DNA of 63,470 nt, the filler included, from Globobulimina sp. (lineage: Eukaryota), in NCBI GenBank assembly GCA_003354225.1. It is 54 parts of 54 records of this genome, joined end to end, with 100 filler letters (N's around TTAATTAATTAA, not from the genome) between each part and the next. Parts side by side here need not be neighbours in the genome. Positions count along the whole stretch, not along the records: positions 15,315 to 16,392 come from PIVH01024123.1; positions 16,493 to 17,570 come from PIVH01024124.1; 52 more parts are not named here. One strand, written 5' to 3'. This document shows, piece by piece, positions 1 to 63,470 of this stretch (the stretch's first letter is position 1; the number at the start of each line of letters is the position of its first letter). The notes below the pieces were generated by a model, which saw only the letters and a program-made list of their open reading frames with translations, made no database searches and had not been told where the DNA came from. The position numbers were made by a program, and so were the translations under genes.

Positions 1-1
1 T

Positions 2-836
2 GACAATGACATCAAGATCGATGACAGCAATTACATTGATGCCTACGTACATAATGCCGATGGCAATTTATTGACCGCAATTTTTGACAAAATTCTAGGT
101 ATTATTATTGATAAAGATGTTATTGTTTCTTCCTCAATGATATGTGTCAATATTGATCTGACTTTACCTAATTCCAATTGTTCCAAAATGCTATTTGAAA
201 TTAAAGAGAATATCAACTGAACCAATACCAAAAACATTATTTAATTATTTGTTAGCATTACAAGCAAAATTAAATGGTTTAAAATGTGAAATAGATGCAA
301 TTTATTTAAATATACAAAATAAAAGAAACACCGAGATATATACACAACATTTAACAGTACAAAGAGATGAAACATTGCGATCAAAGCGACACAAAGACAA
401 AAATGACAGACATAATCGTAAAAAAACGCCATTGAAGCAACAAAAAGATAAAAATAAACCATTGGGACCAAAGCAAAACAACAGTAAACAATTAGTTATA
501 AATTGGTTCAAAAAAAAAGAAAATATTAATAAAAATAATAATAATCAATATAATTCAGACGATGATGTAATACTAAATGACAAGGATGGGAACATTGGAT
601 TATTCCCAAAATCATCAATCTTAGGAAAAAGAGATCGGGATTCGTATAATAATGACATTGAGGACAATTCAAACCCGCCAAAGAAACGTAAAGTAGCCAT
701 GGGAGCCATGGAAAAATGTTTGTACTGCCCACGGGAAACAATGCACACATGCCAAAAATGTGAAAATTATGTTTGTAATGAGTGTGGTGGATGGCCAGAA
801 AAAGAAGAAGATGTTTTATGTAAATATCATCAATGA
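2..836 (+). pseudogene. Frameshifted ORF, basic/Asn-rich, with NLS-like PPKKRK and C-terminal Cys-rich zinc finger; possibly transposon-derived
   Basis: Open frame 2-220 (ends AAC TGA) overlaps ORF 195-836 in the +1 frame; CxxC..CxxC..CxxC..CxxH tail; followed by three AAAAACCACCTT repeats. Confidence 0.4.
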
Positions 837-907
837 TTAATTTATAACTTGTATTTATTAGGTTTTTTATAAGTTTTTTTTTTAGTATTTAAGGTGTCAA
901 CTTCTTG

Positions 908-1003
908 AAAAAACCACCTTCGATAAATGTTCTTGTCGAAAAATCTTAAAAAAAACCACCTTTGCCTTTTTTTTTCACAAAAAAAATAGGAAAAAACCAC
1001 CTT
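908..1003 (+). repeat. Three copies of AAAAACCACCTT, resembling transposon subterminal repeats
   Basis: Copies at about 909, 951 and 992. Confidence 0.6.
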
Positions 1004-1078
1004 TCAAAACATGGAAGCTGTAAACGGGATCAATTTAATGCCCCCTGAAAGAAATGTGCAATTATTATTATGTTCGTT

Positions 1079-1178
1079 NNNNNNNNNNNNNNNNNNNNNN
1101 NNNNNNNNNNNNNNNNNNNNNNTTAATTAATTAANNNNNNNNNNNNNNNNNNNNNNNNNNNNNNNNNNNNNNNNNNNN
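1079..1178. other. Artificial contig spacer (44 N + TTAATTAATTAA + 44 N), repeated every 1176-1178 bp through the window
   Basis: Identical spacer with stops in all six frames between all contigs; contig lengths decrease 1078>1077>1076. Confidence 0.99.
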
Positions 1179-1373
1179 CCCAGACCAGGGAACTAGGTCC
1201 CACACCTTTTCGTCTATAATACCATCAATAACTGGTGAATCTCCAGTAATGCGTTCCGTTGTATATACGCGATCCTGTGAAAACGATAGAGAAAAATTAA
1301 AAACAAATACAATCACCAAAATAAACGTAAGGTAATAGTTAGTCTTTGTAAAAATTAACATAATCCTCTTCAA
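1179..1373 (-). CDS. Bacteroidetes-type secreted protein N-terminus (CBM9-like/DUF5916-like), truncated
   Basis: Signal-peptide-like segment then SPVIDGIIDEKVW (PxIDGxLDExxW motif). Confidence 0.55.
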
Positions 1374-1502
1374 ACTTAAACATCATTAATTTAGGTGTTT
1401 TCGTCATTTATCATGCCAAAAACATCATTACAACTGAAATTCAACATATTAATAATTTGCTCATTATTTACTTCATTTACAACTGTTCGTTCATAGGCAG
1501 TT

Positions 1503-1520
1503 ATGTTCGTAAACGAACAT
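1503..1520. promoter_or_regulatory. Palindrome ATGTTCGT-aa-ACGAACAT between divergent bacterial genes; possible regulator site
   Basis: Perfect 8-bp inverted repeat, with an extra TGTTCGT copy at about 1484. Confidence 0.35.
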
Positions 1521-1589
1521 GTATTATCAATTAATTGAAGCAATTTAGAGATCGTAATTAATTTAACTTTGTTTAAAATATCGAAAAGT

Positions 1590-2249
1590 ATGGATACAAA
1601 TCAAACAAAAATTATAGAAAGAACGTGTAGCTTTGTAAAAAAGGAGTTAGCATCTGCAGAAGGAGGCCATGATTGGTGGCATGTTTATCGAGTATGGAAA
1701 ATGGCATCAAATATTGCACTGGAAGAAGATGCAGATGGATTTATTATTCAGATAGCAGCATTATTGCACGATATAGCAGATTCAAAATTTCATGGAGGGA
1801 ATGAAAATATAGGGTCTGAGATAGCTAATAAATTTCTAAGGAATTTGAAATTAAACGATGACAAAGTTGATCATATTGACGCAATTATTCGCAATATCTC
1901 CTTTAAGAACACATTTGAGCATAGTAATTTCAGCTCAATTGAGCTGGATATTGTAAGAGATGCCGATCGTTTGGATGCCATGGGAGCAATTGGAATTGCA
2001 CGTGCATTTAACTATGGCGGACACAAAGGTTTAGAGATATATAACCCTGAAGTTAAGCCTAAATTGAATATGACTAAAGAAGAATATAAAAATAGCAACG
2101 CTCCTACAATTAATCACATTGATGAGAAACTGCTTCAGTTAAAAAATATGATGAAAACAAAAACTGGAAAGAAGCTTGCTAAAGGCCGCCACAAATTTAT
2201 GGAATTATATTTGGAGCAATTTTATGCGGAATGGAATAGTGTTCAGTAA
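1590..2249 (+). CDS. Bacterial HD-domain phosphohydrolase (YedJ-like), Bacteroidetes-type
   Basis: GHDWWHVYRV, ALLHDIADSKFH, DADRLDAMGAIGIARAFNYGG motifs; no introns. Confidence 0.93.
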   Translation: MDTNQTKIIERTCSFVKKELASAEGGHDWWHVYRVWKMASNIALEEDADGFIIQIAALLHDIADSKFHGGNENIGSEIANKFLRNLKLNDDKVDHIDAIIRNISFKNTFEHSNFSSIELDIVRDADRLDAMGAIGIARAFNYGGHKGLEIYNPEVKPKLNMTKEEYKNSNAPTINHIDEKLLQLKNMMKTKTGKKLAKGRHKFMELYLEQFYAEWNSVQ

Positions 2250-2473
2250 CATTCAANNNNNNNNNNNNNNNNNNNNNNNNNNNNNNNNNNNNNNNNNNNN
2301 TTAATTAATTAANNNNNNNNNNNNNNNNNNNNNNNNNNNNNNNNNNNNNNNNNNNNTTAATTAACTTGTGATTTGCGATGACCGTTGATTATGAATTGCA
2401 GCTGCAATTCTATCACACCCAAAGCCAAATAATGATTTCCAGGGGTTTCTGAGCGTTACCGCTCCCATAGGTT

Positions 2474-2926
2474 TTGGAACGATGTAACGGAAAAATTATA
2501 ATCGGAGCGAGAAACGATTTCGGCGTGCTACAATTTTGGCGGTCAATTGGTTTTATTGAATGTCTACAAGGCGCAATATCAACATTTGGGAGAATTAATG
2601 AGGTTATGATGCAAACTGTTGCTCCTTACTCTGGCATTTATGAGTATGCACTGAATAAGTTTGCGCCAAATAGTATTGTTAAAAAAGTTTTATTTATTGA
2701 TAAGAGAACCAATCAAAAAGAAAATACGATCAAACAAGTACGCTTTTCGTTAATTGCAAGATATTATGACAATACGGTTAATGATGAAAATAAAGAACAA
2801 GTAAATGCACAAAATAATATAAAAAGAAATAAACGCAAATTATCGTTATCGAATGACAATGATCTGAACCAACCTTCATTAAAACGTGTAAAAAGATACC
2901 ATACAAGATATTCAATGAATAATTAA
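2474..2926 (+). CDS. Hypothetical protein fragment with basic C-terminus
   Basis: 150-aa open frame, no recognised motif. Confidence 0.3.
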   Translation: MERCNGKIIIGARNDFGVLQFWRSIGFIECLQGAISTFGRINEVMMQTVAPYSGIYEYALNKFAPNSIVKKVLFIDKRTNQKENTIKQVRFSLIARYYDNTVNDENKEQVNAQNNIKRNKRKLSLSNDNDLNQPSLKRVKRYHTRYSMNN

Positions 2927-3547
2927 GCAGTCGTCAATGAGAAAAAACCTAAAAAAAGGGTGCACCAAAAAAAGCAGTGTTTGCTACAGTTCTACTCCGA
3001 ATTCATAAATATGAAGTAAAATCAAAGCAGTGTTTGCTACAGTTTCGGAGAATAAAATCAAAGCGATATGAGTCATATGACATTATAAATTATGAAATTA
3101 AACTCAAACATTCCTTGCCAGCATTTTTCAATGCATTAATCCAAATATCAACTGTTTTCTTGCAACTGTTTTGAGAATCACTATTCCTTTGTAACTGCAT
3201 TTGTTTATCTCTCACCATATTTTCAATTTCATCAAATTTAATCATACCAACAAACGAAAACATGCCTAGCTTTTCACATTTTATATCAATTAAATTCTCA
3301 TTTTTATTTGTTTCCGCTCCGTAATTCTCTTTCAATATTTCGATTATTTTTTTCGTGATTTGACACATTCTTAATGTATGAATAAATGTTTTATGCACTT
3401 TATCTATTTTGTTTTTTATAAAAAATTTATTTATNNNNNNNNNNNNNNNNNNNNNNNNNNNNNNNNNNNNNNNNNNNNTTAATTAATTAANNNNNNNNNN
3501 NNNNNNNNNNNNNNNNNNNNNNNNNNNNNNNNNNAATCCATTGATCT

Positions 3548-4066
3548 TCAAGCAATTAAAAACAAAATCAAATTACATTGAAAGCAAAAAGAAAAAAATA
3601 TAACTTTTGGAAGCAAATTAAACAATTTATTCCAGTCCAATTCAGTGCCATTTTGGCATGCTAGTGATGTGAGTTTGAATTGATTTTTGTTTAAATCATC
3701 ATAATATATTAATAAATATTTTAACATAAAATAATCCTCAACTGGCAAATTATCAAAGATTTCATGTGTAAATGATAATTTGCTCTGTTTTTCAATCAAA
3801 TATTTGGGCAATACAGCATCGTGCAAATAATTTAAAATATCCCAAAAGGATGCAATGTTGATGATTGATAAGGATGATGATGGATTATTGGTTAATGTAG
3901 AAATTGTAGTTTTGGGGTTAAATAAATCTTTATAATATTTTGATAATCTTTTCATTCTTAGTCGTTCAAATGGTAACAAAAATTGTCCAATGCTTATTGC
4001 AATAACACAAAGAGGCAATGAATGAAATGTAAAGTTTGACGACTGGACAGCTGCTGCCATGATCAA
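3548..4066 (-). CDS. Hypothetical eukaryotic protein with F-box-like N-terminus, first exon
   Basis: FHSLPLCVIAISIGQFL resembles F-box LP..I..FL; the ORF end runs into intron-like GTTA sequence. Confidence 0.4.
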   Translation of the reverse strand: MIMAAAVQSSNFTFHSLPLCVIAISIGQFLLPFERLRMKRLSKYYKDLFNPKTTISTLTNNPSSSLSIINIASFWDILNYLHDAVLPKYLIEKQSKLSFTHEIFDNLPVEDYFMLKYLLIYYDDLNKNQFKLTSLACQNGTELDWNKLFNLLPKVIFFSFCFQCNLILFLIA

Positions 4067-4164
4067 GCAGCTAGTGTAAAATCAAAATGTGTTAGGTTTT
4101 TTATTTTTTCTTAGCTGACAATATACAAAAAAGTTAACAAACAGTATACAAAATACTAAAAATA

Positions 4165-4612
4165 TTAATCAAGTTTCCCCGTTTCCAGCCATTTTATTCC
4201 ATCATCATCCAAATATCTCCTCGCTACATATCTATATCTCTCATTATCTTTCTCTGTTAAAATAGTGTTCCATCTGCCAGCTTGTCCTTTATTCAAAAAT
4301 TTCGAAAAATCATTAAATAAAAAAGCCAGTTTTTCATGTACAGGAGCTATCTTTCTTTGCTTCATTGATTCAAACGAACATAAATGAACAACGTTTGCAA
4401 AATTATTTTCATCAATGTCAATCTCACAAAACTCAGCAACGCTTCTCATTGTTCCTAATATATATATATTGATTATAAAAATAACAAATAAAAATTCATA
4501 CAAACGTAACCCTCTAAATCATCTTTCATATTTTGAAAATGAATCATTTTAACATTTGACAACCTTCTGATCTGCCACCAGCTCCCAGTAACCCAAAACT
4601 GGCTCCACCACG
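4165..4612 (-). CDS. Sulfotransferase family protein, C-terminal part, intron 4455-4510
   Basis: Spliced: GSWWQIRRLSNVKMIHFQNMKDDLEG/TMRSVAEF...CSFESMK...FLNKGQAGRW. Confidence 0.85.
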
Positions 4613-6014
4613 NNNNNNNNNNNNNNNNNNNNNNNNNNNNNNNNNNNNNNNNNNNNTTAATTAATTAANNNNNNNNNNNNNNNNNNNNNNNNNNNNNNNN
4701 NNNNNNNNNNNNTTCCCAAAAAGCACAAACTGCGCCATGGTCGCGATCAAAACAATCCAATGTACCATCACCAAATTACATGGATTTATCGCCTGCTCCA
4801 TCATCAAATGGTAGTTTTTATGATCCACCTGGCTTATTTGTTGATTGGAGTGGAGTAACCCCAGCTACACAATCGGAAATTGATGTGATTAATGAAATTA
4901 ATCGGGAATTTGATGAAAAAGAAAGAGAATTTTTAAGAGAAAGAGAAAGATCACAGGGACCTCCACCTCCCCCTTGGCGACGATTCTAATTAAACTTTAT
5001 AAAGATATGCAATAAAATTATCTTTAATTGATATAATAAATAAATTTATGTAACTTTTTTGTGATTTTGCGCAATTAATTTATTCTTTTGTGCGCCATTG
5101 ATTCTTCTACTCCCTATTGATATGTGCGGATATGTTCGGATTTGCGCGCGATTTGATGGCATGCCAGTGTGTGTTGTATTGGATGGCAGGGATGAACGGA
5201 GGCAGTGTGTGTTGTGCAATGGCAATATCGCATCATGCATGGATGACAGTGTGTGTTGTTGTATTGAATGGCTGTGTGTGTGATGCAATGATGGCAGATT
5301 GTATGCGAATATGCGTGTGTTGTGTTGATGATGATAGTGGTAAATGGATGCAGTGGTTGCTGCTATGCGAATAAGCATGGTATTGTTTTGATGCATGGCT
5401 GGAGCAATGGCTGCGTGATGGATACTTCTTCTGTGTTATCCATCTATTTATAAATTCATTCATTCATTCAAACAATTATTTTATTTCAAAAAACATAAAA
5501 CACTTAATTTCAATGCGATGTACAGTGGATAGCAGTGCTGGACGCGATAGTTGGCAGTGTGCCATGACGAAGCCATGACGAAAATATATGTGCCCAGTGA
5601 TGCACAGTGAGTCTGAATTCACCGAATCATTCGGAGCATTCGAAAAACTTCTTAATTCGGCGAGCTCAAATTCACCGAGGTTAATTCGGCGATTCAGCTG
5701 TTCAAAACTAACACACAGTCCACACTCTCAAGTCTCAATATGTCAGAGTCTCCTACCCCCAGTACTAAAAGATACACCAAAAAGATGCATNNNNNNNNNN
5801 NNNNNNNNNNNNNNNNNNNNNNNNNNNNNNNNNNTTAATTAATTAANNNNNNNNNNNNNNNNNNNNNNNNNNNNNNNNNNNNNNNNNNNNACAAATCAAA
5901 TGTTTCTGAAAGATTTATCCTTTTTGTTGTTGTATTTTCTTTTTAATCTCTCTCAAATTGCTTGCTTTTGTATTCTCTTTTTCTTTTTGATTAATTTTAA
6001 TTTGATATCCTGTT

Positions 6015-6968
6015 ATGATGACTGACGCTGTTGAACAAGGTATGCAATCTCGGTTAAATCCGGAGATTATTGACAGCCACCATTTTATTAGTCAGATTGC
6101 GACGAATTATTTTGATAAATCTCTATCTTTGATGTCCCTGAATGTGAATGGCTTATTTTCGCAACGAGGTAATGGTGAATTCAATATTTCGAAATTGGAT
6201 TTATTAAATGATATCGTTACCGAATTGGAACCGACTTTTATTGAGCTGCAGGAGGTTTGCATCCATTATAAATCGCATCTACATCCCCCTGATATTGATG
6301 GCTATTTTAATACGATTAATGATGTACCGATGTATGATCCCACCCTAAAAAATGTTATCTATGTAAAGAATTGTTTGCAGGAATATGTTGATGTTGTACA
6401 GATTGATGAAAAGAGTCAGAAACATATAGTCCGTGATCTTGTTCGTTGGGATGAGTTATATAAAGAAAATGGCCACTATTCGACATGGATTATAATACAT
6501 CCTGGCCCTGATACAATATATCACGAATCAATTTTGTTGGGTGCATACTACCGCTCTGCAAATCCTTAAATATTTCATGGATTATATTGTGCAACATTTT
6601 AGACAGAAGAGATGGTACAATGCTGCTTTGCAACAGACACGTAATGCTATAAAGTTATTTATTATTGGTGGTGATTTCAATTTTCATAATGAAGCTTATT
6701 CACGTTTGGACTTCTCGCGGTACGGCAAAAAGGACCGTTTGGAATTTGCGTGGCTGGAAAAGATCATTGATGTGAAGCATGTTTCTGTGATTAATAATAA
6801 ACGCATTCCGACTCATCGTCAGGGAAATATCTTGGATTTGCATTTATTTTCAGATAAATTGTTACAAAATCATGATAGCTATGTAATAAATTGTATAAGT
6901 CCGCAAAATACACAGCGGAGACTCTCTGACCATTTTATGCTGTTTACTATTGTGTATTTGCCGCAGCA
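6015..6968 (+). mobile_element. APE-type endonuclease (EEP) domain of a non-LTR retrotransposon, frameshifted near 6567
   Basis: SLNVNGL, LQEV, GAYYRS, IIGGDFN, LDL, SDH motifs over two frames. Confidence 0.85.
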
Positions 6969-7771
6969 NNNNNNNNNNNNNNNNNNNNNNNNNNNNNNNN
7001 NNNNNNNNNNNNTTAATTAATTAANNNNNNNNNNNNNNNNNNNNNNNNNNNNNNNNNNNNNNNNNNNNATTGGAGATGATGCTCAGAGTCAAGCAATTGG
7101 AGATGATGATGATGATGTCCCACCGGAGGAAGACAACAATGACGAACCTGTTATTACTATTGTGAAAAGTGACGGCTCTGTTGTTCCTTACCGTAAACCA
7201 GACCAAGCTGCATGTATCGTACAAGAAAAGAAAAAGGTCAGTACTGTACTTGTGTGCTATGTATGAGAAATATAGTATTTGTCTTGTTTAAGTACCCGAT
7301 CAAGGTTACAAATCAAATTTTTGACGATGGACCGGACGGTCTACAGGTATTATAAGTTGTATATAATCACTTTAACCACTACTCATCTCATCTTTGCTAT
7401 AGGGTGTTGTATATGCAATGAGCGATTCTGGTTTATGTATTTCTACCACTCGTAAATACAAAACGAGCAAGTTTTTGATAAGCAAATTTCAACCGCATCC
7501 CAAAGTGGAAAACCGATGTCAACCCATGTATCCCGGAAAGGGAGAATTGTGGAAGTCTGGTATTTGTGCATAGTTTTGAGCTCGTAATTTGAATAATTTC
7601 ATCTTTCCTTAGGATTCGTCGCAATAACTGTGGAAGATATCAAAACGATTCTGAAACTTGGTCCTACTTTGTTGAAAGATGCAGAAATGTTGCAAGAATT
7701 AGATGATGCAAACTACTATGCAAATTTCTCTGGTTCATCCAAAAAATATTAAAAAGTACGTGAATTGAGCT

Positions 7772-8040
7772 TACTTGTGGAGGATTTGAAGCCTGAGGGA
7801 AGATAGTCGTTGTTTGTGCTTGAATTGTTGTGACAGTGGTTTTCATATGGTTTCTGGTACTTGTACTGGTCATACTGGCTGTGCTGGTCAATGTGGGCTT
7901 TGGGTTGAGTGTAGTAGTTTCACTTGAAATTGTTGTACTCCAATTAAATTGTTTTGTTGTTGTCTCCAGGGCTTTGGTTTCTGTAGTTAAACTCGGGTTA
8001 CTGTAGTATAAAGTAGTTGTGCTTGGGCTGGTTCTGAAAT
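7772..8040 (-). CDS. Thr/Ser-rich mucin-like exon
   Basis: T/S-rich open frame ending at a GTAAG donor near 7771-7775. Confidence 0.3.
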
Positions 8041-8247
8041 GAGCGATTGAAAGTAGGTATAAGACAATAACATTGTCAATGAAGACGTCAAGCTAAGCAA
8101 CAAGCTGGGTTGAGGATGGGAGAGAGACAGTGTAAACAGCGGAAAANNNNNNNNNNNNNNNNNNNNNNNNNNNNNNNNNNNNNNNNNNNNTTAATTAATT
8201 AANNNNNNNNNNNNNNNNNNNNNNNNNNNNNNNNNNNNNNNNNNNNA

Positions 8248-9324
8248 TTATCAGTTTTAGCTTGGGCGACGTGGCATTTTTGTTTTTCTACAATTGAAGA
8301 TCATAAAGAATGTGGAGGAGGAAATTTAGGTGCAATTGTTCAAGGAATCAAATACAATAAAAACGCATTAGAACGGATTTTTGCGTTTGCTTTATTTGCA
8401 TATGAACTGATTGATTGTATTTTGGATTTTATTACGATGATTGGGATATTTGTCACTGCATCAAAACCTGATAATGATTATTCCAGTTTATACTATAAAT
8501 GTGGTGCGGCTTCGTTATTTGCTGTGATTGCTGGCGGTTTATTATTTTATGGAAAATTTAAGCTTTATAAGATGTATTATAACGCAATCAATGTATGGAG
8601 GGACAAAAAAGGCGAAATAGAGTTGGAAATGGAGAAAAGAAAAAAACATAAAGACACATCAAAGTATAAGAGTTTATGGAGGGATTATTATAACAAATAT
8701 CAACACAGAATCGGGCAGTATTTAGGTCATTTAATCAGTTACGATTTGTTTGGCGTTGCTTTGGAAGATTGCGTTCAATTAACAGTGACTTGGTATATTT
8801 CATCTGATGCATTTTTAACGTATCAATCAGGATTTACTACGTATTGGTTGTGGATCAAATTTACGCTCTCTGTGCTGTCCATTTCATTCAAATTATTCCG
8901 CGCATTTATGCTAAAAATGAGGTGCCATCATGACAATATTGACTTTAATTTAAAACCAGAAGGCGATGAGTTTATCAATTATGAGGATTTATCTTTTTTT
9001 CAACAGCTTACTAAATCTGAATTGTCGACGAGAGCATTATATTCGACGGCTCTTAATATGGTACAACGACAACAGAATCATGACTCTGAACATAAATATG
9101 AAAAAATAACTGATCACAAATCTAAGCAATTAAGAATTTCTAATGATGTGAAAGAAGAAGAAGAAGAAATGGAATTAGTTAATTTAACTGCAGTTAATAA
9201 TGTTTCTGACAAACAACATGTACAACCATCTGATTCTACGGACGATGAAAAGAAAGAAATTGTATTATCAGCATCAAATGATATGGATGCGACAGAAAAT
9301 GAAAGTTTAAGTGAAGAAGAAAAT
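8248..9324 (+). CDS. Multi-pass membrane protein fragment (XK-like ED.xQL motif), acidic tail
   Basis: Frame open across the contig; hydrophobic segments and ALEDCVQL. Confidence 0.6.
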
Positions 9325-9424
9325 NNNNNNNNNNNNNNNNNNNNNNNNNNNNNNNNNNNNNNNNNNNNTTAATTAATTAANNNNNNNNNNNNNNNNNNNN
9401 NNNNNNNNNNNNNNNNNNNNNNNN

Positions 9425-10051
9425 AGTATCGTCAATTACACAAAATAATGAGTCTACTAACTGTCTGATATGCGAATTTCCCATAAATAAAGCATTTGTT
9501 TTTACCATATATGGCGATTTGAATAATTTTAAGTTTGAAACAAATGTTTCATGTAAATTTGTATAAAAACCATATTCTTGAATTTTATGTAAAAATTGTT
9601 GCCCCTCAAATGATAGCATCGTCTCATTTATTTTAAAGGTGAAATTTGACAAATTCAATGGATTGAAGCCGCACAAATAACTGAATTTTATGTGTTTGCA
9701 ACTTTTGCTAAATGAAAATGGTAAGTCATAAAAGTGTGGTGAATAACCTGTTGAATACAATTCGTTCCATTCACTGGAATTGGAATTGCTATCATTTGTC
9801 AATTTGATGCTTAGTTCAATTTCACGAATATAATGCAATAAAATAGATTTGTTGAACTGCTGTAAAAAATATGTTAAATTTGTTTTTTTCAATGATATTT
9901 CTGTCGCAGTCGCACTATGATGGTTGTAGTTGAATCTTATCATATTTAATTGCAATTCAATCTTATCATATTTATAAAATAAACATCCTAATCCCACACA
10001 CAATATAAACCCACAAATTATTATTTTGATTGGTTTGCTTTGTGATAACAT
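9425..10051 (-). CDS. Type II membrane protein with GDS-like esterase/acyltransferase motif, N-terminal part
   Basis: N-terminal TM helix; LFMGNSHIRQL resembles F.GDSH.RQ. Confidence 0.55.
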
Positions 10052-10138
10052 CGATTAAGTGGTACTAGCTTTAAAATAACGTGGGGAAAATATAAACACA
10101 ATTTTCAACATACTAACCACTCAAAGTCGAACTAAATC

Positions 10139-10381
10139 ATGTTGCCGTCGCAAATATATTTTATTTTCTTTTTTAAAATCCTCAGTACGTATATATGCAA
10201 TGCGGGAGAAATAAACTGCCTTAATTATCGAGATCCAAATTGTTTCGGCAGGACTGTAAATTGCGCACAAGATGGACAAGATTGTGTCGTAACATGTGGC
10301 AGTTCAGGTGGTTCAAATGAAGCCTGTAAGGGCGCCACAATAAATTGTGCGCCTGGCGTTGGATGCTATGTATGTCAATAA
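10139..10381 (+). CDS. Secreted Cys-rich protein, first exon
   Basis: Signal peptide, Cys repeats (ACKGATINC), GTATGT donor near the end. Confidence 0.55.
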   Translation: MLPSQIYFIFFFKILSTYICNAGEINCLNYRDPNCFGRTVNCAQDGQDCVVTCGSSGGSNEACKGATINCAPGVGCYVCQ

Positions 10382-10604
10382 AAACATATATTTAATTTTT
10401 GCCATCCTCGCACTCAGCAAACCACTTCTTTTCGACGAGAAGCGTTCTAACTTTTTTATTTAACGTGTTTTTTTTTGAAAAAAGGTGCATTGTTCAACGT
10501 ACNNNNNNNNNNNNNNNNNNNNNNNNNNNNNNNNNNNNNNNNNNNNTTAATTAATTAANNNNNNNNNNNNNNNNNNNNNNNNNNNNNNNNNNNNNNNNNN
10601 NNAT

Positions 10605-11138
10605 GTGGAAAATAATAATAATAAAAAGAGCAAGAATCTGTTAGCTGCGCCGATAAGCATTGATGTGCCATCTCTGGATAACAGCAAAAGATATTCGCGC
10701 CACAAAGGCCATTCGTCAGTGAATCATATACCGACTGTGAGCACTATCATTCTTTCACCCACTCCGACGGCGCCTGTACATGTTGGTGGCAATAATAATA
10801 ATAATGATCATTATATAAATATGGATAATGTTGCAGACAAAGCGGAGAAAAAGAGTCTGATTGGCGGATTAAAGAAATTCGTGGATAAGAAATTGAAAAA
10901 AAATCAAAATAATGGAGTGGGGATAATTGATTTGGATGAGGAGGAGGAGGAAGATGATGATGACTCTGATTCGGAATTAGTAAATCTAGAAAATGAATAT
11001 CGAGCATATGGCAATAATGCAATGGGCGATAATAATAATAATAATGGATCGAGAGTGAAATATGGAAATAATGACAATAATTACAGCACAATGATATTAG
11101 GGACTGGTGCTGATGACTCTGATGATATGTTGTTATGA
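10605..11138 (+). CDS. Low-complexity Asn/acidic C-terminal fragment
   Basis: 177-aa open frame with poly-N and poly-E/D. Confidence 0.45.
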   Translation: MENNNNKKSKNLLAAPISIDVPSLDNSKRYSRHKGHSSVNHIPTVSTIILSPTPTAPVHVGGNNNNNDHYINMDNVADKAEKKSLIGGLKKFVDKKLKKNQNNGVGIIDLDEEEEEDDDDSDSELVNLENEYRAYGNNAMGDNNNNNGSRVKYGNNDNNYSTMILGTGADDSDDMLL

Positions 11139-11780
11139 CTTTTGTATTGTTTTTGTTTTGTGATTGGTTGATGAAGTGAACGTGTTTTGTGATTGTTATC
11201 TTATTTTCACATTCAATCTCCAGGTTATCTTCTTCCTGGCACTCTTCGTTTTCGTCTGCAACTGGTTGGCTGTTAGTGCCTGGGACATGCGCTCCAGTGT
11301 GGTTGGTTATGTTTTCTCTGTTCTCAGGCCTGATGAAAAAGAGATCTGCACCATGCGGATTTGTTGCTGCTGTTTTGTTTTTTTTTGCAATGTCAGCATA
11401 TGTATATGTCCTATTGTCTGCTATTGTACCTGCTTGGTTGGCTACCGGATTTGGTTTTGGCTTAGCATGTGATTGATATTTGTAGTTTGGATGTTGGAAA
11501 CAAGTGTTGCCTTGTGCTGTCTCTGTTACTATGTGTGGTTCTATTGTTTGTTTCTCTTCATCATTCTGTCTCGATGGTGTTTGGCTATGTAGGTTTATTT
11601 GGTGAGCGTTATTTTTGCCGAATGGTGGCTTTATTTGGTTCCTATTGTTGCTGTTTGATAAAATTGTTGTTAATAAATAANNNNNNNNNNNNNNNNNNNN
11701 NNNNNNNNNNNNNNNNNNNNNNNNTTAATTAATTAANNNNNNNNNNNNNNNNNNNNNNNNNNNNNNNNNNNNNNNNNNNN

Positions 11781-12289
11781 ATCGCTTGCCATATACCACC
11801 ACTCGATGCTGTTTATCGCGCAAAGTATCCGCCATTGCGCCGGCTGCGCGCACTGTGTTTGACGAGACGCTGCCACACATTCCACGTTCTGTCCCTATTG
11901 GGATATGCAAGATGTTCTGGATAGACTCTTCGTTTTCAGCCTCCAACTGAAACAACGGCATAGTCACCGCCCCAAAGGGCCGCGCGTTGCTTAAATGGCG
12001 TTCACAGCCCGGCAAGGCGCCGGCGGCCACATTCTTCATCGACCCGCATAGTTTGCCGACCTGTTTGGTGTTGCGGGAGTTATGGTCATTGCTATTGCGA
12101 ATTTGCGTGGTGTTGCATGCATATACTTACCTTGGCGGTGGCCACCCATTTTTGTTTAATGATTGGCATGTCTGACGGGGTGAAGCCGCCGGCGGCTGTT
12201 CTAGATTGGACGGTGGTGCTGTTTACAGTCGATAATTTTGATAAATGAGAGCTGGATTTGAAGAAGGATGAACGCGCTAACATTGCCAT
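11781..12289 (-). CDS. ATP3: Mitochondrial ATP synthase gamma subunit, N-terminal part, intron 12061-12130
   Basis: Transit-peptide-like start; spliced ATAK/VGKLCGSMKNVAAG...ARPFG; IPIGTERGMCG matches SDRGLCG; VVYGKR. Confidence 0.8.
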
Positions 12290-13766
12290 GTTTGGTTATG
12301 TTGCTTATGTATATATGTTGAGTTTGAAAGTGTAGGATGTGTAATGATTGAGATGTGTTGGATCAACACTGACAACACGTGATGATCCGACTGGATATTT
12401 GAGGTTTTTGAGTGATTTTGTTGAAGTACGAAAATAGCTTCAGCCACAGCAACATCGTTGCTTGGCTTAGCTACCGTCCATAGTTACAAACACCGCACAA
12501 TATACTACTGAATCGCACCAATAAAAGGAATTATGGGAAATACAATTTCGACACAAACAACAGAAGGTATGTATGCATTGCGCAAGCAAATAAATGAGCA
12601 CTGAGCAGTCTAATTACTACAAAAAACAGGTTCTTTCGATAATTTTTCATGAAGCTTTATCTTCGCTTGCGCGTTTTGATCTGGTGTAAATTTATCTTTA
12701 AGTAACAAATAATTTTTTGCAGATTGTTCACTTACCGGCCTTACAATGACTTCGTTTCCATTACTATCTTTTTCCATTGGAAAAATTTCAGCTTCATATT
12801 TACCATATTCCCCTGTTGCAAAATAAGAAACAGTACCATCCATCCTGTCAACCCAGGCNNNNNNNNNNNNNNNNNNNNNNNNNNNNNNNNNNNNNNNNNN
12901 NNTTAATTAATTAANNNNNNNNNNNNNNNNNNNNNNNNNNNNNNNNNNNNNNNNNNNNGTTTATGAATATGATGGTGAATATTAAAAATTATGTCAAAAA
13001 ACAGTTGAAATACCTTCTTTTTTTGATTGTAATTTTTCGGTTTTGTTTTCTTTGTTGATGTGAACGCTAAATAGATTAAAGTCACTGAACCGATTGTAAG
13101 TAAACTCACTATTACTTGACAAACGTACCAAAGCATTCCACGAGGTAGTACCTAAAGTGTTGTGTTATCAGTCTATCTGAATATATTATGAAAAAAAAAG
13201 TTAAGTAAAAAAATCAGCATATATCTACATGTCAGTCACTTGTAATCTCGATCCAAAATTGGTTGATGACGGATCAGTTTTATCATCAGCAATGCTACAA
13301 CGTAACGGTCGTAACCACACCACGAACAATGCAGTACCCATTACACTGAGGATTTGAGAAATAACAATAAAAATAAAATCCAATGAAATAACAATAAAAA
13401 TGATTCATTCCCTTTCCATACACAATACAATAAACAACAAATATATTATTGCTAGAAATTACATCGCAACATTCAAAGTTGCGTTTATTTTGCACACAAA
13501 CATAGCTGCGACACAGTTATGATATTTAATGCCGAAAGAATTGTGGAAAGGGAATGTTTTTTTGTATTGTTATGGCATCAGTTATTAGCATTTACTTTGT
13601 TCGCTGATGTGTTGTGGTTACACTTAGCACAGATTTTGGATCGAAACAGTTTGATTATTACAGTGACGGTTTTAGGAATAACAACTATCACAATACAAAA
13701 ACAAAAAATAATTTTTATTTAGAATTCGAATCCTGACTCATTCGTTTGACCACGAATTAATTCGTG

Positions 13767-14036
13767 ATGGCTGATCATCAGAAACACATAAATGAGAATA
13801 TAACAACCAATACAATTGCAAGCAAACCAAGCATTGATTTTAATTTTTTTTTAAACACAGAGATCCATGAGAGTAAGAACTGCGTAGTAAATGAATGCAA
13901 ATCAGTTCAAAGAGTGGTGAAAGCGTTGATGTATTACGAAAGCTTAAATAACACAAAACAGGAAAACAGTAACGGACAGGCAATATTCAGTGCGTTTTTA
14001 GTGGAAATTTATAAACATTATTTAGATGATATTTGT
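13767..14036 (+). CDS. Hypothetical protein N-terminus
   Basis: Open frame to contig end; CVVNECKSVQRV...LDD. Confidence 0.45.
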
Positions 14037-14369
14037 NNNNNNNNNNNNNNNNNNNNNNNNNNNNNNNNNNNNNNNNNNNNTTAATTAATTAANNNNNNNN
14101 NNNNNNNNNNNNNNNNNNNNNNNNNNNNNNNNNNNNGATACAAAAAAGATCCTTGATGATCTACCCCAATTGGGTTCAGGAACCCGGTCTCGTAAAATGT
14201 TGAAAGGAGGCAGCCATGCTTTTCTATTTGTTGTTGCGAACTTAGGACGTCATCTTGAGTTGGATCCTGAGACATATCAATACAGATTCCCAAACTATGG
14301 CATGGGTTATGGACACCTATTCAATGCAAAAAGGAAGAACAATTCCCGGAGTAGTAACGGGAAAACCCA

Positions 14370-15214
14370 TTGAAATCGAAACCTTATACAAAAACAAAAA
14401 CTAAATCGCTGTCGTCTCGAATTAATTTACAAGTACAGGCTCTGGAGGAAGAGGAAGAAAAAGAAGAGGAATATAAGGAGGATAGGGCTGGGAATACAAA
14501 AACGGCGTCGACACAAACTACATTGTCCATGGATGGTGTGTTTGAGAGGAAACTTATTTATCATATCTTTTTCTCCATTGCTTTCAATGATATTTTAAAT
14601 AAGAAAAATGTATTCAAGGATGAAACCACTAAAATAGAACATGAACAGTCCATTGACGAGGACGAAGTTATACTGATCGCACTGATCGACAGTGAATGGG
14701 TGCGGTTGAACGAGATCTTGAAAATTGCGCTAAATTCAGACAATGAAGATGTAAATTATAAACCGGATAAGTTTCCAGCCAAAACTGTGTATGCAGCCAT
14801 TAATAATGACGATAAAAAGCAAGAGATTTTGAATATGGGTATAAGTCAACAATGGGTCGGATATTTAAACCAAACTTTGATTGAATATAATAATAAATAT
14901 GCCACAGATAATTTGATATTAACCCTACCGAAACGACAGCATTTTGAGACTTGGTGCATTTACATCATTTTGTGTCTATTAGTGACCATCTGGTCGGTGT
15001 ACAGTGTCACTAATTATGACTTTATGTCGCTTAAATATCAGCCGGCCATCGAGTTTGTAAACACTGTCAATTCATTGGTCAAAGCAAAGGAAAGTTTGCG
15101 TACGGAATGGAATGTGACGGATGAAATAGAATTTGGTTCGTATGATGATTTTTATACAGTATCAGATGAGCAATTTTACGATTGCGACATTGGAAGCATA
15201 TTTACCTATTTTCC
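14370..15214 (+). CDS. Hypothetical membrane protein fragment
   Basis: Long open frame with one TM segment ([17 protein letters not shown]). Confidence 0.55.
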
Positions 15215-15314
15215 NNNNNNNNNNNNNNNNNNNNNNNNNNNNNNNNNNNNNNNNNNNNTTAATTAATTAANNNNNNNNNNNNNNNNNNNNNNNNNNNNNN
15301 NNNNNNNNNNNNNN

Positions 15315-16002
15315 TACATTTTTGCATATTTTCATATAACATACACATTTTTCTTTTACGTTGTGATGCTTTTCTTGTCTGCACTGTCCAATGTTTTTTT
15401 CCTTTATTACTTATTATTTTGAAATTTCGAAATACATAATATCGAGAAATAGGTCGCTGTGAGAATGGTATATACGCTGGATAATTATTTGTATTAGCAT
15501 TTATTCTATACGCTGAATTATCAATACATAGAAATTTTCGTTTAAAACAATGTAAATCTGATTTGAGTTGAAGATATGAATTGTTATTAATATTCGCTTT
15601 ATATGAATGCATCGAATATACGGCAGGTAAATAAATTTCACAGCATTTGTGTTTCATTGGTACATCTTCTGGCACAATTTGTGGATTAATTATATCTATA
15701 AAATCACCGTCCTCAATCTCCCAAGGAAATATGTTATATGTATCAACTGACATTTCTACATAAATTGAATTTCTACAACAATTTTGACCATCACATGTTC
15801 CTTGAAGATCACATAAAGTAAAACCAAATTTAATTTCATTAAATGTAATATTCGATATCATTCCTTGAATTGTTACATTTTCACTATCCTTTACATTTAA
15901 CATAATTATTGATTTATAATCTCTGTTGTATATTTGTGATGCTATATAACGTTCGTCGTCCTGATAATACTCCCACGCGAACTCTGAAAATACGAAATCC
16001 AT
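15315..16002 (-). CDS. 265-aa protein of unit A (continues 16273->16164 across the junction); OB-fold-like N-half, F-box/SOCS-like C-terminal motif
   Basis: Reads ...NMQKC|TLVKESNVPRELIRLICDFTIRKNRKIYWQSVLHNW*; VTIQGMISNI..FTLCDLQG..SIYVEM..TYNIF..EIEDGDFIDI follows the OB-fold pattern. Confidence 0.75.
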
Positions 16003-16055
16003 GTCTGATTGAATAAAGTTTGCTGAAACAAAATGTTATATCCTTTGACAATTTA

Positions 16056-16162
16056 TACGTCAAATTAGATTATAACACTCCGGATTACGTAAAATTAGAT
16101 TATAATTTCAAATAAAAAAGATACATTAAATTAAATTACAGTAAATTAAATTAAATTAAATT
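16056..16162. repeat. Iteron-like 20-bp direct repeats plus TTAAA pentamer tract in the non-coding part of unit A
   Basis: TACGT(C/A)AAATTAGATTATAA at 16056 and 16086; (TTAAA)n at 16125-16162. Confidence 0.8.
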
Positions 16163-16493
16163 GTTACCAATTGTGTAATACGCTTTGCCAATATATTTTT
16201 CTGTTTTTACGTATTGTAAAATCACAAATTAAACGAATTAATTCACGTGGAACATTACTTTCTTTTACTAATGTACATTTTTGCATATTTTCATATAACA
16301 TACACATTTTTCTTTTACGTTGTGATGCTTTTCTTGTCTGCACTGTCCAATGTTTTTTTCCTTTATTACTTATTATTTTGAAATTTCGAAATNNNNNNNN
16401 NNNNNNNNNNNNNNNNNNNNNNNNNNNNNNNNNNNNTTAATTAATTAANNNNNNNNNNNNNNNNNNNNNNNNNNNNNNNNNNNNNNNNNNNNG

Positions 16494-16847
16494 AGATTAT
16501 CGTGGGGGAATATTGTGTATAAAATGATGGAATTAATGAAAGGATATGAAGGGAAATTTATTATTTCATCATGCCATGACAACTCATTACTAGCTGTACT
16601 GTGCAGTATTTATGGCGATAAATGGAAGGAGATGGATTTGTCATGGCCATACTATGGAGATTTTATAAGTTTTGAAGTTTGGAAGAATGTCGAGAATGGT
16701 TTAAAGAGTGTGCGGGTTTTGTATAATATGGAGAGTTTAAATGCATTTGGTGGGAAAGAGATGATTCTATTGCATGATTTGGAACAGAAATGGAAAGATA
16801 TTATGATTGATGAGGATACGTATTTTAATCAAGCTTGTAATTGTTAA
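16494..16847 (+). CDS. Histidine acid phosphatase family, C-terminus
   Basis: SCHDNSLLAVL, WPYYGDFISFEVW, VRVLYN. Confidence 0.75.
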   Translation, partial: RLSWGNIVYKMMELMKGYEGKFIISSCHDNSLLAVLCSIYGDKWKEMDLSWPYYGDFISFEVWKNVENGLKSVRVLYNMESLNAFGGKEMILLHDLEQKWKDIMIDEDTYFNQACNC

Positions 16848-16883
16848 CTTGTTAATTAAATCATGACATTTTATACACAATTA

Positions 16884-17501
16884 CTAGTGATCTGCATTCA
16901 ACATATATTTTGATTGTAAGTATAAGCAAATTGCAGTGTTGTATAATCGCGATGGTATTGATAGTCCAACCATTAAGCAAACAAACCAATTTTGATAACC
17001 AATATTATATGCCATTGACCAGAAAGGTAAACCCCATAACGAGCCAATCACAAAAAAACCATAAATGTTTTTAAAACCATTTTGAAACACAACAGTACAC
17101 CAAACAGGATCTTTTTTATCATTTATTGTTTTCCAATGTTTAGTATCACTTTGAACGGTCATTAATTGCACACATAAAAAAGTAAACCATTCTTCCATTG
17201 GAAAATAAATTGATGCCAAAATTACTAAAAACGATGGGTTTTTCGTATGAATTAATAATCCGATCCATAATGCACTTCTGGAAAAGTTATCAATCATCAC
17301 ATCAATGATTTCACCAAATTTGCTCGTCTGATTCAATTTTCTGGCAGCAATTCCATCAAAAAAATCCAAACAACAACTGCTAAATGTGTACAATAAGAAT
17401 ATTGTTGGTTCAGTCAACATGAACTTTAAACCATAGATTTGAATCAATAACCGTACGTAACAGATAATATTTGGCACATATAAAAGCACTTTGGTAGACA
17501 T
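16884..17501 (-). CDS. CDP-alcohol phosphatidyltransferase (phosphatidylinositol synthase-like)
   Basis: VLLYVPNIICYVR and LDFFDGIAARKLNQTSKFGEIIDVMID. Confidence 0.9.
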   Translation of the reverse strand: MSTKVLLYVPNIICYVRLLIQIYGLKFMLTEPTIFLLYTFSSCCLDFFDGIAARKLNQTSKFGEIIDVMIDNFSRSALWIGLLIHTKNPSFLVILASIYFPMEEWFTFLCVQLMTVQSDTKHWKTINDKKDPVWCTVVFQNGFKNIYGFFVIGSLWGLPFWSMAYNIGYQNWFVCLMVGLSIPSRLYNTAICLYLQSKYMLNADH

Positions 17502-18053
17502 TGTTGACAAAAAACCTCACTGCACTCAGAAAAGCTTTAGATTTAAATCTATATTATATACACTTTCATGNNNNNNNNNNNNNNNNNNNNNNNNNNNNNN
17601 NNNNNNNNNNNNNNTTAATTAATTAANNNNNNNNNNNNNNNNNNNNNNNNNNNNNNNNNNNNNNNNNNNNCATGTATTAAAGTATAAATAAATAAAACAA
17701 TTGACGAGGAGGAATATAAATGTTGACAAAGTCTATCTGTGGGTATTTTACGCAAATATTTGGAGTAAATTGTAGATGTAAAATGAAACACATGGAACCA
17801 AAAATGCAATGTTCAGTGAGAAGGATATTGGTGACAATTGACATATGATAATTGAAAGTTTGGTTTAGTTACAAATGCAAATCATTCATGACATTTGTTC
17901 GTTGAATTTTTACATTCAGTTTTTATTTATGATGTTTATGATTGTGGCAACAGATTAGTGTTTGGTTTGTGTACAGCGGTATTTTATCCCAACTCGTTTT
18001 TGTTGTGAGGTGAGTTATTTCAATGCTGAGAAAAAAAAAGTTTACATTGTGTC

Positions 18054-18748
18054 ATGGCTCAAGAAGCAAAAGAAGCACAAAAGAAATCGATTGATGTAAT
18101 ATTTCGGAATGTCAAATTTAATATTCCCATTGATGATCAAAAAATAAATGTTAACAATATTAAAACAAAAATTAAAAATTATGCAACGAAATTCATTAAA
18201 AATGTAAAAGCAAATGAAATTGAGAATGCTCATTTATTATTACGAGTTGACAAATATGGGCATATACGGCGTGACAATAGGTTAATTATGGGAGTTTTCA
18301 AATTTTTCAAGACGTCCAAATTGAGTATGACAGTTGAAGAAGCCATCGGAATTACATTATCGATGCCATGGCCAAATGATAAGATTAAACATGGAATGCT
18401 TGTCTTTCCATCAGATGTTATTGAACGTATTTATGCAAAAGCTTATCAATTATTCAATAGTAAATATAAAATTTGGTTTAATGTTTATCTAAATAAAAAT
18501 TTACAACAACCACTAAACAAATTTATCTCTATTACAGAAGCACGATTAAAAAATGGTGATGAATTAATTGTAAAGGATGACAGTAATGCATATGATCTAT
18601 ATGCAATGCAAATATTTGTTAAAACATTAACTGGGAAGACGGAAACCCTCGATGTATGGCGTAATATGACTATTCGAAATGTCAAATGGTATATTCGATG
18701 TTTTGAAGGTATACCAACACATGATCAATCACTTATTTTTGCTGGGAA
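18054..18748 (+). CDS. Protein with a ubiquitin-like domain, truncated
   Basis: [12 protein letters not shown]...EGIP..QSLIFAG. Confidence 0.85.
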
Positions 18749-19822
18749 NNNNNNNNNNNNNNNNNNNNNNNNNNNNNNNNNNNNNNNNNNNNTTAATTAA
18801 TTAANNNNNNNNNNNNNNNNNNNNNNNNNNNNNNNNNNNNNNNNNNNNGTATAATTATGTTTACCAGACGCAGCTTCCTCCATTACTTCGTCCACAGTCA
18901 ATCGCCTTGGTGCCACTGCCACTGCCTTATGTAATTCAATTTTATTTCTGCTCATTTCATCCAAATGCTGTTCCACCATTTGTTTTTCCAATGCATACAA
19001 TCAAATGGAAATAAATCAAAATAATACGAAATCAAATGATTATCAATATTCTGATATTCCGATCCTAATTCAAAACATTATCATACATATTACTACAAAT
19101 ATTACTGCCATTGTTTCAACTTCAAATATCTGGTTGTTTTATAATATCATTATAGGAACTATTTCCAAAACATTATTCATTATGCATGCAGTATCTATCT
19201 GATTCATACAATACACACACAATGCAACAACACAAAAAGAAAGCAAAATGACGAAAGAGTATAGGTTTATTTAACAACCAAACAAAACAAATGAAATTAA
19301 AATATAGAAATAGAACCAAACAAAAATTATCACCTTTATTCTGTTCACAATGTCAGACCAAAATATCAGTGATTTATGAGAAGTATTTTATGTTATTGTG
19401 ACAAAATATCGGTTGAATATTTTCGTTTATTCGGAATATGGGATAGATATTTTTTGTTCAGCCATAGGAATTATTGATTCATCCATTGTTCTTCTCAAAT
19501 ATCCATCGATTAACATTGCACATTCTAGTCTATGTTTTGTCAATCTCTTTGGATCAAATATGTTTCCCATATTCAGCTGTTGCTTCTTCGTAGGAATAGG
19601 GGAATGTTTGAAACATAAACTTGAGTTTTTTATATTAATTTATATATGGAATAAAGCCATTTGGAACCACTATAAAAACACTATAAAAACAACCAATATT
19701 ATGCATTATTTTTGCTATTCGACTCCAGCTACAAACAAAATTAATAATTATGATTCTAAAAAAAGTAAATAATTAGTAAATCAACGACAAAAAAAATCTA
19801 AAAAAATCTAAATCAAAAAAAA

Positions 19823-19872
<50 letters not shown>

Positions 19873-20037
19873 AGAGGAAGGGGAATAACAACAAAAAAAA
19901 ATAAGACAAAAACGACAGGGAGAGATNNNNNNNNNNNNNNNNNNNNNNNNNNNNNNNNNNNNNNNNNNNNTTAATTAATTAANNNNNNNNNNNNNNNNNN
20001 NNNNNNNNNNNNNNNNNNNNNNNNNNCTACGAATAAT

Positions 20038-21104
20038 GTGAGTATTGATATGGATATTTGTAATTCTATGATGATGATAAACAATCAAAACTTTGCTAAT
20101 ATTCAGAATCAATTTAATGTTTTTCAGAATCAATTAAATGAAATGCATACATTGCAGACTAATATGAACCAAACACTGTGTAACAGTCTCACTGCCACTA
20201 CAATGCAACAAATTATTTCCCTCCAACAACAAATTGCAAAATACACAGTCAGAGAGCAACGAAAGGATCAATTAATTGCTGCTCAAAAAAAGAAGGTTAT
20301 TTTTTTCCAAATCTATATACTTAAAACATATTATTTTCCTTTCTTTCAGTTACGACGCAAAGATGCAACTATCGCTAAGTACAGAAATATTGTCGGTACA
20401 GCTGTACTTAGAGATGTTAAGCCGGCTGAATTTGTCACAGTGCAAACTTTGCAACGCAGAAATCAAGATATACGGAAATATTTATGTCAGTACGGTTATA
20501 AAAATAATATTGATTATGTACAGCGCATATTTAAATCAGAATATAGATCAAATGAAACGTTCAAAGTATGGGCAATGCAGCAATCATTTAAAGATGTTGT
20601 CATGAAAATAAATAAAGACAACAAAGAATATGCATTATCGTCAGATGCAGCAACATATTGGTATATTTTGAAAATTTGCTCAAAAACATCGGATGCAAAT
20701 TACCAAATCTATAGAAACAGTGTTTGGAATAGATATTATGACGACGACGGAATATTAAAACACACCAAAAAAGTGGATGCCAATGGAATAGAGGCCACTT
20801 TTGGTACATCTTTGCATCAACAACGAAAAATAATTAATAAATTTGATGATGAATATCCACATTTACGATTTCAGCAAATATTAAAAGGAGTATTTGTCGG
20901 CGATATTTTGAATCTTATTTTGGAGTATTTTGCAACCTGGGCAGATTCAGTCGAATTAGATGATAATTTTGCTCTTAATTGGGGGTGTTTAGAAACACAA
21001 AATGCACGGAAAATTGCAGAGTTACAAGAAGAGCGAAAGGAAGAAAATCAAGATCATATATTACTAGATTTGGGTACATATATGTTTAACATTTTTGTTG
21101 ATGG
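20038..21104 (+). CDS. Hypothetical coiled-coil protein fragment, probable in-frame intron 20296-20349
   Basis: Long open frame; 54-nt T-rich GT...CAG segment. Confidence 0.5.
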
Positions 21105-21767
21105 NNNNNNNNNNNNNNNNNNNNNNNNNNNNNNNNNNNNNNNNNNNNTTAATTAATTAANNNNNNNNNNNNNNNNNNNNNNNNNNNNNNNNNNNNNNNN
21201 NNNNATTTAAAACAGTGTCATTTACAAAAGTTAAATTTGACTAAAATTTGTGAAGTTTTCGCGAAAAATCGTCAAATTTAGCCTAATTTTGACCATTAAA
21301 ATGGCGTTAACTCAAATTCAATAACTCGCCGCCAAAGTTGACTTTAATCCCGAGCAGGTGAGCCAGTAAGTGTTGTCTGTGCCAAGTATCAGCTCTGAAA
21401 AATGTTTTGTCTTCGAGTTATTGAGTTCTGAACAAAAAAAAACCTCGTGATATATATTATAGTATATTGGACGTGATCTTTCTGTGATATTTTATGTTTA
21501 TGAAAAGTGTCCATATGTTAAGTCAAGTGCGCAAACAATATATTTAGTTGCTTTTACGTTTTGATATTGATGCACATCTAAACATTATAGTTCTTTGTAT
21601 CGAATGCCAATTCAATAAAGTGTTCCTTTTGTATTTTTTAATAATGTCCATTTATTTGAGGGATATCCGTAATGCAACGTATAAAATATTTAATATCAGT
21701 CAACTCAACACGCGAACAACTGGACAGGGCAAAAAGTTATTAAATCTTTACCGTATACTTTTACCAA

Positions 21768-22165
21768 TCACTTGTTCTGCGTCATAAAGTTCATCTCATG
21801 CCTTGTTATCACAAATGGCGCACCGTTACCATAACATGTGGCTTTCGGATATTTATAATCCACAGTCATTGCATCAACAAATGCAACTCTAATAAGATCA
21901 TCATATAATTTTAATTTGTCCATATCTTTGCCACATCAAATGATAGAACTAATACGCCTGTTATTGTAAGAATTACACCCAATGTAAATAGTAACGCATT
22001 CCGTACGGTAAAGCTATTATATTCTTCAAAAAACACCATGCCAATAAGCGATGTTAATGTAATGCTTATTACACTAAAGGAGGGCACCACATATAACGCG
22101 CCAAAATGTGATAATGCTTTTTGTCGAAAATATTCCATTAACAGCACACAAACAATCCATAACAC
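21768..22165 (-). pseudogene. NIPA-type Mg2+ transporter C-terminal fragment, frame change at 21911
   Basis: QKALSHFGALYVVP..FFEEY..GVILTITGVLVLS; a further 47 open codons in the +2 frame. Confidence 0.7.
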
Positions 22166-22382
22166 AACAATAATATATGTTACAGTAGTGTTCCCGATAA
22201 GAGATACGCATATGATTAGCTAATATATATGATTACAGCTAATATATATATTACCCAGCGAAGATTTCCTTAGGAATTTTTTNNNNNNNNNNNNNNNNNN
22301 NNNNNNNNNNNNNNNNNNNNNNNNNNTTAATTAATTAANNNNNNNNNNNNNNNNNNNNNNNNNNNNNNNNNNNNNNNNNNNN

Positions 22383-22595
22383 ATACCGATACTCGGTTGC
22401 GCCAATTGCTAAAAATATATAATCATTTCCGAGTTGAATCACTTTATCATCATTTTGGTGCCAAACGTCGATATTCTCTTTCTCAATATATTCAGCTACT
22501 CTCTCTTCAGGTTCTAATAAATCAACTTTAATGTATAATGTGTTACATTCACACTTTAACATTCTGTTAGTCAAGTGACCGTTAATTGCGTCCAT
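22383..22595 (-). CDS. Antisense 173-aa ORF of unit B (continues 23340->23032)
   Basis: MDAINGHL...ATEYRY|IPHYHY...CRE*; the first ~70 aa look protein-like. Confidence 0.45.
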
Positions 22596-22838
22596 AATAT
22601 TCGGAGTTTTATTTGTTTACATATAAAACGCAGTGTTATGATTCTGAATAATTAAAAGTGTTTTTATTTTACTTACCTTACGTATCTTTAGTTCACTTAA
22701 ACACTTTACTTTCCTCTTTTAATCCTTCCATTCTACTTTCTTTAGCACGCTGCAGCAGTAAAACTGCAAACATTAAAACGCAATCCAAAGAACCAAACCA
22801 TTGATTGTGTCACCCCCTGGTAATTAACATATAGTAAG

Positions 22839-23459
22839 ATGGCATTGGCATTATCAATTCGTGAATTTGATGCATTGGTGGGCAAAGTCGAAAAGGATCC
22901 AGCATTATTCTTCTTGACCCCATCGTTGATGAAGCAGCCATTAAAAAATCCATCAGCAGTACCGGTTAAATATTATAAGGAGGATTATAAGGCGATTTTG
23001 ACGTATATTAAGAGCAATCGATTGGTATATATTATTCCCGGCAGATCCTCATCGTATCAAACAATTTTAGACCGATTAAAATGGAAATATGAGGCGGCCA
23101 AACCCAGACCAACCGAGAATCCGCGACCAACGAAAGAATTGCTCGCAGCATTTTGCCAACAAGTGTTAGTCTCCAAAGTGAGCCAGTTCCGTAAATCCAA
23201 GCAGTGGACCATTTATAAACGTGAGATATCACAATATGATGTTGATAAATCTCCCTTCTTTGAATCTGAACAAACCAAATCCAAAAACACAAATAAAAAC
23301 ACTTCCGATAATGATTCGTCGGATAATGATAATGCGGTATATACCGATACTCGGTTGCGCCAATTGCTAAAAATATATAATCATTTCCGAGTTGAATCAC
23401 TTTATCATCATTTTGGTGCCAAACGTCGATATTCTCTTTCTCAATATATTCAGCTACTC
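22839..23459 (+). CDS. 216-aa basic protein of unit B (continues 22502-22531 across the junction), unknown function
   Basis: ATG at 22839; reads ...SQYIQLL|SLQVLINQL* through the junction. Confidence 0.7.
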
Positions 23460-23561
23460 NNNNNNNNNNNNNNNNNNNNNNNNNNNNNNNNNNNNNNNNN
23501 NNNTTAATTAATTAANNNNNNNNNNNNNNNNNNNNNNNNNNNNNNNNNNNNNNNNNNNNGC

Positions 23562-24636
23562 TTCCCGCGTGTGATGGGAGTGTTGACGCATTTGGACAAA
23601 TATGTCAAATTGAAGAAGAAACAGAGCATTGTTTACCACGTAAAACACCGGTTTTGGAAGGAAATCTATGCCGGCGCTAAATTGTTTGTATTGAAAGGAT
23701 TGGATAAGAAATTCGACAATTATTTTAAGTCAGATATACAGAACTTGGTCAGATTTATATCTGTGTTGAAATTTAGACCCTTGACCTGGAGGAATAACCA
23801 TCCGTATGTCTTATGTGACCGTTATGAAGACTTGACGCCGCCGGTATTGATACACAAATATGGCGCCAAACAGACGGAGAGAACCATTGCTTTCTATGGC
23901 TATGTTCGTGGCTGCAATTTGAGGCAGAAACAAAATGTTCACATTTGCGGGGTGGGCGATTTTCAGATTAAATCTGTGCAGGAGATGGAGGATCCGGTGC
24001 CTACCAAAAAAACCCGCAATAAATCTAAGACATTGAGGTAAATATATATTTGATAATAAATCTCTTCAAATATGAGTAAATATCATGTATATATTATTCA
24101 GAAACAATCATAAATGCTTATTGTATCTGACTATAAATGCACTGTTTGTTCGTATCTGGAAGAGATTTATTTGCATTTTTTTCTATTTTGGTATATATGG
24201 CATGTTTAATGTTAAAGGGTGTTGACCAAAGCTGGCAGAGTATACGCACCAATGGCGAATTTAGGGCCAGTTGTATTTGATAAACACGCGGCATACATTA
24301 CCGTTCGGCGCAGTGCGTCCGATGCGAAAAGACATGATTTGAAGAAACATTCCTGGGAAACGGAAGAAGCGTACCTCAAAAGATTAAAAGTCGAAGCCAT
24401 TCAAACCGATGAAACTAAGAAATTAATCGATATAAAATCTGGCGATTCCCTCAAAATGATGGTCAAACTCCGAGATAAATACCACGGCATTGGCATTGAT
24501 GAAAAGATGAAGAAATCCTCATTGCGCTTATTCCAACATAGCGAACCATTGACTGCTATGGATATCGATGACTTTGAAGCGGAGAAAGCCGTCAAGGAGT
24601 TGGAAAGCGGAGAAACCAGCAGTGGTATTTTGAAAA
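23562..24636 (+). CDS. BMS1: Ribosome biogenesis GTPase BMS1, internal fragment, intron 24038-24217
   Basis: FPRVMGVLTHLD, KHRFWKEIYAGAKLF, RFISVLKFRPLTWRNNHPY, YGYVRG, YAPM. Confidence 0.95.
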
Positions 24637-25368
24637 NNNNNNNNNNNNNNNNNNNNNNNNNNNNNNNNNNNNNNNNNNNNTTAATTAATTAANNNNNNNN
24701 NNNNNNNNNNNNNNNNNNNNNNNNNNNNNNNNNNNNAAGGTTTATTTCCCACAGTTATTTTGTAGCGGACCACGGGGGTAGGTCCGCTGGGTGATGTTGT
24801 TGTTGGAGGGGGAACGGAAGTGAGCACAAAGTTGGTACAATGGCACAATTTGATTAATATCTTTTATTAAAAGAAACAGCACTGACGAACAGTGTCACAT
24901 ATAAAAGTCATGAGTAAGACAATGAGGGAGAGACAATAGTCTCTCCAATTTTAAAGAGAAAATCAGGGCCATGCTCTGTTTTATCCGAATTACCAACTAT
25001 GTCAACAGGACACAGTTAGTGTGTATAAAAACGTTTTTGACGTTTAGTTTTGTCAGGTCATGTACTGATTTGTTTTGTACATTGGCTGTTTTTGACCGAC
25101 TAATCCGGATACAACAGGGCATTCTGCGCAGTTATAAAAACAATTACTTTAAAACAATATTACATTAAGACACACAGAATGGCCATGACTTTCGCTGATT
25201 ACTAATGCATAATATGTACAAATGTTAATTAAGCACATGGTAGTCAATATTGGTCTGCGCGACACCTCCCCACCTGGAAAAGTGCCGACCCGGCACTCCA
25301 CTCAGGTTCCAACTGTTGGGGTGGCTGAACAAACCACTACTCATAAAGAAACTCCAACTTTGGATATG

Positions 25369-25610
25369 GTTCTACAAAACTTTGAATCAATTGATTATCT
25401 CAAAACAAAGGGAAATGGATTTAATATGAAGCTTGGTGCCATTTATAAAGTAAATCAAATGGTTAGGCTGGGAATGGCTTTCCATACACCGACAATCTAT
25501 AATATGAGAGATGATTATTGGACAGATGTATATTCAAAATTAGATGATGGTACAGACGTAACAAATAAAGTGGGTAAATCAGATAAAGGAAATTATAATT
25601 GGGAATGGGA
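25369..25610 (+). CDS. Bacteroidetes-like outer-membrane beta-barrel (FadL/OmpP1-like) fragment inside a chimeric contig
   Basis: GNGFNMKLGAIYKV..VRLGMAFHTPT. Confidence 0.6.
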
Positions 25611-25913
25611 CATAGAGCATGATCCAGGACCTCCAGATAGTGGAGTTCGTGACAAGTATGGTGTTATCATCAATTGGCATGGTTGCTGTAAACACTATCC
25701 TATCCTTGAATTTCACGATCAAATTTCTAAAGTTACTGAAATTGCTCAACAAAAAGGAAATTATTTTACGATTCAACCTGTCGGAACTCCTTCCGCTGAT
25801 GGAAGTGGAAGTANNNNNNNNNNNNNNNNNNNNNNNNNNNNNNNNNNNNNNNNNNNNTTAATTAATTAANNNNNNNNNNNNNNNNNNNNNNNNNNNNNNN
25901 NNNNNNNNNNNNN

Positions 25914-26990
25914 TTATAAGAAAAATAAATTAGAAAATGCCTCAAAAACATTAACAAAACAATCAACATTATCTGAACAAGTTATGTGCTGTATTCATTT
26001 TTTTGTGACCGCAATATATGCATTTTTTTATTTTTTATTATATTATCGTAGAAAATTAATGCGTGTCATAAACGATTGAGGAAATCTATTGAACTCAACC
26101 AAATTGAAGCTCGTAAGGTGGAGATTTTAAAGCTTGCGGAGGAGATTGTTGGTGTTCAAATTGTGACTTCGGAAGATTCTGTAATTAGTAACAATAAAAT
26201 TGATATTGCAATGGATGAGACATTGATGGTTGAAAGCATCCATTCCTTTGGTGAGGTGACTGGCGGTGTTGCGGCGGTCGTGTTGTCTGTGGCGGATAAT
26301 AAGGATTCCACTGTCACCATGAAGTGGAAATTAGTTGGCACTCAAAACAATAATGATCATAAATTGAATGTGTTATGGAAAGAGATTGAATCGAAAGGCG
26401 ATGATTACAAAGAATTTGATGAAAAGAAAAACGAGAATGAATGGACAAACCAAGAGATTAAATTGAACTCTTTACAAAATATTAATGCGTCACGAATAAA
26501 TGTTAGATTTAATTCAGATAAAAATGTCACCACATTTGCATTGAAAATGCGATATTTTAATGATAAGAAATGGTCGAATTATTCAAATATTATGACTGTG
26601 AAAGCGGAATATACGTTTCTTAGATATAATGGTTTGCATTCATTGTTAATCAAAGGAATCAAATTAAAAAATATGTTTGTGAACAATGTATTGCCCGAAA
26701 CATTGAAAAATAAACAATTTTCTTTGTTGTTACGTGGAAGTGAACATGGATTTGATGTTAATACATTTATACAACGATGTGCAAACAAAGGAGCTTCCCT
26801 TGTTATTGTGAGTACAAATCAATATGACAGAATATTTGGTGGATATACATCAATTTCATGGCAAGGGACTGGTGGATATAAGACCGATGCCAATGCGTTT
26901 TTGTATTTTATGTCAGAAAAAGAAAACAAAGGACAACGAATTCCAGTTAAAACTGGTGGTGCAAATGCAATGTATTTTAATAATAATTGT
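25914..26990 (+). CDS. TLDc-domain protein fragment (intron about 25981-26050)
   Basis: LLLRGSEHGFDVNTFIQRCANKGASLVIV...IFGGYTSISW...DANAFLY. Confidence 0.9.
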
Positions 26991-27168
26991 NNNNNNNNNN
27001 NNNNNNNNNNNNNNNNNNNNNNNNNNNNNNNNNNTTAATTAATTAANNNNNNNNNNNNNNNNNNNNNNNNNNNNNNNNNNNNNNNNNNNNTTGGGATAAG
27101 ACCTAGGACCTAGGGGCAAATGTTCCCTAAACTTTTTTGGCTTAGTTTCATTTCATTTCAACGATTGG

Positions 27169-27290
27169 CAAGGTTTTTGAGTTAGCTAGAGTGGTTTTCA
27201 ACTTCGAATACTAGGATTACTAGGTCATCGAATACTAGGTCAACTTCGAATACTAGGTTGAAAACCACTCTAGCTAACCCAAAAACGTTG
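27169..27290. repeat. Foldback/MITE-like element: 34-bp inverted arms (32/34) around three TCGAATACTAGG copies
   Basis: 27169-27202 matches the reverse complement of 27257-27290. Confidence 0.8.
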
Positions 27291-27868
27291 CTTTTTTTTT
27301 TAATGGAAGGGGAAAACTTTTTAAATATATTTAGTACACGCTCTGACCTATAACAAAGCCCTTAGTTTAAATAACCATGCGTCTTACAATAGATCAACAG
27401 CATGCACAAAAATTTTAAGAAAAATAACAAAACCAAACAATCACAAAGTGAGCAATATAAATTTAGAGAAAAATAATAAAAAGATTTGTAATCAATCAAA
27501 AGAAAAGAGTTTTTTTTGTGAAAAATAAAAACAATTTTAACAAAATAATCAAAACGAAATTCTGTTTATTGCATATCATAAAATAACAAAGATTGTTTAC
27601 GTGATAAGGCTCGATTTGCATCATAGACAAAACGCAAAGAGTTCAATATCAACTAAATTCAACCAAAATGAAATAATCATAAATCAATATATTTTTTAAA
27701 TCTATGTGTATTGAAGATACCTAGGTGGGTCGGGGACCCGTAAACCATTGAGAAGAAGACGAATAGGTTAGTTTCAGAAATTAATGCAGAAAATGAGAAT
27801 AATCGATGAAAATGAGAAAAATCCATGAAAATGAGATTATATTTAATAAAATAAGTTTTTTGAATATT

Positions 27869-27954
27869 CGGATCTCAGATCTCACATCGCGGATCTCATA
27901 TCTCGGATCTCATATCTCGGATCTCATATCTCGGATCTCATATCTCAGATCTCA
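27869..27954 (+). repeat. 14-bp tandem repeat GGATCTCATATCTC
   Basis: About 5-6 consecutive copies. Confidence 0.9.
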
Positions 27955-28267
27955 AATGTAGGAATTCCTTAAGTAAATCTCTTTAGGAATATTTTCACGG
28001 AAAAATTTTAAATTTGGACAGTATGTGTATCTTTGAGTTAAACTCTTAAATACCAAATTATAGCTCTCAAAACACAATAGAAGAAGAGTTATTGGCTAAA
28101 AACATGAAAAAAATCTATCCGTACACTAAATGACGGACACATACTTAGATAATTTTTCGGATACCTANNNNNNNNNNNNNNNNNNNNNNNNNNNNNNNNN
28201 NNNNNNNNNNNTTAATTAATTAANNNNNNNNNNNNNNNNNNNNNNNNNNNNNNNNNNNNNNNNNNNN

Positions 28268-29000
28268 AGCATATTGGGAGCATATTGGGATCATATTAAG
28301 CATATTGGGATCATATTGGGATCATATTGGGAGCATATTGGGATCATATTGGGATCATATTGAGAGCATATTGAGAGCATATTGGGAGCATATTGGGATC
28401 ATATTGTGACATATTGGGAGCATATTGAGAGCATATTGTGAGCATATTGAGAGCATATTGGGAGCATATTGGGAGCATATTGGGATGATATTAAGCATAT
28501 TGGGATCATATTAAGCATATTGGGATCATATTAAGCATATTGGGACATATTGGGATCATATTGGGAGCATATTGAGACATATTGGGAGCATATTAAGCAT
28601 ATTGGGACATATTGGGATCATATTGTGAGCATATTAAGCATATTGGGAGCATATTGGAATCATATTAAGCATATTGGGATCATATTAAACATATTGGGAT
28701 CATATTGGGAGCATATTGGGAGCATATTAAGCATATTGAGAGCATATTGTGACATATTGTGAGCATATTGGGATGATATTAAGCAATTGGGATCATATTA
28801 AGCATATTGTGACATATTGTGAGCATATTGAGAGCATATTGGGAGCATATTGAAATCATATTGGGACATATTGGGATCATATTAAGCATATTGGGAGCAT
28901 ATTAAGCATATTGGGATCATATTAAGCATATTAGGAGCATATTGGGAGCATATTAAGCATATTATGATCATATTAAGCATATTGGGATCATATTAAGCAT
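28268..29000 (+). repeat. Minisatellite with CATATT core (11-bp GAGCATATTGG/GATCATATTGG and 9-bp AAGCATATT units)
   Basis: Continuous array of about 730 bp. Confidence 0.97.
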
Positions 29001-29081
29001 CCCAATTCCACAGTATCTTGTTTTAGCTCCACAGTTTCTTGTTTTATTACGTAAATTTATACCAATTCCACTGTTCCTCAA

Positions 29082-29344
29082 AAAATCACACCCAACTAAA
29101 TCACACCCAACTGAACCAGGCAAATCGCCGACCAAATCACACCCAAATGAACTCTGCAAATCGCCGGCCAAATCACACCTAAATGAACCACGCAAATCGC
29201 CGACCAAATCACACCCAACTGAACCACGCAAATCTCCCAAATAAATCACACCCAACTGAACCACGCAAATCTCCCAAATAAATCACACCCAACTGAACCA
29301 CGCAAATCTCCCAAATAAATCACACCCAACTGACCAAATCACAC
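29082..29344 (+). repeat. ~36-bp tandem repeat AAATCACACCCAACTGAACCACGCAAATCKCC...
   Basis: About 7 degenerate copies. Confidence 0.92.
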
Positions 29345-30621
29345 NNNNNNNNNNNNNNNNNNNNNNNNNNNNNNNNNNNNNNNNNNNNTTAATTAATTAA
29401 NNNNNNNNNNNNNNNNNNNNNNNNNNNNNNNNNNNNNNNNNNNNTTAGCATTTGATGTTTCAAGCTGTACAATTGATACTACATTGCAAGCAACAGAAAA
29501 TGATATTATTACGCGTATTATTCACTATTGAGAAACTTCATATCAATTTTATCAATAATCAAAAACAACACAAAATGCAAATTAAATAATTGTACATGTT
29601 CTTTTTTTTGATTCAACATTGTAATCTAAAAAAAAAGAAGAGAGTAAGATGATAGGTATTGAGTGTCTTAATATTGCATATTTGGAAAGAAGTGTAAATA
29701 ATTTCGGATTGATGTTGTAGCAAACCAATCCAAATATGTTTCGTCTCAAGTTAATATCACTTGGAGCTTTCTTCTTGTTTTAAACTGCATAATATTGCCG
29801 TATATTTATACATGATTGAATTTACTGCAAAATGCTTATGGTTTCATTCATTTTTGTTTAAATTAAAAAAAGTCAGTCACAAGAAAACATCATGCATCAT
29901 CCAGCATGGCAATGGCAACTCAATTGCAAGCTTGCGAGGCGATCGGATGGATCGATCCTGTATTTAACAATGAACAATGGAGCCGGGCCACTTGAATTGA
30001 TGATGAACATTTTACAGCACATATAATCATTTTATTGTTGTTACACAAGGCACGCATTCTGACATATCAATGATATCGATATCATATATTGCTGCCTCTC
30101 AATTTAGTACTATTCAATATTGATAGTAAACAATAACAATGATTTTAATACCAATCAAATATTCGATATCGATATCATCCAATTGCAATTTATAATACAT
30201 TTTTATAATGAATCAATTGCAAACACCGAATAATAATGCAATTGACAATGGACAATAACATATTATATTTTGATTTGTTGCTGTTGCATAATATATAGCA
30301 TACCATAAATATTTGTGTGCCATTCGATAGCAACATATATAGCTGCTCAATAATGTATGTTATGCACAAGAAATAGACAAGAAATGCGAGACTCAGTAGC
30401 TCAATATTTGATAGAGCGTGTGTCTGCAGCTTCGGCTGTGTCCCCCCAACAACCAACCTTCTCTTAATGATTCGCTATTAAACGCTAAAATAACTGTTTG
30501 TTTACCAACACCTTAAATATANNNNNNNNNNNNNNNNNNNNNNNNNNNNNNNNNNNNNNNNNNNNTTAATTAATTAANNNNNNNNNNNNNNNNNNNNNNN
30601 NNNNNNNNNNNNNNNNNNNNN

Positions 30622-30769
30622 ATAGTGAAATGTTTGCCGGCGCCAAAAATGTTAATCATTGGACTGGAACAGAAAATGTACACAAATAATATCGGCAAAT
30701 ATCGGCACACTTTTTGCCGATGCCGATAATGCAAATATCGGCCGATGCCGATATATCGGTCGGGCCCTA
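30622..30769 (-). mobile_element. End of a non-autonomous hAT-like/MITE element (TAGGG terminus, CCGATA/TATCGG-rich subterminal motifs)
   Basis: Reverse strand reads TAGGGCCCGACCGATATATCGGCATCGGCCGATA. Confidence 0.6.
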
Positions 30770-31815
30770 GTTGGGGGGTCAATTTTTGGCCTACATACAG
30801 TATGCATTTTCGCCTAAAAAAATCCATTTTGCTCAAATATATGATGAAACAGCAAAAAAATGAAAATCCACCCAAACCCGTACCCGTTATGTTTCAAATC
30901 GTATTGATTTCTTTGGTATGGCGTTGCCGTATACTTAGAAAAGTAGACAATTATAAGGAATCAAAATAATTTTTGGAAGGGTTATTGTCATAACTCTACT
31001 CTACGTTAACGTACTACATTGTTTGTACTATACTATGCACCAAATGTGTGGTGTGTCTGTCTGTCTGTACAATAAAAATGTAATTTTCAGAAAGTCTTTA
31101 CTGCAAACAACGAATTGGAAGGATCCGCAAATGGAGAAAAGAAGGATACTGGTCGTTACGGAAAACACCCACTTCCTGATTTTACTGATGTTCAGGTGTT
31201 TGATCCTGCACTAAAAGCTTTTGACAGAGCTCGCATTCGCCCTAACCGGACTGTGCTTGGTGATGAAGTTTATGGACAAATATATTATTTGAAATTTTAT
31301 TCTGGATTTTCACCTGATTTTATAAAGTACAGAGTGAGTTCAAGTATTTTTTTTAATCTGCAATCCCAGCCCAGGGAAATAATACTTTTTAAAATCATCG
31401 CCAACAAATCTAGCCCCCGGCTTGCCCCGTTCTACGAAACGCTTGCGGCCATTTCCCCCCATTCCGGTTTCCCTCAAAAATCTTACAGAAACCTAAACAT
31501 ACATACATACAATAGAGTAGAGAATATACATAAGTCCTTTTCCTTTGATCTGTAGACCCCCTACCAGACATAAAGAAGGGGGCTGGCCCACCCTGAGCAT
31601 CGACCTAGCCCCCCTAGCCTGGGGGCAATTTGTTTTGGGAATTTGGGATATGAAATTTGGGCAAAAATGACGTTTTCTGACCAAATAAATGTTTATTTNN
31701 NNNNNNNNNNNNNNNNNNNNNNNNNNNNNNNNNNNNNNNNNNTTAATTAATTAANNNNNNNNNNNNNNNNNNNNNNNNNNNNNNNNNNNNNNNNNNNNTT
31801 ATAAAAAAACGTTTT

Positions 31816-32817
31816 TCAAGAATTTACTGGAAGTGCTAATCTTGAATCGATGCTATTTGTCAGGTCTCTCCACATTTTGCCTTTGTTTTGAGCATAAAAT
31901 GTTTTGTATTGTATCGTCATATAATCGCAGTGACTACATTCATCGCTACAATTTAATTTATTTAAATATCCAAAACCACATTCTATCGGTTCACAAAATA
32001 GCGACGGATCCAGTCCAATAAATGTATTGTATTTATTATAAAACCAATCTACACTGTCTATAGTGTCATAGTCATGCAATATTTTGCCATTTTGCGTGAT
32101 ATCAATACATCCATAATCAATTCCCGTATGTTTAGATATCTCATATTTTATTGATGACAAAGCAGTGCTCCTCGACACTAATAACCATAATAAACGATAT
32201 GACCATGACACAAATAATTGGAGCATCCATTCGCTTGGGATTTTAACTAATTTGCTGTTCGAACTATTTCCAAAAATATCCATTTGAACGTCTAAACCAT
32301 TTATAATCGAATGATATGCCTCGATTTTAGACCAATAATAACTTGCATGAAAATCAATCATTTCTTTCACATAAAACACAGTCAATTCTTTTTTTACAAC
32401 GCCAATAGTATTCATATCTGATTTTGATCCCAATAACAATGATGTTTTAATGTAATAAATTCCATTTACAATGTTGCTTATATTGAATGGATGCTTTGGT
32501 ACTGAATCATAACATTTTAACTCCTTTTCGCTTGTTAATGTCTCTTCGCTGTAGTTCCGAAAAAATAGTTCAAAGCATAGAAAATAAACGTAATCAGTAT
32601 TTGGAGGAATTGCTGGAAGGTTTAGGTTTTGGTTAAACAGTAAAATGGATGATGTGTGATTTGTGACATTCCGAATGTAATGCAGTTTGGAGTTATTTCT
32701 GGGCGATTCAACTAACAACACATCACTTGGATTATCATTGCTTGCATCCATTGTGTGGAAATAGAATTGAGTCAATAATAAAATCAACATTGAACGCAAT
32801 TGCAGATGGCAACTCAT
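31816..32817 (-). CDS. Secreted/ER hypothetical protein with a possible ubiquitin-like domain
   Basis: Complete 333-aa ORF with signal-peptide-like start. Confidence 0.65.
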   Translation of the reverse strand: MSCHLQLRSMLILLLTQFYFHTMDASNDNPSDVLLVESPRNNSKLHYIRNVTNHTSSILLFNQNLNLPAIPPNTDYVYFLCFELFFRNYSEETLTSEKELKCYDSVPKHPFNISNIVNGIYYIKTSLLLGSKSDMNTIGVVKKELTVFYVKEMIDFHASYYWSKIEAYHSIINGLDVQMDIFGNSSNSKLVKIPSEWMLQLFVSWSYRLLWLLVSRSTALSSIKYEISKHTGIDYGCIDITQNGKILHDYDTIDSVDWFYNKYNTFIGLDPSLFCEPIECGFGYLNKLNCSDECSHCDYMTIQYKTFYAQNKGKMWRDLTNSIDSRLALPVNS

Positions 32818-33334
32818 TTAATAAATGATGTGTTGGACTGAGGGAAACGAGCTCGAGAGGATGGTTACGTGAATTNNNNNNNNNNNNNNNNNNNNNNNNN
32901 NNNNNNNNNNNNNNNNNNNTTAATTAATTAANNNNNNNNNNNNNNNNNNNNNNNNNNNNNNNNNNNNNNNNNNNNGCTATTTGCTGTGGCTTCTGCATGA
33001 TTGTCAAGCTTCTTTTCTTTTGTTGCCATGATTTAAAATAGTATTGACTCTGTATTAAGTCTCTTTGGAAAAAAAACATTTAAATGAATTTCTTTAATTG
33101 CAACATGGTCAGCAAAATAATTGTTGGATTGTATTAATAGAATGATAAATGTATTATTCTTGTTATTCCAGGTCTCCTTGAATCAACATGGTATTGAATA
33201 TGTGTTGTTAAAACCAAGTAATATTTTGAGTTCCAGTTTACTTAAGTCACTCAAAAATCACTTTAACACCGCAACAATACCACCGTCGTCAAACAAACAA
33301 AGAAAACCGACGGGTATTAACCACATTTAGTCCA

Positions 33335-33961
33335 ATGTCTGATGAGGAATCTGGAGACACATTCGTTTCTGGCACACATGTGCCCGATGATAAATTCTCA
33401 TATCCATCGGATGCCCAATTGGGACATCACATTATCGCCAAAAAGATAAAATCTGCCACTGGCAGAGGTTCTATCTCAAGCGACACAATTGCTGCAATCG
33501 CGGCGTTATTAAAATCAAATGTAATCCATCCATATGGTAATGATAATGGCATCAATGTTGATTTACAAGCCATTGCTGATGCTTTTCACAAAGCAAAAGC
33601 TTATGAGGAGGCTCATCCAGACGATGAGAAGGTGAATCACGACGATATTGTCGCCTTATTATCAAACAGTTTATGGTTTGACAAAGATTTGAAAAAGAGA
33701 CGCAAATCGAGATGGGAAAAAAGATTGACATTATTTGATGTAAAAGGACAAATCGATGGGTGGGATTTTCCCAATCCTCCCCAAGAAGCAATACATTGTG
33801 ACCAGAGAGACAATGAAGAGTCTGATGGATCGGAGGAGAATCAAAACCCCCGCGTCCACCGAGACGATGATGAAAAAGAAAAGCGAGATGAGGCTGACTC
33901 AGATGTAGCCGATTTAGGTGAATTGGAGGATGAAGAGATGGTTTTTGTCATTCCAAATTGA
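33335..33961 (+). CDS. Hypothetical protein with acidic tail
   Basis: Complete 208-aa ATG-initiated ORF. Confidence 0.55.
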   Translation: MSDEESGDTFVSGTHVPDDKFSYPSDAQLGHHIIAKKIKSATGRGSISSDTIAAIAALLKSNVIHPYGNDNGINVDLQAIADAFHKAKAYEEAHPDDEKVNHDDIVALLSNSLWFDKDLKKRRKSRWEKRLTLFDVKGQIDGWDFPNPPQEAIHCDQRDNEESDGSEENQNPRVHRDDDEKEKRDEADSDVADLGELEDEEMVFVIPN

Positions 33962-34418
33962 CTTTGGCCAACTAAGTGATTTTCGAGACCGTTACATTTC
34001 ATGTCTCCAATGTCTACACTTGTCTTTTAGATTGGCGATCCTAAATATGATTNNNNNNNNNNNNNNNNNNNNNNNNNNNNNNNNNNNNNNNNNNNNTTAA
34101 TTAATTAANNNNNNNNNNNNNNNNNNNNNNNNNNNNNNNNNNNNNNNNNNNNGGCGTAGCACCCGACCCGCCGTAAGCAGTGGATGATACATTTTGTTGT
34201 TGTATCGCTTTCACCCTTTTTTCATGATTAATCACCTGTTGTTGTGGTGGGATTATTGGATTTCCTTTATCATCCATATGAACATGGACCATTTGATTAT
34301 TATTTTCCTCAGGATCTACACGTGCGCTCATTCTGTTGAATAAATAAAAATGTGAAGATCAGTTAAAAGTTTTAATTTTAATTATCTAAAAACTAACTTT
34401 CACAGAATATTACTAAAC

Positions 34419-35027
34419 ATGGCTTTGCCTGCCACCTCGTTTAGTTTTCTTAAGCGAAAAAACCAGCAAATACAAGGTTGGTTGAAAACAAACTATTTGT
34501 TAAATAGCAGCAATAATTCCGTATTAAATCAATCTATGAAAGATATATTAATTGTTTTTGGTGGAATTAAATCGTTGTTAATATATATTGCAAAGTATGC
34601 AGATGAAGAGCAACTAGAGTCAATGCGTCAAATTATTTTAACACAAACAATTAATTATAAACATAAACACCAAACTGACGCTATTAAATCCGTAACAAAT
34701 ACAAGTACAACAAAAAAAAACAATTTGTTTTCTAAATTACCGAATGTATGTATTAATGAAATGTGTGCTTATTTACGAAATGAAGACATATCACATTTTA
34801 AATTAGCGTCAAGAAAAATTGGTATAATCTGTTTGCAACAAATGAATAAAATCAGCATTGGAGTAATCAATGCAAATCTCCTTCTAAATAAATCCTATAT
34901 AGATTTAAATAAAATGGTTAAAATATCAAGACACAAAGCCATAAAACGCTTTTATTCGTTACAAGAAGAATGGAATGAACAATTTAATATACCCCTCGCA
35001 ATGTGCCCGCGTATAATTCGAAATTAG
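34419..35027 (+). CDS. F-box-like protein, N-terminal part
   Basis: LFSKLPNVCINEMCAYL..DISHFKLASR. Confidence 0.6.
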   Translation: MALPATSFSFLKRKNQQIQGWLKTNYLLNSSNNSVLNQSMKDILIVFGGIKSLLIYIAKYADEEQLESMRQIILTQTINYKHKHQTDAIKSVTNTSTTKKNNLFSKLPNVCINEMCAYLRNEDISHFKLASRKIGIICLQQMNKISIGVINANLLLNKSYIDLNKMVKISRHKAIKRFYSLQEEWNEQFNIPLAMCPRIIRN

Positions 35028-35331
35028 GGGCCTACATGTAAAACTATTTGCATTGATTCAAAATTTCATGAAACCATCCCTTATATTTTTATGCGGGTTT
35101 TGTCTGTAGATCTATTTTGCGTTTTATGCGGTAAAAAGTGACACCGACGGTAGCTATACCCGATGATGCCGGTCTGATCGCCAGGCGGGTTCCCGGATAT
35201 TGGCTGGTCCGCTGATTGGTGATTTGACGNNNNNNNNNNNNNNNNNNNNNNNNNNNNNNNNNNNNNNNNNNNNTTAATTAATTAANNNNNNNNNNNNNNN
35301 NNNNNNNNNNNNNNNNNNNNNNNNNNNNNCA

Positions 35332-36198
35332 TGGCAATATACGCTACATCGCCGATAACATCGCCATTGTCGATAATGCCACAAAGGACGAACTACGCAA
35401 AGAGGTACAAAAAATTTCAAACTCATTTTTCAAACTGATTTTTTTTGTTTTTTTAAGGTGGTGCGATTGAACAATAAATTGGCAGAAAAAATAGGTTCGA
35501 ACAATAGATTGGAAAAAGAAAACGAAACGATGCGGTTTAAAATCCAAGAAAATTTGGATGAGAATACGGAGATTTTTGGTCGCGGATTGGAGAAACACTC
35601 AATGTATGAGTCCGAATTTATAAATCAAGCGTTGAGCGACCAAATGATCACTGAGTTAAAGGGCGAAAATGAGAATTTGAAGCAAAAAATACGGCGATTG
35701 AGCACCGTGGACGCACTGTCCATATCTCGTAAAATCGAGAACGAAGTGTCTGAAATGGCACAATTTGTAACTTGGTCGTCGCAGTTATTGTGGCCTGATA
35801 TTATCCAAAGACTCTATAATCAAGAAAACGAGAATGATTTTGTATTAATGAAGAAAGTGATGAACGGAGTGCGAGAAAACAGCGAGGACATTGCGCGAAA
35901 GTTACAGTTCGAAATCAGCGAATTACAAAAGGAAATGAGTGAATTTCAAGGGAATAATGATTTGGCCATGAATAGGATAGCAACGTTGGAGAAGAAATTG
36001 GAAAAACAAAAAACAGAGCATTTGAAGGATAAGGAGCGATTTGCGACAAATACTATGAATGAATTAAATAGGTTGCGGACAGAAATAAAACGGGTTGGCA
36101 GAGCACAAGAAATCATACAACAACAAAAGATGCAAAATGAAAGTAATTATTATAATTATTTCTCGAGTGCGACCTCATATTTGTGGACTAAAAAATAG
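35332..36198 (+). CDS. Coiled-coil protein C-terminus, intron 35405-35457
   Basis: Heptad-rich frame; GT...AG intron joins the frames. Confidence 0.65.
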
Positions 36199-36557
36199 TT
36201 AAATTAACGTAGTGTTTTACTCAACTTTCTCATCATTGTTTTATCGCATTTGCCTTTATTGTACTTGTGCTTTTTTTGCCTGTTTTCTTTTTTTAATATT
36301 TTTTTGTTTTGTGTGTATATTGCATATATTTTGTAGTATTTGAGATAGCCGCGTAAATTTGACAGTTGTTTGTTTAATTTTACCTTCTTTTTTTTCTTGA
36401 TTATTTNNNNNNNNNNNNNNNNNNNNNNNNNNNNNNNNNNNNNNNNNNNNTTAATTAATTAANNNNNNNNNNNNNNNNNNNNNNNNNNNNNNNNNNNNNN
36501 NNNNNNAAACCATTTTACTGGCGAATTTAAATCAAAAATTGCCAAAAGGCTAAAACC

Positions 36558-37431
36558 ATGGACCTCGATGAAAAAAATGATTCAAGTATATCATGTTTGG
36601 AGTCATTGGCAGTGGCAACGAGGTTATTTTTAAAACCAAACTCTGTTTTAGATGATACTATGATGGCAAATATAAAAACGAAATTTGAATTATTATGCAT
36701 TCAGGTGTTTGGTTATTGTAATAAATTATTCGTTGCAATTGATGGTCCACATCAAAAAGAATTGATTCAAACTCTTGATACAATCAAATCACAGTTCCAT
36801 TCAAATCACCACATTGAATATATTGTTGTGTCGCCATGGATCGGTGTCACCTCCGCATTAAACTCAATCATACGGATTGTGTCCATGCATCCCACAAAAA
36901 TAAAATATATTTCATTTCAATCGATGGAAATAAATAAATTATCAAGGAACATTATGGAAATATTGTTAAATAAGTATATGGATAATAATAATACATTGGT
37001 TTGTGGCCCATTATTGATTGAATCACAGTTTAATGGAACAAAGATGCATCACATAAATGGAGCAAATATACCATGGAATACATTAAATATATGGAATTTG
37101 AGTAAGTTGAAGTTATTTGGTTTTAGTTTGGTATCAGATGGAATCTGTGATGATGTGAGTAGTGGAATGGAAGAGGTTATAACAATTATATAGTTTAATA
37201 CAACAAATAAATGGATTCGATAATAATCAATGTAAATTAATTAAATTTATTGGAAAGAATTTTGATGCAAAGAATGATCTAAATTGGAACACAAATTTCA
37301 AAAATGACACGGAAAGAATGAAATATCATGAAATAAAAATGAAAAGTAAAATACAAAGAGCTGAATCACAATTAAAACACATGAAAAATCTAAAAATAGG
37401 AAAGGTTATTCACATACAGCATTCTTTGTGA
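36558..37431 (+). pseudogene. Hypothetical protein with a frame change at 37191 (ATA TAG T)
   Basis: 211 aa to TAG, then 79 open codons in +1 (SLIQQING...WNTNFKND.ERMKYHEIKMKSKIQRA). Confidence 0.7.
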
Positions 37432-37712
37432 TCCATTCAATATAATTTGACTTTTTAGGCCCTGCAAAAGACTTTAAACTTAGTCAATCACAAAAGAAAT
37501 GTGAACCTAAAACTCAATTGTCATTGTTAGGGAAAGTTTTATTACATTTTTCTGCAAATTCCGTGCATGTTAGTAAACTGTCANNNNNNNNNNNNNNNNN
37601 NNNNNNNNNNNNNNNNNNNNNNNNNNNTTAATTAATTAANNNNNNNNNNNNNNNNNNNNNNNNNNNNNNNNNNNNNNNNNNNNAATATGATTTCTGAGAT
37701 TAATAATAATTG

Positions 37713-38760
37713 AAAATGTTTTAGGAAGACAGCGACGAAAGCGGCGACGAAAATGAAGAAGAAGAGGTGTCTGTGGAAAACTTGGAAGAACCACAACATG
37801 TTGAAAAGGGGAAAATTGGATCTAATTGGAGCGAATTCAGCCCGAGAATGACATTTTTTTGCTGTTTGGCCACTTTCTTTATGAATGTCATTAAGGGCAA
37901 GTCAGCGGATCGATTGCAAAGAGAGAGAGTTGTGGCGAAAGCCAAAAGAATGCTAGCCAATGTCACTCGTCAAATTGCTATAGCCGACGAAGTCCCGCTA
38001 CGACTCTCCCAAGTAGCTAGAGTCTCACAATTTTATGACATAGTAATTCACATTTGGACGGAAGACAAGGTGCAAATAACCAATACCCGGCCGGCATGGT
38101 GCACAAAGAAAGTTCTCAATCTATTGGTGGATGGTCAAGGAAAGTATAAAGTTATAAGCAACCTAAACAAGTTGTTGGGAATTTTCAAGTGCATACATTG
38201 CGACAGGATGTATCAAGCGAAAGATAGACTCGACAATCATCAAAGAAGGAAATGCCCAGTTTTGTCTATTTTGCGCGACGACCCAAATGTGGATATTCAG
38301 GAGTTGACGGAGAACGAATTGATGCCTACTATGATTCAAACCCATTATAAAGGCGGCAGGGTAGAACCGAGAAGGAGTATACACAATCGATTGGATCGGA
38401 ACGGGATCGATGTAGGAAATCGACTGGATTTAAATAAATACTTCGGAGTCGCGGACATAGAAACTTTGTTGGGACAAAAGTTGGATCGTGATCAGAGTGT
38501 ATTGGCAGAAGCGGCTTTCGTCTCATCAAAGCTTATTTTAATGGAACAGCATACCCCCGTGGCGATTTCGGTTGTGTCAAATGTTGATTCCCAAGATTTT
38601 GACACGAGTCAATGCTTCGTCGGACTGGACGGAGGTTCATCTTTTATTGAAAATTTTCTTAAATATCTTGTCAAAATGGCGGAAGAGGCCTACAAACGAA
38701 CCATGGATGAAAATAAGGAAATTTTTGAAGAATTGGAAGAAATGATCGAGGAAGCGAGTG
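37713..38760 (+). mobile_element. Polinton/Maverick (adintovirus-like) DNA polymerase B N-terminal region
   Basis: C2HC finger, YKGG, FGVADIETLL (Exo I DxE), HTPVAISVVSNV...CFV. Confidence 0.65.
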
Positions 38761-40040
38761 NNNNNNNNNNNNNNNNNNNNNNNNNNNNNNNNNNNNNNNN
38801 NNNNTTAATTAATTAANNNNNNNNNNNNNNNNNNNNNNNNNNNNNNNNNNNNNNNNNNNNTTTTTTATTGACACATTATATTTAAGACTATTTTTAAATT
38901 TAAGTTTCTGAGGAAGTCCTCCTTCCTAAAATAAATATATATTTATTCACTCTCTTTACACATTGACACATTGACACATTGACACATTGTAAATAGTAAT
39001 AGCATGCATTTTGAAGAATATCGTCACACTTAACGTAATGTATACAAATCCATAGACCGTGAATCTTTTAAATCACACAACATACAAATCCAACAGTTTG
39101 CTGAGCTGTGAATCTTTGAAAAATCTCTTTTTCATTTAACAATCTTCTTTTTTTTTCATCTCAAGAACATGTCAACTTATTAAAAGCACTAAAATCATAC
39201 ATCAATCACATTAACACAAAAAAAAACACATTTTTTTAATCACAGTCTCTTATCAATTCACTAACTCATTTTCTAAGAAACAAACTTTATTCAATTTCAA
39301 GCACATTAATTCAATCAACCAGCATCATGATGAATTATCAGGTATAACCCACACATAATCACTACATCCAACAACTCAAACAAACACAAAAAAAACACAG
39401 TATCCACAATCGTACATCCTCGACAATCCCCAACACATTAAAGTTAATACAAAACAAAAAAAAATGTGCACGCACTCTAAAAAAAACATAAAAATTCGAC
39501 TGCCAAACACACACAAACTAAAACCCCAATTCTCCACAGATGACAACCCCGCCACCGATATTACCCTCGTTGGACCCCAGCGAAGTGGAACAAACTTTAT
39601 ATCAACGTCGTGACCACGACAGCTTACAATCGTATGTACACCACACACCATTCCACGCTCTGTTTCTCCTCACCAAAAAATACAAAACTCAAACCATAAA
39701 AACCTAACCACACTAAACACAAACCTTAAAACGCAAAATCCAACCCATTCCCATTCAGATTGCAAATCAATTATGACACTGAATATTATCCACATTCTCA
39801 TAGTCATAACGCGAGCGCCCCGGTGCAGAATAAAAGTCGTTTAGACAATGGCCATTCGGGCCTCTTATTCGCAAAGACGCCCAGTCATTGTCGCGATTAT
39901 AAGACCTCCGCAGCGGTCAACGTAATGGCCAATAAACNNNNNNNNNNNNNNNNNNNNNNNNNNNNNNNNNNNNNNNNNNNNTTAATTAATTAANNNNNNN
40001 NNNNNNNNNNNNNNNNNNNNNNNNNNNNNNNNNNNNNAAA

Positions 40041-41069
40041 ATGTATCATGGAGTGAATAAGCAAATGATTATTGATTCAACGAGTGCCAATATCTTCGGT
40101 CCTTTATCAACAACATGTAATTGGAGTGTAGCAGTGCAATTTAGTGATTTCACTGGAATGATTTTAGAATTCGTCCCTGCAAATTCTCAAAAATATTTCT
40201 TGTGTGATTGGGTATCGCCGTTCACTGTTGAGGCGGAAATATTTTTTATTGGAGGATTAGGTTTGCTGCAAATTATTAATATTATAAATAGTGTTGGATA
40301 TGCGTATGAAGCTTATATCAAAGCATGTAGAATTATTGAGACTGCAGCTTCTGGAAAATATTTGTCTGACGATCCGGATTTGAGACTTAAAATACAGAGT
40401 CAACGCACGTTGGATGTATCAAAACTTAAATTATCTCCGTTGCGCAGAAACGAGAAAAAGTTGTGTAAGATAATGATTTGGCATCAATTAGCAAGGAATG
40501 GTTATAAAGATAATAGTAAACCACATATTAAGTTGTATCCAAATATAATTAATGATGGATATATTGATGAAATATTGAATAATATTTGTAATAAGCTTAT
40601 TGTTATTCAGATTAATATGAAAGTGATGAATGTCGATATTTTGAGACAATGTAATATTGCAGCACAAGGAGGTATTTTTACATATTTGGGCTTTTCATTC
40701 TTGAAAGCATTGTTTTGTAGCAGTGGTTATGAGGGAATAAATTTGAATGTATTGTATGCTTTATTTCCAATGGTTAAGGTTGTTAAAATACGCCAATTAA
40801 CATCAATAACATCAAATCTTATGCAAGATATTTTAGTATTTCTTGCAAATCATCCTAACTCAAGCGTGGATTACATGGAGTTGCAAATCCGGCCAGAATG
40901 TAACATGGCAAATATTGAGGAAAAATGGAAAGAGTATAGAGTTAGGTTCAAAGAAATTGGGTTTGGTTCAAATATAGGGATGGAAAAAGTTTCGGAGGTG
41001 CATTGTATACATTTAAAAAAAATGTCACATGGACGATTCATAACAGACTCTGGCACGATAATTATGTGA
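40041..41069 (+). CDS. ADP-ribosyltransferase-fold-like protein, C-terminal part
   Basis: YHG ... PLSTT..VAVQF..GMILE ... SPFTVEAEIFF. Confidence 0.55.
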   Translation: MYHGVNKQMIIDSTSANIFGPLSTTCNWSVAVQFSDFTGMILEFVPANSQKYFLCDWVSPFTVEAEIFFIGGLGLLQIINIINSVGYAYEAYIKACRIIETAASGKYLSDDPDLRLKIQSQRTLDVSKLKLSPLRRNEKKLCKIMIWHQLARNGYKDNSKPHIKLYPNIINDGYIDEILNNICNKLIVIQINMKVMNVDILRQCNIAAQGGIFTYLGFSFLKALFCSSGYEGINLNVLYALFPMVKVVKIRQLTSITSNLMQDILVFLANHPNSSVDYMELQIRPECNMANIEEKWKEYRVRFKEIGFGSNIGMEKVSEVHCIHLKKMSHGRFITDSGTIIM

Positions 41070-41214
41070 CTAGTTTCAAAAAACAACATCAGATATACAT
41101 AATAATTTATATTCNNNNNNNNNNNNNNNNNNNNNNNNNNNNNNNNNNNNNNNNNNNNTTAATTAATTAANNNNNNNNNNNNNNNNNNNNNNNNNNNNNN
41201 NNNNNNNNNNNNNN

Positions 41215-41400
41215 TGAGTGGATATACGGCATGAATTGTTAATGAATTTTTACACTCTCTGAATATTTCTTGATATTTTTCAATGTGTCTTGGTTTACTG
41301 CCCATAAAACCAAAGAATACGACCAAAACAGACTTCTTCTTTCCGTGCATTCGAGGATCAATAATTGTTTTAAAACTTTTTGAAACAGTTTTTCCAACAT
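41215..41400 (-). CDS. DUF829/TMEM53-like alpha/beta hydrolase N-terminus
   Basis: LVVFFGFMGSKPRHIEKY. Confidence 0.55.
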
Positions 41401-42291
41401 GTTGCAATATGAGCAACATATGCGACGAAGGAGGCACCACAACAACAACATGACACATCGGAATCGGAATATGAAACGAGTCAATCGACCGTATCAACAA
41501 TATCAAGATCCGACCATATTATCAACATCGGAATCGGAATCGATTTCGACCATATCAAATAATATACATACAGCAAGTGCGATAATTACCGATGAAAATG
41601 AAGAAGAAACGGTTTGGGAATACGAAGATGATAACAAACTGTGGATGGCAATGGATGTATCAGTGATTAAAACCATTGAACAGGCTTATAATTCGAATAA
41701 GAAACTACTTCAAATCACAAGTAACTATGGATTTAAATATAAGATAGATTTCAAAAAGATGACACAAACAAATACAACTAGTGGCAAATCAAGAAATATT
41801 AGGCAGAATATGAAATATATTGTATGTACACACTTTGTTTTTTATATGCATGTCGATGTCATATCACATAACTGATCATAAGTCAACAGATATGGCATTG
41901 AATCTAAATGTAGATAGCGACGATGATGGTGATTTTATGGATCAATTTCTATCAACAGCAACTGGTAAAAAAATATCGAATTTCAAATATGATTATACGA
42001 AATACAAAGAAGATGAAAAAACTTGGAACAAAACTAAGATATATAAATATAATCAACCGGTTGAGCTACGCAGAAATGAAACGAGAGATGACATGAAAAG
42101 TACAACATTGTTTGATGACGCATTGAATGGTAAAAAAAGAGTGAATGTATCTGTTAGTCGATGGCAATGGTGTGATGATGGGAGAATATGGAAAGATTAT
42201 GATTCTGTGAAAAATACCGGAATTGCAGATGCGTATAAAAACGGGAAAAATATATACTGATTTTCTTTTTGTGGAAAGAAGTATGAAGTTC
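41399..42291 (+). CDS. Tandem WWE-domain protein, intron 41822-41882, in-frame TGA at 42258
   Basis: WEYEDDNKLW..IEQAY..YKIDFKKMTQTNTTSGKSRNIR; second WQWCDDGRIWKDYD. Confidence 0.8.
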
Positions 42292-42415
42292 NNNNNNNNN
42301 NNNNNNNNNNNNNNNNNNNNNNNNNNNNNNNNNNNTTAATTAATTAANNNNNNNNNNNNNNNNNNNNNNNNNNNNNNNNNNNNNNNNNNNNTATTTCTGA
42401 AAAAATATATATTTA

Positions 42416-43468
42416 TCAAAAAATATAACATACATTTTGTAATTCTAATACTTTATCTCTCACTTCATTGATGTCATTTGCATTTACCACCAACAATGAG
42501 GCAGAAAGACAATTTTCCCGACTGCCAACACCAACATTTACCAATTCCTCCACAATTTGATTATTATATCTGTTAAATGCTGCTATTTGCTGCTGCTGCT
42601 TCTCTTGTTGTTGTATTTTGTGTACGTTATTCATTGTTTCCTCCTCTTTCTCTTTTTGTTCTGTGATATTAATATTAATATTGGTCTGTGATAATATTAA
42701 TTTTGTATTATAGTATCCCAACACAATCGCAGTTATCTGTTTATTGAATTGCTTGTATACATAATTATTAATGTACACTGGTTTGTTTTTACAGCCATCA
42801 TAATCTGATACAATACATTCATTATATTTATTACAACCAAACATAAATATGGTGCCAATCGCAGTCACCGCTGCTGAATGATTGGAGGCACACATTATTT
42901 TTTTTATATCCTTATTTGACAGTGATTGTATTAATGTTGGTGTCAGTACGCATGCTTTGGATGCATTGCCTTGTCCACATTCCCCATTTTGATTGTAACC
43001 AAATGCATACACCGCACCGCATCGTGTTAATATCAGTGAATAATAAGAACCACAACAAACCTCAACAGCGATGAGATGTCTTTCTTGAAATAAAGGGAAA
43101 ATTAATGTGGGTTTAATATGCGACTCTTGATCGGTTTTATAAAAACCTAACTGACCATAATTATTGCCACCAAATGAATAAACATTGCCAGCAGTGTCAC
43201 AACACAATGTATGACATTCTCCAGTAGCAATCCGTGCGATATTGGTTAGTTTTTTAATCTTTGTCCATCTCTTCGATCCAGCTTTAGGTTTTTGTCCATT
43301 GCCACCATATTTACTGTAATCTGTGGAATGCACAGTTCCATTTTGCGCCAAAATAATAGAATATTGTGTAGTGCATTGTATTTGTTTAACACCATATTTC
43401 CATTTACTACGACATATTTTGTGTTGATTTTGATTATTTCCAATACCAAGCTGGCCACTATCATTTCT
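42416..43468 (-). CDS. RCC1-repeat protein fragment
   Basis: GQLG, IATGECHTL, VYSFGGNNYGQLG, CGSYYSL, VYAFGYNQNGECG. Confidence 0.92.
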   Translation of the reverse strand, partial: RNDSGQLGIGNNQNQHKICRSKWKYGVKQIQCTTQYSIILAQNGTVHSTDYSKYGGNGQKPKAGSKRWTKIKKLTNIARIATGECHTLCCDTAGNVYSFGGNNYGQLGFYKTDQESHIKPTLIFPLFQERHLIAVEVCCGSYYSLILTRCGAVYAFGYNQNGECGQGNASKACVLTPTLIQSLSNKDIKKIMCASNHSAAVTAIGTIFMFGCNKYNECIVSDYDGCKNKPVYINNYVYKQFNKQITAIVLGYYNTKLILSQTNININITEQKEKEEETMNNVHKIQQQEKQQQQIAAFNRYNNQIVEELVNVGVGSRENCLSASLLVVNANDINEVRDKVLELQNVCYIF

Positions 43469-44130
43469 NNNNNNNNNNNNNNNNNNNNNNNNNNNNNNNN
43501 NNNNNNNNNNNNTTAATTAATTAANNNNNNNNNNNNNNNNNNNNNNNNNNNNNNNNNNNNNNNNNNNNAAATTCAACCCTTTCTGTTGTGATATGCATAT
43601 TCGTTAATGTGGTATATTGACCTATTGTACCCCCTAAATGTAACCCCCCTTTGTATTAATTATATCTTAGTACTTAAGTTAGTTACTAAGCATTCCTACT
43701 AAAACCTACTGAATACCATATTTGGTGCGTCGACCGTTTTTAATTGAAACGAGCAAAGACCAACGAGCAAAGACCATGTCAAAAGGCGGCAATAGCAATA
43801 ACTGGAACAAAAAAATAAATACAAAAATAATTGTATGTAAATCTACCATAAAATGAACTATCGACAACACAATTTGGCTACAATACTGATTAATTATGAT
43901 ATGGTTAGCAGAATACAAATTTCCATCCAATAATGAATTGAATTGAATTTATAAACGTCAGAATCGCAAGCACAAAACTGTGATACGTACATTTTCCTTT
44001 CCTGTCCTTGCGGACAAACCAAATTGGTCAACCGGAAAGAAAAAAGACCTCACCTCACAGCAAAGCACCCAAAAAAGAAACAAAATAAAAACAAACCAAA
44101 AGAAAATAAAAAAAAAAAATAATAATAATG

Positions 44131-44354
44131 GTTAGTGTAATTACAAATTTCCTTTTTGAGTGGATAGTGTATAATAATGTGAATTTCCATAAGTAATAAA
44201 ATGTTTAGTGTGATTGCAAATTTCCATTGGTTAGTGCAATCACAAATTTTCATTAATAATCAAATAGTGTGTAATGCAAATTTCCATAATGATAGTGCAG
44301 ACACAAATTTTTCATAGCCCATAACTAAGCGGTTAATACAACTGCAAATTTCCA
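44131..44354 (+). repeat. Degenerate ~30-bp repeat TAGTG..AT.CAAATTTCCAT
   Basis: About 7 copies with variable short spacers. Confidence 0.65.
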
Positions 44355-44776
44355 CTTTTTGAATACAAAAATAAACAAAAAATATCTGAATACATTTTGA
44401 ATACAATAATAAACACATTTTGAATGTGCAATACTGTAACTTGAGTAACGACACTTAAGTTACTTGGAAATCATTATAAAGTGTGACAACAGCACGTGGA
44501 CAACAGATATGTTTTTAGTTATTCACTTTTATATTATTTTAATTAGAAACATTAACATTGCTGACTAATTATTTACGGAGTTTCGCACATATAAACACAA
44601 CAATTAATTATAATTTGAATTAAAATATTAATCATCAAATTAATANNNNNNNNNNNNNNNNNNNNNNNNNNNNNNNNNNNNNNNNNNNNTTAATTAATTA
44701 ANNNNNNNNNNNNNNNNNNNNNNNNNNNNNNNNNNNNNNNNNNNNCAGCCACCGCGCCCGCCTACGCTTAGCAGAT

Positions 44777-45754
44777 TTGAGCGACATAATCGATGACGAG
44801 CTAGTCGATGATTCCAATGTATATAACAACCCTCAACAAATCCAGCGCAGTCGCACCATGAATGACGACATGAAAATTAAAGACATGATGCGTATGATTG
44901 ACGATGAGAGCAAATATACGATGAATAGCAATCCGTTATCTTCGATCCACAAAAACATCCACAAAAAGAAGCATAGAAAGAATATCATGTACAGAGATGG
45001 GTCGCGTTCGGCCAATAATTCGTTATCATCGGAGGGTGCTGCAGAGGCAGCGGCAGATCCGCATGAATTTGAAGACGAAGCCGGAGGAAAAGGTAATAGA
45101 TCTCGCGTATCTAAAGCACCACTTATAAAACAAAGCAAATCTGTAAAACATTCAGGTCCGCACGAGGCTAAGGCTGAGGAGAAGAAGCAAGTCATCAAAC
45201 AGAAGGAAAATGAGGATTGGCAGATCATGGGCGATATATTATTTTCATTGCGACATTCGTTGATCTGCAGAATGTACGGATTGAATGAGAACAATGACGA
45301 CGAGAATAAGCGCAAAAAGCGAAGGAGCAGAAAGAAAACAAAAGCACACTTACAATCTAAACAAAATGAATGGAAGACGTTTTTTTTTGAGGAATATGCG
45401 CAGGATTTATTTATAAAATTACGCGCCAACTGGCTGAACACGAAGGGGAATAACAAGATATCCGGCACTTATGTCAAGAAGTTGTTTGGTGAGAAGAATA
45501 AAGGAGTGCCGGTGGAACAATTGGACATCAATAAATCTTGCAAGTATTATTGGCGCCGATTGAATACGAACAGCAAAAGTGGACAAATCTTCTTCCAGAC
45601 TGTGAACGGTGAATATATCATCAAGTCAATGCCGAAAAGTGAGGCGGAATTCTTTCGTAAGTCGTTTCTTGAGAAATATTATCTATATATGCTGGATGCG
45701 CCGGATTCGGAATCATGCTGTCGGTTCATAATTCTCTTACTTGTGAAATTATAA
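44777..45754 (+). CDS. Phosphatidylinositol phosphate kinase (PIP5K) fragment
   Basis: FEEYAQDLFIKLR, NSKSGQIFFQT..YIIKSM.KSEA. Confidence 0.85.
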   Translation: MSDIIDDELVDDSNVYNNPQQIQRSRTMNDDMKIKDMMRMIDDESKYTMNSNPLSSIHKNIHKKKHRKNIMYRDGSRSANNSLSSEGAAEAAADPHEFEDEAGGKGNRSRVSKAPLIKQSKSVKHSGPHEAKAEEKKQVIKQKENEDWQIMGDILFSLRHSLICRMYGLNENNDDENKRKKRRSRKKTKAHLQSKQNEWKTFFFEEYAQDLFIKLRANWLNTKGNNKISGTYVKKLFGEKNKGVPVEQLDINKSCKYYWRRLNTNSKSGQIFFQTVNGEYIIKSMPKSEAEFFRKSFLEKYYLYMLDAPDSESCCRFIILLLVKL

Positions 45755-45922
45755 AATTGTTTGGTTCAGATGAACTCAAACAAAAATATCTTCCAGCAAT
45801 GGCCGCCGGTGAAAAAATCGGCNNNNNNNNNNNNNNNNNNNNNNNNNNNNNNNNNNNNNNNNNNNNTTAATTAATTAANNNNNNNNNNNNNNNNNNNNNN
45901 NNNNNNNNNNNNNNNNNNNNNN

Positions 45923-46987
45923 GAAATTACAATCATTCCAGAATTTAAGGATCATGGAGAGGATGTTGGTTTTAAAATAACTGTTCACAAAAAAACCAAA
46001 ACTGCACATTTATCATTTTTAGAATTGACTGTTAACTGCCAAATGAAAGATGATAAACTTCATTTATATATTGGTGATAGAGGCTTAGAAGAATATATCT
46101 GGCTTTATTTTGCTCAATTTTTTGGTTGCTACTCACCTATAATTCATCAGAACAGAACTCAATGGACAACTGGTGTTGGAGAAAGAGGTAATAGAGGCCG
46201 AAGAGATATTAAACGTAATATGGTGGGTGCAACAATAAATCGTTATGCTCCAGCAGTTGTTGAGCATGTTGATAACGAATGGGGATCATTTATTCAAAAT
46301 AATCAGGCTACAAACTCAGTTCGAAAAAGAAAGGGTGCTAAATCAGGATACAAACGAGGTTATGAGAATCTATCAAATAGAGAGCAAGCAATTTATCCAT
46401 TATATAAAGATGCAGTGACTCATTTGAATGATTTACTTGGTGAACAAATAAAAGTAACAGTTAAAATGATTAGAAACTCGATGCTCAAATTCGATGAACT
46501 TAACATTTTAGAAAATCAATGGAGTCTCAGTACAATGGTTAATATATTAAATAAAGTATCTGGTGGTAGTCACTGGTGTCCTGTTACAGGTGAGAGCAGG
46601 ATAGCACCGGTGTTTGAAGCATGGTGTCAAAATGCAATAGCATTAGATGATTATGATGATGCTCAAATATTTTTAGATTTAAAAAAAAGAAAAAGTAAGA
46701 AAAGAAAATTGGATGATGCAACCACCTCACAACCAAACAAAAAACAAAAAATTGTTTCTGCGAAAACAACGACAACAACAATTACTATGGACAGAAAATT
46801 TGCTGAATTTTTGACAAAGTTTAGCATAAAAAATCAATTTCACAGCTGGTTGATTACTGCGCAAACAGCAGAGCCAAATAAATCTGTCAATCATTGGTGT
46901 AGAATATTTATCAATCAATTGAAAAGAGATAATGTTAATAACGCAATGTTAATTACAGCCATTGATAAAGATTTGTCTCATATTTAG
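45923..46987 (+). CDS. Hypothetical nuclear-type protein, C-terminal part
   Basis: Frame open from contig start; KKRKSKKRK NLS-like. Confidence 0.55.
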   Translation, partial: EITIIPEFKDHGEDVGFKITVHKKTKTAHLSFLELTVNCQMKDDKLHLYIGDRGLEEYIWLYFAQFFGCYSPIIHQNRTQWTTGVGERGNRGRRDIKRNMVGATINRYAPAVVEHVDNEWGSFIQNNQATNSVRKRKGAKSGYKRGYENLSNREQAIYPLYKDAVTHLNDLLGEQIKVTVKMIRNSMLKFDELNILENQWSLSTMVNILNKVSGGSHWCPVTGESRIAPVFEAWCQNAIALDDYDDAQIFLDLKKRKSKKRKLDDATTSQPNKKQKIVSAKTTTTTITMDRKFAEFLTKFSIKNQFHSWLITAQTAEPNKSVNHWCRIFINQLKRDNVNNAMLITAIDKDLSHI

Positions 46988-47102
46988 AGCTAGCTAATGN
47001 NNNNNNNNNNNNNNNNNNNNNNNNNNNNNNNNNNNNNNNNNNNTTAATTAATTAANNNNNNNNNNNNNNNNNNNNNNNNNNNNNNNNNNNNNNNNNNNNC
47101 GA

Positions 47103-47698
47103 ATGCCAACTAAAAAAAGGAAAATATTAAAAACTAAAAGTAGGAAATGCTCAAAATGCGGTACAAAAACAAAATTAGAAAATTTAATATTTTGTGTGGA
47201 ATGTAAAGAGTGTGGTGGATGTCAAGAGTGTTTAGATGGCGCTAAAAAGAAAAATATATCAAAAATACATCAATCAGTCTTTAAAACTAGAATGGCACGA
47301 AAAGATCCTAAAAATGCTAGGCACATCGCGTCAATATTAGGCAACGCAAAAAAAGGAATTAAAACCGATTCTGGATTGCATTGTGGTTCATGTGGCCATG
47401 GCAAATATTCATGTCATGGTTGTGAAGAGGTGGCTGTCTGCAATGATTGTGGGTGGATATTTTGCTTTGAATGTACTGAGTTTAAACCGGGTAAAGGTGG
47501 CGGAATGCAATGCAAATCATGTCAGCCATATTGGAAAAAGAATAAAGCCGCATCGGAATTTTGTAACGGATGTGGTATTCATCGAAGTAACGCACATTTG
47601 TGACACTATTTGAATGTGAGAGTTGTGGTGACATGCATTTTTGTGAAGATTGTGGTGGTTGTTATTGTGCTGATTGTGAGTGTCAATGTGATCAGTAA
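47103..47698 (+). pseudogene. Cys-rich CxxC-repeat protein with a frame change near 47601
   Basis: CxxC repeats continue after TGA in another frame (TLFECESCGDMHFCEDCGGCYCADCECQCDQ*). Confidence 0.65.
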
Positions 47699-48276
47699 TG
47701 TTACAATTTATTTTCGAAATGGTTGCAATATTTTGTTCGCGGTTTCAAAGTCGCTTTCCGTTTTTACTTCGATCTTTTTCAATCGTTTTGTGATTCTGAT
47801 AGCATGCATTCCAAAATCGCAACAATCTGCATAAGATGCGACTGCAATGGAATTATGTGAGTTATTTGCTATTATATTTAAGACAAAATATGATAAATAA
47901 TAATTTAAAAAGTTTATGAATGGAATATACGGAAATGATATATTATTTGTTTAATTGAATTTGATAACGAAAATAAATATGAATTTGTGGAGATTAATAA
48001 TTTTATGGATTGGTTCACAATTAAATGGAATTGGAAAAACGCACAAATATCACAATCAAATAATAATAATAATGACATAAGCAATTTATTATGTTACTCA
48101 TTCAAAATTAAACGAACAATATGCGTATTTAAATAAAGCAAAATCTCAATTAATGGAATGTTTAATTCAAAAATGCNNNNNNNNNNNNNNNNNNNNNNNN
48201 NNNNNNNNNNNNNNNNNNNNTTAATTAATTAANNNNNNNNNNNNNNNNNNNNNNNNNNNNNNNNNNNNNNNNNNNN

Positions 48277-49274
48277 TTGATTTCGATGGATTCCAATAGC
48301 GGGATACCACGGATATTTAAGATACTATCCAAATCCCCATTGGTTTCATTTTTATTATAGATGATATCATTATAATGTTCTTTTGTGTTGGTTTGACGTA
48401 GGACTGCTGCATTCGAGTAATGTTTCCGGTGGTAATAATGGTTCAATCCAACGTGCTCGGTCAGTATTTGGATCATTATAGCCGCCTCATTTCTGGTTAA
48501 CAATTCGAACAATTTATTTAATTTGTTATTCCACATTGGATTATTTACATACAACAGACAGGTTTTATTCTTACGCTGCTTCCATTTAATCAATTTATCA
48601 TCCCCGATTAATTTATACATTAAGGCTAATGCCATTGGATATTCAGTCTCATGGGCCAGGGATTGGTCTAATTCCAGATCCATTACAGCATCATGGACGA
48701 GTTTGTCAATTTGAATATTACCGAAGAAGTCTTCGTGGGCCTTTATTTTAAAGTACGTTAATCGCTTATTGGGCCATTTGTTCTGCAACGTTGCCATGCC
48801 ACGAAATATTTGATCGATTATTATTTTGGTATCTTGGTATTTCGGGTAGGCAGAGAATTTGAGATATTTCAGTGCCGTTAAATTGTCCACGAAAATTGCA
48901 AAATGATTATAATGATTCCGATCCAGATTGATTGTTAATAAATGTTCAATTATTAATACCAACCCTTTTAGTTCGCGTTTGGCCGAATTCGTTAGATATG
49001 TAATGGTTTTAACTTCATGGTTTATTTTCGGTGGTCGAATATATGGAGAATACCATCCGAATGCGCCAACCCCGGGGTTCGGATGGCAGGAGCCATCAGT
49101 ATAAAATTGAAACATTTCAGTGAAATTCATTGGGTCTGATTCGGCTGTGACTACAGTATAATTCGTGGGCATTTTTGGTATGTTATATGTTGGCAGTGCT
49201 GTAATTGGTTTGCATCGCGGATTATTCGGTAATTTGTATTTAGAACGTGCCAAAAATTTATCAAAAGTCAACAT
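48277..49274 (-). mobile_element. RNase H domain of a non-LTR retrotransposon
   Basis: FYTDGSCHPNPG.G, EL, FVDN, KIKAH...GNIQIDKL, then IQILTEHVGLN. Confidence 0.85.
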
Positions 49275-49459
49275 TGCTCGATATAATGGGGAGATGTATA
49301 GGTAATATTTGGTCCGTTTAATGAATTTATTATTATTTACTTTGGTAATATGGNNNNNNNNNNNNNNNNNNNNNNNNNNNNNNNNNNNNNNNNNNNNTTA
49401 ATTAATTAANNNNNNNNNNNNNNNNNNNNNNNNNNNNNNNNNNNNNNNNNNNNGAAAGT

Positions 49460-50359
49460 TTGTCACTTGAATCTGTTACAATTGATGATGATGAAAATAT
49501 TAATAATGATCCAATGTTATCACAGTTGAAACAGTTAAATCGGATAAAACACTTTAAAACAGATACTATAACTATACGACAATTGTTTAATTTTGTTAAA
49601 TGGATTTTAAATGGCAATAAAAAGAAAAAAGTGCTTACATTATCATGCGATTCAAATGTTAAATTATTTGCGTTTATTGGTGCAAATACATTACAAAATT
49701 TAAAAGAAATTAAATTGCGTTTTTATGGTTCAAACGAGCCCGGCTCGGTGTTGAGTGATATTGGAAATGCAATGAAAATTATGAACAAAACATATGGAAC
49801 AAAATTGGAGAATATAGGCGTTAATGTTTTTAAAATTGGATTTGATCCAAAGATGTCACAATGGAAAGATACCTTTAATAAAATGGGAATTATTTCATCA
49901 TTGTGTAATTTTACAAGTTTATCAGCGGATTTCCGTGGGCAAACCGTTGATATGAATGAATTTGTATCATTGTTAATTAACGCAAAACAGAAACTGTTTT
50001 CAAAATTTAAAATATATATACAATTTTTTACTGATTCTGATATCCGACCAAATGCAAATGACACAGATAATGATTTACAAATAAAAAGTAAAAAAATTGC
50101 AACCCAATTAATAAAAAAATTGCAACCCAAAAAAAATGCAAAGTTGAAACCATTTTTAAGGATTACAGCACAAATAATGAAACAAATTGGAATTTCACAG
50201 ATTGAAACTTCAATAATTGGACTTATCTGCCGTGGTTTATGTGGAAAACAATATATATCAGACATTCAGCAAACAATTAAACAAAACTGTGATGATGCCT
50301 GTATAGTGGAGAGATATGGCCTTTCCATGCGTCTAACATGGCAGTCGTGTCTGCAGTGA
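49460..50359 (+). CDS. Hypothetical protein C-terminus (LRR-like)
   Basis: 299-aa open frame; LQNLKEIKL, KLENIGV. Confidence 0.5.
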   Translation: MSLESVTIDDDENINNDPMLSQLKQLNRIKHFKTDTITIRQLFNFVKWILNGNKKKKVLTLSCDSNVKLFAFIGANTLQNLKEIKLRFYGSNEPGSVLSDIGNAMKIMNKTYGTKLENIGVNVFKIGFDPKMSQWKDTFNKMGIISSLCNFTSLSADFRGQTVDMNEFVSLLINAKQKLFSKFKIYIQFFTDSDIRPNANDTDNDLQIKSKKIATQLIKKLQPKKNAKLKPFLRITAQIMKQIGISQIETSIIGLICRGLCGKQYISDIQQTIKQNCDDACIVERYGLSMRLTWQSCLQ

Positions 50360-50631
50360 CTGATATATTACATTTAAAATGATTTATTCAATTATACTTT
50401 TTATACAGAAATGGTTTGCTATAGCTTTGTGTTGGGTTTGTTGTGGTTATAATTTTTTCCATTTACAGCTAGATGATCTCTAGGCATAGCCAGATCACTT
50501 CACACCATCATACCTATCACTATTGAGCCGNNNNNNNNNNNNNNNNNNNNNNNNNNNNNNNNNNNNNNNNNNNNTTAATTAATTAANNNNNNNNNNNNNN
50601 NNNNNNNNNNNNNNNNNNNNNNNNNNNNNNA

Positions 50632-51707
50632 ATAGCCTCAGTAGAAACAACAAAAGAAAAGAAGCAAGAATGGGAAGAGAAGTTTTATAATCTATTAGAA
50701 GATTTCAAGGGTGTGACTGGTGGTAGAATTTTAGCTAATGCTGGTACAGATTTTGAAGGTACAACATTAATTAACTGTTTTGTATTTGATAATGACATTT
50801 ATGATATTGATTCTATAGATGGAATCTTAGAAATTTTAAAAGGACAGGCTAAAACATTAAAGAGTGAAGGTGGATGGGGAATTAATGCGTCATTTATCAG
50901 ACCTAGAGGATCACATATTCACGGTATAGGTGTCGAAAGTCCTGGTGCTATCAAATTCATGGAAATTTTCGATAAAGCATCCGATGTAATCACATCAGGA
51001 TCTGGTAAGAAATCGTCTAACCCTAATGCTAAGAAGAAGATACGAAAGGGTGCTATGATGATGGTAATGGACGCACATCACCCTGATATCATTGAATTTA
51101 TCACAGCAAAACAAAGTCAAGGAAGATTAACTAAATTTAATATGTCAGTTAATTGTTCTAATGAGTTTATGGATAAAGTTATCTATGCTTTAGATAACCC
51201 AGACGAAGAAATGATGTGGGATTTAATATTCCCAGATACCACATTTTATAAGTATAAAGACGAATGGCGCGGAGATATTAGAGATTGGAAATCTCATGGG
51301 TATCCTACCATTACACATAATACAATTCCTATTTTGAAACTATGGGAAATGATCATGCAATCTACTTATAATAGAGCAGAACCTGGAGTATTGTTTTTAG
51401 ATAGAGCAAATGAGACACATTGCTGGAACTATGGTGGTGTAAGTGCTTATATATCAACAGTTAATCCATGCGGCGAACAAACTTTACCAAATGCAGGTTC
51501 ATGTGATTTAGGGTCTATGAATTTAACACAATATTATAATGGTGATATATTTGAATTTAATAGGTTCGAATCTGATGTAAAAGTCATGGTCAGATTACTC
51601 GATAATGTAAATTCTTGTACTTCATTACCATTGCCTGTATATGAGGAAACTGTAGAAAACATTAGACGAATTGGTTTAGGTGTTATGGGTTGGGGATCTT
51701 TATTGTA
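50632..51707 (+). CDS. nrdJ: Adenosylcobalamin-dependent (class II) ribonucleotide reductase fragment, bacterial or phage
   Basis: GGRILANAG..NCFV, RKGAMM, HPDIIEFITAK, FNMSV, AEPGVLFLD, NPCGEQ..GSCDLGSMNL, RRIGLGVMG. Confidence 0.88.
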
Positions 51708-52477
51708 NNNNNNNNNNNNNNNNNNNNNNNNNNNNNNNNNNNNNNNNNNNNTTAATTAATTAANNNNNNNNNNNNNNNNNNNNNNNNNNNNNNNNNNNNN
51801 NNNNNNNGAAACCTGAAACCTCTGCGATAAATGCAGTTGTTTCAATGACTGAATGACGAATTAACCTCTCCGCTGGGCATAATAATTGGTAGATCTCTCA
51901 TTATATCCATTGTAGAATTTAAACTGGTTAACAAACAGATTCAGTTCGCAAATCTAGGAAAAACATAATAATTGAAGCGATCTGATATTAATGCAAATAA
52001 TTAATTATAATTTGGAATGAATTAAGCAGTGTTATGTGACTGGACCAATATTTGAGGTTACAATCATTCTGTTTGCCACTGCTTTATAATGAACATTTTT
52101 GTGGTAATTAACCGATATTATCAGTGGAATTACAATGATTGTTTGTTGAGTTATTTTTCTCCCATAATTCTGACCAATTTGAACAACCATCATATCACTC
52201 AACATTATAATCAATGTTCGTTGTTTTACGCTGATGGTATTAGTGCATAATTATACCAATTCCTTCTCATTATAGTCAGCCGCATTAGTTATGTATAATA
52301 CTTTAATTCTAATGGGGTGTTACATGGAGGAAATATTAAACAGGAATCCAGAGAGTTGATTGGGTTTTTATTCATAACTTTGATCATAGAATGGAATTCC
52401 ACATGGTTTTTCTTTTTTTATTTTCGATACATTATATAAGCTGAAAAACTTCCGCCGTAAAACAATAGGTACTTCAA

Positions 52478-52884
52478 ATGATTGCAAGTAAAGAGCACAA
52501 AGACAATGAGCAAGACGCAGCTCCATTGGTATATAAAAGAGCACATAGTGTAATGTTAACGACCACTAACGATGAGCATAAAACCTTATGGTTTGAGGAT
52601 TATTACGAATTGCAAGAATTAATCGGCGAGCCCGGAACATTTGGAATGGCATATAAATGTTTTAAAAAAACTGATAAAAATAAAAAGATTTTTGCAGTGA
52701 AAAAAATTACCAAAACAAAATATTATTTAAATAAAGATACATTCTCAATATTAGAAAATATGAAAAACGAAATAAAAATATTAAATATATTATGTAAAAA
52801 CAAATATATCTGTGAATTATACGATGTTTATGAAGATAGAAATTATTTATATTTATTATTAGATTATTTATCTGGCGGCGAGTT
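52478..52884 (+). CDS. CAMK/CDPK-type protein kinase N-lobe
   Basis: IGEPGTFGMAY, FAVKKI, NEI.IL, LYDVYED..YLYLLLDYLSGGE. Confidence 0.9.
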
Positions 52885-53386
52885 NNNNNNNNNNNNNNNN
52901 NNNNNNNNNNNNNNNNNNNNNNNNNNNNTTAATTAATTAANNNNNNNNNNNNNNNNNNNNNNNNNNNNNNNNNNNNNNNNNNNNATTTTGTGATCAATGT
53001 GTTTGTAAATTAATAAAATATTATCATTTTTGTTTTCAAGTTGCGAATGTTTTATTGTATATCCTTGCACATCGAACCAACAACAAATATCATTGTGTTT
53101 TTGATGTCAGACTATCGAGAAACACTCTATTTTCAAATTGAACATTTGGCAACATCCAGAGACCAATTCAGTTGATGAAATAATAAATTGATCATAGGGA
53201 TGTGTCCAATTTGTTTGGATAACAACCAAATATATTTACAAATGGCTATACAAGGGGGAGGTGTTATCTTTTGGAATATATCGTTCAACGATGCGTTTTG
53301 ATACATAACCTCTCCCCCTGATTAAATAGGCCTTACTATACATATCGATCAATATAAAGTTTGCAATTAACAAACACAACATATAA

Positions 53387-54022
53387 TCATTTATAACTAT
53401 TAACACAAAACACTAATTGTTGCTTTTTAAAATATTGAATAGCTAAATCTTTCAATTCAACCCTTTTTATTTTGCCATTGGATGTTTTTGGAATATCATC
53501 GACAACAAATATTTTAAATGGACATTCGCCGAGCTCTCTTGACAAATGCTGTTCACATAAAACTAATAGCTCTTCAATTAATTTGTCATCGCCAGCATCA
53601 AAAGATTCCCTATCAATTGTAACAAATGCAATCGGTTCATCCAATCCCGGCAAGTCATCATCAATATAAATATCGCCATATCCAATACCAATCACAACTG
53701 CACCATTTATCGCATTATGTTTCAACAATACATTTTCTACAGTTTGTGGATAACAGTTACTCCCATCCGTTATAAATATATCTTTATTCCTTGCATTGAT
53801 TATAAATGATTCATTCCTGTCATCACAAAATGTCACTTGCACTCCAATTAAATACCATCGCTTTTCCATATCATTCTCGTCAAAACTGATCACTTCCTTT
53901 GTCTTTTCCATATTGTTGTGATATTCCTGCATCAACGTAGGTGTTGATGCTTGTAATTCATTATCTTCTGCATTATTTACTTTTAGTTCAATGCCGGCGC
54001 CTTGAATCTTATGCAAACACAT
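53387..54022 (-). CDS. AMP-dependent ligase (acyl-CoA synthetase-like) C-terminus, divergent
   Basis: ARNKDIFI..G.NCYP..VENVL, AVVIG, DIPKTSNGKIKR. Confidence 0.8.
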   Translation of the reverse strand: MCLHKIQGAGIELKVNNAEDNELQASTPTLMQEYHNNMEKTKEVISFDENDMEKRWYLIGVQVTFCDDRNESFIINARNKDIFITDGSNCYPQTVENVLLKHNAINGAVVIGIGYGDIYIDDDLPGLDEPIAFVTIDRESFDAGDDKLIEELLVLCEQHLSRELGECPFKIFVVDDIPKTSNGKIKRVELKDLAIQYFKKQQLVFCVNSYK

Positions 54023-54319
54023 TGTTTTATAATATAAGTCCTTGTCATTATAACAATTTATNNNNNNNNNNNNNNNNNNNNNNNNNNNNNNNNNNNNNNN
54101 NNNNNTTAATTAATTAANNNNNNNNNNNNNNNNNNNNNNNNNNNNNNNNNNNNNNNNNNNNCATGCAATTTTTGTATTTTTTTTCCTGGCAATCCTCCTG
54201 GTGTCTCCTACATTCGTAAATAATATCATCGAAGCGCATTCCGAGATCTATCGCTGGGTCTCCATATTACCCCTGACTATTTTCACCATCGCCGCGATAA
54301 TCAGAGGCCAGATGAAAGG

Positions 54320-54978
54320 CTGGGCGGCGACAATGTCGATTATTGGGGGAATAACACAGGAAATTCGTGGCGAACCACTGGCGATATCAGCGATAATTGG
54401 AACTCTATGCTTTCGTGTTGGGATCACAACGGACCATCGGCGTCGGCATCACCTGGCGGCTGGAAGTTAAATTATATTTATTTATATTTATTTTATATTT
54501 CTATTAATATGCGTATAGTGATCCGGATATGTTGGAAGTGGGAAATGGCGGCATGTCAACGACCGAATATATCACTCATTTCAGTCTGTGGTGTATTGGT
54601 AAGGCGCCCCTTTTAATTGGTTGCGATATCACGAGAATGTCAGCCGACACTCGGATGATTTTAATGAATGAAGAAGCCATTGCTATAAATCAGGACAAAT
54701 TGGGCGTCCAAGGCACTCTCAAAACCAATACAAATAATGGTAATTATCAGGTTTACTCCACGCCGTTAAGCAACAATGCGGTGGCGGTTTTATTTTTAAA
54801 TCGGGCTCTTTCCGCTGGCTCCATCAGTGTAACGTGGCGAGAATTGGGTTTGCAATCGACGCAAACTTATGTCATCAGAGACTTATGGAAGAAACAAAAT
54901 GTTGCTACCACATCGAATGATTATTCCACCACTGTCGCAAGTCATGGCGTTGCTTTTTTTAAATTTACACCTACCTAA
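54320..54978 (+). CDS. GH27 alpha-galactosidase C-terminal part, intron 54466-54518
   Basis: [55 protein letters not shown]. Confidence 0.93.
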
Positions 54979-55338
54979 AGTCACCATGCACTTTTTTTGT
55001 TTAATTTGTATATGTTATTTTAATATTAATTATATACATAATCCATAAAAACATGAGCTCTGAAATATGTTTTTTATTGAATGAAGTATACATTATCCTT
55101 GCACAGAGATGTAAAAAGATAACATTAGACTACTGCCATTTAAGTTCGGAGGTTAAACATTTGAAAAAACTTTTCTGTTTACTACCGAAGGGCTTTAGCT
55201 GCAAGCGTTCTAAAAAGTGATTCTTGTCCCTTTGGAACNNNNNNNNNNNNNNNNNNNNNNNNNNNNNNNNNNNNNNNNNNNNTTAATTAATTAANNNNNN
55301 NNNNNNNNNNNNNNNNNNNNNNNNNNNNNNNNNNNNNN

Positions 55339-55574
55339 TTCTTATTATTTGCATTATTCATACTGGTATTAAATTGTTGAATTCGCGTTAAAATTACAAT
55401 TGATTTTGTAGTATCGCCATGACATTCATTCATCAGTATATTTTGAATTGTGTTCCTTTCAATTGTTGGAAACATCATAGTGAGTTTATCAACGTGAGTC
55501 GCCATCATTATATTTTCAGATGGCGCTGCCATGGGTTTTGAACGCTTTTCCCAAGGGTTACAGGGTCTTGACAC
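55339..55574 (-). CDS. CUE-like ubiquitin-binding domain fragment
   Basis: VDKLTMMFPTIERNTIQNIL..HGD..SI..L. Confidence 0.55.
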
Positions 55575-55705
55575 CCACTAGGTTTTGGAAAATATTGGGT
55601 TTATGGACGTTGCCATTTGGACAATCATGGTTGGGGATAGAAATTGATATAAAGGGAATGTTCTTTTTATAAATTGATTACAACAAAGCAATAAAACAAA
55701 TGAAA

Positions 55706-56269
55706 TCACCACACAAAAGGTAATATTCTGTATTTAACCTTTTCCATATATTCACGATACTGTTCTTTCGTTTTGTTATTGTTCAATAAACCTTGTTCAT
55801 CTTTTAATAGAGCCCAAATATCAATTACAGTGTATAACAGATACACCGTATATGCAACTCTCATGTTAAAAAACAGCATGTTACCAACATAAATCACGAT
55901 TAATCCGCAAAATCCCGGATGTCTGATGTATTGGTATAAATCTTGATCAATTATTTGATGATCTTTTTGTCCGCGTGACCCTAACTGCAACGTAAAAAAT
56001 TTGCCTAACGTTTTTTTACCACTTTCTCGAATACAATGTCCCAACATACAAACTAATAATCCAATTAAATGATGTGTTGCTAATTGCATGTCAGAGTTCT
56101 GATCATGAATTCGAATAAAATACTGAGCATAAACCCAAACCAACCAGTCTGGAACACAACAAAATATTGCGAAAATAAAATTATCTGTGCCTGGCCCCAT
56201 AATAATACTGTACCAATGATAGAAATGAAACAATAGTCTCACCAATACACAAACTGCTAAAGAAAACAT
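55706..56269 (-). CDS. Isoprenylcysteine carboxyl methyltransferase (ICMT/PEMT)-like protein
   Basis: TLGKFFT, HQII..LYQYIRHPG, EQYREYMEKVKYRILPFVW. Confidence 0.85.
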   Translation of the reverse strand: MFSLAVCVLVRLLFHFYHWYSIIMGPGTDNFIFAIFCCVPDWLVWVYAQYFIRIHDQNSDMQLATHHLIGLLVCMLGHCIRESGKKTLGKFFTLQLGSRGQKDHQIIDQDLYQYIRHPGFCGLIVIYVGNMLFFNMRVAYTVYLLYTVIDIWALLKDEQGLLNNNKTKEQYREYMEKVKYRILPFVW

Positions 56270-56586
56270 TTGATTATTAATTAAGACTTAAGAGTCAGGT
56301 TTCCATTTCATGTTTTGGTTTCATGAAACCAAACGGCAAAAACTTTAGGTTTTATATTTCTTGAAATAATTACAAATGTTGTCAAAACGGCGCAGACTTC
56401 TTGAAAATATGTCGNNNNNNNNNNNNNNNNNNNNNNNNNNNNNNNNNNNNNNNNNNNNTTAATTAATTAANNNNNNNNNNNNNNNNNNNNNNNNNNNNNN
56501 NNNNNNNNNNNNNNATTTTGCCCACAACATACAACCAAATTAACACAAAGCCAACGCAATATCTTACCGGCAGTATTATATATTAT

Positions 56587-57561
56587 TTATTGTGGTAATG
56601 GAATATCCATTGAATCAATATCTTGAATAAATGTGAGTGGCGAATTACTATTAATCACCATCGGATAACTACGTTGTCGGACAATCATTTGTGGTTCGAA
56701 TCCGATCTGAATTTGAGGCGGCATATTATTTATATATGGATATGGTGGATATGGATAATGTGGATAGGCGTTCATTGTATCAATATTCCGAATCTGTTGT
56801 AATATGGAATCTCTCTCCATTCTCAACCTATGATTTTCGTCTTGCAATTGTTGAAAAAATATTGATTCATCCATCGTGCCACTATTATGACGATGTATAG
56901 CGTTATCGAATGAGCTTTGATTATTAATATTTGGTACACTTTCATTCCGTACTACTGCTACATCATTCATATGCGAATTGTGAATATTATTTATAGTATT
57001 TCTTCTTCTCTGTCTTCTCTCATTTATTATATCACTCTCCATCTCATTCCGCACTCCATACTCACCGCTCACTGGTTGGAACACTCTCAGATTGTTTCCA
57101 TTTGCATCCACAGCTACCTCTACATTTGAATGTGCTTTGTAGGGTTTATAGGTATCATCATTGCAATTATTATTATCACCATCAGCATCCATTAAATCAT
57201 GAGGGTATACATCCGGGGATGGCTGCTTTAAATCATCATCATCATCGAATATATTTTCCACAGACGCACCACATAATACATATACTTTCTTTTTCTGTTC
57301 ACGATATAATGTATTGCAGCAATTCAGTAATTTTGCATGAAATTGTTGCGACTTTACTGTAGCTAAATATTTATATTTATATTCGTATGTAAATATATTT
57401 ATGTATGCACTGTATATAAACAGGAAATAACTTTTTCCATCTTCTGCCTTTCGGAGTTTCTTTGCGTTTTTTATGAAACTGGTAACCTTTAACCTGGGAT
57501 ATAACCGTTCCAATTCAATATGTATTCCTTGACTCTTCACCAATGTCTTATGGCGAATCAA
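56587..57561 (-). CDS. Hypothetical protein fragment
   Basis: Long open frame, probable in-frame intron near 57363-57431. Confidence 0.45.
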   Translation of the reverse strand: MIRHKTLVKSQGIHIELERLYPRLKVTSFIKNAKKLRKAEDGKSYFLFIYSAYINIFTYEYKYKYLATVKSQQFHAKLLNCCNTLYREQKKKVYVLCGASVENIFDDDDDLKQPSPDVYPHDLMDADGDNNNCNDDTYKPYKAHSNVEVAVDANGNNLRVFQPVSGEYGVRNEMESDIINERRQRRRNTINNIHNSHMNDVAVVRNESVPNINNQSSFDNAIHRHNSGTMDESIFFQQLQDENHRLRMERDSILQQIRNIDTMNAYPHYPYPPYPYINNMPPQIQIGFEPQMIVRQRSYPMVINSNSPLTFIQDIDSMDIPLPQ

Positions 57562-57691
57562 TGGCTTTGCTTTGGTTCTGTGGAATTTTANNNNNNNNNN
57601 NNNNNNNNNNNNNNNNNNNNNNNNNNNNNNNNNNTTAATTAATTAANNNNNNNNNNNNNNNNNNNNNNNNNNNNNNNNNNNNNNNNNNNNA

Positions 57692-58766
57692 GGAAAAATA
57701 ATATTTTGGCGGCCACAAATCAAAAAACGAAAAATATCCACTCTAAAATGGTTCAAGAATAGCAAAAAAACCGCACGCAAACCCAGCTCAAAACCCCATA
57801 AAGCACCAAACACCGAAACCAATGCCAAATCTCATAATTATAATCCCATCGCCAAAGCCTATAAAGCACCAAACATCACAAGCAATGACAATGATACATT
57901 TGAAATCGTTAAAATATCCAAACCAGCAAACTTCAACTCGTACAAAGCCAAAGCCGGCACCTCTCCCATCGCTCCACCCTTAAAAATAAAATTGGCCACT
58001 CCATCAAAACAAAAACACAGCGAATACAATTTAAAATCATTAATATTGCAAAACACTGAGTCACCAAACGCAGCAACCACCGAACACGAATATGAATGCC
58101 AAAGCAACATAAATATAAGCACCCGAAGTGCCATTCTGTCCACCTCTCCCTGGCACAAATTAGGCGACATCAACCCCCATTTACTGAATCACATTAAATC
58201 CTTTATGCAGTTATCGCAGCCCACCATGATCCAAACCAAATGCATTCCGCACTTACTCGCCCATAACGACGTATTAATTAAATCCGAAACCGGTTCTGGC
58301 AAAACCTTGGCATATTTGATCCCGATCATCTCCGAGTTGACCACACAAAGAATTGTCCGCGGCGATGGCTGCCAGGCAATGATAATCGCGCCGACTCGGG
58401 AGCTGACACTGCAAATCCACACAGTCAGCAATGTACTGTGCAGATATACTCCGTTTGTGGTGATTGGCCATTTGATGGGCGGCGAGGACAAAAAAAAGGA
58501 GAAAGCCAAGATCCGCAAAGGGCTGACAGTGGTCATTGGCACTCCCGGCCGCATACTGGACCACTTTGAGAATACTCGAGCGTTCAAATTCGATTTGCTG
58601 AAATGGTTCGTGTTGGACGAAGCCGATATTTTATTGATTTTAGGCTTTGCAAAATTCATCAAAAGCATTGTGCGCATCATTGAGCAGAACAGCAACGTGC
58701 CGCAGCGATGCAACGTTTTGGTCTCTGCCACGTTGGACGACAAAATCCAGAAATTGGCTGACTTTG
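57692..58766 (+). CDS. DBP7: DEAD-box RNA helicase DBP7/DDX31 fragment
   Basis: SETGSGKT, APTREL, MGGEDKKKEKAKIRKG, TPGRILDH, DEAD, SAT. Confidence 0.9.
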
Positions 58767-59570
58767 NNNNNNNNNNNNNNNNNNNNNNNNNNNNNNNNNN
58801 NNNNNNNNNNTTAATTAATTAANNNNNNNNNNNNNNNNNNNNNNNNNNNNNNNNNNNNNNNNNNNNATAATTATAGTATACAACAATTGAATTATTGTTT
58901 TGCCATGAACATGTTTGATGAATTGACACTTCTTTGTTATAAATATCATATGATATCGTAATTGAGACAAAGTTTCATTTATCATCGAAGATGTATTTAG
59001 CCACCAAACGTAGGATGTTGTTCCAACATGAAAATATTCAGCACCGTTTGCATAAATAAATGATTTATTTGTTGAATAATCAACATTTACTGGACCGAAG
59101 TTATATTTTCTTGTTGGTATTGATACATTGAAGGAACCAGCCACATTGTTCATGCTTTGTATACTGCCATTCTCCAATTGTATTTGGCATAAATCGAACT
59201 TTATACTGACTATCACCATCATAAAATCCATAAACTTCAAAAAATGTATTGTTATCTTCATTTAAACTGAAAATTGCTGATAAATAATTGTCCGTAAAGG
59301 GATTTCCGTTGCTTGGACCTGATAATGTTAATTCAAAACGTCCCCTTGTTCAATGCTGGAACATAATGCAATACATTCAAATAGAAATAATACATAAAAA
59401 GACATGGTGGAAAATGTTTTTGAGGCTTCTTATTGTCGCTGTAATCACTATTGTCGCTGTCGCTGGATCTTCAAAACCATTGTGATGCCATTAGAGAAAC
59501 TCTTTTTTTTTTGACGTGGAAAATAGTCTTCTCTCTCACAACATTTGCTCAAGAAATTGGGCTTAAACTT

Positions 59571-59942
59571 ATGGCAAATAACATCAAAGAAGGGTATCTC
59601 CAGAAAGAAACTCATGCATATGGCGATTATCACCCATTTGAACAACGATGGGTTGTATTAGATGGAAATTCTTTAGTTTGTCATAAAACATATCAAAAAA
59701 ATGATATTACGCATATAATCGATCTAAATATGATCACAGATGTTATTATACGAAATGGTAAGAGTCGTCAATTTGAATTAATTCGTAAAGGTTCCATTGA
59801 GAATATCACATTTATCGCTGATCGTAAATCACAAATGAATGACTGGGTGCATGCAATTAAAGTTGCAGCAAAATTAGAAAAACATGTCAACATTCAACAA
59901 AACAACCAAAACATATTAAAAACACATCACTCCAAAGCACGA
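59571..59942 (+). CDS. PH-domain protein N-terminus
   Basis: KEGYLQK...RWVVL...IDL...WVHAI. Confidence 0.85.
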
Positions 59943-60046
59943 NNNNNNNNNNNNNNNNNNNNNNNNNNNNNNNNNNNNNNNNNNNNTTAATTAATTAANN
60001 NNNNNNNNNNNNNNNNNNNNNNNNNNNNNNNNNNNNNNNNNNACCC

Positions 60047-60814
60047 TTGAACAGAGAAATCGATACCGATAAAAAATGGAAACTCGGAAAAAAACATTTG
60101 AACGAAACAGATGAAACGGATATATACATTAAAGAAGAAAAAGAAGCAAAATACTTGGGAATAACCCTTAGTAACAATAACAAAGATATCACGAACCAAC
60201 ACAAATCTAAGTTAGGGGAACAAACAAAAAAAGAAGCATACAGGTGTTTCAAACCAGCTCTGGCCACTGCTAGATCCATACTGTATGGAGCGAAAATATG
60301 GAAAACATACGTAATACCAAAAATTTTACATGGAATAGCATCCATAATATGGACTAAAGACACTTTTACAAAAATTGAAATCCAAGAAAGAGAATTTATA
60401 CGTACTATCACCCGATTACCAAAATTCACAAATAATATGGTTTTATATGGAGAAACTGGAATAATTCCAATGTCCATGGAAGCTGAAAAACGAACTATAA
60501 ACTATTTAGCCCATATACTGAAACTAAATGATAATAATATTGTAAAAATTGCTTTACTTGAACAAATACAAATTTATAACAATAACTCGAACCCAAAAAT
60601 ATGGCTGACTCATGCCATAAAATGCTGTAATAAATACAATATAGACCCATATGATATACCAAAATCAGATAAAGTAAAAGAAATTATAAATCACCATTGG
60701 AACCAAAAATATAATAACATTCTTGAAAATGCAGGAACTCTGGTGCATTATCGAGAAAAAACAAATCCAAAAATTAATTATAAATTGAATCTTCAAACTG
60801 GAGGTGACTTCTAG
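60047..60814 (+). mobile_element. Non-LTR retrotransposon reverse transcriptase C-terminal/thumb region
   Basis: KYLGI, IWKTYVIPKILHG..IW, LYGETG. Confidence 0.85.
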
Positions 60815-60851
60815 CTAAAAGTAAATTTCATAATTTCATTTCATAAGTAAA

Positions 60852-60995
60852 GGCCAATTTCGTATCTTTCAACATAATAGTTACTCTATTGGCGTGAATG
60901 GCGCATAATTGAGTGTCTTCGAATAAGGACACCAAATAAGCTTCGCTAGCTTCTTGTAAGGCCAACAGAGAACTGGATTGAAATCGGATATTGGT
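60852..60995 (-). pseudogene. H3: Histone H3 C-terminal fold fragment lacking N-terminus and normal C-terminus
   Basis: [39 protein letters not shown]. Confidence 0.85.
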
Positions 60996-61439
60996 GCAAC
61001 AAATTCCGTCCATGGTGCAACAAATTCCGTCCATGTATCGCTGTATATAGCATATTATTTGTTGCCAATGAAGCCTTGAGTGATGGGAGCCAATGGCTTT
61101 GAATTGAAAAATCTCTCGNNNNNNNNNNNNNNNNNNNNNNNNNNNNNNNNNNNNNNNNNNNNTTAATTAATTAANNNNNNNNNNNNNNNNNNNNNNNNNN
61201 NNNNNNNNNNNNNNNNNNTTATTGTACTGTACGTTTAATTATACAATGCCGACTCAAAATTATACAATTGTGAGCGACCTATGTTAAATTATACAAATAA
61301 CACATTATTAAAAGTAACAACAAAAAACATTATTTATGTATATATATATATATGAAAAATATATGCAACAACAAAAAATGTTACAATAACTTTCTGGAGA
61401 AAGTTTCGGATTTATAATATTTTAAGTTTCGATCTTGAA

Positions 61440-62294
61440 TTATTTATCCAAATCAAATGGATTAATATATTTTATGTTTTGTTCTTTTTTCTGGATTTCC
61501 TTCAATTCCCTTCTACTTTTCCAATATTTTCGAATCTTATTTTTCCAAAGAAACGATCCTTTGACAGTGTCAATGTCATAGATATTGTCATTTTTATCAT
61601 TTTGTCGCGTTGCATTGTTGATTCGTTCACATTGCATTTCCAATAACTCATCAAAATATTGCATAAAATATGTACGTATATTTTGATTGGTTTTCTTTAG
61701 TACTCTTTGCATCACACCCGTTATATACAAAAAATTATTTGCCATATTATAGTTGAACGATGACGACAACGTCACCATAGATTGTGCTCTTTTTTGTTTC
61801 TTCCGACCGCCTTTTAGTTTTCCTAAGTATGTGTTTCTTTGATATTTTATTTTTGCCAAAATCTCGGAATGAAACAACAATTTTTCTAACATGGAAGGTG
61901 TCGTAGCATTTGGCCGAGCAATCATCGATCCAATTTGATATAACGTGAGTCCATGGTTTACAGATTTCGACAGCACCAAATATGATATTCGCAGATTCTG
62001 AAACACCAACAATGATAATTTCAATTCGTTTCTCAATTTATTTATATCCCGTTCAATGTCAATATTGTTAACATATTCGACGGTGAATGGATCAAATGGT
62101 TGTTTTGACTGTTCCCAATTTAACCAAATCCACGAATCACTTGTAATATTCAGTTTTTCTGGGAATGTCAATCCATGATCGATCGGAATTAATTCATAAT
62201 TATAATACTTTTTATCTTCAATATAATACTCGTCCTTTGCCAGCAATAAATTACCTCCATTTCTGTCACAATTTAAAATGCGAATGTCTAAAAC
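61440..62294 (-). CDS. Type II (gamma-like) phosphatidylinositol 4-kinase, C-terminal part
   Basis: LDIRILNCDRNGGNLL, LIPIDHGLTFP, WLNWEQSKQPF, GLTLYQIG. Confidence 0.9.
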   Translation of the reverse strand, partial: VLDIRILNCDRNGGNLLLAKDEYYIEDKKYYNYELIPIDHGLTFPEKLNITSDSWIWLNWEQSKQPFDPFTVEYVNNIDIERDINKLRNELKLSLLVFQNLRISYLVLSKSVNHGLTLYQIGSMIARPNATTPSMLEKLLFHSEILAKIKYQRNTYLGKLKGGRKKQKRAQSMVTLSSSFNYNMANNFLYITGVMQRVLKKTNQNIRTYFMQYFDELLEMQCERINNATRQNDKNDNIYDIDTVKGSFLWKNKIRKYWKSRRELKEIQKKEQNIKYINPFDLDK

Positions 62295-62413
62295 NNNNNN
62301 NNNNNNNNNNNNNNNNNNNNNNNNNNNNNNNNNNNNNNTTAATTAATTAANNNNNNNNNNNNNNNNNNNNNNNNNNNNNNNNNNNNNNNNNNNNCGCGAC
62401 GACTCGATAGAAG

Positions 62414-62548
62414 GCCTTGTTCGTGTTGGGCAGATCCATCGGATTCATTGGACACTATTTGGATCAGAAAAGATTGAAACAAGGACTGTACAGACATCCC
62501 ACCGATGACATCACCTATTTCTTGTCCGATATCAACTCGAATCAGTGA
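62414..62548 (+). CDS. ACLY: ATP-citrate lyase C-terminus (absent from the ORF track)
   Basis: [35 protein letters not shown]...*. Confidence 0.92.
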
Positions 62549-62990
62549 CAATGAGTTAGTTTTAATTAGTTTCTTTCTTTCTTTGTGTTGTCTTTGATAT
62601 TAATTCTAAATTTTAAACTCATCGATCATGTTTATTCTAAATTCACAAATATTTCATAGGCAGTATTACCACATTGTATTGTTCTTCTGTATAAATTATA
62701 TGTTTTTACGAAAAGAGACAAATTGTAGTTTGTTTTTCTTGTATATCTTCAGAACTGTTTGTGTACAGAATATGACAAAGGGGATGAAACTTGACAAAAA
62801 AATAGTATTTGATAAAGGCACTGCCCCAAATTGTAGCGGAAAGAATGAAATGTTCACATTCGTTTTATCCTTGCACTGCATGTAAATCTCTGTAATGTTT
62901 CAACAAAAAAAATACTAAATTCACACTCACGACAAACATAAAATATATATGAAATAAAGGTTAATTGAACGAAGAACAGTGTATTAATAT

Positions 62991-63081
62991 TGGGCTAACT
63001 GCAGCTGGCCAGTTTGGGCTAACCGGTTTGATGAATATTGGGCTAACTGCCACATGGTTTGAAATTAAGTGGGCTAACTGC
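62991..63081 (+). repeat. Four TGGGCTAAC(TGC) direct repeats
   Basis: Copies at 62991, 63015, 63039 and 63070. Confidence 0.75.
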
Positions 63082-63470
63082 GCAGTCATTTCATTTTTCT
63101 GCTGAGTCAAAGCATCTCCATCTTCATCTCCCTCACTAAAACTGCTATTAAATCCACTCGATTCTTCATTTATATCTATCGATTTGTATTGAGACATTAA
63201 AAATGCTTTCATGTCAGCATTTGTTTTGGCTTTTTCTAAGGAAGAGCTTAAACGATCCCCATCAGATTCATATTGCTCTTGCTCTTGCAATATTAATCTA
63301 TGCATAATGTATAAATAATAAAAGGCAAAAGGAATAGAATAGAAATAGATTAGATTCAATTAACTGATCTTTTAAACATGCAATCTCTGTTGTTTGTTCC
63401 TGCATTTTCTGTGATAAATCGTTTACGATATGCGTTAGCTTTTGAATTAGTTTATGATTTTGGGCTCCGA

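Follow-up and report, generated by a model that had tools for sequence, protein, structure and literature searches.

A closed 959-bp one-gene contig from Globobulimina sp. that may represent collapsed tandem copies of a fast-evolving orphan gene

The Stellate repeats of Drosophila form a tandem array, with a unit of about 1.25 kb, of a young and fast-evolving protein-coding gene, and amplified young genes often evolve fast. The locus described here resembles Stellate-type arrays in that its unit of about 1 kb holds one complete open reading frame (ORF) and a short spacer, and in that its copies diverge fast in protein yet keep the reading frame, but it differs from them in that its protein is without any relative and the array itself is putative. 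In the cycle_finder preprint, tandem repeats are described as forming cycles in assembly graphs whatever the value of k, and Stellate-type arrays, as tandem repeats do, collapse to a cycle in short-read graphs. Short, self-closing, single-gene contigs have also been interpreted as putative microDNA chromosomes in the sponge Lycopodina hypogea. In the corresponding paper (PMC11572364), microDNAs are inferred from circular contigs, and the ambiguity between circles and tandem repeats, which are not excluded there either, is conceded and argued towards circles. The Lycopodina hypogea contigs are very deep and carry known mitochondrial genes, whereas our contig has a modest depth and carries an orphan gene in a nuclear-type code. 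A third comparison is offered by the Nanoviridae, the components of which, according to the ICTV profile (PMC8515864), measure 0.9-1.1 kb and encode one protein each. Our locus is similar to these components and to alphasatellites in size and in its single protein, although its circularity is putative; unlike them, it has no CR-SL stem-loop, second common region, nanovirid homology, or Rep (PMC8515864), and it is set among a eukaryote's own genes and shares their codon usage.

The window, that is, the whole stretch of DNA that was analysed (63,470 bases), is made up of 54 contigs of 1076-1078 bp that are ordered by size and do not represent one locus, and the GC content of these contigs ranges from 27 to 44%. 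Four of the 10 longest ORFs in the window contain Pfam domains (RCC1, DEAD-box helicase, ribonucleotide reductase, and RNase H), and 32 further ORFs yielded 17 Pfam families, such as AARP2CN, WWE, TLDc, PIP5K, PH, ICMT, PI3/PI4 kinase, and alpha-galactosidase. The alpha-galactosidase (Melibiase) gene, at 54224-54978, is split between two frames by a gap of about 50 nt that we read as a short intron. Since this putative intron splits the frame, the assembly corresponds to genomic DNA, and, given the eukaryotic cellular domains and the low GC content as well, its source is an AT-rich eukaryote with short introns. No Rfam family reached its gathering score anywhere in the window. Several other contigs deserve mention. 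One ORF that fills its contig (50632-51705) has a ribonucleotide reductase barrel domain (E 1.8e-59), and a 358-aa ORF at 48279-49352 has an RNase H domain (E 8.2e-07) and may be a piece of a retroelement. Another contig is mostly satellite (28268-28994 and 29091-29333), with about 70 copies of the 11-nt unit AGCATATTGGG and then a 37/72-nt repeat. Pfam gave no family at E<=0.001 for the other 6 of the 10 longest ORFs (333-359 aa). Orphan proteins are thus frequent in this organism, and the two genes discussed below are not special in being orphans.

Loop A, the subject of this work, is exactly one whole contig of the window (15315-16392), and its features are collected in Table 1. The preliminary description stated that the first 119 bp of this contig equal its last 119 bp, and this is exact, with 100% identity; the repeat starts lie 959 nt apart, which gives a unit of 959 bp composed of one complete gene and a 161-nt AT-rich spacer. 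MEGAHIT prints loops with an overlap as long as k, and 119 occurs in a k-list used with this assembler, which supports the assembler-cycle origin that had been proposed for the overlap. In the assembly graph, the contig forms a closed path. Where the assembler opens such a path is arbitrary, and so the joint between 16273 and 15315 has no special meaning and nothing follows from its lying inside the ORF. An exact terminal repeat is present in 2 of the 54 contigs, and it measures 119 nt in both. The other one, loop B (22383-23459), has a unit of 958 bp, in which a single complete plus-strand ORF (216 aa) is accompanied by 307 nt of spacer. The loop B ORF is also an orphan, for which Pfam returned only TUDOR (E 0.014, below the cut-off) and a word-based search returned no homologue. 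The proteins of the two loops are unrelated (best E 11), and their DNA is unlike.

Table 1. Features of loop A, of the loop B ORF, and of the window that contains them. Positions count along the whole window.
Feature	Position	Strand	Remarks
Terminal repeat, copy 1	15315..15433		Within coding sequence; 119 nt, 100% identical to copy 2
Terminal repeat, copy 2	16274..16392		Equals the assembler overlap; adds no sequence to the unit
ORF, 5' part	15315..16002	-	ATG 16002-16000; codons 1-229 and one base
ORF, 3' part after the joint	16164..16273	-	Last 36 codons and TAA 16166-16164; includes VPRELIRLICDF
Spacer	16003..16163		Separates the stop from the following ATG of the loop; 161 nt, GC 20.5%
TATAAA	16052..16057	-	Coding strand, 55 nt upstream of the ATG
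Direct repeat, copy 1	16056..16075	+	TACGTCAAATTAGATTATAA; TGACGT on the coding strand, 60 nt upstream of the ATG
Direct repeat, copy 2	16086..16105	+	TACGTAAAATTAGATTATAA; last 13 nt (16093-16105) exactly equal 16063-16075
Palindrome TTACGTAA	16085-16092		Overlaps the start of direct repeat copy 2
AT-rich low-complexity stretch	16107..16162		TAAAT-like units, directly downstream of the stop
Loop B ORF	22839 to 23340, then 22383 to 22531	+	ATG at 22839, stop at 22531
Contig joints			N...TTAATTAATTAA...N spacers between the 54 contigs

When the unit is joined, the minus-strand ORF runs uninterrupted for 798 nt and encodes 265 aa followed by a stop, so that the complete, intronless ORF previously described as closing across the junction is indeed there. 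In the joined unit, the longest frame from stop to stop has 276 codons, compared with a mean of 64.3 and a maximum of 139 in 1000 shuffles. Taking as a codon reference the 29 other ORFs of at least 200 codons in the window, the synonymous-codon score of the loop A ORF is z = +1.18, and its coding score is 0.196 versus 0.226 +/- 0.039 in the reference; the five other frames (two shifted, three antisense) are all negative, from -0.26 to -0.87. The ORF is a real coding sequence, and its codon usage is like that of the neighbouring eukaryotic contigs. A tblastn search of the window with the joined 265-aa protein found no paralogue (best other match, E 0.6).

A paralogue does appear in the k=31 contigs of X1, the one sequencing run that contains the unit. 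These contigs include a second, diverged copy of the loop A gene, about 88% alike over 15440-15891, in which one piece of 125 nt has 10 substitutions and 7 gap letters and another of 302 nt has 34 substitutions and 9 gap letters, while the 85-nt block between them is identical in both copies and has about double the depth. The indel clusters sum to +3, +3, and +6, all in frame. Among the 40 of 44 differences that were listed, 28 codons are changed, of which 6 are synonymous and 22 are not, and none is changed to a stop. A rough Nei-Gojobori estimate over 99 codons of the second copy and the loop A ORF gives a dS of 0.19, a dN of 0.11, and a dN/dS of 0.57. A diverged copy that keeps the frame indicates that the loop A gene belongs to a family that duplicates, and, combined with the codon fit, it points to an ORF that is real, weakly constrained, fast-evolving, and a member of a small family. 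Beyond 15440-15911, no second-copy sequence aligned in X1 at a likeness of 85% or more, and thus the ends of the second copy are either much more diverged or unrelated. The depth in X1 is 9.3-12.3 for the unit and 6.9-9.7 for the second copy, a comparison made with the paralogue alone. An exact 26-nt word taken from the block common to both copies had no match in viral or metagenome contigs.

The searches for relatives of the protein gave consistently negative results. Pfam returned no family at E<=10 for residues 1-229 or for either half, which is in agreement with the earlier statement that no Rep or helicase motif is visible. A word-based search of 5.8 billion clusters, restricted to near lengths, gave 11 candidates, none at E<=0.01, and an exhaustive HMMER scan of 1,835,955,588 representatives, run without a length limit, found nothing at E<=0.001. 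There were also no matches at E<=10 in a phmmer search of 177,635 PDB sequences, and PHROGs contained nothing for residues 1-229 and only phrog_25811 (E 0.26) for the tail. A search with back-translated peptide patterns gave 4 matching stretches in viral contigs and 132 in metagenome contigs, with no relative among them. By its sequence, then, the loop A protein is an orphan, with no relative in any library searched. Its N-terminal 120 residues are acidic (net -13), and from residue 151 onward it is basic (net +20), with a KGKK...RKASQRKRK stretch that resembles a nuclear localisation signal and suggests that the protein may be nuclear. The tail VPRELIRLICDF, which had been likened to an F-box or SOCS-box motif, matches no F-box, F-box-like, or SOCS-box profile at E<=10, and the likeness is therefore not supported. 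At that threshold, Pfam returned only MINDY_DUB for the last 59 and 75 residues (E 0.01 and 0.02, respectively) and GAPT (E 0.026); MINDY_DUB reaches 15.6 and 14.7 bits, where the cut-off is 27, and GAPT is likewise below its own.

Some indication of the fold comes from a language-model search, in which the nearest clusters are POT1/Cdc13 both for the whole protein (0.93) and for residues 1-135 (0.92), scores that should be read against controls with shuffled proteins, of which 4-10 in 100 reach 0.9. The next neighbours are OB families of the RPA, CTC1, RADX, and Cdc24 types, and the best named matches fall within one clan in 10 of 10 cases for the whole protein and in 9 of 10 for residues 1-135. 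AlphaFold2 single-sequence models have a pLDDT of 31.3 (229 aa) and 37.4 (135 aa), and their N-terminal half is predicted, at low confidence, as beta strands. Thus, the protein resembles the OB-fold ssDNA-binding domains of POT1/Cdc13 (PF02765) in its nearest clusters and in the beta-rich N-terminal half of its models, but it differs from them in that it shares 162-164 of 256 language-model features, where true members usually share 170, and in that neither PF02765 nor the OB-fold clan gave a profile match (Pfam E<=10) or a PDB sequence match. The OB fold that had been proposed for the N-terminal half consequently agrees with the language-model neighbours and finds no counterpart in the HMM and sequence searches; we consider an N-terminal OB fold of the ssDNA-binding type a lead, not a finding.

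The spacer has features that may be regulatory. It contains two 20-nt direct repeats, whereas 0.04 would be expected, and its TATAAA, its TGACGT or bZIP-type ACGT motifs, and the palindrome TTACGTAA are candidate promoter elements, as judged from their sequence and placement. Neither AATAAA nor ATTAAA occurs on the coding strand of the spacer. Runs X2 and X3, which were made from the sample that also gave X1, contain almost no words of the unit, a result that does not amount to evidence of absence; their contigs match the unit only in the AT-rich stretch, at 16121-16162.

The structure of the loop in the k=31 contigs of X1 bears on the possible origins of the unit. A contig of 323 nt with a depth of 12.3 spans the joint, reading 16106-16273 and then 15315-15469, and therefore the closing sequence is present in the reads at a depth like that of the rest of the unit. 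The loop is thus closed in two assemblies (k=119 and k=31), which were made from the same reads, or possibly so, and are not independent. The contig ends are overrun by none of the 17 aligned X1 records; 16287-16392, being the repeated end, has no separate cover. The k=31 contigs that belong to the unit itself are interrupted at 16087 and 16106, and six X1 records match the unit partly and then become unlike it, at 16054, 16092, 16106, 16125, 16130, and 16162, with unlike continuations of up to 255 letters or more. All of these branches are within the spacer and none in the coding part. The partial matches may be exits to chromosomal flanks, or they may be unrelated AT-rich loci, and the 13-nt copy at 16093-16105, which lies between branch points, would fit a duplication joint with a short templated insertion.

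The explanation that we favour, with a probability of roughly 0.45, is that the assembler produced loop A by collapsing a tandem array, or a duplication, of a nuclear gene that is lineage-specific and evolves fast; a chromosomal tandem array is the case that the preliminary description had itself named as refuting a circle. According to this proposal, several units of 959 bp would follow one another in head-to-tail order along a chromosome of the AT-rich eukaryote behind the other contigs, and the assembler would have merged these copies into a loop while discarding the rare edges that lead to the flanks. The spacer would serve as promoter and 3' end for each copy, the product would be a nuclear protein with an N-terminal OB-like beta-barrel for binding single-stranded nucleic acid, and the family would evolve fast, as a dN/dS of about 0.57 suggests. 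The eukaryotic neighbour contigs, the host-like codon usage, the second copy that keeps the frame, the lack of replicon features, and the breaks and partial matches within the spacer all argue for this explanation, as does, as a weak point, a depth that is not extreme and is near that of the paralogue. Against it stand the unbranched loop at k=119, the absence of X1 records that overrun the contig ends, and the fact that no flank is proven, given that the partial matches of the spacer possibly belong to unrelated AT-rich loci. Moreover, gene-sized loops, of which there are two among the 54 contigs, each with one complete ORF and a spacer, look non-random. Such loops fit selected gene amplification and gene-sized circles equally well, and, because a random duplicated or excised kilobase would rarely amount to one complete ORF plus a spacer, the possibility of a circle keeps some weight.

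That possibility, which we consider rather unlikely, is that the unit is an extrachromosomal circle derived from the host (eccDNA or a small episome), 959 bp long and double-stranded, which carries a nuclear-type gene with its own promoter that would have been excised or copied out and then retained, loop B being another such circle. A real circle would close in both the k=119 contig and the k=31 contig that bridges 16273 to 15315, and would leave no records running beyond the ends, as is observed, and the copy of 16063-16075 at 16093-16105, beside the branches at 16092 and 16106, fits a joint formed at short repeats. The same ambiguity has been argued towards circles for the putative sponge microDNAs (PMC11572364). 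Nevertheless, tandem copies are also expected to give a cycle, and the shared origin of the two assemblies means that the second closure is not independent support. A favoured small circle would also be expected to show a higher depth than the modest 9-12 observed, which is near that of the diverged paralogue, although this is a weak, paralogue-only comparison. Finally, the unit contains no replication function or origin-like structure. If circles were the explanation, one might extend it to the organism as a whole and propose that it keeps some complete nuclear-type genes on circles of about 1 kb, each with an ORF and an AT-rich spacer that contains the promoter, with a nuclear OB-fold ssDNA-binding orphan on loop A and a second orphan on loop B, so that 2 of the 54 contigs would be such circles; we regard this general proposal as unlikely.

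It is also conceivable, if improbable, that the loop is an artefact, in which the closure of the graph is due to a chimeric join produced by whole-genome amplification (WGA), or to a duplication or repeat of local extent, and the genome has a single linear copy. A linear arrangement that runs from 16106 through the gene to 16092, combined with a template-switch joint, would leave the branch pattern that we observed, namely long unlike continuations behind 16092 and before 16106 with a 13-nt copy of nearby sequence between them, and the depth of the unit, which is about that of the paralogue, is in agreement with a single copy. However, the contig that spans the joint has a depth of 12.3, like the rest of the unit (9.3-11.3), which implies that most molecules, and not a minority, carry the closing sequence. 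In addition, a loop at k=119 demands that every 119-mer around the unit be unbranched after pruning, and the window contains a second, unrelated loop with the same make-up of gene plus spacer.

Viral and satellite-like origins were considered in the light of the replicon features of the unit. The size of 959 nt and the single ORF match the components of the Nanoviridae (PMC8515864), the two 20-nt direct repeats of the spacer can be read as iterons, and a protein with a predicted beta-rich part and a basic tail could be compatible with such an element. The spacer contains no inverted repeats and no stem-loop (DNA fold z = -0.93, with 33 of 200 shuffles folding as well), and the only stem of at least 8 bp in the unit is an AT palindrome in the coding part. 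The sequence NANTATTAC, which we take to be the CRESS-type origin nonanucleotide, occurs once in the unit, also in the coding part, and its 20 occurrences in the window, versus 15.8 expected, are attributable to chance. Loop B has no region in common with loop A (longest shared word, 11 nt), although only two loops, perhaps unrelated, could be compared. Pfam, the 1.84 billion representatives, and the viral contigs gave no homology to M-Rep, CP, Clink, MP, NSP, or U proteins, no relative of any kind was found in these or in PHROGs, and the codon usage equals that of the surrounding eukaryotic genes. In short, the suggestion in the preliminary description of a nanovirus-like segment or satellite, that is, a segment of a multipartite circular ssDNA virus whose Rep is supplied in trans from elsewhere, meets with no origin hairpin, no common region, and no Rep, and we consider it highly improbable. 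A viroid-like or obelisk-like RNA was also considered and rejected, as the 959-nt RNA is not rod-like (fold z = +1.45, with 19 of 20 shuffles at least as good).

The meaning of loop A depends on which of these origins is correct. As a real circle, it would offer a rare example of a complete nuclear-type protein gene on a 1-kb extrachromosomal DNA, with a second one in the same size class. If, as we tentatively favour, it is a collapsed tandem array, it would be ordinary in itself and would serve as a warning that circular short-read contigs are not circles, but it would also mark a young, amplified, and fast-evolving gene family in a poorly sampled eukaryote.

Follow-up and report, generated by a model that had tools for sequence, protein, structure and literature searches.

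A self-closing contig with a 958-bp period and a putatively composite 216-codon open reading frame

The contig at positions 22383-23459 (referred to here as contig B) holds two divergently oriented predicted coding segments, P on the plus strand and M on the minus strand, with a spacer between their start codons that carries a short dispersed repeat, and it ends in the same 119 bp with which it begins (Table 1). Contig B lies in a window of 63,470 nucleotides, by which we mean the whole stretch of DNA that was analysed. This window is made up of 54 separate contigs of 1078, 1077 or 1076 bp, arranged in descending size and set apart by N linkers around TTAATTAATTAA; because the contigs are joined in this way, features that span a linker and any regularity of ~1177 bp are artefacts of the concatenation. 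Neither end-to-end overlaps nor common 31-mers were found among the 54 contigs, and contig B thus has no graph neighbour within the window.

Table 1. Coordinates of the features of contig B, counted from the first letter of the window
Feature	Coordinates	Strand	Remarks
958-bp unit, one turn of the closed assembly path	22383..23340		Repeat spacing 958; contig 1077 = 958 + 119
First 119-bp overlap copy	22383..22501		100% identical to 23341-23459
Read-through tail of the 216-codon ORF	22383..22531	+	49 codons and TAA 22529-22531; antisense to M
Predicted coding segment M	22383..22595	-	ATG 22595, 71 codons up to the joint; no stop of its own
Spacer between the divergent starts of M and P	22596..22838		243 bp, from ATG 22595 (-) to ATG 22839 (+)
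Dispersed short repeat, core 22599-22643 (~45 bp)	22599..22669		4 nt upstream of the ATG of M
Predicted gene P	22839..23340	+	ATG and 167 codons; cut by the joint, no stop of its own
Read-through of M into the antisense of P	23035..23340	-	102 codons, giving a 173-codon minus-strand ORF
12-bp perfect palindrome CGGTAT/ATACCG	23335..23346		Centred exactly on 23340/23341
Second 119-bp overlap copy, contig end	23341..23459		100% identical to 22383-22501

An exact 119-bp repeat at the contig ends had been noticed in an earlier, sequence-only reading of this DNA, and a repeat search recovered it as a direct repeat of 119 nt with 100% identity and a spacing of 958. Terminal direct repeats are present in two of the 54 contigs, namely contig B and the contig at 15315-16392 (referred to here as circle A), and in both they are exactly 119 bp long and 100% identical. 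When a path in a de Bruijn assembler returns to its starting node, it leaves a fixed and exact overlap of k size, and we take 119 bp to be k-1 for a k of 120, or k itself for a k of 119. A maximum k of 120 has been used in print, according to the accessible part of PMC6783311. We conclude that the 119-bp terminal repeat is a k-size overlap left by the assembler and not a biological repeat of that length; being fixed and exact in both self-closing contigs, it shows only that the graph closes with a period of 958 bp.

Circle A has a unit of 959 bp, the 119-bp overlap, and a 265-codon minus-strand ORF across its closure, with codon scores that are positive over most of the ORF (0.03-0.31). It has no palindrome at its closure and no Pfam or PHROGs family. 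Comparison of contig B with the other 53 contigs, including circle A, by blastn and tblastx gave nothing significant, and, as the two circles have no sequence in common, there is no common region between them. The two had been described as unrelated in sequence and alike in architecture, and only the former description stands. Given the length sorting of the contigs and the fixed 119-bp overlap, any self-closing contig in this window has a unit of 958 or 959 bp, so the “same architecture” is an effect of sampling. This cautions that k-size terminal overlaps in concatenated, length-sorted drafts mimic equal-sized “gene-sized circles”.

Starting at ATG 22839, the plus frame meets no stop before the contig ends at 23459, which amounts to 207 codons. 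When the unit is read as a circle, the frame continues across the junction to TAA 22529-22531, giving 216 codons plus the stop and a basic product, as had been reported before; the product has a pI of 9.7, with 35 Lys and Arg versus 21 Asp and Glu residues. When the unit was simulated 1000 times with a first-order Markov model, no ORF reached 216 codons (maximum 160, mean 63). The coding character of the individual segments was scored with a codon model whose training set was 17 long ORFs on other window contigs and which compares coding with same-register antisense sequence and ignores stops; in a leave-one-out trial with 49-codon windows, it returned +0.207 per codon (SD 0.17) for coding and -0.205 (SD 0.20) for antisense sequence. 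The plus frame of P (22839-23339) scored +0.244, which is coding-like. The plus frame of the tail (referred to here as S1; 22383-22528) scored -0.403, and only 1.6% of true coding windows score so low; the absence of stops over the 49 codons of the tail is nothing unusual (p = 0.34 by synonymous resampling of M). On the opposite strand, the minus frame of M (22383-22595) scored +0.363, a value that only 1.8% of true antisense windows reach, and the read-through of M over P (23035-23340, minus strand) scored -0.191, which is antisense-like. That these 102 codons stay open has p = 0.014 by synonymous resampling of P and is less expected. The maximum-likelihood change point of the 216-codon ORF falls at codon 171-172, and the joint lies within codon 168.

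These codon statistics indicate that the 216-codon ORF is a composite, which would consist of 167 real codons of P and 49 codons antisense to M. The single 216-aa ORF proposed earlier would accordingly be retained as a real gene over codons 1-167 and given up over its last 49 codons, and the case serves as a caution that an ORF crossing a closure can be a fusion of two genes. P itself we take to be a real gene, because the ORF is longer than in all 1000 simulations and because P has a relative (see below). The codon usage of both P and M fits the model built from the eukaryotic contigs of the window. As M has no known relative, the evidence for its being a gene is its codon statistics; it has no Pfam family, none of 12 candidates scored in a protein search, and the atlas gave no usable match.

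The sole known relative of P is P0020, which was found by an exhaustive HMMER search of 1.84 billion representatives with 65% identity over residues 1-63 and an E value of 1e-19, so that the claim of an orphan ORF no longer holds. P0020 is 76 aa long, has NCBI as its source, and lies on a 658-bp contig. It begins with the same MAL start as P and differs from it mostly by conservative changes, with divergence beyond residue 63. We conclude that P and P0020 constitute a lineage-restricted gene family. A scan of genome_contigs for the DNA of P0020 produced 229 pattern matches, none of which was confirmed. For the 207-aa ORF, none of the pattern matches in viral_contigs (2) or metagenome_contigs (158) was confirmed, none of 108 candidates scored in a word-indexed search of 5.8 billion proteins, the best score in the protein atlas (0.79) was within noise, and no relative was found in phages (tblastn) or plasmids (blastn). 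A resemblance to a SAP/HEH helix pair had been suggested for the product, and it found no counterpart either in Pfam, which returned no SAP/HeH at E<=1, or among PDB sequences, where the ORF had no match at E<=10. The Pfam matches of the three ORFs tested were, at E<=1, limited to Tudor and P5-ATPase, both of them sub-threshold, and PHROGs has no family for contig B; no Rep or capsid family was thus recognisable in either collection, in agreement with what had been stated from the sequence. The single-sequence AlphaFold2 model of the ORF had a pLDDT of 36.8 and was unusable.

The 54 contigs of the window range in GC from ~26 to 44%, and the standard genetic code gives many ORFs of 330-359 codons with Pfam domains. 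Under the ciliate code (table 6), the whole plus frame of contig B is open and the parts that are added look non-coding; we rejected this code. Summed over the window, the ORFs comprise 14661 residues under table 6 versus 11987 under the standard code. The standard code fits, because many long ORFs are open under it and the gain under table 6 comes from stretches that look non-coding. The contig adjoining contig B within the window holds the AARP2CN family, and other window contigs hold further eukaryotic families in Pfam, namely RCC1 repeats, CDP-OH_P_transf (CDP-alcohol phosphatidyltransferase), Melibiase (alpha-galactosidase), and RNase H, the last as a domain within a 358-codon frame at 48279-49352. 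A PI3/PI4-kinase fragment at 61443-62294 on the minus strand has as its best match a protein of transcriptome MMETSP0190 that is 59% identical, and MMETSP0190 is given as Rosalina sp., a foraminifer, in the accessible part of PMC6783311. On the basis of this one protein, we regard the DNA as probably that of a foraminifer-like, AT-rich protist.

A frame at 60044-60811 looks by eye like a retroelement fragment and has no Pfam match; retroelements are probably present in the genome. A 358-codon open frame in 50632-51705 contains a ribonucleotide reductase barrel domain (Pfam, E 1.8e-59), which, judged by eye, is presumably of the cobalamin-dependent class; this sequence in the bin could be from the host, a bacterium, or a virus. 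Tandem repeats are abundant in the window. One contig consists mostly of satellite sequence: an 11-nt unit, which was scored as a 20-nt unit as well, recurs ~70 times at 28268-28994, and 29091-29333 contain an array with a period of 37/72 nt.

Four independent features coincide at 23340/23341, namely the contig start, the switch of coding strand, the centre of a palindrome, and a branch of the k=31 graph. The palindrome is the only one in the unit with arms of at least 6 bp, and such centres occupy 41 of 57522 positions window-wide; the inverted identity at the joint ends after 6 bp. By eye, GTATAT within the palindrome is a possible 5' splice donor on both strands, which would make P and M first exons, and we did not adopt this view. 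In run X1, a Logan k=31 unitig matches 23140-23370 with 0 differences and a mean word depth of 4.2 and spans the joint. A second unitig matches 22383-22628 with 0 differences at a depth of 8.5 and ends at 22383, the contig start, and the two unitigs overlap by exactly 30 bases, which is k-1. One more record extends across the start of the stretch, where the first bin has a depth of 14.1. The branch at 22383 and the depths of 8.5 versus 4.2 indicate that 22383-22628 has a second, different predecessor. These depths fit two copies of 22383-22628 per copy of 23140-23340, in a ratio of 2:1 that derives from few reads (~4 and ~8) and, by a rough estimate, lies ~1.6 SD from 1:1. No alternative continuation beyond 23340 was seen, the X1 unitig being unbranched there.

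X1 covers 0.40 of the sampled words and leaves 22671-23139 without cover, which is no proof of absence, and the other two runs of the same sample, X2 and X3, contain next to none of the sampled words and contributed no contigs matching contig B, which likewise does not prove absence. Because X1 may be the window's own source data, its independence extends to the assembler only. Within this limit, the head-to-tail joint between P and S1 is real in the reads. The junction of the gene-sized circle proposed by the sequence-only reading is therefore upheld, as is a closed path of 958 bp; a free circle is not, in view of the branch at 22383 and the second predecessor. Contig B resembles the self-closing “DTR contigs” of de Bruijn assemblies in having an exact overlap of fixed length, of the same size in two unrelated contigs, and an ORF that is seemingly “split” by the position of the contig cut. 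In contrast to these, the cut in contig B is not arbitrary. Its coincidence with a branch, a palindrome, and a strand switch indicates that the closure is a real rearrangement joint and not the neutral opening of a homogeneous circle.

The spacer, when folded as single-stranded DNA, has a mild z-score of -2.1. Searches for Rfam families and tRNAs found none at gathering score in the window, and a SCARNA7 match on contig B is at chance level (14 bits versus a gathering score of 65). In X1, many short contigs pile up on the dispersed repeat at 22599-22669 with 90-100% identity; its summed word depth is 254 versus 4-8 on the flanks, and the sequences off both sides are unrelated. None of the other 53 window contigs contains the repeat, and its 21-nt core has 0 exact matches in viral_contigs and 0 in metagenome_contigs. 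As to its nature, the element might be part of a transposon or a motif with a regulatory role.

We consider that the unit is a 958-bp chromosomal segment with a local head-to-tail duplication, or in a short tandem array, and with a different left flank, and we put the probability of this at roughly 0.5; the form of the unit would be chromosomal and not episomal. Under this reading, the nuclear genome of a foraminifer-like, AT-rich eukaryote would contain a 958-bp piece joined head to tail at 23340/23341. The piece would contain a divergent gene pair, with M running leftwards from 22595 and P running rightwards from 22839 on either side of the 243-bp spacer, and the joint would cut both P and M ahead of their stop codons, so that we infer the two to be truncated copies of longer chromosomal genes. 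With both genes cut before their stops, each frame would continue into the antisense of the other gene, and this mutual read-through would yield the 216-codon ORF and its mirror image, the 173-codon ORF on the opposite strand. The closed loop in the de Bruijn graph would arise from the head-to-tail joint.

Contig B resembles the tandem duplications and arrays of repeat-rich protist genomes in its head-to-tail joint, its period of ~1 kb, its different entry flank, and its depth ratio of ~2:1. It differs from them in that the unit contains the 5' portions of a divergent gene pair and not a non-coding satellite or a whole gene, and in that no exit branch was observed. In the foraminifer Astrammina rara, tandem repeats of >100 bp occur in 6.7% of eukaryotic contigs, according to the accessible part of PMC3079666. 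As to the flanks of the repeated unit, an entry is seen (the branch at 22383, the record over the start, and the depths of 8.5 versus 4.2) and an exit is not. A linear array must also leave the loop, and the contig would have been split where it did so; that no exit branch was seen counts against a duplication. Further, the palindrome at the joint is not predicted by replication slippage or microhomology joining; the joint has no direct microhomology next to it, since position 22383 must be preceded by different bases in the two predecessors. It is also somewhat unexpected that an accidental fusion should leave M open over 102 codons antisense to P (p = 0.014), which likewise counts against a duplication.

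The closed path, for which neither the contig nor the X1 unitig across 23340 shows an exit branch, would also suit an eccDNA-type circle, in which a 958-bp chromosomal segment without replication functions was excised or copied and ligated, and the second predecessor of 22383 would then represent the parental locus. We regard such a circle as unlikely. That both genes are cut mid-frame is what a random chromosomal fragment would show, and the self-closure of two of 54 same-length contigs would be as if small circles had been enriched, for example by rolling-circle amplification. However, the parental continuation of P past 23340 should produce a branch as well and none is seen, the depth is modest (4-8) and not visibly that of a high-copy molecule, and contigs by themselves look alike for a circle and a tandem repeat. 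The joints of eccDNA are usually reported to have direct microhomology, unlike that of contig B with its 6+6 palindrome. In other respects, contig B is like the eccDNA and microDNA described in the accessible part of PMC11606643, being a small closed unit and a random-looking chromosomal piece that cuts genes and lacks replication genes. The same part of this source describes eccDNA of 0.15-100 kb as widespread in eukaryotes and, separately, endoreplication and “Zerfall” in foraminifera; a link between eccDNA and foraminifera was not found in it, which is no proof of absence. Somewhat less probable than such a circle, in our view, is a chimera of sample amplification or library preparation, by which the joint 23340/23341 would be absent from the DNA of the organism and the loop would be a by-product. 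The tail-to-tail fusion of two coding segments, neither of which has a stop codon or 3' region, would be in keeping with this, as would the low depth and the occurrence of the sequence in only one of three runs of the sample. The position of the joint on a short palindrome points the same way, short complementary stretches being typical of template switching. Against a chimera, the joint lies within a 231-bp unitig with a mean word depth of 4.2 that is unbranched at 23340, and a one-off event should leave the true continuation of P in the majority, with the joint as a minor branch; no such branching is present. Amplification chimeras are mostly inverted, and the rejoining in contig B is on the same strand and backwards by 958 bp. 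The window contig has the same joint, which is not independent evidence insofar as X1 may be its source data.

That contig B is a gene-sized circle replicating autonomously, be it a plasmid, a minicircle, a satellite, or one component of a multipartite ssDNA virus, with the 216-aa ORF as its product, appears highly improbable to us. A circle of ~1 kb with a single ORF is in the size class of nanovirus components, and contig B has ~1 kb, one long ORF, and ~300 nt of non-coding sequence, in which the short element that is present in high copy with unrelated flanks could be a common region among circles. The long ORFs that overlap on both strands, with the read-through of the minus frame at p = 0.014, would suit a compact genome, and the window has another contig, circle A, that closes on itself and carries an ORF of 265 codons. 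Yet neither Pfam at E<=1 nor PHROGs returned a Rep, a capsid, or any other family of viruses or plasmids, no relatives were found in viral contigs, phages, or plasmids, and circles A and B do not have a common region; further, the ORF is antisense-like over its last 49 codons, the codon usage agrees with that of the eukaryotic contigs, and the graph branches at the joint. The origin nonanucleotide patterns scanned for had 0 matches on both strands of the circularised unit, and the conserved block of kinetoplast minicircles is absent from it. Thus, contig B is like the components and satellites of nanoviruses and CRESS-DNA viruses in size class and in having one long ORF with a non-coding region, and unlike them in the lack of a Rep or capsid, of the scanned nonanucleotides, and of a common region, and in its eukaryote-like codon usage and composite ORF; it differs from kinetoplast and dinoflagellate-plastid minicircles in that no conserved core common to contig B and the other 53 contigs, circle A included, was found. 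We likewise see very little probability in a small mobile or excised element with 6-bp inverted termini (ATACCG...CGGTAT), either as a circle junction or as a head-to-tail dimer beside an integrated copy. The joint abuts two such termini, which form the only 12-bp palindrome of the unit, as the abutted ends of a transposon do in circular intermediates, and a different left flank exists. However, the inverted identity extends over only 6 bp, Pfam detected no transposase or recombinase family in the unit, there is neither a matching right-flank branch nor a second copy in the other 53 contigs, and the coding content resembles two ordinary gene starts. A broader proposal, namely that the unit is excised or amplified small DNA with 6-bp inverted termini and one of many ~1-kb gene-bearing, self-closing foraminiferal molecules, is put forward on the ground that two of 54 same-length contigs self-close, and we think it very unlikely. 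Were the unit such excised DNA, these molecules might be made during the endoreplication and processing of the foraminiferal genome, and the element at 22599-22669 could be a common cis signal.

Overall, the biology that is left is modest though real, and consists of a head-to-tail rearrangement joint in the poorly known, repeat-rich genome of a protist, the gene family of P and P0020, and a multi-copy element. Should such closed units prove to be true circles, and common ones, they would be relevant to the way in which foraminifera manage their highly endoreplicated genomes.
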